Shown: piece by piece, positions 1 to 33,017 of the stretch
Layout of the letters: every line of letters begins with the position of its first letter
How positions within the stretch are numbered: position 1 is the stretch's first letter
Source of the DNA: a virus
Taxonomy: Duplodnaviria > Heunggongvirae > Uroviricota > Caudoviricetes
Virus record (IMG/VR): IMGVR_UViG_3300029886_000150
Reading direction: 5' to 3' (one strand)
DNA length: 33,017 bases
Translations under genes and position numbers: made by a program
The notes under the pieces: generated by a model
What the model was told of the DNA's origin: nothing
What the model saw: only the letters and a program-made list of their open reading frames with translations
Database searches by the model: none

Positions 1-996
1 TTATGGACGCATTATGGACATTCCTGACACCGGGTTAAGAGTCACTGCATCTTGTAAGAAATCCGGTGCAAAGTGTGCGTAGGTCATAGTTTGCTGAATG
101 TTAGAATGACCCAGGATGCGCTGCAATGTGATTATGTTACCTCCATTCATTATAAAATGTGTGGCAAATGTATGCCTCAAAACATGCACTGCCTGTCCGT
201 CAGGTAAATCGGGTTTTACTTCCCTGAGAGCGTTGCGCACTTTGTAGTAACTGGCATTAAAAAGCCTGCCTGAATTTTTGGTCTTGATCCGTTTAATCAG
301 GTCCTGCGAAACGGGAATTGTCCTGCGCTTTCCGTTTTTAGTTTTCATAAACGTAACCATCTGGTTAATGATGTGTTCAGCTTTTAAATTAGACACTTCA
401 CTCCAGCGTCCACCAGTAGAAAGGCAGACCAGAGTCGCATTTAATTCATCACCATCGAGCATGGATAACAGCCGTGTAATCTCTTCACTGGACAAAAAAG
501 CCATTTCTGTAACAGCTTCACGTAATCGCTTAACCTCACGGAACGGGTTGTGAGAATGGTATTCACCGGCATCAATTAACTTGGTGAACATCCCGCTCAT
601 TATTGCCAGATGCCGATTTACGCTGGCTGGTTTTAGACCATCGTTCATCATTACAACGCGATAATCAGTTATCGTTTTCTTTGTTAGCTGGTCAGCTCTG
701 GACACTCCCATTTCTGCAAATTTGGCGATTATTGTCGTCAAACGCCCCCGTTCAATATCTCCACGCTCATGTGATTTTCCGTGATATATCCACCATCTGC
801 CTAACAACTCTGTAAGAGTTCGGCGGTCGGCTGGCTTCTCCAGCCACTCTTTGTTGTGGTAGTTAACCAGTACATGACGTTCGAATGCTTGAGCTTCACC
901 TTTAGTTTTAAATTTCCGCCTGATACGTTTTCCATCTGCACCCTGCGGTCTGACGTCCACTTCATAACGACCATCATCGAGCTTTTTAATAGACAT
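1..996 (-). CDS. int: Tyrosine site-specific integrase (P2 Int-like), 331 aa
   Basis: ORF track 1..996 minus; start codon ATG at 994-996. Conserved tyrosine-recombinase C-terminal motifs (HVLRHTFATHF, LGHSNIQQTMTYAH). Position next to the C repressor at the prophage end. Confidence 0.9.
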   Translation of the reverse strand: MSIKKLDDGRYEVDVRPQGADGKRIRRKFKTKGEAQAFERHVLVNYHNKEWLEKPADRRTLTELLGRWWIYHGKSHERGDIERGRLTTIIAKFAEMGVSRADQLTKKTITDYRVVMMNDGLKPASVNRHLAIMSGMFTKLIDAGEYHSHNPFREVKRLREAVTEMAFLSSEEITRLLSMLDGDELNATLVCLSTGGRWSEVSNLKAEHIINQMVTFMKTKNGKRRTIPVSQDLIKRIKTKNSGRLFNASYYKVRNALREVKPDLPDGQAVHVLRHTFATHFIMNGGNIITLQRILGHSNIQQTMTYAHFAPDFLQDAVTLNPVSGMSIMRP

Positions 997-1089
997 AAAG
1001 CCCTCCGATGACGCTGTTTACTTCTACTACTTGAAAATTAATGCAATTTTCTTTCGTACATTTACTGCATACATATGCTGAATAAATCG

Positions 1090-1401
1090 TCAGCCAGTCT
1101 TTTGGTCTGAGTGGTGCAAGGTTGTTGAGTCTTGCCCAATGTGCGCGAGCGCCGGGGCTATTTGTCCGCCAGCGGGATCAGTTTCATCAAACATGAACCA
1201 GTCACGGTACTTGCGAAATCTTTCAGGCTTGAAAAATTTCATGCCTGCGTCAAAAGACATCTTTACTTTTCCCTGCTCATATCCAGCATAGGTGTTGTAG
1301 TTAATTCCAGTTAATTCAGCAACTTGCTTCCTTGTCATTCTTTCTGACTCCCGAATAAGTGCGAGTTTCTCTGCTTGAGATGTGATTTGTGTATTTGACA
1401 T
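1090..1401 (-). CDS. C: Immunity repressor C (P2 C-like HTH repressor), about 103 aa
   Basis: ORF 1090..1449 minus trimmed to the internal ATG at 1399-1401 (MSNTQITSQ...). HTH segment MTRKQVAELTGINYNTYAGYEQG; size and position match P2 C, divergent from cox. Confidence 0.85.
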   Translation of the reverse strand: MSNTQITSQAEKLALIRESERMTRKQVAELTGINYNTYAGYEQGKVKMSFDAGMKFFKPERFRKYRDWFMFDETDPAGGQIAPALAHIGQDSTTLHHSDQKTG

Positions 1402-1505
1402 GAATTGTCGTATCTCGTAATTTATGTTGTATGCGACACACCAGAACAACTCAGAGCGGCTTCAAATAGCTCTGGTTGAATGGCACCAAAGTTGAGGATA
1501 TCAAA
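1402..1505. promoter_or_regulatory. C/cox lysis-lysogeny switch region (expected face-to-face Pc and Pe promoters and operators)
   Basis: Short intergenic region between the divergent C (minus) and cox (plus) genes; assignment by position as in P2. Individual -10/-35 elements and operators not resolved. Confidence 0.5.
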
Positions 1506-1862
1506 ATGAGTATTGGATCAGAAATGAATAACGATGTTGGAGAAAAAGTATCTGATCTCACAAAAAGTAAAAAATGTGACATCAAACTTGCAGCCGCACC
1601 GTCGGATTTGCTCTCGAAAGAGGGATTTGCTCTTTACATCGGTAAGACGCCTCGTGCTGTTGCTGAAATGGCGAAAGCAGGCAAGTTACCAGCCTTTTAT
1701 ATGACGGACCCATTAAAGCCGGGCGGTCATGCTGAGTTATGGATTAATCGCCGTGAGTGGGACAAGTACGCAGCCCAACTAGTTGATGAAGCTCCGACAG
1801 AATGGCATGACTGGAAAAATCGCATTAGTTACAGCAAATCAAGACATGGCCGTGCGGCTTAA
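1506..1862 (+). CDS. cox: Cox-like excisionase / transcriptional regulator, N-terminally extended
   Basis: ORF track 1476..1862 begins at TTG; first in-frame ATG at 1506 preceded by GAGGA. HTH-like segment FALYIGKTPRAVAEMAKAGKLP...MTDP resembles P2 Cox. The start is uncertain (ATG 1524 is also possible). Confidence 0.7.
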   Translation: MSIGSEMNNDVGEKVSDLTKSKKCDIKLAAAPSDLLSKEGFALYIGKTPRAVAEMAKAGKLPAFYMTDPLKPGGHAELWINRREWDKYAAQLVDEAPTEWHDWKNRISYSKSRHGRAA

Positions 1863-1872
1863 GGTGGAAAGG

Positions 1873-2043
1873 ATGAACGAGCCTCGTTGTATTGCTCAGT
1901 TATTGCGTAACGAAAGCCCCAGGGCGATTGACTTCACCATTACCCACGGTAAGGGGCGTAAGGGAATCATTATCCGCACCAAAAAACAGAGTCCGTTAAA
2001 AAAGGCTCTGACCTTTCTGAAAAGCCGGAGGGTATGGAAATGA
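1873..2043 (+). CDS. Small hypothetical early protein (position of P2 orf78)
   Basis: In-frame ATG at 1873 after an AAGGTGGAAAGG ribosome-binding site; ORF ends at 2043 and overlaps the B start. Confidence 0.4.
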   Translation: MNEPRCIAQLLRNESPRAIDFTITHGKGRKGIIIRTKKQSPLKKALTFLKSRRVWK

Positions 2044-2540
2044 CAGTGATGACGCTCAATCTCGTTGAAAAACAACCAGCAACTATGCGCCGGATAATTG
2101 GTAAGCATCTTGCCGTCCCTCGCTGGCAGGAGACATGTGATTATTATAATCAGATGATGGAGCGCGAACGGCTAACGGTTTGCTTCCATGCACAGTTAAA
2201 ACAGCATCATGCAACGATGCGTTTTGAAGAAATGAACGACGTCGAACGTGAACGGCTGGTTTGTGCAATTGATGAATTGCGTGGGGCATTCTCAAAACGC
2301 CGTCAGGTCGGTGCAAGTGAGTATGCATATATTAGCTTTTTAACTGTCAGTCAGCGCCGTACTTTATTTATGCACGCACGACTGACAGAAAAAGAATTTA
2401 ATCAGCCATACTGGCGAATTAATGAAGAGTCATGTTACTGGCGTGATGCTTTATTCCGTGCATTACGTGAATTATTCAGTCTGTTTGAATATGCACCGAC
2501 AATTCTGACGTCGGTAAAACCAGAGCAATATCTGCATTAA
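2034..2540 (+). CDS. B: Replication protein B (P2 gpB-like), 168 aa
   Basis: ORF 2034..2540 plus; length and sequence (MTLNLVEKQPA...RINEESCYWRDALFRALRELF) match the P2 gpB family as recalled; position between cox and A. Confidence 0.85.
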   Translation: MEMTVMTLNLVEKQPATMRRIIGKHLAVPRWQETCDYYNQMMERERLTVCFHAQLKQHHATMRFEEMNDVERERLVCAIDELRGAFSKRRQVGASEYAYISFLTVSQRRTLFMHARLTEKEFNQPYWRINEESCYWRDALFRALRELFSLFEYAPTILTSVKPEQYLH

Positions 2541-2603
2541 GTAATTAACCAAAGTTTTTAACGCACTTAATCGTGCGGGGCTTCTTTTTGCCTGGAGAAA
2601 GTC

Positions 2604-2816
2604 ATGCATACAGTTTCTGAAAATCAGTGCGGTAAATACGCATTAATGCTGCAACAGGCCAGAACCGAAGCACAGGCCGATGCAGCAACGCGCTTTTCGT
2701 CTCATCTTGATGCCATGATTCGCCACATCACAAAGGCGGAGTTATCCCGCGTGGAGATAGTCGAGTTGCTCAGTCAGGAGTCTGCCAAATTCCATAATCT
2801 AGGACTCAATAAATAA
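2604..2816 (+). CDS. Hypothetical early protein (P2 orf80 position), 70 aa
   Basis: ATG at 2604 with upstream GGAGAAAG; compact same-strand array of small early ORFs. Confidence 0.6.
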
Positions 2817-2830
2817 CAGGGAAGTTGGAG

Positions 2831-3076
2831 ATGACAAATACAAAATGGTTCAGGAAACGCTTAACAGATTATCAACTTTCATTACTTAAAAAATTAGATG
2901 ACAAGACTCCACTACATCCTTCAAGCGATGTCTTCCGCTCCTGTCCTAGTCGTGTGGAAAAAGCATTTATAGCAATGGGGAAATGGGGGCTTGTGACCAA
3001 ATCAAGAGAAGGTTTCTGTATTACCGATAATGGCCGGGAAATGATTGATTCTGCGGAGAGGGCATATAGCGAATGA
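2831..3076 (+). CDS. Hypothetical early protein (P2 orf81 position), 81 aa
   Basis: ORF track 2825 start is TTG; ATG at 2831 follows GGAG. Its stop overlaps the start of the next ORF. Confidence 0.6.
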   Translation: MTNTKWFRKRLTDYQLSLLKKLDDKTPLHPSSDVFRSCPSRVEKAFIAMGKWGLVTKSREGFCITDNGREMIDSAERAYSE

Positions 3077-3363
3077 AAAATATATTGCTTAATAACTGGC
3101 TGAAGATTTCAGTCATGAAAAATGGTGATTTGTCGCTAGCTGATATTAAACGCGATAAAAACACTGGGGATATGGTGGAATCAACTATAGCCATTTATGC
3201 GGATAAATTAAATCTCCTGTCTGATGTGGTCAATTTACTTGTTAAACGCGCTGTATTTCATAAGCAAATTTCATCCGTGGATGAACTGACAAAATTAACG
3301 ACAGAAATCGCCAGTTATTGCGCTGATGAATTTAAGAAACTGAACGACAAAAGGAACTGGTAA
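3073..3363 (+). CDS. Hypothetical early protein (P2 orf82 position), 96 aa
   Basis: ATG at 3073; ORF through 3363, translationally coupled to neighbours. Confidence 0.6.
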   Translation: MKNILLNNWLKISVMKNGDLSLADIKRDKNTGDMVESTIAIYADKLNLLSDVVNLLVKRAVFHKQISSVDELTKLTTEIASYCADEFKKLNDKRNW

Positions 3364-3587
3364 TGCCGGACAACGTAGATTTCATTCAGGAACAACAGGC
3401 TGAATTACTGGAGCGCCAGATTAACGCGGCAAGGGTAAAACATTGCGGTGTTTCTGCGCTGGTTTGCGAAGAGTGTGACGCGCCAATACCTGCTGCCCGT
3501 CGTGCGGCTTATCCGTCAGCCACGCGTTGTGTTTCCTGTCAGTCAGTCTTTGAAGCAAAAAACAAACATTACCGGAGAACGGCATGA
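3363..3587 (+). CDS. TraR/DksA-family C4 zinc-finger protein, 74 aa
   Basis: Four cysteines in CxxC...CxxC spacing (CEECD ... CVSCQ) typical of the TraR/DksA fold; ATG 3363 overlaps the previous stop (TAATG). Confidence 0.7.
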   Translation: MPDNVDFIQEQQAELLERQINAARVKHCGVSALVCEECDAPIPAARRAAYPSATRCVSCQSVFEAKNKHYRRTA

Positions 3588-3859
3588 GTATTCGTATCGA
3601 AATTGGCGAACGTTATGTCGTTACCAGTGACAGCTTTCAGTTTATTCTCCACGAGAAAAAGAGAGCGGAAAGCGGTAAAAACGCCGGTCAGGAATGGCTG
3701 GCGGTGGTTGGTTATTACCCGAAATTAAGCCAGCTCGTTTCCGGCCTGATGCATCACGATATTCTGACCGGAAGCGCAAAGTCTTTTGCTGATTTAAACG
3801 CGCAGGTTGAGCAACTCAGCAAGCGTTGTTCAGAGGCTTTTGGCTCATATGGCCGTTAA
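3584..3859 (+). CDS. Hypothetical early protein, 91 aa
   Basis: ATG 3584 after GGAGAACGGC; ends at 3859, overlapping the A start. Confidence 0.6.
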   Translation: MSIRIEIGERYVVTSDSFQFILHEKKRAESGKNAGQEWLAVVGYYPKLSQLVSGLMHHDILTGSAKSFADLNAQVEQLSKRCSEAFGSYGR

Positions 3860-6134
3860 AGCCTCCGGGCGTTTTGTCCCTCCGTCAGCATTTGCCGCAG
3901 GCACCGGTAAGGCGTTTACCGGTGCTTATGCATGGAACGCGCCACGCGAGGCTGTCGGGCGCGAAAGACCCCTTACACGTGACGAGATGCGTCAGGTGCA
4001 AGGTGTTTTATCCACGATTAACCGCCTGCCTTACTTTTTGCGCTCGCTGTTTACTTCACGCTATGACTACATCCGGCGCAATAAAAGCCCGGTGCACGGG
4101 TTTTATTTCCTCACATCCACTTTTCAGCGTCGTTTATGGCCGCGCATTGAGCGCGTGAATCAGCGCCATGAAATGAACACCGACGCGTCGTTACTGTTTC
4201 TGGCAGAGCGTGACCACTATGCGCGCCTGCCGGGGATGAATGACAAGGAGCTGAAAAAGTTTGCCGCCCGTATCTCATCGCAGCTTTTCATGATGTATGA
4301 GGAACTCTGCGATGCATGGGTTGATGCACATGGCGAAAAAGAATCGCTGTTTACGGATGAGGCGCAGACTCACCTGTATGGTCATGTTGCTGGCGCTGCA
4401 CGTGCTTTCAATATTTCCCCGCTCTACTGGAAAAAATACCGTAAAGGACAGATAACCACGAGGCAGGCATATTCTGCCATTGCCCGTCTGTTTAACGATG
4501 AGTGGTGGACTCATCAGCTTAAAGGCCAGCGTATGCGCTGGCATGAGGCGTTACTGATTGCTGTCGGGGAGGTCAATAAAGACCGTTCTCCTTATGCCAG
4601 TAAACATGCCATTCGTGATGTGCGTGCACGCCGCCAGGCAAATCTGGAATTTCTTAAATCGTGTGACCTTGAAAACAGGGAAACCGGCGAGCGCATCGAC
4701 CTTATCAGTAAGGTGATGGGCAGTATTTCTAATCCTGAAATTCGCCGGATGGAGCTGATGAACACCATCGCCGGAATTGAGCGTTATGCCGCCGCAGAGG
4801 GTGATGTGGGGATGTTTATCACGCTGACCGCGCCGTCAAAGTATCACCCGACACGTCAGGTCGGAAAAGGCGAAAGTAAAACCGTCCAGCTAAATCACGG
4901 CTGGAATGATGAGGCATTTAATCCAAAGGATGCGCAGCGTTATCTCTGCCATATCTGGAGCCTGATGCGCACGGCATTCAAGGATAATGATTTACAGGTC
5001 TACGGTTTGCGTGTCGTCGAGCCACACCACGACGGAACGCCGCACTGGCATATGATGCTTTTTTGTAATCCACGCCAGCGTAACCAGATTATTGAAATCA
5101 TGCGTCGCTATGCGCTCAAAGAGGATGGCGACGAAAGAGGAGCCGCGCGAAACCGTTTTCAGGCAAAACACCTTAACCGGGGCGGTGCTGCGGGATATAT
5201 CGCGAAATACATCTCAAAAAACATCGACGGCTATGCACTGGATGGTCAGCTCGATAATGATACCGGTAGGCCGCTGAAAGACACAGCTGCGGCTGTTACC
5301 GCATGGGCGTCAACGTGGCGCATTCCGCAATTTAAAACGGTTGGTCTGCCGACAATGGGGGCTTACCGTGAATTACGCAAATTGCCTCGCGGCGTCAGCA
5401 TTGCTGATGAGTTTGACGAGCGCGTCGAGGCTGCACGCGCCGCCGCAGACAGTGGTGATTTTGCGTTGTATATCAGCGCGCAGGGTGGGGCAAATGTTCC
5501 GCGCGATTGTCAGACTGTCAGAGTCGCCCGTAGCCCGTCGGATGACGTTAACGAGTACGAGGAAGAAGTCGAGAGAGTGGTCGGCATTTACGCACCGCAT
5601 CTCGGCGCGCGTCATATTCATATCACCAGAACCACGGATTGGCGCATTGTGCCGAAAGTTCCGGTCGTTGAGCCTTTGACTTTAAAAAGCGGCATCGCCG
5701 CGCCTCGGAGTCCTGTCAATAACTGTGGAAAGCTCACTGGTGGTGATACTTCGTTACCGGCTCCCACGCCTTCTGAGCACGCCGCAGCAGTGCTTAATCT
5801 GGTTGATGACGGTGTTATCGAATGGAATGAACCGGAGGTCGTGAGGACGCTCAGGGGTGCATTAAAACACGGCCTGAAAACACCAAACCGTCAGCAAAGA
5901 AACGGAAGCCCGTTAAAATCACATGAAATAGCACCGTCGGCCAGGCTGACCCGGTCGGAACGATTGCAAATCACCCGTATCCGCGTTGACCTTGCTCAGA
6001 ATGGAATCTTGCCCCAGCGATGGGAGCTTGAGGCGCTGGCGCGTGGGGCAACCATAAATTATGACGGGAAACAATTCACGTATCTGGCTGCTGATGAGTG
6101 GCCGGGATTCTCAACAGTAATGGAGTGGACATGA
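3849..6134 (+). CDS. A: Rolling-circle replication initiator / nicking endonuclease A (P2 gpA-like), 761 aa
   Basis: ORF track 3807..6134 begins at TTG; first ATG at 3849 gives 761 aa, the P2 gpA length. Sequence resembles the gpA family as recalled; position after B and the early ORFs. Confidence 0.9.
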   Translation: MAVKASGRFVPPSAFAAGTGKAFTGAYAWNAPREAVGRERPLTRDEMRQVQGVLSTINRLPYFLRSLFTSRYDYIRRNKSPVHGFYFLTSTFQRRLWPRIERVNQRHEMNTDASLLFLAERDHYARLPGMNDKELKKFAARISSQLFMMYEELCDAWVDAHGEKESLFTDEAQTHLYGHVAGAARAFNISPLYWKKYRKGQITTRQAYSAIARLFNDEWWTHQLKGQRMRWHEALLIAVGEVNKDRSPYASKHAIRDVRARRQANLEFLKSCDLENRETGERIDLISKVMGSISNPEIRRMELMNTIAGIERYAAAEGDVGMFITLTAPSKYHPTRQVGKGESKTVQLNHGWNDEAFNPKDAQRYLCHIWSLMRTAFKDNDLQVYGLRVVEPHHDGTPHWHMMLFCNPRQRNQIIEIMRRYALKEDGDERGAARNRFQAKHLNRGGAAGYIAKYISKNIDGYALDGQLDNDTGRPLKDTAAAVTAWASTWRIPQFKTVGLPTMGAYRELRKLPRGVSIADEFDERVEAARAAADSGDFALYISAQGGANVPRDCQTVRVARSPSDDVNEYEEEVERVVGIYAPHLGARHIHITRTTDWRIVPKVPVVEPLTLKSGIAAPRSPVNNCGKLTGGDTSLPAPTPSEHAAAVLNLVDDGVIEWNEPEVVRTLRGALKHGLKTPNRQQRNGSPLKSHEIAPSARLTRSERLQITRIRVDLAQNGILPQRWELEALARGATINYDGKQFTYLAADEWPGFSTVMEWT

Positions 6135-6586
6135 TGGCAAAAATTCACGAGGTAAAGCTGCACGCAAAATATTTTGACCTTGTGCTGGAAGGAAAGAAAC
6201 GCGCAGAGTTTCGGAAAAATGACCGTAATTATGAGCGCGGGGACACGTTGATTTTGCATGAATGGGTGCAGGGTGTGTATACGGGGCGAAAGGTTGAAGC
6301 CCGGATAACAGATGTTACTGACCTGTCAGACTGGCTGGCAGATTATGTCTTGCTAAGTATTGAGCTGCTTAATACAGGCGCATATGAGATTGTGAACTGG
6401 AAAGAACTTAGTGAGCGTGGTCTGGTATTCAGAATTAATCATGAAATTATGCATCAGCTCGGCCTTGCTGTTATGTATGAACCAGAGACGGGGATGTCTG
6501 GCGGGGCAATGGTTGCCACGGATGGAGCATGGAACTATTCAGATGAACAGATGGAGCGTGCAAAGCAAAACGGGTGGCTTGGATAA
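6131..6586 (+). CDS. ASCH-like (DUF3850-like) domain protein, about 151 aa, first cargo gene
   Basis: ATG at 6131 overlapping the A stop (ATGA). N-terminal segment HEVKLHAKYFDLVLEGKKRAEFRKNDRNYERGDTLILHEW matches the ASCH/DUF3850 pattern as I recall it. Confidence 0.6.
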   Translation: MMAKIHEVKLHAKYFDLVLEGKKRAEFRKNDRNYERGDTLILHEWVQGVYTGRKVEARITDVTDLSDWLADYVLLSIELLNTGAYEIVNWKELSERGLVFRINHEIMHQLGLAVMYEPETGMSGGAMVATDGAWNYSDEQMERAKQNGWLG

Positions 6587-6792
6587 TGCACAGAATACCA
6601 GGCGAGATACCGCGACATAACACTAAAAATATCAAGCTGATGGCTATTGTTCACCGTCTACAGCAGATTATGGTCAACGAAAATCTGACGCCTGACGAGC
6701 TGGTCGGGTGTGCCGAAATAGTCCGGGATAATTACGGGCGGCTTAACTATATCGGTCAGTCCAGCGTTGCGCCACCACTACGCAGACGATAG
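6586..6792 (+). CDS. Small hypothetical protein, 68 aa
   Basis: ATG 6586 overlaps the upstream stop (TAATG); ORF ends at TAG 6790-6792, followed immediately by the hairpin at 6797-6835. No recognisable motif. Confidence 0.4.
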   Translation: MHRIPGEIPRHNTKNIKLMAIVHRLQQIMVNENLTPDELVGCAEIVRDNYGRLNYIGQSSVAPPLRRR

Positions 6793-6796
6793 AGAA

Positions 6797-6835
6797 CGCC
6801 GCCAGCCGTGAAACTTGTTTTCAGGGCTGGCGGCG
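6797..6835 (+). terminator. Stem-loop element, copy 1 (11-bp GC-rich stem, 17-nt loop containing GAAACTTGTTTTCAG), followed by GTTGAACAAC
   Basis: CGCCGCCAGCC (6797-6807) pairs with GGCTGGCGGCG (6825-6835); sits 5 nt after the stop of the 68-aa ORF. No U-tract follows, so it is not a canonical intrinsic terminator. Confidence 0.5.
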
Positions 6836-7016
6836 TTGAACAACGAGCGTAGCGAGGCGTTAGTTGACAGTCATATTTTTACTGCGTAGGTGCTGGTTTT
6901 TGACGGTTGAAAGGAGTTAGGTTGGAGAGCTAACAACTTACAAATATTCAAAAGTGAGCATCCTGTTGCTAACATGAGGTCGATTTTTTTATGTGGATGA
7001 TGCAAAAAGGATAGCT

Positions 7017-7748
7017 ATGGATACTGTAATCGCTTTTCTATCACTCGCTTTTTTCGTTGCTTTTTTCATCGGGTTAATCAAGCCATCACTGGTGCGGATG
7101 CCAAACCGTAAACGTGCAAGTGCGGTTTATCTCGGAGGTGGTTTTGCATTGAGCATAATTGGTTCAATACTCTACCCAACAGAAAAAAGCCAGCCAGTTG
7201 CTAAAACTGAAACATCAACCGTAGCAGAACACCAAACCCAAAAAACATTCGAATATAGTGAAAAAACACTCAAGGAATATCGGAACGAGCCAAAGAAGAC
7301 TCGACACGATATTGTGAATAGTTACATTGACTTTAAGAAAGTGCCTGTCACCGCATCAGATGTATTTTACGCCTGCATGAGTGAGTATACATTTACCAAA
7401 GATGATGAGTTGAAACTCGGTGATGTTCTTGGGTGGTGCTTTAATGATTATGAAAATGACCCGAATTCATTAAACAATAAAATCAATCTTGATACATTTC
7501 AGAGTAATTTTAGTGGTTGGGATGGTTCTTATCGGCCATTGGAAAAACTAATTAAAGATAATATGAACGATGATTCATCTTATAAACATGTGTCAACGCT
7601 ATATCATTTGGTTTTGAATAAAGACCCGCATGCCATTGTGAAAACCACGTTTCGCGGAACTAATGCTTATGGCGGGGTGGTTAAACAGACGATCTCGGCG
7701 CGTGTTGATGTGCGAACGGGTGAAGTTGTTTCGATACTCGATAACTAA
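7017..7748 (+). CDS. Cargo protein with two predicted N-terminal transmembrane helices and a C-terminal soluble domain of about 180 aa; function unknown
   Basis: ORF track 6993..7748 starts at GTG; ATG 7017 has a better ribosome-binding site (AGGA, 5-nt spacer). Hydrophobic segments VIAFLSLAFFVAFFIGLI and AVYLGGGFALSIIGSILY. AT-rich coding sequence. Confidence 0.65.
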   Translation: MDTVIAFLSLAFFVAFFIGLIKPSLVRMPNRKRASAVYLGGGFALSIIGSILYPTEKSQPVAKTETSTVAEHQTQKTFEYSEKTLKEYRNEPKKTRHDIVNSYIDFKKVPVTASDVFYACMSEYTFTKDDELKLGDVLGWCFNDYENDPNSLNNKINLDTFQSNFSGWDGSYRPLEKLIKDNMNDDSSYKHVSTLYHLVLNKDPHAIVKTTFRGTNAYGGVVKQTISARVDVRTGEVVSILDN

Positions 7749-7765
7749 ACCAGTAAAGTGATAAA

Positions 7766-7802
7766 CGCCGTCAGTACTGAAACTTGTTTCAGGCTGACGG
7801 TG
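7766..7802 (+). terminator. Stem-loop element, copy 2 (CGCCGTCAG / CTGACGGTG stem around CTGAAACTTGTTTCAG), followed by GTTGAACGAC
   Basis: Same loop core and same downstream GTTGAAC motif as copy 1, with different but still complementary stem bases; sits 18 nt after the 2-TM gene stop. Confidence 0.5.
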
Positions 7803-7848
7803 TTGAACGACATTAACAGTGATAAATTAGTAGCGGAACACAATAATC

Positions 7849-7877
7849 TTGTTTTGTGCATGAAAAGCATGTATTGT
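7849..7877 (+). promoter_or_regulatory. Candidate sigma70-type promoter for the 224-aa cargo gene (TTGTTT, 17-nt spacer, TATTGT)
   Basis: Hexamers with a 17-nt spacer about 30 nt upstream of ATG 7908, in an AT-rich intergenic region after the copy-2 hairpin. Confidence 0.3.
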
Positions 7878-7907
7878 GCGTAAAACGTCTATTTTACGAG
7901 GTGCGTT

Positions 7908-8582
7908 ATGGTTTTTCGTGCAGATGAAAGTGCTCAACGTGGATTTGAGAAAGCATGCAGTGTATTGATTACAAATGATATCGTTGGTAATGAGAGAGCT
8001 TTTGCTCGTCAAAAACTGGAACAAATTATTGATGAATGTGGTTCCGTAGTTGATGGGTATCCAGGTTGGCATCCTTTTTTGATGGAAACTGATTCAGATA
8101 GTTTTTCTCCAATGATTCCTGATAATTGCTCAAGTTATCGACTGCTTGATCATTCTGTATATCTGGTAAATGGAATCATAACGTGTCCTTATAGTCATGC
8201 AGTTGGCCAGTTAGTTAGCAATATTCAAGCGATACGAAACAAGCATGATTTAGCTGATATAACGATAGAAGAAATTAAAGGCGTGACTTTCTACAATTCT
8301 CATACAACACCTATGTTAATTAGATGCCGTTGGAAAACTGGACTGGAAGAAGATGGCACAATCCCCCTGCGTACAGCTTTGGGGTTGATGCTTGAAAGAG
8401 AATTGCCGGGATGGAGATGGGGACGATTTAATCAGAGTTGGGAAAGCATGAGAGGGGATATTTTGGGTTATCCTCATGGCGCTAGGTCTTCTTTATTTGT
8501 CAATCAGCAAACAGGTCAGCAGCTAAAAAACGTATGGAATCAACTTATAAAAGCTGGTTTATGGGGGGATGAATATAAATAA
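7908..8582 (+). CDS. Soluble cargo protein, 224 aa, function unknown
   Basis: ATG 7908 after GAGG; AT-rich; last gene before the cos region. No motif I can assign to a known family. Confidence 0.65.
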   Translation: MVFRADESAQRGFEKACSVLITNDIVGNERAFARQKLEQIIDECGSVVDGYPGWHPFLMETDSDSFSPMIPDNCSSYRLLDHSVYLVNGIITCPYSHAVGQLVSNIQAIRNKHDLADITIEEIKGVTFYNSHTTPMLIRCRWKTGLEEDGTIPLRTALGLMLERELPGWRWGRFNQSWESMRGDILGYPHGARSSLFVNQQTGQQLKNVWNQLIKAGLWGDEYK

Positions 8583-8723
8583 TCAGAATTATATTCCTGT
8601 GCATGTCTGTGACGCATTAATTTGCATGCGTTTTCCTCTACTGTTGCTTGTGAGAGCCGTCAGTGCCGGCGCGCTCTTGGAGTGTTCATGCAACTGCATT
8701 AAAACCGCCCCATGAAGCGGGCG

Positions 8724-8742
8724 GGCGAGGCGGGGAAAGCAC
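8724..8742. other. Cohesive-end (cos) site, 19-nt P2-type sequence GGCGAGGCGGGGAAAGCAC
   Basis: Exact match to the P2 19-nt cohesive end as I recall it, about 170 bp beyond the 3' end of Q, where cos lies in P2. Preceded by a GC hairpin CCGCCC..GGGCGG. Confidence 0.6.
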
Positions 8743-8885
8743 TGCGCGCTGGCGGTGGTGCTGATTTTATTTTTTCAGCGTCTGAGCGCGTCGTGATGGC
8801 GTTTAGATTGTTCGCCGGGGCCGTTGGTGTGTCTGCGGGGTGTTTTGTGCGGTGGTGAGCGTATGAGGGCGTGATGACGGGGTGT

Positions 8886-8909
8886 AAAAAAGCCGCCCGC
8901 AGGCGGCGA
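8886..8909 (-). terminator. Rho-independent terminator downstream of Q (minus strand)
   Basis: GCCGCC / GGCGGC stem (8893-8898, 8904-8909) followed on the minus strand by a 6-U tract (plus-strand A-run 8886-8891), 3 nt past the Q stop. Confidence 0.7.
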
Positions 8910-8912
8910 TGT

Positions 8913-9947
8913 TCAGCCGTTGTCAGTGTCCAGTGAGTAGTTTTTAAAGCGGATGACTTCCTGGCCGAGCCAGCCGTTTATCTCGCGGATCCTGTCCTGT
9001 AGCGGGATAAGCTCATTGCGGACAAAGACCTTTGCCACTTTCTCAATATCGCCCAGCGACCCGACGTTCTCCGGCTTGCCGCCCATCAACTGAAAGGGGA
9101 TGCGGTGCGCGTCCAGCAGGTCAGCGGCGCTGGCTTTTTTGATATTAAAAAAATCGTCCTTCGTTGCCACTTCACTGAGCGGGATAATTTTAATGCCGTC
9201 GGCTTTCCCCTGTGGGGCATAGAGAAACAGGTTTTTAAAGTTGTTGCGGCCTTTCGACTTCACCATGTTTTCGCGGAGCATTTCGATATCGTTGCGATCC
9301 TGCACGGCATCGGTGACGTACATGATGTATCCGGCATGTGCGCCGTTTTCGTAATACTTGCGGCGGAACAGCGTGGCTGATTCATTCAGCCAGGCAGAGT
9401 TAAGGGCGCTGAGATATTCCGGCAGGCCGTACAGCTCCTGATTGATATCCGGCTCCAGCAGGTGAAACACGGAGCCGGGCGTGAAAGGTGTTGGCTCGTT
9501 GAAGGACGGCACCCACCAGTAAATATCTTCTTCCACACCACGGCGGGTATATTTTGCCGGTGAGGTTTCCAGTCTGATGACCTTACCGGTGGTGCTGTAA
9601 CGCTTTTCCAGAAACGCATTACCGAACACCAGAAAATCCAGCACAAAGCGGCTGAAATCCTGCTGGGAAAGCCACGGATGCGGGATAAATGTCGAGGCCA
9701 GAATATTACGTTTGACGTAAATCGGGGAGCTGTGATGCACGGCAGCACGCAGGCTTTTTGCCAGACCGGTAAAGCTGACCGGTGGCTCATACCATCTGCC
9801 GTTACTGATGCACTCGACGTAATCCAGAATGTCACGGCGATCGAGTACCGGCACCGGCTCACCAAAGGTGAATGCCTCCATTTTCGGGGCGCTGGCGGTC
9901 ATTGTTTTTGCCGCTGGTCGCGGTGTTTTCCCTTTTTTCTTGCTCAT
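8913..9947 (-). CDS. Q: Portal protein (P2 gpQ-like), 344 aa
   Basis: ORF 8913..9947 minus; length equals P2 gpQ and the sequence resembles it as recalled; overlaps the P stop. Confidence 0.9.
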   Translation of the reverse strand: MSKKKGKTPRPAAKTMTASAPKMEAFTFGEPVPVLDRRDILDYVECISNGRWYEPPVSFTGLAKSLRAAVHHSSPIYVKRNILASTFIPHPWLSQQDFSRFVLDFLVFGNAFLEKRYSTTGKVIRLETSPAKYTRRGVEEDIYWWVPSFNEPTPFTPGSVFHLLEPDINQELYGLPEYLSALNSAWLNESATLFRRKYYENGAHAGYIMYVTDAVQDRNDIEMLRENMVKSKGRNNFKNLFLYAPQGKADGIKIIPLSEVATKDDFFNIKKASAADLLDAHRIPFQLMGGKPENVGSLGDIEKVAKVFVRNELIPLQDRIREINGWLGQEVIRFKNYSLDTDNG

Positions 9948-11719
9948 CAGTAAAACTCCAGAATGGTGGATGTCAGCGGAGTGCTGATACCGGCGGTGAG
10001 TGGCTCATTTAACAGGGCGTGCATGGTCGCCCAGGCGAGGTCGGCGTGGCTGGCTTCCTCGCTGCGGCTGGCCTCATAGGTGGCGCTGCGTCCGCTGCTG
10101 GTCATGGTCTTGCGGATAGCCATAAACGAGCTGGTGATGTCGGTGGCGCTGACGTCATATTCCAGACAGCCACGGCGGATAACGTCTTTTGCCTTGAGCA
10201 CCATTGCGGTTTTCATTTCCGGCGTGTAGCGGATATCGCGCGCGGCGGGATAGAACGAGCGCACGAGCTGGAACACACCGACACCGAGGCCGGTGGCATC
10301 AATCCCGATGTATTCGACGTTGTATTTTTCGGTGAGTTTGCGGATGGATTCTGCCTGGGTGGCAAAGTCCATGCCTTTCCACTGGTGACGTTCAAGGATC
10401 CTGAATTTGCCACCGGCCACCACCGGCGGTGCCAGCACCACGCATCCGGCGCTGTCGCCACGGTGTGACGGGTCGTAACCAATCCATACCGGACGGGAGC
10501 CGAACGGATTGGCGGCAAACGGCGCATAGTCTTCCCATTCTTCCAGCGTGTCGACCATGCAGCGTTGCAGCTCCTCGAACGGGAACACCGACGCCTTGTC
10601 GTCAACAAATTCACACATGAACAGGTTTTTAAAATCGTCGGCGCTGTTTTCACGTTTGAGCTGCTCAATGTCGAACAGTGTGCAGCCACCTTTCAGGGCA
10701 TCCTCAATGGTGACAATCTGCCGCCACTGGCCGTCCGCACAGAGAAGACCTCCGGCAAGGGCGTTATGACTGACGTCGATTTCCACACGTTCGGCGGCGC
10801 TGGCGCGTCCCCGGTTGAACAGTTCACCCGACCAGAACGGGTAGGCGTCGTGCGCCAGCGTGGACGGGGTGGAGAAATAGGTCGAGCGCAGGTGACTCTG
10901 TGAGGCCATACCTGATGCCACCTTACGCAGTACCTGAAAATTCGGGATCCAGAAAATCTCGTCGACGTACAGGTCGCCGTTATGGCTCTGCGCGGTGTTG
11001 GAGTTGGTGCCGAGAAAAATCAGTTTTGCGCCGTTATTGCCCAGGACAATCGGGTCACCGGTCAGGTCAACGTCAACCAGCCGGGCAAAGGCGATGATGT
11101 ATTCGCGGAACACATACGCCTGCGTTTTACTGGCCGACAGAAAAATCTGGTTATGACCGGTTTTCAGGGCGCGCAGCAGCGCCTCGCGGGAAAAATAAAA
11201 CGTCGCGCCAATCTGGCGGGATTTCAGGATATCGCGGATGCGGTGCTCAAGCCCGGCGCGATACCAGTGCAACTGATATTCGAAAGACTGCTCAAAGAAA
11301 ATCTGCTCCAGCTTTTCGATGGCCTCGTCACTGAAAAAATTCTTTTTCGGTTTGCGACGCCCGCCTTTGTTGCGGTTAGCGACGTTCGGATTAAGGTCTG
11401 CCTCGTTGCCGGTCTGACTGTAACGGTTGACCCGTGCCAGTCGTTCAATCTGGCGTCCGAGCAGGTCAATTTCCTTGAAGTCACCGCCGGTTTTCTGCGG
11501 TTTGATGATGAGCTGGGTCAGCCGCGCTTCCAGACTCATTTCGACACGGCTGATGGGGGCAACGCTGTCCCAGCCGTCGCGCTGCTTCCAGCTCTGCACC
11601 GTCGGGCGTTTCATCTGCAACATGGCGGCAATCTGCGGCACGGAAAATCCCTGCCAGTACAGCAGCGCCGCCTGACGACGCGGGTCGTGTAAAAGAGTGG
11701 TGTCTGTGGTGATGGTCAT
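9947..11719 (-). CDS. P: Terminase large subunit / ATPase (P2 gpP-like), 590 aa
   Basis: ORF track 9947..11749; trimmed to ATG at 11717-11719 (MTITTDTT...), giving 590 aa, the P2 gpP length. Divergent from O. Confidence 0.9.
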   Translation of the reverse strand: MTITTDTTLLHDPRRQAALLYWQGFSVPQIAAMLQMKRPTVQSWKQRDGWDSVAPISRVEMSLEARLTQLIIKPQKTGGDFKEIDLLGRQIERLARVNRYSQTGNEADLNPNVANRNKGGRRKPKKNFFSDEAIEKLEQIFFEQSFEYQLHWYRAGLEHRIRDILKSRQIGATFYFSREALLRALKTGHNQIFLSASKTQAYVFREYIIAFARLVDVDLTGDPIVLGNNGAKLIFLGTNSNTAQSHNGDLYVDEIFWIPNFQVLRKVASGMASQSHLRSTYFSTPSTLAHDAYPFWSGELFNRGRASAAERVEIDVSHNALAGGLLCADGQWRQIVTIEDALKGGCTLFDIEQLKRENSADDFKNLFMCEFVDDKASVFPFEELQRCMVDTLEEWEDYAPFAANPFGSRPVWIGYDPSHRGDSAGCVVLAPPVVAGGKFRILERHQWKGMDFATQAESIRKLTEKYNVEYIGIDATGLGVGVFQLVRSFYPAARDIRYTPEMKTAMVLKAKDVIRRGCLEYDVSATDITSSFMAIRKTMTSSGRSATYEASRSEEASHADLAWATMHALLNEPLTAGISTPLTSTILEFY

Positions 11720-11749
11720 GAATACCTCGCCGTGATGAATACACGGCAA

Positions 11750-11892
11750 GGCTACTGAGTCGCGCCCCGCGATTCGCTAAGGTGCTGTTGTGTCAGTGAT
11801 AAGCCATCCGGGACTGATGGCGGAGGATGCGCATCGTCGGGAAACTGATGCCGACATGTGACTCCTCTAATCACTATTCAGGACTCCTGACA
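11750..11892. promoter_or_regulatory. Divergent late promoter region (expected P_P and P_O, Ogr-dependent in P2)
   Basis: Intergenic region between divergent P and O; assignment by position only. I did not find a clean TGT-N12-ACA activator-site match. Confidence 0.4.
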
Positions 11893-12747
11893 ATGGCAAA
11901 AAAAGTCTCAAAATTCTTTCGTATCGGCGTTGAGGGTGACACCTGTGACGGGCGTGTCATCAGTGCGCAGGATATTCAGGAAATGGCCGAAACCTTTGAC
12001 CCGCGAGTCTATGGTTGCCGCATTAACCTGGAACATCTGCGCGGCATCCTGCCTGACGGCATTTTTAAGCGTTATGGCGATGTGGTCGAACTGAAGGCCG
12101 AAAAGATTGACGATGATTCGGCGCTGAAAGGCAAATGGGCGCTGTTTGCGAAAATCACCCCGACCGATGACCTTATCGCGATGAACAAGGCCGCGCAGAA
12201 GGTCTATACCTCAATGGAAATTCAGCCGAACTTTGCCAATACCGGCAAATGTTATCTGGTGGGTCTGGCCGTCACCGATGACCCGGCAAGCCTCGGCACG
12301 GAATACCTGGAATTCTGCCGCACGGCAAAACACAACCCCCTGAACCGCTTCAAATTAAGCCCTGAAAACCTGATTTCAGTGGCAACGCCTGTTGAGCTGG
12401 AATTTGAAGACCTGCCTGAAACCGTGTTCACCGCCCTGACCGAAAAGGTGAAATCCATTTTTGGCCGCAAACAGGCCAGCGATGACGCCCGTCTGAATGA
12501 CGTGCATGAAGCGGTGACCGCTGTTGCTGAACATGTGCAGGAAAAACTGAGCGCCACTGAGCAGCGCCTCGCTGAGATGGAAACCGCCTTTTCCGCACTT
12601 AAGCAGGATGTGACTGACAGGGCGGATGAAACCAGCCAGGCATTCACCCGCCTGAAAAACAGTCTCGACCACACCGAAAGTCTGACCCAGCAGCGCCGCA
12701 GCAAGGCCACCGGTGGTGGCGGTGACGCCCTGATGACGAACTGCTGA
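11893..12747 (+). CDS. O: Capsid scaffolding protein (P2 gpO-like), 284 aa
   Basis: ORF track 11827 extended; ATG at 11893 (MAKKVSKFFRIG...) gives 284 aa, the P2 gpO length. Confidence 0.9.
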   Translation: MAKKVSKFFRIGVEGDTCDGRVISAQDIQEMAETFDPRVYGCRINLEHLRGILPDGIFKRYGDVVELKAEKIDDDSALKGKWALFAKITPTDDLIAMNKAAQKVYTSMEIQPNFANTGKCYLVGLAVTDDPASLGTEYLEFCRTAKHNPLNRFKLSPENLISVATPVELEFEDLPETVFTALTEKVKSIFGRKQASDDARLNDVHEAVTAVAEHVQEKLSATEQRLAEMETAFSALKQDVTDRADETSQAFTRLKNSLDHTESLTQQRRSKATGGGGDALMTNC

Positions 12748-12805
12748 CCGGCGTCAGTCAGTCCGGGAAAACCTTCACGATTAACCCTTAATTTCAGGAA
12801 AAACT

Positions 12806-13879
12806 ATGCGCCAGGAAACCCGCTTTAAATTTAATGCCTATCTGTCCCGTGTTGCCGAACTGAACGGCATCGACGCCGGTGATGTGTCGAAAAAATTCAC
12901 CGTTGAACCGTCGGTCACCCAGACCCTGATGAACACCATGCAGGAGTCCTCTGACTTTCTGACCCGCATCAACATTGTGCCGGTCAGCGAAATGAAAGGG
13001 GAAAAAATTGGTATCGGTGTCACCGGCTCCATCGCCAGTACCACCGACACCGCCGGTGGCACTGAGCGTCAGCCGAAGGACTTCTCGAAGCTGGCGTCAA
13101 ACAAGTACGAATGCGACCAGGTTAACTTCGATTTTTATATCCGCTACAAAACGCTTGACCTGTGGGCGCGTTATCAGGATTTCCAGCTCCGTATCCGTAA
13201 CGCCATTATCAAACGCCAGTCCCTTGATTTCATCATGGCCGGTTTTAACGGCGTGAAGCGTGCCGAAACCTCTGACCGCAACAGTAATCCGATGCTGCAG
13301 GATGTGGCGGTCGGCTGGCTGCAGAAATACCGCAATGAAGCCCCGGCGCGCGTGATGAGCAAGGTCACTGACGAGGAAGGCCGCACCACCTCTGAGGTCA
13401 TCCGCGTGGGTAAGGGCGGTGATTATGTAAGCCTCGATGCACTGGTGATGGATGCGACCAACAACCTGATTGAGCCGTGGTATCAGGAAGACCCTGACCT
13501 TGTGGTGATTGTGGGACGTCAGCTACTGGCGGACAAGTATTTTCCCATCGTCAACAAGGAGCAGGACAACAGCGAAATGCTGGCCGCTGACGTCATCATC
13601 AGCCAGAAACGCATCGGCAACCTGCCAGCGGTACGCGTCCCGTACTTCCCGGCGGATGCGATGCTCATCACGAAGCTGGAAAACCTGTCCATCTACTACA
13701 TGGATGACAGCCATCGCCGCGTGATTGAGGAAAACCCGAAACTCGACCGCGTGGAGAACTACGAGTCAATGAACATTGATTACGTGGTGGAAGACTACGC
13801 CGCCGGTTGTCTGGTGGAAAAAATTAAGGTCGGTGATTTCTCCACACCGGCTAAGGCGACCGCAGAGCCGGGAGCGTAA
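12806..13879 (+). CDS. N: Major capsid protein (P2 gpN-like), 357 aa
   Basis: ORF 12806..13879; length equals P2 gpN; position after O. Confidence 0.9.
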   Translation: MRQETRFKFNAYLSRVAELNGIDAGDVSKKFTVEPSVTQTLMNTMQESSDFLTRINIVPVSEMKGEKIGIGVTGSIASTTDTAGGTERQPKDFSKLASNKYECDQVNFDFYIRYKTLDLWARYQDFQLRIRNAIIKRQSLDFIMAGFNGVKRAETSDRNSNPMLQDVAVGWLQKYRNEAPARVMSKVTDEEGRTTSEVIRVGKGGDYVSLDALVMDATNNLIEPWYQEDPDLVVIVGRQLLADKYFPIVNKEQDNSEMLAADVIISQKRIGNLPAVRVPYFPADAMLITKLENLSIYYMDDSHRRVIEENPKLDRVENYESMNIDYVVEDYAAGCLVEKIKVGDFSTPAKATAEPGA

Positions 13880-13882
13880 CCG

Positions 13883-14626
13883 ATGACGAGTCCCGCACAG
13901 CGCCACATGATGCGGGTCTCGGCAGCGATGACCGCGCAGCGGGAAGCCGCCCCGCTGCGACATGCAACTGTCTATGAGCAGATGCTGGTCAAGCTGGCCG
14001 CAGACCAGCGCACACTGAAAGCAATTTATTCAAAAGAGCTGAAGGCCGCGAAAAAACGCGAACTGCTGCCGTTCTGGTTGCCGTGGGTGAACGGCGTGCT
14101 GGAGCAGGGCAAAGGTGCACAGGATGACATTCTGATGACGGTCATGCTGTGGCGTCTGGATACCGGCGATATTGCCGGTGCGCTGGAGATTGCCCGTTAT
14201 GCCCTGAAGTACGGTCTGACCATGCCGGGTAAACACCGCCGCACCCCGCCGTACATGTTCACCGAGGAGGTGGCACTTGCGGCCATGCGCGCTCACGCTG
14301 CCGGTGAGTCAGTGGATCCCCGCCTGCTGACGGACACCCTTGAACTGACCGCCACGGCTGACATGCCTGATGAAGTGCGCGCAAAGCTGCACAAAATCAC
14401 CGGTCTGTTTCTGCGTGACGGTGGTGATGCCGCCGGTGCGCTGGCTCACCTGCAACGTGCGACACAGCTCGACTGTCAGGCAGGCGTCAAAAAAGAGATT
14501 GAACGACTGGAGCGGGAGCTGAAACCGAAGCCGGAGCCGCAGCCAAAAGCGGCCACCCGCGCCCCGCGTAAGACCCGGAGCGTGACACCGGCAAAACGTG
14601 GACGCCCGAAAAAGAAAGCCAGTTAA
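13883..14626 (+). CDS. M: Terminase small subunit / endonuclease (P2 gpM-like), 247 aa
   Basis: ORF 13883..14626; GGAG ribosome-binding site; length equals P2 gpM. Confidence 0.9.
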   Translation: MTSPAQRHMMRVSAAMTAQREAAPLRHATVYEQMLVKLAADQRTLKAIYSKELKAAKKRELLPFWLPWVNGVLEQGKGAQDDILMTVMLWRLDTGDIAGALEIARYALKYGLTMPGKHRRTPPYMFTEEVALAAMRAHAAGESVDPRLLTDTLELTATADMPDEVRAKLHKITGLFLRDGGDAAGALAHLQRATQLDCQAGVKKEIERLERELKPKPEPQPKAATRAPRKTRSVTPAKRGRPKKKAS

Positions 14627-14725
14627 CAACCGAATGCGCCCCGCGCCAGGGCGGCACGCCGGTCAGTGAGGGTGACTCACCTGACGCTGTACCGGCGTCC
14701 ACCGCCCGACTTTTCAGAGGTAGTC

Positions 14726-15235
14726 ATGATGACGCTGATTATTCCGCGAAAGGAGGCTCCCGTGTCCGGTGAGGGTACGGTGATCATCCCGCAACCGGCA
14801 GGCGACGAGCCGGTGATTAAAAACACGTTCTTTTTTCCCGATATCGACCCGAAGCGCGTCCGGGAACGTATGCGCCTTGAGCAGACCGTCGCCCCCGCCC
14901 GTCTGCGTGAGGCCATCAAGTCAGGCATGGCGGAGACGAATGCGGAGCTGTACGAGTACCGCGAACAGAAAATTGCCGCCGGTTTTACGCGTCTGGCGGA
15001 CGTCCCGGCGGACGATATCGACGGTGAAAGCATCAAAGTTTTTTACTACGAGCGCGCCGTGTGTGCGATGGCGACCGCGTCGCTTTATGAGCGTTATCGC
15101 GGCGTGGATGCCAGTGCGAAAGGCGACAAGAAGGCTGACAGCATTGACAGCACCATTGATGAGCTGTGGCGGGATATGCGCTGGGCGGTGGCGCGTATCC
15201 AGGACAAGCCGCGCTGCATCGTGAGTCAAATCTGA
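14726..15235 (+). CDS. L: Capsid completion protein (P2 gpL-like), 169 aa
   Basis: ORF track 14666 extended; ATG at 14726 (MMTLIIPRKE...) gives 169 aa, the P2 gpL length. Confidence 0.85.
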   Translation: MMTLIIPRKEAPVSGEGTVIIPQPAGDEPVIKNTFFFPDIDPKRVRERMRLEQTVAPARLREAIKSGMAETNAELYEYREQKIAAGFTRLADVPADDIDGESIKVFYYERAVCAMATASLYERYRGVDASAKGDKKADSIDSTIDELWRDMRWAVARIQDKPRCIVSQI

Positions 15236-15438
15236 TGAAGACCTTTGCGCTACAGGGCGACACGCTCGACGCCATTTGTGTCCGGTATTACGGGCGCACT
15301 GAGGGCGTGGTCGAAGCCGTGCTCGCCGCAAATCCGGGACTGGCTGAACTGGGGGCGGTGCTGCCACATGGCACCGCCGTCGAACTGCCCGACGTTCAGA
15401 CCGCGCCCGTGGCTGAAACTGTCAATCTGTGGGAGTAA
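15235..15438 (+). CDS. X: Tail protein X (P2 gpX-like, LysM-type), 67 aa
   Basis: ATG 15235 overlapping the L stop (TGATG); MKTFALQGDTLDAICVRYYGRTEG...; 67 aa as in P2 gpX. Confidence 0.85.
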   Translation: MKTFALQGDTLDAICVRYYGRTEGVVEAVLAANPGLAELGAVLPHGTAVELPDVQTAPVAETVNLWE

Positions 15439-15441
15439 CGC

Positions 15442-15723
15442 ATGACAGCAGAAGAAAAAAGCGTCCTGTCGCTTTTCATGATTGGGGTGCTGATTGTTGT
15501 CGGCAAGGTGCTTGCCGGTGGTGAACCCATCACCCCGCGTCTGTTTATCGGTCGCATGTTGCTCGGTGGTTTTGTCTCAATGGTTGCCGGTGTTGTTCTG
15601 GTGCAGTTTCCTGACCTGTCACTGCCTGCGGTGTGCGGCATCGGCTCCATGCTGGGTATCGCCGGTTATCAGGTGATTGAGATTGCCATTCAGCGCCGCT
15701 TTAAGGGCAGGGGGAAACCGTAA
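15442..15723 (+). CDS. Y: Holin (P2 gpY-like), 93 aa
   Basis: Small protein with hydrophobic membrane segments directly upstream of the endolysin; 93 aa as in P2 Y. Confidence 0.85.
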   Translation: MTAEEKSVLSLFMIGVLIVVGKVLAGGEPITPRLFIGRMLLGGFVSMVAGVVLVQFPDLSLPAVCGIGSMLGIAGYQVIEIAIQRRFKGRGKP

Positions 15724-16220
15724 TGCCGGTAATTAACACGCATCAGAATATCGCCGCCTTTCTCGACATGCTGGCCGTGTCCGAAGGGACGGCGAACCAT
15801 CCGCTGACGAAAAACCGGGGCTATGACGTGATAGTCACCGGACTGGACGGAAAGCCGGAAATTTTCACCGACTACAGTGACCACCCGTTCGCACATGGCC
15901 GACCGGCGAAGGTGTTTAACCGTCGCGGTGAAAAATCCACGGCCTCCGGTCGCTATCAGCAGCTTTACCTGTTCTGGCCGCATTACCGCAAACAGCTTGC
16001 CCTGCCGGATTTCAGTCCGTTGTCACAGGACAGACTTGCCATTCAGTTGATCCGCGAACGCGGTGCACTGGATGACATCCGGGCGGGACGCATTGAGCGC
16101 GCCATTTCACGCTGTCGCAATATCTGGGCGTCCCTGCCGGGTGCCGGTTACGGTCAGCGTGAGCATTCACTGGAAAAACTGGTCACCGTCTGGCGTACCG
16201 CTGGCGGCGTACCGGCTTAA
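15723..16220 (+). CDS. K: Endolysin / lysozyme (P2 gpK-like), 165 aa
   Basis: ORF 15723..16220; 165 aa as in P2 K; lysis cassette position. Confidence 0.9.
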   Translation: MPVINTHQNIAAFLDMLAVSEGTANHPLTKNRGYDVIVTGLDGKPEIFTDYSDHPFAHGRPAKVFNRRGEKSTASGRYQQLYLFWPHYRKQLALPDFSPLSQDRLAIQLIRERGALDDIRAGRIERAISRCRNIWASLPGAGYGQREHSLEKLVTVWRTAGGVPA

Positions 16221-16234
16221 ACGGAGTAAACACC

Positions 16235-16660
16235 ATGAAGAAATTATCCCTTTCACTGATGCTGAACGTGTCGCTGGCGCTGATGCTGGCACTGTCCCTG
16301 ATTTACCCGCAGAGCGTGGCCGTCAATTTTGTCGCCGCCTGGGCGATTCTGGCGACGGTTATCTGTGTGGTTGCCGGTGGTGTCGGCGTGTATGCCACGG
16401 AGTATGTGCTGGAACGCTACGGGCGGGAGCTGCCGCCGGAATCGCTGGCCGTGAAGATTGTCACGTCGCTGTTTTTGCAGCCGGTGCCGTGGCGCAGACG
16501 GGCGGCGGCTCTGGTGGTGATGGTGGCGACGTTTATCTCGCTGGTCGCTGCCGGGTGGATTTTTACCGCGCTGATTTACCTCGTGGCGTCGGTGTTCTTC
16601 CGGTTGATACGCACGGCCTGTCGTCAGCGTTTTGAGGGGCGGGAACCATGTCAAAGCTGA
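16235..16660 (+). CDS. lysA: Lysis regulatory membrane protein LysA, 141 aa
   Basis: Multi-pass hydrophobic protein after K; 141 aa as in P2 LysA. Confidence 0.8.
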   Translation: MKKLSLSLMLNVSLALMLALSLIYPQSVAVNFVAAWAILATVICVVAGGVGVYATEYVLERYGRELPPESLAVKIVTSLFLQPVPWRRRAAALVVMVATFISLVAAGWIFTALIYLVASVFFRLIRTACRQRFEGREPCQS

Positions 16661-17073
16661 TGACTGTGCTGGTTGTGTTGTTATCACTGGCGGTGGCCGG
16701 TCTGTTTCTGGCGAAGCATGAAAACGCCAGCCTGCGCACCTCGCTGGACAGGGCGAACAACGTCGCCAACGGGCAGCAGACGACCATCACCATGCTGAAA
16801 AATCAGCTTCATGTTGCCCTCGCCAGAGCAGACAAAAACGAGCTGGCGCAGGTGGCACTGCGTCAGGAACTGGAGAACGCGGCGAAGCGTGAAGCACAGC
16901 GCGAGAAAACCATCACGAGGTTACTGAATGAAAACGAAGATTTTCGCCGCTGGTACGGCGCTGGCCTGCCTGATGCTGTGCGCCGGTTGCACCAGCGCCC
17001 GGCCTGCACCGACGCCAGTGATTGTCGCCAACGCCTGCCCGAAAGTGAGCCTTTGCCCGATGCCGGGCAGTGA
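16648..17073 (+). CDS. lysB: Rz-like inner-membrane spanin component LysB, 141 aa
   Basis: N-terminal TM segment followed by a charged helical region; 141 aa; overlaps lysA and contains the lysC start. Confidence 0.8.
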   Translation: MSKLMTVLVVLLSLAVAGLFLAKHENASLRTSLDRANNVANGQQTTITMLKNQLHVALARADKNELAQVALRQELENAAKREAQREKTITRLLNENEDFRRWYGAGLPDAVRRLHQRPACTDASDCRQRLPESEPLPDAGQ

Positions 17074-17218
17074 CCCGGAGACGAACGGCGATTTAAGTGC
17101 CGATATCCGACAGCTTGAGAACGCGCTGGCACGCTGTGCCAGCCAGGTAAAAATGATTAAACACTGTCAGGACGAAAACGATGCTCAAACCCGACAGCCT
17201 GCGCAGGGCGCTGACTGA
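16928..17218 (+). CDS. lysC: Rz1-like outer-membrane lipoprotein spanin LysC, 96 aa, in the +1 frame overlapping lysB and R
   Basis: ATG 16928; signal peptide with lipobox (LMLCAGC); the embedded arrangement is classical for Rz/Rz1-type spanins. Confidence 0.75.
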   Translation: MKTKIFAAGTALACLMLCAGCTSARPAPTPVIVANACPKVSLCPMPGSDPETNGDLSADIRQLENALARCASQVKMIKHCQDENDAQTRQPAQGAD

Positions 17219-17648
17219 TGCCGTCACGGTGCTGAAAACCAGTCCCGAGATGCTGCGGATATTCGTGGATAACGGGAGTATTGCCTCCACACTGGCGGCG
17301 TCGTTGTCATTTGAAAAGCGTTACACGCTCAATGTGATTGTGACCGACTTTACCGGTGATTTTGACCTGCTCATCGTGCCGGTGCTGGCGTGGCTGCGGG
17401 AAAATCAGCCCGACATCATGACCACCGACGAAGGCCAGAAAAAGGGCTTCACGTTTTATGCAGACATCAACAATGACAGCAGCTTTGATATCAGCATCAG
17501 CCTGATGCTGACCGAGCGCACGCTGGTCAGTGAGGTGGACGGCGCACTGCATGTGAAGAATATCCCGGAACCCCCGCCGCCGGAGCCGGTCACCCGCCCG
17601 ATGGAGCTGTATATCAATGGCGAACTGGTGAGCAAGTGGGATGAATGA
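17181..17648 (+). CDS. R: Tail completion protein R (P2 gpR-like), 155 aa
   Basis: ORF 17181..17648; 155 aa as in P2 gpR. Confidence 0.85.
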   Translation: MLKPDSLRRALTDAVTVLKTSPEMLRIFVDNGSIASTLAASLSFEKRYTLNVIVTDFTGDFDLLIVPVLAWLRENQPDIMTTDEGQKKGFTFYADINNDSSFDISISLMLTERTLVSEVDGALHVKNIPEPPPPEPVTRPMELYINGELVSKWDE

Positions 17649-18093
17649 GTTTAAGCGTTTTGAAGACCGGCTGACCGGACTGATTGAGTCGCTGTCACCG
17701 TCAGGGCGTCGGCGGCTGAGTGCAGAGCTGGCGAAGCGTCTGCGGCAGAGTCAGCAGCGTCGGGTGATGGCACAGAAAGCCCCGGACGGCACACCCTACG
17801 CGCCACGCCAGCAGCAGAGCGCCAGAAAAAAGACCGGTCGTGTTAAGCGAAAAATGTTTGCGAAACTTATCACCAGTCGTTTTTTGCATATCCGCGCCAG
17901 CCCGGAACAGGCATCAATGGAATTTTACGGCGGGAAGTCGCCGAAAATCGCCAGTGTGCATCAGTTCGGTCTGTCGGAAGAAACCCGGAAAGACGGTAAG
18001 AAAATTGATTATCCGGCGCGTCCTCTGCTCGGCTTTACCGGTGAGGATGTGCAGATGATTGAGGAGATTATCCTGGCTCACCTTGAGCGTTAG
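17641..18093 (+). CDS. S: Tail completion protein S (P2 gpS-like), 150 aa
   Basis: ORF 17641..18093; 150 aa as in P2 gpS; ends with TAG. Confidence 0.85.
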   Translation: MNEFKRFEDRLTGLIESLSPSGRRRLSAELAKRLRQSQQRRVMAQKAPDGTPYAPRQQQSARKKTGRVKRKMFAKLITSRFLHIRASPEQASMEFYGGKSPKIASVHQFGLSEETRKDGKKIDYPARPLLGFTGEDVQMIEEIILAHLER

Positions 18094-18113
18094 TTTTATC
18101 CAGGCAGAGGCTG

Positions 18114-18158
18114 ATGCTCAATTAAACATTGAGCGGCCATGCTGGTCGCTCAATGTTT
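18114..18158. terminator. Convergent-gene hairpin region with two mutually exclusive stem-loops (three copies of GCTCAAT / ATTGAGC)
   Basis: GCTCAAT (18116-18122), AAACATTGAGCG (18124-18135) and CGCTCAATGTTT (18147-18158): a perfect 12-bp inverted repeat plus an alternative 7-bp hairpin, between the 3' ends of S (plus) and the minus-strand moron. Confidence 0.5.
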
Positions 18159-18164
18159 AGAGGT

Positions 18165-18950
18165 TTATGAGTGATTTTTATTTGATGCTTTGTATTCTAA
18201 AACCTTCTTATTGGCGTAAAAGAATTTTGTATATGACAGGAATATAACCAGACCTGAAGTGAAATAGACGAGGGATAGTATTAATAATGCTTTTTTGTGA
18301 CTGTTATTATCTTTAATCTCCTGGCTTAACCATTCGGAGTCCTCCTCGTTTAGCTGTAAGAGCTTATTGCAGGCGATTTCAGGAAGTGTGTCTTTTATAA
18401 ATACGTTTTGCAGTCTCTTGCAATCGGCAAGGCTATAAGTTTTATTAAATTCAACTGCTTTATTTTTGAAGGATAAAAGAACTTTGTCACTATAAACATA
18501 GTACATCATATTTTTATATGGTATGCCTATGGCATCTCTTACTATAGCGGATTGTTTGTTGTGTATATAACATGCGAAGAGAATATAAATAATACTGGCC
18601 AGAATTACAATTGTTGTTTTAATTATGTGTGGTGGTTTTGTTATGTCACCCCAGAAGCGAGTAAGGAAAAAATACGATGTTTTTAGTTTTCCATCAATCA
18701 GCCCCTGCTGTATCATTCTCACATCTTCGATGCCTGATACATTGATTCCGTTAATTATTTTAAATAGTTGAATGTCGCGCCATTTTTTGTCGAGCATTTT
18801 TAACTTTCTGTCTGAATACTCAAGATTGAAATGATGTGCAATAAACCTCATAAGATTACTTTTACCAAAGGTAACAAATGTTAATGCTATTAATAAAAAT
18901 AGATACAAAGAGATAAACCACCACGCATTAGTCACATTATCACTGAACAT
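18165..18950 (-). CDS. AT-rich moron: predicted 3-TM membrane protein, 261 aa, function unknown (position of P2 orf30)
   Basis: ORF 18165..18950 minus; ATG with GGAG ribosome-binding site; hydrophobic segments WWFISLYLFLLIALTFVTF, TTIVILASIIYILFACYI and ALLILSLVYFTSGLVIFLSY; opposite strand to the flanking late genes. Confidence 0.7.
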   Translation of the reverse strand: MFSDNVTNAWWFISLYLFLLIALTFVTFGKSNLMRFIAHHFNLEYSDRKLKMLDKKWRDIQLFKIINGINVSGIEDVRMIQQGLIDGKLKTSYFFLTRFWGDITKPPHIIKTTIVILASIIYILFACYIHNKQSAIVRDAIGIPYKNMMYYVYSDKVLLSFKNKAVEFNKTYSLADCKRLQNVFIKDTLPEIACNKLLQLNEEDSEWLSQEIKDNNSHKKALLILSLVYFTSGLVIFLSYTKFFYANKKVLEYKASNKNHS

Positions 18951-19033
18951 TACGCTCTCCTCGAATGTTGTATGGTCGTTCTACAAATGAATCCAGATAG
19001 CATAACTTTTATATATTGTGCAATCTCACACGC
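18951..19033. promoter_or_regulatory. Divergent promoter region: moron promoter (minus) and expected late promoter P_V (plus)
   Basis: 83-bp gap between divergent start codons; contains an imperfect dyad TGT-N11-ACA (18969-18985) resembling, but not exactly matching, the activator-site pattern I recall for P2 late promoters. Confidence 0.4.
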
Positions 19034-19669
19034 ATGAACACTCTCGCAAATATTCAGGAACTCGCGCGCGCACTGCGCAACATGATTCGCACCGGCATTA
19101 TCGTCGAAACCGACCTTAACGCCGGTCGCTGCCGCGTGCAGACCGGCGGCATGTGCACCGACTGGCTTCAGTGGCTGACCCATCGCGCAGGACGTTCGCG
19201 CACATGGTGGGCACCTTCCGTGGGGGAACAGGTGCTGATTCTGGCCGTGGGTGGTGAACTCGACACGGCGTTCGTTCTGCCGGGGATTTATTCCGGCGAT
19301 AACCCCTCGCCGTCTGTGTCGGCGGATGCCCTGCATATCCGTTTCCCTGACGGGGCGGTGATTGAATATGAACCCGAAACCAGTGCACTCACGGTAAGCG
19401 GAATTAAAACGGCCAGCGTGACGGCTTCTGATTCTGTTACTGCCACGGTGCCGGTGGTCATGGTGAAAGCATCAACCCGCGTCACCCTGGACACCCCGGA
19501 GGTGGTCTGCACCAACAGGCTGATTACCGGCACGCTGGAAGTGCAGAAGGGCGGGACGATGCGCGGCAACATTGAACACACCGGCGGTGAACTCTCATCA
19601 AACGGTAAGGTACTGCATACCCATAAACACCCCGGCGACAGCGGCGGCACAACCGGGAGTCCTCTATGA
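19034..19669 (+). CDS. V: Baseplate spike / assembly protein V (P2 gpV-like), 211 aa
   Basis: ORF track 19016 starts at TTG; ATG 19034 (MNTLANIQELARAL...) gives 211 aa as in P2 gpV. Confidence 0.9.
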   Translation: MNTLANIQELARALRNMIRTGIIVETDLNAGRCRVQTGGMCTDWLQWLTHRAGRSRTWWAPSVGEQVLILAVGGELDTAFVLPGIYSGDNPSPSVSADALHIRFPDGAVIEYEPETSALTVSGIKTASVTASDSVTATVPVVMVKASTRVTLDTPEVVCTNRLITGTLEVQKGGTMRGNIEHTGGELSSNGKVLHTHKHPGDSGGTTGSPL

Positions 19670-20013
19670 CAGCGCGTTATCTCGGAATGAATCGCAGTGA
19701 TGGCCTGACGGTCACTGACCTCGAGCATATCAGCCAGAGTATCGGCGATATCCTGCGCACACCAGTCGGCTCACGGGTGATGCGTCGTGATTACGGCTCG
19801 TTGCTGGCGTCAATGATTGACCAGCCGCAGACCCCGGCGCTTGAGTTGCAGATTAAGGTCGCCTGTTACATGGCGGTGCTGAAATGGGAACCCCGCGTCA
19901 CCCTGTCATCCGTCACCACTGAGCGCAGTTTTGACGGGCGAATGACGGTCACGTTAACCGGCCAGCACAACGACACCGGCCAGCCACTTTCGTTAACCAT
20001 CCCTGTGAGTTGA
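19666..20013 (+). CDS. W: Baseplate wedge protein W (gp25-like), 115 aa
   Basis: ORF 19666..20013; 115 aa as in P2 gpW. Confidence 0.85.
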   Translation: MTARYLGMNRSDGLTVTDLEHISQSIGDILRTPVGSRVMRRDYGSLLASMIDQPQTPALELQIKVACYMAVLKWEPRVTLSSVTTERSFDGRMTVTLTGQHNDTGQPLSLTIPVS

Positions 20014-20017
20014 AACC

Positions 20018-20926
20018 ATGCCGATTATCGACCTGAACCAGCTACCCGCACCGGATGTGGTCGAGGAGCTGGACTTTGAAACCATTCTTGCCGAACGCAA
20101 GGCGACACTGATTTCCCTTTACCCGGAAGACCAGCAGGAGGCGGTCGCCCGTACCCTGACGCTGGAATCCGAGCCTCTCGTCAAACTGCTGGAGGAAAAT
20201 GCGTATCGCGAGCTTATCTGGCGTCAGCGTGTGAATGAGGCTGCACGGGCGGTGATGCTGGCCTGGGCAGCCGGTAATGACCTTGATGTGATTGGTGCCA
20301 ATTACAACACCACGCGCCTGACTATCACCCCGGCAGATGATTCGACTATCCCGCCGACACCGGCAGTGATGGAGTCTGACACCGATTATCGTCTGCGTAT
20401 TCAGCAGGCGTTTGAAGGCTTAAGCGTCGCCGGGTCGGTGGGAGCCTATCAGTATCATGGTCGCAGTGCCGACGGGCGTGTCGCGGATATCTCTGTCACC
20501 AGTCCGTCTCCGGCCTGTGTCACCATCTCTGTGCTGTCACGTGAAAATAACGGTGTGGCATCTGAAGACCTGCTGGCTGTGGTGCGCAACGCCCTGAATG
20601 GCGAGGACGTCAGACCGGTGGCCGACCGTGTGACCGTGCAGTCTGCCGCCATCGTTGAATACCAGATAAATGCCACGCTTTACCTTTACCCTGGCCCCGA
20701 AAGCGAACCCATTCGCGCTGCCGCCGTGAAAAAACTGGAAGCGTACATCACGGCACAGCACCGGCTGGGGCGCGACATCCGTCTGTCTGCCATTTATGCC
20801 GCCTTGCATGTGGAAGGCGTGCAGCGTGTCGAACTGGCTGCACCACTGGCCGACATCGTGCTCAACAGTACGCAGGCGTCTTTCTGCACCGAATACCGCG
20901 TCGTGACCGGAGGCTCGGATGAGTGA
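20018..20926 (+). CDS. J: Baseplate protein J (P2 gpJ-like), 302 aa
   Basis: ORF 20018..20926; 302 aa as in P2 gpJ. Confidence 0.9.
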   Translation: MPIIDLNQLPAPDVVEELDFETILAERKATLISLYPEDQQEAVARTLTLESEPLVKLLEENAYRELIWRQRVNEAARAVMLAWAAGNDLDVIGANYNTTRLTITPADDSTIPPTPAVMESDTDYRLRIQQAFEGLSVAGSVGAYQYHGRSADGRVADISVTSPSPACVTISVLSRENNGVASEDLLAVVRNALNGEDVRPVADRVTVQSAAIVEYQINATLYLYPGPESEPIRAAAVKKLEAYITAQHRLGRDIRLSAIYAALHVEGVQRVELAAPLADIVLNSTQASFCTEYRVVTGGSDE

Positions 20927-21449
20927 TTCGCGCCTGCTGCCGACCGGCTCATCACCGCTTGAAGTCGCTGCCGCGAAAGCCTGTGCGGAAATTGAAAAAA
21001 CGCCGGTCAGTATTCGTGAGCTGTGGAACCCGGACACCTGCCCGGCAAATCTGCTGCCGTGGCTGGCGTGGGCGTTTTCGGTCGACAGGTGGGATGAAAA
21101 GTGGCCGGAAGCGACAAAACGCGCCGTTATCCGCGATGCCTATTTCATCCACTGTCATAAGGGCACGATAGGTGCAATCCGACGTGTGGTGGAGCCGCTC
21201 GGCTATCTCATCAACGTGACGGAGTGGTGGGAAAACAGTGACCCGCCCGGCACCTTCCGGCTCGATATTGGTGTACTGGAAAGCGGTATCACAGAGGCAA
21301 TGTATCAGGAAATGGAACGGCTGATTGCTGATGCCAAACCTGCAAGCCGTCACCTTATTGGTCTGAACATTACCCGGGACATTCCCGGCTATCTGTTCGC
21401 CGGTGGTGTGGCTTACGACGGCGATGTAATTACGGTTTACCCCGGATAA
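20919..21449 (+). CDS. I: Baseplate protein I (P2 gpI-like), 176 aa
   Basis: ORF 20919..21449; 176 aa as in P2 gpI; overlaps the J stop. Confidence 0.85.
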   Translation: MSDSRLLPTGSSPLEVAAAKACAEIEKTPVSIRELWNPDTCPANLLPWLAWAFSVDRWDEKWPEATKRAVIRDAYFIHCHKGTIGAIRRVVEPLGYLINVTEWWENSDPPGTFRLDIGVLESGITEAMYQEMERLIADAKPASRHLIGLNITRDIPGYLFAGGVAYDGDVITVYPG

Positions 21450-21459
21450 GTGAGGAATA

Positions 21460-23706
21460 ATGAGCACAAAATTCAAAACCGTTATCACTACTGCCGGTGC
21501 AGCAAAGCTGGCAGCGGCAACCGCGCCGGGAGGGCGGAAGGTCAACATTACCACGATGGCCGTCGGGGATGGCGGTGGTAAATTGCCTGTCCCGGATGCC
21601 GGACAGACCGGGCTTATCCACGAAGTCTGGCGACATGCGCTGAACAAAATCAGTCAGGACAAACGAAACAGTAATTATATTATCGCAGAGCTGGTTATTC
21701 CGCCGGAGGTGGGCGGTTTCTGGATGCGTGAGCTTGGCCTGTACGATGATGCGGGAACATTAATTGCCGTGGCGAACATGGCCGAAAGTTATAAACCCGC
21801 TCTTGCCGAAGGCTCAGGGCGTTCGCAGACCTGCCGCATGGTCATCATCGTCAGCAGTGTGGCCTCAGTGGCGCTGACCATTGACACCACAACGGTGATG
21901 GCGACGCAGGATTACGTTGATGACAAAATTGCAGAACACGAACAGTCACGACGCCACCCGGACGCCTCACTGACTGCAAAAGGTTTTACTCAGTTAAGCA
22001 GCGCGACCAATAGTGAATCTGAAACGCTGGCTGCAACGCCGAAAGCGGTTAAGGCAGCGTATGACCTTGCTAACGGAAAATATACCGCTCAGGACGCCAG
22101 CACGGGGCGAAAAGGTCTTGTTCAGCTAAGTAGTGCCATCAACAGCGAATCTGAGACGCTCGCAGCAACGCCGAAGGCAGTTAAGACAGCATATGACCTT
22201 GCTAATGGCAAATACACCGCGCAGGACGCCACCACCGCGCGAAAAGGCCTTGTTCAGCTCAGTAGTGCCACCAACAGCGATTCTGAAACGCTGGCCGCAA
22301 CGCCAAAGGCGGTTAAGACAGCGTATGACCTTGCTAACGGGAAATACACTGCACAGGATGCCACCACAGCGCGAAAAGGTCTTGTCCAGCTAAGTAGCGC
22401 CACCAACAGTGATTCTGAAACGCTGGCCGCAACACCAAAAGCGGTGAAGTCTGCCAATGACAATGCTGAAAAACGTCTTCAGAAAGATCAGAACGGTGCG
22501 GATATTCCTGATAAAGAACGCTTCCTGAGTAACATTAATGTTTACAGCAAAGGTGAAGTGGATAAGAAAAAGGGAATGCGAAAGTATTCGTTTGCAGCCC
22601 CTGCAAATGTCGTTGCCGGGAAGTGGTATCCCGTTATCTTTCGCCGTGCTGCCAGCCTTTCAGGAGAAATGGCATCCCGCGTCGTTATTTCCACTGGTTG
22701 TTATAACGGCGATTATGTAATGAATAACTGCGAGTTTAATGGCATGGTTATGCCCGGAGGATGGACTGATCGTGGTTCATATGCGGCAGGTTATTTCTGG
22801 ACGTATCAGACCAATGAGCGTTCAATCCATTCCATTGTTACAAGCCTGAAAGATGATGATGTATGTAGTGTTTTTTATGTTGAAGCCAGAGCTTTCCCTG
22901 TGCAAATTCTTGCAGAGGAAGGGCTAACGGTTATTGTTCCGACAGAGGATTATGTCGTCGGTCAAACGACATATAAGTGGGGGGCAACTAATCCCGCTAC
23001 AGAAAGCACGAACGCACAGGCTATTCTGGATTTTAAAAATGGGCGCGGTTATTACTGCTCACATCCATTTATTTCCAACCTTTCAGGAAATGCTGCAACA
23101 GCCTCAAAACTCGAAACACCGAGGAAAATAGCAGGTGTTGCCTTTGATGGTTCTGGAGATATTACCCTTAATGCCAGAAATGTCGGTGCATTTGCACTTC
23201 GGCAGACAGGTAATACGGTTAATGGTGATACAGCCGTTGGATGGAATTGGGACAGTGGCGCATACAACGCTCTGATTGGGGGAGCATCTGCATTAATTCT
23301 TCACTTTAATATAAATGCTGGTAGCTGCCCGGCTGTACAGTTTCGTGTGAATTATAAAAATGGCGGTATATCTTACAGGTCAGCCCGTGATGGTTATGGT
23401 TTTGAATCTGGCTGGTCTGATTTCTATACCACAACACGAAAACCCTCAGCGGGAGATGTTGGTGCATACACCAAAGCTGAGTCAGATTCACGTTATGTGA
23501 GAGACATGCGGCTGGGCGGTGCATCTACATATAAACCAGCAAATAATGGTACTACATGGACGCATCAGGCTCCGTCAGGTTGCGTATATACCGGCATTAT
23601 TGTTCAGGATACCGGCTCAAACTCTGCCGATAACATTGGTGGCGTATATTACAGACCGGTGCAGAAATACATTAACGGGACATGGTATAACGTGGCGCAG
23701 GTATAA
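21460..23706 (+). CDS. H: Tail fibre protein H, 748 aa, with internal tandem repeats and a variable C-terminal region
   Basis: Position between I and G; N-terminal region as in P2 gpH; longer than the 669 aa I recall for P2 H, with the extra length explained by the repeat block. Confidence 0.85.
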   Translation: MSTKFKTVITTAGAAKLAAATAPGGRKVNITTMAVGDGGGKLPVPDAGQTGLIHEVWRHALNKISQDKRNSNYIIAELVIPPEVGGFWMRELGLYDDAGTLIAVANMAESYKPALAEGSGRSQTCRMVIIVSSVASVALTIDTTTVMATQDYVDDKIAEHEQSRRHPDASLTAKGFTQLSSATNSESETLAATPKAVKAAYDLANGKYTAQDASTGRKGLVQLSSAINSESETLAATPKAVKTAYDLANGKYTAQDATTARKGLVQLSSATNSDSETLAATPKAVKTAYDLANGKYTAQDATTARKGLVQLSSATNSDSETLAATPKAVKSANDNAEKRLQKDQNGADIPDKERFLSNINVYSKGEVDKKKGMRKYSFAAPANVVAGKWYPVIFRRAASLSGEMASRVVISTGCYNGDYVMNNCEFNGMVMPGGWTDRGSYAAGYFWTYQTNERSIHSIVTSLKDDDVCSVFYVEARAFPVQILAEEGLTVIVPTEDYVVGQTTYKWGATNPATESTNAQAILDFKNGRGYYCSHPFISNLSGNAATASKLETPRKIAGVAFDGSGDITLNARNVGAFALRQTGNTVNGDTAVGWNWDSGAYNALIGGASALILHFNINAGSCPAVQFRVNYKNGGISYRSARDGYGFESGWSDFYTTTRKPSAGDVGAYTKAESDSRYVRDMRLGGASTYKPANNGTTWTHQAPSGCVYTGIIVQDTGSNSADNIGGVYYRPVQKYINGTWYNVAQV
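21991..22455 (+). repeat. About 3.5 tandem copies of a 132-bp (44-aa) in-frame repeat inside H
   Basis: Units begin at 21991, 22123, 22255 and 22387 (QLSSATNSESETLAATPKAVK.AYDLANGKYTAQDA...RKGLV); nucleotide identity between units is high. Confidence 0.85.
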
Positions 23707-23709
23707 TTT

Positions 23710-24237
23710 ATGCAGCATTTAAAAAATATTACGGCGGGTAATCCAAAAACGGTTGAACAATATCAATTGACAAAGGACTTTGATGTTGTCTGGTTTTTTT
23801 CAGAAGATGGTAAGAACTGGTACGAACAACAAAAGTATTTTGCTGATGACACGATGAAAATAGCGTACGACAAAGATAATATCATCCGCTATGTGGAAAA
23901 GGATGTGACAGCTATCAGACCGGATGGATTAAGTGTTGTTGAAGTGGCGGATATTACTGCTAACCGACGGGCGGACATTTCAGGGAACTGGATGTTTAAG
24001 GACGGCAAAGTGATTAAACGCATTTATACGGCAGAGGAATTGCAGCAGCAGGCAGAAATTCGGAAAGCCAGACTTCTTGCAGATGCTGAATCCGTGATTT
24101 TGCCGCTGGAGCGCGCGGTCAGACTGAACATGGCAACAGAGGAGGAGCGCACACGGCTGGAGTCTTGGGAACGCTACAGCGTTCTGGTCAGTCGTGTGGA
24201 TCCTGCAAATCCTGAATGGCCGGAAATGCCGCAATAA
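23710..24237 (+). CDS. G: Tail fibre assembly chaperone G, 175 aa
   Basis: ORF 23710..24237 directly after H; 175 aa as in P2 gpG. Confidence 0.85.
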
Positions 24238-24428
24238 GTTGTATGAGCTCTGGTGGGAGCTTACATATCTATGGCACAGAGTAAAGCCTAATCTGACAGT
24301 CCGCTCTGTGCCATTACCGGACATACTGAGCAGAAGGCTAAAAAGGACGCTTTCAGGACATATAGCAAGGGAGCAAGGATGAAAGAATTAACCCAGTATA
24401 TTTAATGTTTCAATCATGATAGTTTCTG

Positions 24429-24461
24429 AATTAAAGGGGGGGGTACCCACCCCCTTTAATT
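24429..24461. terminator. Strong palindromic hairpin AATTAAAGGGGG (loop) CCCCCTTTAATT; candidate bidirectional terminator
   Basis: 12-bp perfect stem (24429-24440 / 24450-24461) with a 9-nt loop, overlapping the stop codon of the minus-strand 92-aa gene and about 190 bp downstream of G. Confidence 0.55.
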
Positions 24462-24738
24462 ACTTGTTCCACTCAGTCAGAATTTGGTTACTAACTTCAT
24501 CTGAGAGATTGTACCAATAAGCTGAGTTATTGGTTGCATCTACAACAATAAGCTTATCATCACTATCCATGACCGCCCTCACAATTTTGGCTGCATCCTC
24601 GACAGAGTAACTACAGTTAACATACCAGTTCGATTCAGTTGTTAAAGCCCAATTTCCTAAAGATTTAATTGCATCATACACAGCCGCATAATCTTTCGTT
24701 TTAATGAGGTCGTAAGTAATAAATAAATTATTAGCCAT
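24460..24738 (-). CDS. Hypothetical cargo protein, 92 aa, function unknown
   Basis: ORF 24460..24738 minus; ATG with GGGAG ribosome-binding site (6-nt spacer); AT-rich; alternating hydrophobic and charged segments suggest a small alpha/beta domain. Confidence 0.6.
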   Translation of the reverse strand: MANNLFITYDLIKTKDYAAVYDAIKSLGNWALTTESNWYVNCSYSVEDAAKIVRAVMDSDDKLIVVDATNNSAYWYNLSDEVSNQILTEWNK

Positions 24739-24761
24739 AAATCATCTCCCAAAGGACAAAG

Positions 24762-24784
24762 AAAAAAGCGCCTAGAAAGGCGCT
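24762..24784 (-). terminator. Rho-independent terminator between the DUF3606-like gene and the 92-aa gene (minus strand)
   Basis: Stem AGCGCCT / AGGCGCT (24767-24773, 24778-24784) with a 4-nt loop, followed on the minus strand by a 6-U tract (plus-strand A-run 24762-24767). Confidence 0.6.
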
Positions 24785-24790
24785 CATATA

Positions 24791-24970
24791 TTAATGGTCT
24801 TTAAGCCATGCCTGTACTTTCTTAGCCGAATGACCTACAGCCTGTACGGCTTGAACAAGTTTGGCCTCGCTAACTCCAAACTTTTCAGCCCAATCACGTC
24901 TCTCGTAATCCTGTTTGATACTTATTAAATCATTGTCAGGGGTACCGATTTTGGTCTTATCATCAGCCAT
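24791..24970 (-). CDS. DUF3606-like small protein, 59 aa
   Basis: ORF track 24791..25009 trimmed to ATG 24968-24970 (MADDKTKIGTPDNDLISIKQDYERRDWAEKFGVSEAKLVQAVQAVGHSAKKVQAWLKDH); the pattern matches the DUF3606 family as I recall it; GAGGA ribosome-binding site. Confidence 0.6.
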   Translation of the reverse strand: MADDKTKIGTPDNDLISIKQDYERRDWAEKFGVSEAKLVQAVQAVGHSAKKVQAWLKDH

Positions 24971-25461
24971 TTTACTGATTCCTCGTGATACAGGCTTATA
25001 CCTGCCCATTAGTTATATGGCTCCCGTGCTGCTTCGTAAACGTTCAATAATCAAACAATTGACACTGATCATAAAACCAGTTAGAGGATTTGACTCTAGC
25101 TTGGATATATGATGATGCCACCCCCTTTATATTGTTGTCGGTAACTCACAGACATTGAACTCATGCTGGTGAGTGAAAGGCTACATAAACGCCCAACATT
25201 TAAACTGCCCTCAGCAGTGTTCGCGGAGCAATATACAGGCTTCGTATTCAATCCTTGCCCTACGAGAAACCCTAGCCGTTGCCTCGTTTTCAAGTGTCAG
25301 GAAGTTCTTTGTCAGACCTCATACAGTCTTGGGCTGGGTGAGGTGCATGGGGGAAGTTGAAGCCTTAACTGTTGAGGTAAATCGAACTATAAGTGTGCAA
25401 TTTTTCAAGCTCGGCGCTATTTTAGTATTGAAAACAATTAGTACGCCCCCAAGGACAACTC

Positions 25462-26028
25462 ATGATCGAATTTATCGCAGAGCATATAAACACAGTAAGT
25501 ACACTTATCTCCGCTTTGGCAGCATTGCTAACAGCAGTTGCTACATTTTTCTTGTGGAGAGTAACAAGGCTATTAGCAGACGAGACAAAAAGGATGGTTG
25601 ACGCATCAGTTCAACCTCATGTCGTTGTGACTCTTGAACCAAATTCTTGGGCTGCTTTTTATTTTGATATCAATATTGCTAATACCGGAAATGCCCCAGC
25701 CTATGATATTGAAGTCGGATTTAATCCCCCACTGGTTAATGCAGAACATAGAAAAAATAAAGGTATACCATTTAGCAAGGTTAGCGTATTGAAAAACGGC
25801 CATTCCCTCAACAGCAGTCTTTGTAAGTATGACCAGATTAAAGATCAAGTTTATTCTGTTAGTATTAGCTGGTCTAAACAGCCGGGCTCAACTGAAAGAG
25901 AGCGGAATGAGTATTCTTATGATATGGCTTCTTTCGAGGGGGTTAGCTACTTAGGTGCAAGGAGTCCAATGACACAGATAGCTGAGCAGATGAAAAAGAT
26001 TAGAGAAGACTGGAGGCCGATTTCCTAG
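25462..26028 (+). CDS. Membrane-anchored cargo protein, 188 aa (one N-terminal TM helix plus soluble domain), function unknown; ends at an in-frame TAG
   Basis: ATG 25462 after AAGGA; hydrophobic segment VSTLISALAALLTAVATFFLW; AT-rich. The frame stays open for 41 further codons after TAG 26026-26028, to TAA 26152-26154. Confidence 0.6.
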   Translation: MIEFIAEHINTVSTLISALAALLTAVATFFLWRVTRLLADETKRMVDASVQPHVVVTLEPNSWAAFYFDINIANTGNAPAYDIEVGFNPPLVNAEHRKNKGIPFSKVSVLKNGHSLNSSLCKYDQIKDQVYSVSISWSKQPGSTERERNEYSYDMASFEGVSYLGARSPMTQIAEQMKKIREDWRPIS

Positions 26029-26289
26029 GGAAGCAAAAAAATTAAAACAGACAACTATAATTCAAGTGACAGAGCCGAGGAACAACGAGCACGTGAAGAG
26101 TGGTATCAGACCACTGCAAAGAAATGGGATAAAGAAAAGCAAAAAGATAACTAATACAATTGACCTGCTCCCCATAAATTAGCATACCACAATCTCAGGT
26201 CCGCTCTTCGCTCAAAACAGGCTGTCAGATTTGACAGAATTTTGGTTACGTAATTTGTCAGTTGGAAACAGAGAGAGTACAAATCAAGG

Positions 26290-26414
26290 CAGGCAAGCTG
26301 ATTGCCCGCCTTTTCTTTATCTGTTGTTTCATCCACTGACCAGCCAGGTCAAATAGCGTCTCATGTACTACCCAACGGAAAATAGTTGCACCCATTAACC
26401 ACGGAGTTAAACGG
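26290..26414 (+). promoter_or_regulatory. Expected late promoter region P_F upstream of FI
   Basis: Intergenic region upstream of the FI start, assigned by position as in P2; contains the dyad TGACC-N5-GGTCA (about 26350-26364). Not confirmed as an Ogr site. Confidence 0.35.
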
Positions 26415-27605
26415 ATGAGTGACTATCATCATGGCGTGCAGGTGCTGGAGATTAACGACGGCACCCGCGTCATTTCCACCGTATCTACTGCCATTGTCGG
26501 CATGGTCTGCACGGCCAGCGATGCGGATGCGGAAACCTTTCCCCTCAATAAACCTGTACTGATTACCAATGTGCAGAGCGCAATTGCAAAGGCCGGTAAA
26601 AAAGGCACGCTGGCGGCATCGTTGCAGGCCATCGCTGACCAGTCAAAACCGGTCACCGTTGTCGTGCGCGTGGAAGACGGCACCGGTGATGACGAGGAAA
26701 CGAAACTCGCACAGACCGTTTCCAATATCATCGGCACCACCGACGAAAACGGTCAGTACACCGGACTGAAAGCCCTGCTGGCGGCGGAGTCGGTAACCGG
26801 TGTTAAACCGCGTATTCTCGGTGTGCCGGGACTGGACACCAAAGAGGTTGCTGTTGCACTGGCATCCGTCTGTCAGAAGCTGCGCGCTTTCGGATATATC
26901 AGCGCATGGGGCTGTAAGACCATTTCCGAGGTGAAAGCCTACCGCCAGAATTTCAGCCAGCGTGAGCTGATGGTCATCTGGCCGGATTTCCTCGCATGGG
27001 ATACGGTCACCAGTACCACCGCCACCGCGTATGCCACCGCCCGTGCGCTGGGTCTGCGCGCTAAAATCGACCAGGAGCAGGGCTGGCATAAAACGCTGTC
27101 CAATGTCGGGGTAAACGGTGTTACCGGCATCAGTGCCTCTGTATTCTGGGATTTGCAGGAGTCCGGCACCGATGCTGACCTGTTGAACGAGTCAGGTGTC
27201 ACAACGCTGATTCGCCGTGACGGTTTCCGCTTCTGGGGTAACCGTACCTGCTCGGATGACCCGCTGTTCCTCTTTGAAAACTATACCCGCACCGCGCAGG
27301 TGCTGGCCGACACGATGGCTGAGGCGCACATGTGGGCGGTGGACAAGCCCATCACTGTAACGCTGATTCGCGACATCGTTGACGGCATCAATGCCAAATT
27401 CCGTGAGCTGAAAACAAACGGCTATATCGTGGATGCGACCTGCTGGTTCAGCGAAGAATCCAACGATGCGGAAACCCTCAAGGCCGGAAAACTGTATATC
27501 GACTACGACTATACACCGGTGCCTCCTCTTGAAAACCTGACCCTGCGCCAGCGTATTACCGATAAATACCTGGCAAATCTGGTCACCTCGGTTAACAGCA
27601 ATTAA
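26415..27605 (+). CDS. FI: Contractile tail sheath protein FI, 396 aa
   Basis: ORF 26415..27605; 396 aa as in P2 gpFI. Confidence 0.9.
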   Translation: MSDYHHGVQVLEINDGTRVISTVSTAIVGMVCTASDADAETFPLNKPVLITNVQSAIAKAGKKGTLAASLQAIADQSKPVTVVVRVEDGTGDDEETKLAQTVSNIIGTTDENGQYTGLKALLAAESVTGVKPRILGVPGLDTKEVAVALASVCQKLRAFGYISAWGCKTISEVKAYRQNFSQRELMVIWPDFLAWDTVTSTTATAYATARALGLRAKIDQEQGWHKTLSNVGVNGVTGISASVFWDLQESGTDADLLNESGVTTLIRRDGFRFWGNRTCSDDPLFLFENYTRTAQVLADTMAEAHMWAVDKPITVTLIRDIVDGINAKFRELKTNGYIVDATCWFSEESNDAETLKAGKLYIDYDYTPVPPLENLTLRQRITDKYLANLVTSVNSN

Positions 27606-27617
27606 GGAGCCTGACCG

Positions 27618-28136
27618 ATGGCAATGCCGCGCAAACTCAAGTTAATGAACGTCTTTCTGAACGGCTACAGCTATCAGGGCGTCGCGAAGTCCGTCACGCT
27701 GCCAAAACTGACCCGTAAGCTCGAAAACTATCGCGGTGCGGGGATGAACGGCAGCGCACCGGTAGACCTCGGCCTTGATGACGATGCGCTGTCAATGGAG
27801 TGGTCGCTCGGGGGCTTCCCGGATTCGGTTATCTGGGAGCTTTACGCCGCAACCGGTGTGGATGCCGTACCGATTCGTTTTGCAGGCTCTTACCAGCGCG
27901 ACGATACCGGCGAAACGGTGGCCGTCGAGGTGGTCATGCGTGGCCGTCAGAAAGAAATCGACACCGGCGAGGGTAAACAGGGAGAAGACACCGAGTCGAA
28001 AATCTCCGTGGTCTGCACCTATTTCCGGCTGACGATGGACGGTAAGGAGCTGGTCGAAATCGACACCATCAACATGATTGAGAAGGTGAACGGCGTCGAC
28101 CGGCTGGAGCAACACCGCCGGAATATCGGCCTGTGA
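27618..28136 (+). CDS. FII: Tail tube protein FII, 172 aa
   Basis: ORF 27618..28136; 172 aa as in P2 gpFII. Confidence 0.9.
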   Translation: MAMPRKLKLMNVFLNGYSYQGVAKSVTLPKLTRKLENYRGAGMNGSAPVDLGLDDDALSMEWSLGGFPDSVIWELYAATGVDAVPIRFAGSYQRDDTGETVAVEVVMRGRQKEIDTGEGKQGEDTESKISVVCTYFRLTMDGKELVEIDTINMIEKVNGVDRLEQHRRNIGL

Positions 28137-28143
28137 TTTTCAT

Positions 28144-28164
28144 CCGGTCAGCCTGGCTGACCGG
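28144..28164 (+). terminator. Perfect 9-bp hairpin CCGGTCAGC-CTG-GCTGACCGG between FII and E (possible attenuator or RNA-stability element)
   Basis: Seen directly in the sequence; no U-tract follows, so at most a partial terminator. Confidence 0.4.
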
Positions 28165-28192
28165 TTAACCCCGATTCAGAAGTGAGAAAACC

Positions 28193-28468
28193 ATGAACAA
28201 AGAAAACGTCATTACCCTGGATAATCCGGTTAAACGTGGTGAACAGGTTATCGAACAGGTCACGCTGATGAAACCCAATGCCGGGACGCTGCGCGGTGTC
28301 AGTCTGGCTGCGGTCGCAAACTCCGAAGTCGATGCACTGATTAAAGTGCTGCCGCGCATGACGGCACCGATGCTGACCGAGCAGGAGGTCGCCACGCTGG
28401 AACTGCCTGACCTTGTGGCGCTGGCCGGTAAGGTGGTCGGTTTTTTGTCGCCGAACTCGGTGCAGTGA
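28193..28468 (+). CDS. E: Tail assembly chaperone E, 91 aa
   Basis: ORF 28193..28468; 91 aa as in P2 gpE; contains the slippery site near its 3' end. Confidence 0.85.
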   Translation: MNKENVITLDNPVKRGEQVIEQVTLMKPNAGTLRGVSLAAVANSEVDALIKVLPRMTAPMLTEQEVATLELPDLVALAGKVVGFLSPNSVQ

Positions 28469-28620
28469 CGTTTCCGAAAAATCTCTCGGTCGATGACCTG
28501 ATGGCGGATGTGGCAGTGATATTTCACTGGCCGCCATCAGAACTGTATCCCATGAGCCTGACCGAACTCATCACATGGCGCGAAAAGGCGCTCCGGCGAA
28601 GCGGAAACACGAATGAGTAA
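28193..28620 (+). CDS. E: E+E' frameshift product (programmed -1 frameshift at TTTTTTG 28442-28448)
   Basis: After the slip, the -1 frame is open from 28447 to TAA 28618-28620 (about 57 codons), overlapping the T start; same architecture as the P2 E/E' (gpG/GT-like) chaperone pair. Confidence 0.7.
28442..28448 (+). other. Slippery heptamer TTTTTTG for -1 programmed ribosomal frameshifting
   Basis: Heptamer located 6 codons before the E stop, with an open -1 frame downstream. Confidence 0.7.
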
Positions 28621-31060
28621 CAATGTAAAATTACAGGTATTGCTCAGGGCTGTTGACCAGGCATCCCGCCCGTTTAAATCCATCCGCACAGCGAGCAAGT
28701 CGCTGTCGGGGGATATCCGGGAAACACAAAAATCACTGCGCGAGCTGAACGGTCACGCATCCCGTATTGAGGGATTCCGCAAGACCAGTGCACAGCTCGC
28801 CGTGACTGGTCATGCACTTGAAAAGGCTCGGCAGGAAGCAGAAGCCCTTGCCACACAGTTTAAAAACACCGAACGTCCGACCCGTGCTCAGGCGAAAGTG
28901 CTGGAATCCGCAAAGCGTGCGGCGGAGGACTTACAGGCGAAATATAACCGCCTGACGGATTCCGTTAAACGCCAGCAGCGGGAACTGGCCGCTGTGGGAA
29001 TTAATACCCGCAATCTTGCACATGATGAGCAGGGACTGAAAAACCGTATCAGTGAAACCACCGCACAGCTTAACCGTCAGCGCGACGCGCTGGCGCGTGT
29101 CAGTGCGCAACAGGCAAAACTTAACGCAGTCAAACAGCGTTATCAGGCCGGAAAGGAGCTGGCCGGAAATATGGCCTCAGTGGGCGCTGCCGGTGTGGGG
29201 ATTGCGGCGGCGGGAACGATGGCCGGAGTTAAGCTGCTGATGCCCGGTTATGAGTTTGCGCAGAAAAACTCAGAATTGCAGGCCGTGCTCGGAGTGGCAA
29301 AAGACTCCGCCGAAATGACCGCACTACGCAAACAGGCGCGCCAGCTCGGCGACAATACCGCCGCCTCGGCGGATGATGCGGCCGGTGCACAGATAATCAT
29401 CGCGAAAGCGGGTGGGGATGTTGATGCCATTCAGGCAGCAACGCCGGTCACGCTGAATATGGCGCTGGCGAACCGCCGCACGATGGAAGAAAACGCCGCC
29501 CTGCTGATGGGGATGAAATCCGCCTTTCAGCTTTCAAACGATAAGGTCGCTCATATCGGGGATGTTCTCTCCATGACGATGAACAAAACCGCCGCCGATT
29601 TTGACGGCATGAGCGATGCGCTGACCTATGCCGCACCTGTGGCAAAAAATGCCGGTGTCAGCATTGAAGAAACCGCCGCAATGGTCGGGGCGCTGCATGA
29701 TGCAAAAATCACAGGCTCAATGGCGGGGACGGGAAGCCGTGCCGTATTAAGCCGCCTGCAGGCACCGACGGGAAAAGCATGGGATGCACTCAAAGAGCTT
29801 GGAGTGAAAACCTCAGACAGCAAGGGAAACACCCGGCCAATATTTACCATTCTGAAAGAAATGCAGGCCAGTTTTGAGAAAAACCGGCTCGGTACTGCCC
29901 AGCAGGCTGAATACATGAAAACTATTTTCGGGGAGGAGGCCAGCTCAGCCGCCGCCGTGCTGATGACTGCCGCCTCAACCGGAAAGCTGGACAAACTGAC
30001 CGCTGCGTTTAAAGCCTCAGACGGGAAGACCGCCGAGCTGGTAAATATCATGCAGGACAACCTAGGCGGTGACTTTAAAGAGTTTCAGTCCGCTTATGAG
30101 GCAGTGGGGACTGACCTGTTTGACCAGCAGGAAGGCGCACTGCGTAAGCTCACTCAGACGGCCACAAAGTATGTGTTAAAACTCGACGGCTGGATCCAGA
30201 AAAACAAATCACTGGCGTCAACCATCGGCATCATTGTCGGTGGTGCACTGGCACTGACTGGTGTCATCGGTGCCATTGGCCTCGTAGCCTAGCCGGTTAT
30301 CACCGGCATCAATGCCATCATCGCGGCAGCAGGCGCAATGGGGGCAATCTTCACGACGGTTGGCAGTGCTGTTATAACCGCCATCGGGGCGATTAGCTGG
30401 CCGGTTGTGGCCGTGGTGGCCGCCATTGTCGCCGGGGCGTTGCTTATCCGTAAATACTGGGAGCCTGTCAGCGCATTCTTTGGCGGTGTGGTGGAAGGGC
30501 TGAAAGCGGCATTTGCGCCGGTGTGGGAACTGTTCACGCCACTTAAACCGGTGTTTGACTGGCTGGGTGAAAAGTTACAGGCCGCGTGGCAGTGGTTTAA
30601 AAACCTGATTGCCCCGGTCAAAGCCACCCGGGACACCCTGAACCGTTGCCGTGACACGGGCGTCATGTTCGGGCAGGCACTGGCTGACGCGCTGATGCTG
30701 CCGCTTAATGCGTTCAACAAACTGCGCAGTGGTATTGACTGGGTACTGGAAAAACTCGGTGTTATCAACAAAGAGTCAGACACACTTGACCAGACCGCCG
30801 CCAGAACTCAAGCCGCCACGTATGGCAGCGGTGGTTATATTCCGGCGACCAGCTCTTATGCAGGTTATCAGGCTTATCAGCCGGTCACGGCACCGGCTGG
30901 CCGCTCTTATGTAGACCAGAGTAAAAACGAATATCACATCAGCCTGACGGGTGGTACTGCGCCGGGGACACAGCTCGACCGCCAGTTACAGGATGCGCTC
31001 GAAAAATACGAGCGGGATAAACGTGCGCGCGCCCGTGCCAGCATGATGCATGACGGTTAA
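28613..31060 (+). pseudogene. T: Tail tape-measure protein T, full-length frame of 815 codons interrupted by one in-frame TAG at 30290-30292 (codon 560)
   Basis: ORF track splits it into 28613..30292 (559 aa) and 30338..31060 (240 aa) in the same frame; total length equals P2 gpT (815 aa); no frameshift, a single amber codon. Confidence 0.8.
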
Positions 31061-31074
31061 GGAGGTGACGAAAA

Positions 31075-31554
31075 ATGATGCTCGCGTTAGGTATGTTTGT
31101 TTTTATGCGCCAGACGCTGCCACACCAGACCATGCAGCGTGAATCAGATTATCGCTGGCCGTCAAATTCCCGTATCGGTAAACGGGACGCTTTTCAGTTT
31201 CTCGGTGTGGGTGAGGAAAACATCACGCTTGCCGGTGTGCTTTATCCCGAACTGACCGGCGGCAAGCTGACGATGACCACGCTCAGGCTGATGGCAGAGG
31301 AGGGGCGGGCGTGGCCGTTGCTGGATGGCACCGGCATGATTTACGGCATGTATGTCATCAGCAAGGTGAGTGAAACAGGGAGTATTTTCTTTGCAGACGG
31401 CACACCCCGGAAAATTGATTTTACGCTGTCGCTCACCCGCGTTGATGAATCACTGGCCGCGCTTTATGGCGATATCGGTAAACAGGCGGAATCGCTCATC
31501 GGTAAGGCTGGCAGTATGGCGACTAAATTCACGGGTATGACGGGGGCGGGATAA
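31075..31554 (+). CDS. U: Tail protein U, 159 aa
   Basis: ORF 31075..31554; 159 aa as in P2 gpU. Confidence 0.85.
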   Translation: MMLALGMFVFMRQTLPHQTMQRESDYRWPSNSRIGKRDAFQFLGVGEENITLAGVLYPELTGGKLTMTTLRLMAEEGRAWPLLDGTGMIYGMYVISKVSETGSIFFADGTPRKIDFTLSLTRVDESLAALYGDIGKQAESLIGKAGSMATKFTGMTGAG

Positions 31555-32717
31555 TGCTGGATGCACTGACATTTGATGCAGGCAGTACGCTGACGCCGGA
31601 TTACATGCTGATGCTCGACAGCAGGGATATTACCGGCAATATCAGCGACCGTCTGATGAGCATGACCCTGACGGATAACCGGGGCTTTGAGGCTGACCAG
31701 CTTGATATTGAACTGAACGATGCCGACGGGCAGGTCGGACTACCGATTCGTGGCGCTGTCCTGACGGTGTATATCGGCTGGAAAGGTTTTGCCCTGGTAT
31801 GCAAAGGGAAATTTACCGTTGATGAGGTTGAACATCGGGGCGCACCGGATGTGGTCACCATCCGCGCCCGGAGTGCAGATTTTCGCGGGACGCTCAATTC
31901 CCGCCGTGAAGGCTCATGGCATGACACCACGCTCGGTGCGATTGTTGAGGCGATAGCCTCCCGTAACAGGCTGGAAGCCAGTGTCGCTCCGTCACTGGCC
32001 GGAATTAAAATCCCGCACATCGACCAGTCGCAGGAGTCTGATGCGAAATTTCTGACCCGTCTTGCAGAACGCAACGGCGGTGAGGTGTCGGTAAAAATGG
32101 GAAAACTGCTGTTTCTCAAAGCGGGGCAGGGGGTGACGGCCAGCGGTAAAAAAATCCCGCAGGTCACCATCACCCGCAGCGACGGTGACCGCCATCATTT
32201 TGCGATTGCTGACCGTGGAGCCTACACCGGCGTAACGGCAAAGTGGTTACACACCAAAGACCCGAAGCCGCAAAAGCAGAAGGTAAAACTGAAACGCAAA
32301 AAGAAAGAGAAACACCTGCGCGCACTGGAGCACCCGAAAGCGAAACCGGTCACGCAGAAGAAAGCGCCAAAAGTACCGGAAGCGCGCGAAGGTGAATACA
32401 TGGCAGGTGAGGCTGACAATGTTTTTGCCCTGACCACGGTATATGCCACGAAAGCGCAGGCCATGCGCGCCGCTCAGGCGAAGTGGGATAAACTGCAACG
32501 GGGCGTTGCGGAGTTCTCCATCAGCCTGGCTACCGGTCGGGCTGATATTTACACGGAAACACCGGTTAAAGTGTCAGGCTTTAAGCGCGTCATAGACGAG
32601 CAGGACTGGACAATCACTAAGGTGACACATTTTCTGAATAATAGCGGCTTCACGACGTCCTTAGAGCTTGAGGTCAGGCTTTCTGATGTGGAGTACGAAA
32701 CAGAAGATGATGAGTGA
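31554..32717 (+). CDS. D: Tail protein D (baseplate hub / late control), 387 aa
   Basis: ORF 31554..32717; 387 aa as in P2 gpD. Confidence 0.9.
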   Translation: MLDALTFDAGSTLTPDYMLMLDSRDITGNISDRLMSMTLTDNRGFEADQLDIELNDADGQVGLPIRGAVLTVYIGWKGFALVCKGKFTVDEVEHRGAPDVVTIRARSADFRGTLNSRREGSWHDTTLGAIVEAIASRNRLEASVAPSLAGIKIPHIDQSQESDAKFLTRLAERNGGEVSVKMGKLLFLKAGQGVTASGKKIPQVTITRSDGDRHHFAIADRGAYTGVTAKWLHTKDPKPQKQKVKLKRKKKEKHLRALEHPKAKPVTQKKAPKVPEAREGEYMAGEADNVFALTTVYATKAQAMRAAQAKWDKLQRGVAEFSISLATGRADIYTETPVKVSGFKRVIDEQDWTITKVTHFLNNSGFTTSLELEVRLSDVEYETEDDE

Positions 32718-32798
32718 TGTTTTTATTTTATCTGTTTGTTTTATAAGGATAAATTAACTAAAATGGCACCATTAACAAAACCGGAAGAGGTGCTCGCG

Positions 32799-33017
32799 AT
32801 GTTTCATTGTCCTTTATGCCAGCATGCCGCACATGCGCGTACAAGTCGCTATATCACTGACACGACAAAAGAGCGTTATCACCAGTGTCAGAACGTGAAT
32901 TGCAGCGCCACGTTCATCACTTATGAGTCGGTACAGCGATACATTGTGAAGCCGGGAGAAGTCCACGCCGTGAGGCCGCACCCGTTGCCGTCAGGGCAGC
33001 AAATTATGTGGATGTAA
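32799..33017 (+). CDS. ogr: Late transcription activator Ogr (zinc-finger), 72 aa
   Basis: ORF track 32736 extended; ATG 32799 (MFHCPLCQHAAHARTSRYITDTTKERYHQCQNVNCSATF...) matches P2 Ogr as recalled; C4 zinc finger; last gene before the expected attachment site. Confidence 0.9.
   Translation: MFHCPLCQHAAHARTSRYITDTTKERYHQCQNVNCSATFITYESVQRYIVKPGEVHAVRPHPLPSGQQIMWM

Follow-up and report, generated by a model that had tools for sequence, protein, structure and literature searches.

Gene T, which encodes the tail tape-measure protein gpT, lies within the FI-FII-E-E'-T-U-D-ogr tail operon of the P2-like prophage carried by the window (the whole stretch of DNA analysed, 33,017 nucleotides), as read from the PGAP table and the Pfam matches of its neighbours (Table 1). 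The frame opens with an ATG at 28613 and closes with a TAA at 31058-31060. Direct re-reading of the window returned the 815 codons, the lone TAG at codon 560 and the absence of any frameshift described in the original prediction, and no further internal stop was present within the frame. At 2448 nt the gene equals T of P2 (OU784549, 12197-14644) and T of Wphi (18034-20481), in agreement with the length previously given for P2 gpT, and it is colinear with both over all 815 codons, as a gpT of the P2/Peduovirus type should be.

Table 1. Features of the tail region and of the second amber site; positions are those of the window.
Feature	Position	Strand	Basis
Second amber, codon 189 of 230-aa cargo ORF (25462-26154), CAG to TAG	26026..26028	+	Window-private
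Tail-chaperone gene E, intact	28193-28468	+	Pfam Phage_TAC_7 / Phage_P2_GpE on E/E' products
Tail-chaperone gene E', intact, overlaps start of T	28465-28620	+	PGAP, Pfam
Gene T, tail tape-measure, 815 codons, now pseudogene	28613..31060	+	Frame reading, PGAP, Pfam
5' ORF of T, predicted 559-aa truncated product	28613..30292	+	ORF list
Former Dcm site, CCTGG in relatives, CCTAG in window	30288..30292	.	Alignment
Amber codon 560 of gene T; ancestral TGG (Trp)	30290..30292	+	Alignment of relatives
Residual 3' ORF of T, 240 aa, from Met576, C-terminal third	30338..31060	+	ORF list
Codon 638 of gene T, TGG (Trp), downstream of stop	30524..30526	+	Comparison with intact T genes
Gene U, downstream tail gene, intact, frame unaffected	31075-31554	+	PGAP, Pfam
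Gene D, baseplate-hub gene, intact, frame unaffected	31554-32717	+	PGAP, Pfam

An interrupted tape-measure gene in an otherwise intact prophage

A 401-base probe placed around the amber site showed 96-98% identity between the T gene of the window and those of P2-group phages. Within gpT, residues 239-440 match Pfam PF10145 PhageMin_Tail (E = 2.4e-45) and a hydrophobic stretch spans about residues 533-616. The uninterrupted frame required for a functional 815-aa gpT is broken by the TAG at codon 560, and the copy of the gene in the E. coli carrier DG342-2 is already labelled by RefSeq/PGAP as a phage tail tape measure protein, pseudogene, with an internal stop. The ORF list divides T into 559 aa and 240 aa, consistent with the earlier claim that the truncated product lacks the C-terminal third. 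The predicted 559-aa product ends ...GAIGLVA, within the hydrophobic stretch, and its exact sequence is recorded on 13 public contigs, while the 3' ORF, itself only predicted, is a hypothetical protein to gene callers. TAG had also been described as a genuine stop elsewhere in this phage, and gene S (17641-18093) does end in TAG, as does a 68-aa ORF at 6586-6792; stop usage over the 47 annotated CDS is TAA 26, TGA 19 and TAG 2. The window contains an otherwise full-length P2-type gene T interrupted by a true nonsense mutation.

In the DG342-2 copy every gene other than T is annotated by PGAP as intact, and T being the only pseudogene marked there bears out the suggestion of a recently inactivated element. 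A TTTTTTG slippery run is present at 28441-28447 in the E/E' region. Unannotated cargo ORFs occupy the three P2 variable positions of the prophage. Beyond domains of unknown function, these ORFs gave no significant Pfam or PADLOC matches; DUF3606 was matched in a 59-aa cargo ORF (24791-24970) and DUF3850/ASCH in the ORF at 6134-6586.

Ancestral codon and inheritance of the TAG allele

Alignment, which had been proposed as a means of identifying the ancestral codon, gave TGG (Trp) in all intact relatives examined. The homologue of codon 560 is TGG in 56/56 intact T genes compared, 54 of which are from IMG/VR, and the T genes of P2, Wphi, Yersinia phage P37 and E. coli 89-3156 also read TGG at this position. 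A single G-to-A change at base 30291 turned the codon into TAG. The same TAG was found in four chicken ST69 isolates from 1990 (DG genomes, Nanopore), the French isolate F374, the draft genome GCA_017598355.1 and the Illumina gut-metagenome run ERR912185 (ENA and Logan assemblies), the ENA contig of which is identical to the window, both private SNPs included, along 4,567 bases. Its presence in at least four independent sources, obtained with different sequencing technologies, indicates a heritable allele.

To search for the lineage, a 47-nt probe able to match TAG-bearing sequence only was run against 5,426 complete E. coli genomes and returned 9 records, every one belonging to the DG clone or to F374. 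In IMG/VR the TAG allele was not found, against at least 80 contigs with TGG. Carrier prophages differ from one another by 2-5 SNPs over 33 kb, with the DG342-2 copy differing from the window at 2 bases. The DG and F374 prophages have identical flanks, and where the flanks of a carrier could be read, in DG342-2 and in F374, they place the insertion at the 5' end of pflA. Typing, available for the four DG isolates, gave ST69, O77g:H18. Because the TAG is confined to one prophage lineage, the distribution of the allele in sequence databases indicates a single, vertically inherited nonsense event, Trp560 to amber (W560am), rather than conserved recoding.

A near-identical intact sibling prophage was sought for dating and none was found, the closest intact T being 99.1% identical. 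EC6563 has the identical pflA-int junction, but its phage is another mosaic, whose T differs at 228 nt. Several further candidates were set aside. Two other 559-aa T products ending ...GLVA, encoded by different T alleles (P0010, P0012), which might have signalled a recurrent hotspot, derive from contigs that end 1-3 bases before the site. A 240-aa ORF on another allele (P0017) begins 18 nt from its contig start, and a C-terminal ORF (P0018) originates from deletion remnants of P2-like prophages; neither was accepted as evidence of an amber codon.

Probable origin of the substitution at a Dcm site

The bottom-strand partner of base 30291 is the inner, 5-methylated C of CCAGG, which places 30291 among the 74 5-methylcytosine (5mC) base pairs in the 16,999 G:C pairs (0.44%) of the window. 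Of the nonsense-capable substitutions in T, 2/247 lie on 5mC. The second amber, in the cargo ORF, was found after the Dcm hypothesis had been formed and is likewise on 5mC: its changed base, 26026, was the inner, methylated C of a CCAGG Dcm motif that has become CTAGG at 26025-26029. This change is present in both the ENA and Logan assemblies of ERR912185, and cargo codon 189 is CAG in DG, F374 and GCA_017598355.1. A cargo product cut to 188 aa in SRR20082874 and SRR33545515 was rejected as a further instance, being due to a contig end with wild-type CCCA. Both ambers are G:C to A:T changes at the inner C:G of CCWGG, the signature of deamination. Across this prophage 17/748 G:C-to-A:T nonsense targets are on 5mC, and both observed nonsense changes are among these 17. 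In total, 2/5 G:C-to-A:T changes are on 5mC, an enrichment over the 0.44% of G:C pairs (P = 1.9e-4). The dcm and vsr genes are annotated as intact in carrier DG342-2.

The pattern resembles the amber hotspots of lacI at CCAGG Dcm sites (Coulondre, Miller, Farabaugh and Gilbert 1978, as reviewed in PMC12606429), where TAG is likewise created by G:C-to-A:T change at the methylated inner C of CCWGG. Q189am of the window (CCAGG to CTAGG) is the identical change, and W560am (CCTGG to CCTAG) is its opposite-strand version. Unlike in lacI, the mutated gene here belongs to a prophage of natural isolates, and the site shows no recurrence across lineages: in the 5,426 genomes and IMG/VR, codon 560 is TAG in one lineage only and in no independent one. 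An ordinary G-to-A replication error could still account for W560am. A single deamination event needs no recurrence at the site, and on the statistical evidence 5mC deamination at the Dcm site is the most likely origin of W560am.

Probable loss of tails and decay of the prophage

Most likely, the bottom-strand 5-methylcytosine of CCTGG/CCAGG was deaminated after lysogenisation, and the resulting T:G mismatch would have been missed by Vsr repair, fixing the site as CCTAG. Translation would then stop at residue 559, inside the hydrophobic segment of gpT, leaving a product short by ~255 residues. The missing portion would include most of the putative membrane-inserting helices, and with them the C-terminal helices that would dock the tape measure on the gpV spike and hub. 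Because the truncated gpT would be devoid of its hydrophobic and spike-docking parts, polymerisation of tube and sheath would be left without a template and no infectious tailed particles would be expected in a non-suppressing host. Given what is known of P2 gpT, both structurally and genetically, the prophage is probably unable to build tails. Laboratory amber mutants of P2 gene T are classical conditional-lethal, tail-defective mutants. They share with the window both the gene and the amber codon, and in a non-suppressing host heads without functional tails are expected. Unlike those mutants, the W560am allele is of natural origin and resides in a prophage; it is fixed in a lineage of wild E. 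coli, where vertical inheritance has carried it for decades.

Since the prophage is inherited vertically, loss of T would be of effectively no consequence for the host, leaving the gene free to decay further. In F374 the dead T later gained IS1203/ISEc62 together with a 61-bp deletion. Downstream of the stop, codon 638 encodes Gly (GGG) or Arg (AGG) in the 54 intact IMG/VR T genes, and the window base at 30524 is found in 0/56 intact T genes. This G638W change is the only amino-acid state besides codon 560 that is private to the lineage; the lineage-private changes in T amount to one missense (G638W) downstream and one synonymous upstream, too few for statistics. Together with the IS insertions and deletion of F374, G638W suggests that the 3' part of T is seemingly free of selection, and the intactness of all other phage genes points to early prophage decay rather than selected domestication. 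Defective or cryptic P2-like remnants of E. coli belong to the same phage family and are likewise decaying in the chromosome. A later stage is seen at three loci (L016, L017 and L019), which retain int, C, the 3' end of T, U, D and ogr, and F374, with IS elements in T, represents a further stage among decaying P2-like prophages. By comparison with these remnants the prophage of the window is at the earliest stage, with 47 genes in place, one structural gene dead by point mutation and one cargo ORF dead.

Taken together, an inherited W560am that arose by Dcm-site deamination, removed the tails and marks neutral, early prophage decay is the reading we favour, with a probability of roughly 0.88. 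An artefact of sequencing or assembly, such as a base miscalled by Nanopore in a methylated CCWGG with TGG as the true codon, would fit the Nanopore-only assemblies of the DG genomes and the location of the changed base exactly within a Dcm motif, where modification-induced Nanopore errors occur. However, the draft GCA_017598355.1, short-read in style, also has TAG, as do two assemblies of Illumina run ERR912185 and the independently produced F374 genome; the accuracy of R10.4.1 SUP within CCWGG is reported as ~99%, and a systematic error should recur among the ~1,880 T copies of the 5,426 genomes, whereas one lineage only shows TAG. With the codon repeated in Nanopore, draft and Illumina datasets, the sequencing error that had been left open is excluded as a live option, and an artefact has a negligible probability. 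Stop codons are known to be recoded in phages, as in the A1 readthrough of Qbeta and in TAG-recoded gut phages with suppressor tRNAs, and the TAG of gene T resembles those cases in interrupting the frame of an essential structural gene that is otherwise intact. A programmed readthrough or reassigned codon conserved in the phage group is nevertheless almost certainly not the explanation, given that every intact relative has TGG at codon 560, TAG is limited to one clone-like lineage and terminates other genes of the same phage, and the phage encodes no suppressor tRNA; the window prophage is not a member of the recoded group. Sporadic readthrough, through a host suppressor tRNA or leaky near-cognate decoding, could keep the phage functional if few gpT were needed. 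A tail contains just 3-6 copies of the tape measure, and the remaining phage genes are all intact. Termination at UAG is comparatively weak when the next base is C, as it is after the codon-560 TAG, such that basal readthrough could yield trace full-length gpT. Against this, no tRNA gene is present in the window, and the recommended check of the host genome for amber-suppressor alleles showed DG342-2 to lack supE (glnV/glnX read directly as wild-type, CUG) and supD (serU wild-type, CGA), with supF (tyrT/tyrV allele) in none of the 5,426 complete E. coli genomes. The check comprised supD and supE in DG342-2 only, and supF; a suppressor form of tyrU, leuX or trpT would favour readthrough. A BLAST search with the supE allele gave 155 positive records, those among the matches listed all being K-12 laboratory derivatives. 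DG and F374 each have one T-like place, and no second T copy was found in either. TAG being the normal terminator of S and the 68-aa ORF, the IS insertions and deletion gained by T in F374 and the non-conservative G638W downstream of the stop all argue further against readthrough, and truncated gpT in large excess would probably be a competitor for the E/E+E' chaperones. Readthrough sufficient to maintain the phage is therefore unlikely.

Adaptive domestication, in which loss of tails was selected and the prophage kept for immunity or cargo, or in which the 559-aa and 240-aa products act as a split tape measure, has some features in its favour: the allele, already present by 1990, has persisted and comes from chicken, human-gut and other samples, cargo ORFs occupy the three variable positions, and an in-frame ATG lies 45 nt past the stop. 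However, with the genes for holin, endolysin and spanin all intact, the T defect gives the host no protection against phage-induced lysis. The change is present in no other P2-like prophage among ~1,600 genomes, so that there is no convergent signal, the window has lost one of the cargo ORFs to a stop codon, F374 carries additional damage in T, and the break proposed for a split protein falls within the hydrophobic segment. Domestication, which had been raised as a possibility in the original prediction, thus finds no support; the pattern is that of neutral decay in a vertically inherited prophage, and an adaptive origin is improbable. There is a similarly slim chance that the tail-less state is non-neutral, with ST69 retaining a non-transmissible prophage, and that Dcm sites are 'fragile codons' which preferentially disarm prophages. 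Were this so, such codons would be predictable, with 17 nonsense targets of this kind in this prophage, and a disarmed P2-like prophage would be stably kept by ST69 for immunity or cargo functions.

On the favoured reading, that of an inherited W560am and neutral decay, the significance is modest: T is a prophage gene that broke recently and in an ordinary way, with no new mechanism. The W560am allele could be used as a lineage marker. The textbook route from 5-methylcytosine deamination to amber codons would have here a clean natural case, found twice in one 33-kb element. Gene content alone suggests a complete prophage, yet this one is very probably dead through a single base.

Amber codon in the tape-measure gene of a complete prophage

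The window holds an entire P2-like (Peduovirus) prophage that extends from the int stop codon to the ogr stop codon and differs by two SNPs and no more from the copy located between pflA and pflB in E. coli DG342-2 (NZ_CM144242.1 4323641–4356657). In the PGAP annotation of that copy int, C, cox, B, A, Q, P, O, N, M, L, X, Y, K, lysABC, R, S, V, W, J, I, H, G, FI, FII, E, E', U, D and ogr are intact, and T, encoding the tail tape-measure protein gpT, is the sole phage gene labelled as a pseudogene with an internal stop. Translation of 28613–31063 produced one continuous tape-measure-like protein with a single internal stop, TAG at codon 560 (W560am), and a mechanical ORF list divides the gene in two. 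T is 2448 nt long, equal to T of P2 and of Wphi. Among the 47 annotated CDS, 26 end in TAA, 19 in TGA and two in TAG, the latter being gene S and a 68-aa ORF. Direct reading and translation therefore bear out every factual statement of the original prediction: an in-frame amber in an otherwise full-length T of P2 length, within a phage that uses TAG as a terminator in gene S. By length, similarity, domain and synteny the gene is P2 gpT, although its frame is interrupted, and it is a pseudogene, as already annotated in RefSeq.

Coordinates of features in and around the prophage
Feature	Position	Detail
att core	L007 3533–3551 and 36765–36783, just beyond the window ends	13 exact bases ACCAATAACTGAC inside a 19-nt imperfect repeat
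68-aa ORF	6586–6792	terminator TAG
Cargo ORFs, tin/old position	7017–8582	
Gene S	17641–18093	terminator TAG
Cargo ORFs, orf30 position	18165–18950, – strand	
Cargo ORFs, Z/fun position	24460–26154	
59-aa cargo ORF	24791–24970	DUF3606
230-aa cargo ORF	25462–26154	membrane-anchored
Q189am (CAG to TAG)	26026–26028	changed base 26026, C to T; codon 189 of the 230-aa ORF
Slippery run TTTTTTG	28441–28447	near end of E
E'	28465–28620	–1 frame relative to E; overlaps T start
5' ORF of T	28613–30292	559 aa
Private state 1 of T	29746	synonymous
W560am (private state 2)	30290–30292	TAG, codon 560
3' ORF of T	30338–31060	240 aa
G638W (private state 3)	30524 (codon 638, 30524–30526)	TGG (Trp); non-conservative; downstream of stop
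T terminator	31058–31060	TAA

The arrangement of E and E' with the slippery run, which corresponds to the known P2 E/E+E' programmed frameshift, appears intact. At the integration site the att core overlaps pflA codons ~2–7; the native pflA ATG after integration lies at attR, adjoining ogr, and PflA as annotated by PGAP has 266 aa, including a 20-residue N-terminal extension of phage origin. The pflA–int junction is identical in 405 of 5,426 complete E. coli genomes. In two 'complete genome' records (NZ_OY754371.1 and NZ_CP095856.1; L008, L108) position 1 coincides with base 1 of the P2 replication gene A, and in many other matching genomes T is ~22–28 kb from the record start; apparently, as we infer, assembly-rotation software mistakes the prophage gene A for the replication-initiator start gene.

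Sequencing evidence and inheritance of the amber allele

P2, Wphi, Yersinia phage P37, E. coli 89-3156 and 54 intact T genes from IMG/VR all have TGG (Trp) at the homologous codon, and comparison with P2 T supplied the ancestral codon. The same TAG is present in DG341-1, DG342-2, DG343-1 and DG351-2, a clone of 1990 chicken isolates from Germany (the DG clone; ST69, O77g:H18, phylogroup D) sequenced by Nanopore R10.4.1 with Medaka, in the French isolate F374, in the draft assembly GCA_017598355.1, and in both the ENA and Logan assemblies of the Illumina run ERR912185. A Nanopore basecalling artefact was considered, since the DG assemblies come from Nanopore reads alone and the codon lies in a methylation motif. 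It is excluded by the short-read-derived assemblies carrying TAG, by the reported R10.4.1 SUP accuracy of about 99% inside CCWGG and by the absence of the change from every other T copy; the sequencing error that the original prediction had left open is accordingly dismissed. The ENA MEGAHIT contig of ERR912185 (human gut; ERZ918297, k127_11372, 48.7 kb) is identical to the window throughout the 4,567 bases compared, a stretch that includes both window-private SNPs; the window very probably derives from this run. The exact 559-aa product is recorded on 13 public contigs.

A P2-type T gene is present in ~1,600 of the 5,426 complete E. coli genomes. Megablast requires an exact 28-mer, and therefore a 47-nt probe limited to the invariant block around codon 560 detects TAG-bearing DNA only; among the 5,426 genomes it matched nine records, each belonging to the DG clone or to F374. 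In IMG/VR the exact 29-nt TAG pattern had no match and the TGG pattern at least 80 loci. The F374 prophage differs from the window by five SNPs plus an IS-containing insert, and the chromosomal flanks common to DG and F374 show one mismatch in 5 kb. The TAG allele was therefore inherited vertically and existed already in 1990; the amber is one event in one lineage. The complete genomes contain no near-identical intact sibling prophage; the nearest intact T is 99.1% identical. EC6563 shares the identical pflA–int junction, yet carries a different mosaic phage, and what looked like independent occurrences of the amber were explained by contig ends or by remnants of deletions.

Consequence for gpT and fate of the prophage

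The PhageMin_Tail domain (Pfam) covers gpT residues 239–440, and the stop falls inside a continuous hydrophobic stretch at ~533–616. Candidate transmembrane helices of gpT have been proposed to form an inner-membrane DNA conduit. The 559-aa product would lack these helices together with the C-terminal spike-binding region, and from the loss of both we infer that tube and sheath would have no template for their assembly. The amber is a case of neither programmed readthrough nor stop-codon reassignment.

Rescue by a suppressor tRNA was assessed in phage and host. The phage has no tRNA genes, and the proposed host check found normal anticodons in DG342-2, with neither supE (both glnV/glnX copies CUG) nor supD (serU CGA); the supF allele of tyrT/tyrV was absent from all complete E. 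coli genomes searched. The supE query recovered K-12 laboratory strains, serving as positive control. DG and F374 each have one T-like locus only, so no co-resident copy could complement T. No route to rescue was found in this search, which covered glnV/glnX, serU and tyrT/tyrV; a tyrU, leuX or trpT suppressor, or trace readthrough of UAG-C, may still provide it.

The supE (glnV CUA) allele occurs in 155 complete E. coli records, and all 60 among the matches listed are K-12 laboratory derivatives or descendants evolved from them. RefSeq lists 'none' as the annotated feature at the matched tRNA, which suggests that the pipeline fails to call suppressor tRNAs. The DG342-2 metT-leuW-gln-metU-gln cluster (L101 25320–26133) has five tRNA-Gln genes, three UUG and two CUG; that of K-12 has four.

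The element had been described as possibly domesticated or recently inactivated, and the second description stands. In F374 the amber-bearing T has lost codons 232–252 (61 bp, window-equivalent 29308–29368) to a 2,006-bp insert of IS1203 and truncated ISEc62 (L008 25461–27456, NZ_OY754371.1). Against 56 intact T genes, T has three lineage-private nucleotide states; G638W, a base found in 0 of the 56 (codon 638 is GGG or AGG in the 54 from IMG/VR), possibly reflects relaxed constraint (n = 1). Nothing points to domestication, with the truncated state under selection: the lysis genes are intact, so loss of T gives the host no protection from lysis, one of the cargo ORFs has been inactivated in the window as well, and no convergent T change was found in other P2-like prophages. 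Disruption of T is not rare, 7 of 63 full-length T genes in an IMG/VR sample having frameshifts or internal stops. The lengths of these seven (L026, L028, L033, L040, L058, L061, L074) are 2446, 2447 or 2427 nt; each is either a further T pseudogene or the product of an indel error in an older assembly, and some may be sequencing errors. The data fit a prophage inherited vertically and at the earliest stage of neutral erosion.

Dcm-site deamination as the probable origin of the amber

Ancestral GCC-TGG includes CCTGG, a Dcm site, in which the base-pairing partner of the mutated G (30291) is the methylated inner C of CCAGG on the bottom strand. Deamination of this 5-methylcytosine (5mC) to thymine would yield exactly CCTAG, matching the Coulondre–Miller mechanism by which classical lacI amber hotspots arise at Dcm sites (PMC12606429). 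The 37 Dcm sites of the prophage give 74 methylated base pairs among 16,999 G:C pairs (0.44%), and only 2 of 247 stop-creating single-base changes in T fall on a methylated base.

In a second amber, Q189am, a Dcm site CCAGG has become CTAGG, the altered base being the methylated C itself. This amber is private to the window (CAG in DG, F374 and GCA_017598355.1) and interrupts a cargo ORF located at the Z/fun variable position of P2, an ORF that has no Pfam or PADLOC match. Of the 748 G:C-to-A:T changes that could create a stop in the prophage, 17 are on 5mC, as are both of the nonsense changes observed. Among the window, DG and F374, two of five G:C-to-A:T differences lie on 5mC (P = 1.9e-4), the second amber coming from this three-way comparison, made after the Dcm hypothesis was formed. 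Both dcm and vsr are intact in DG342-2. No recurrence of the amber at this site was found in other lineages in the databases, and an origin by 5mC deamination is therefore not proven, though statistically well supported.

The cargo ORFs occupy three P2 variable positions and have no significant Pfam or PADLOC match except DUF3606 in the 59-aa ORF; they may represent uncharacterised genes for superinfection exclusion or defence.

By analogy, the window T would be a naturally occurring equivalent of the laboratory amber mutants in P2 T. It is mildly noteworthy that the Dcm signature occurs twice and that the allele has persisted in an ST69 O77g:H18 lineage for three decades or more.
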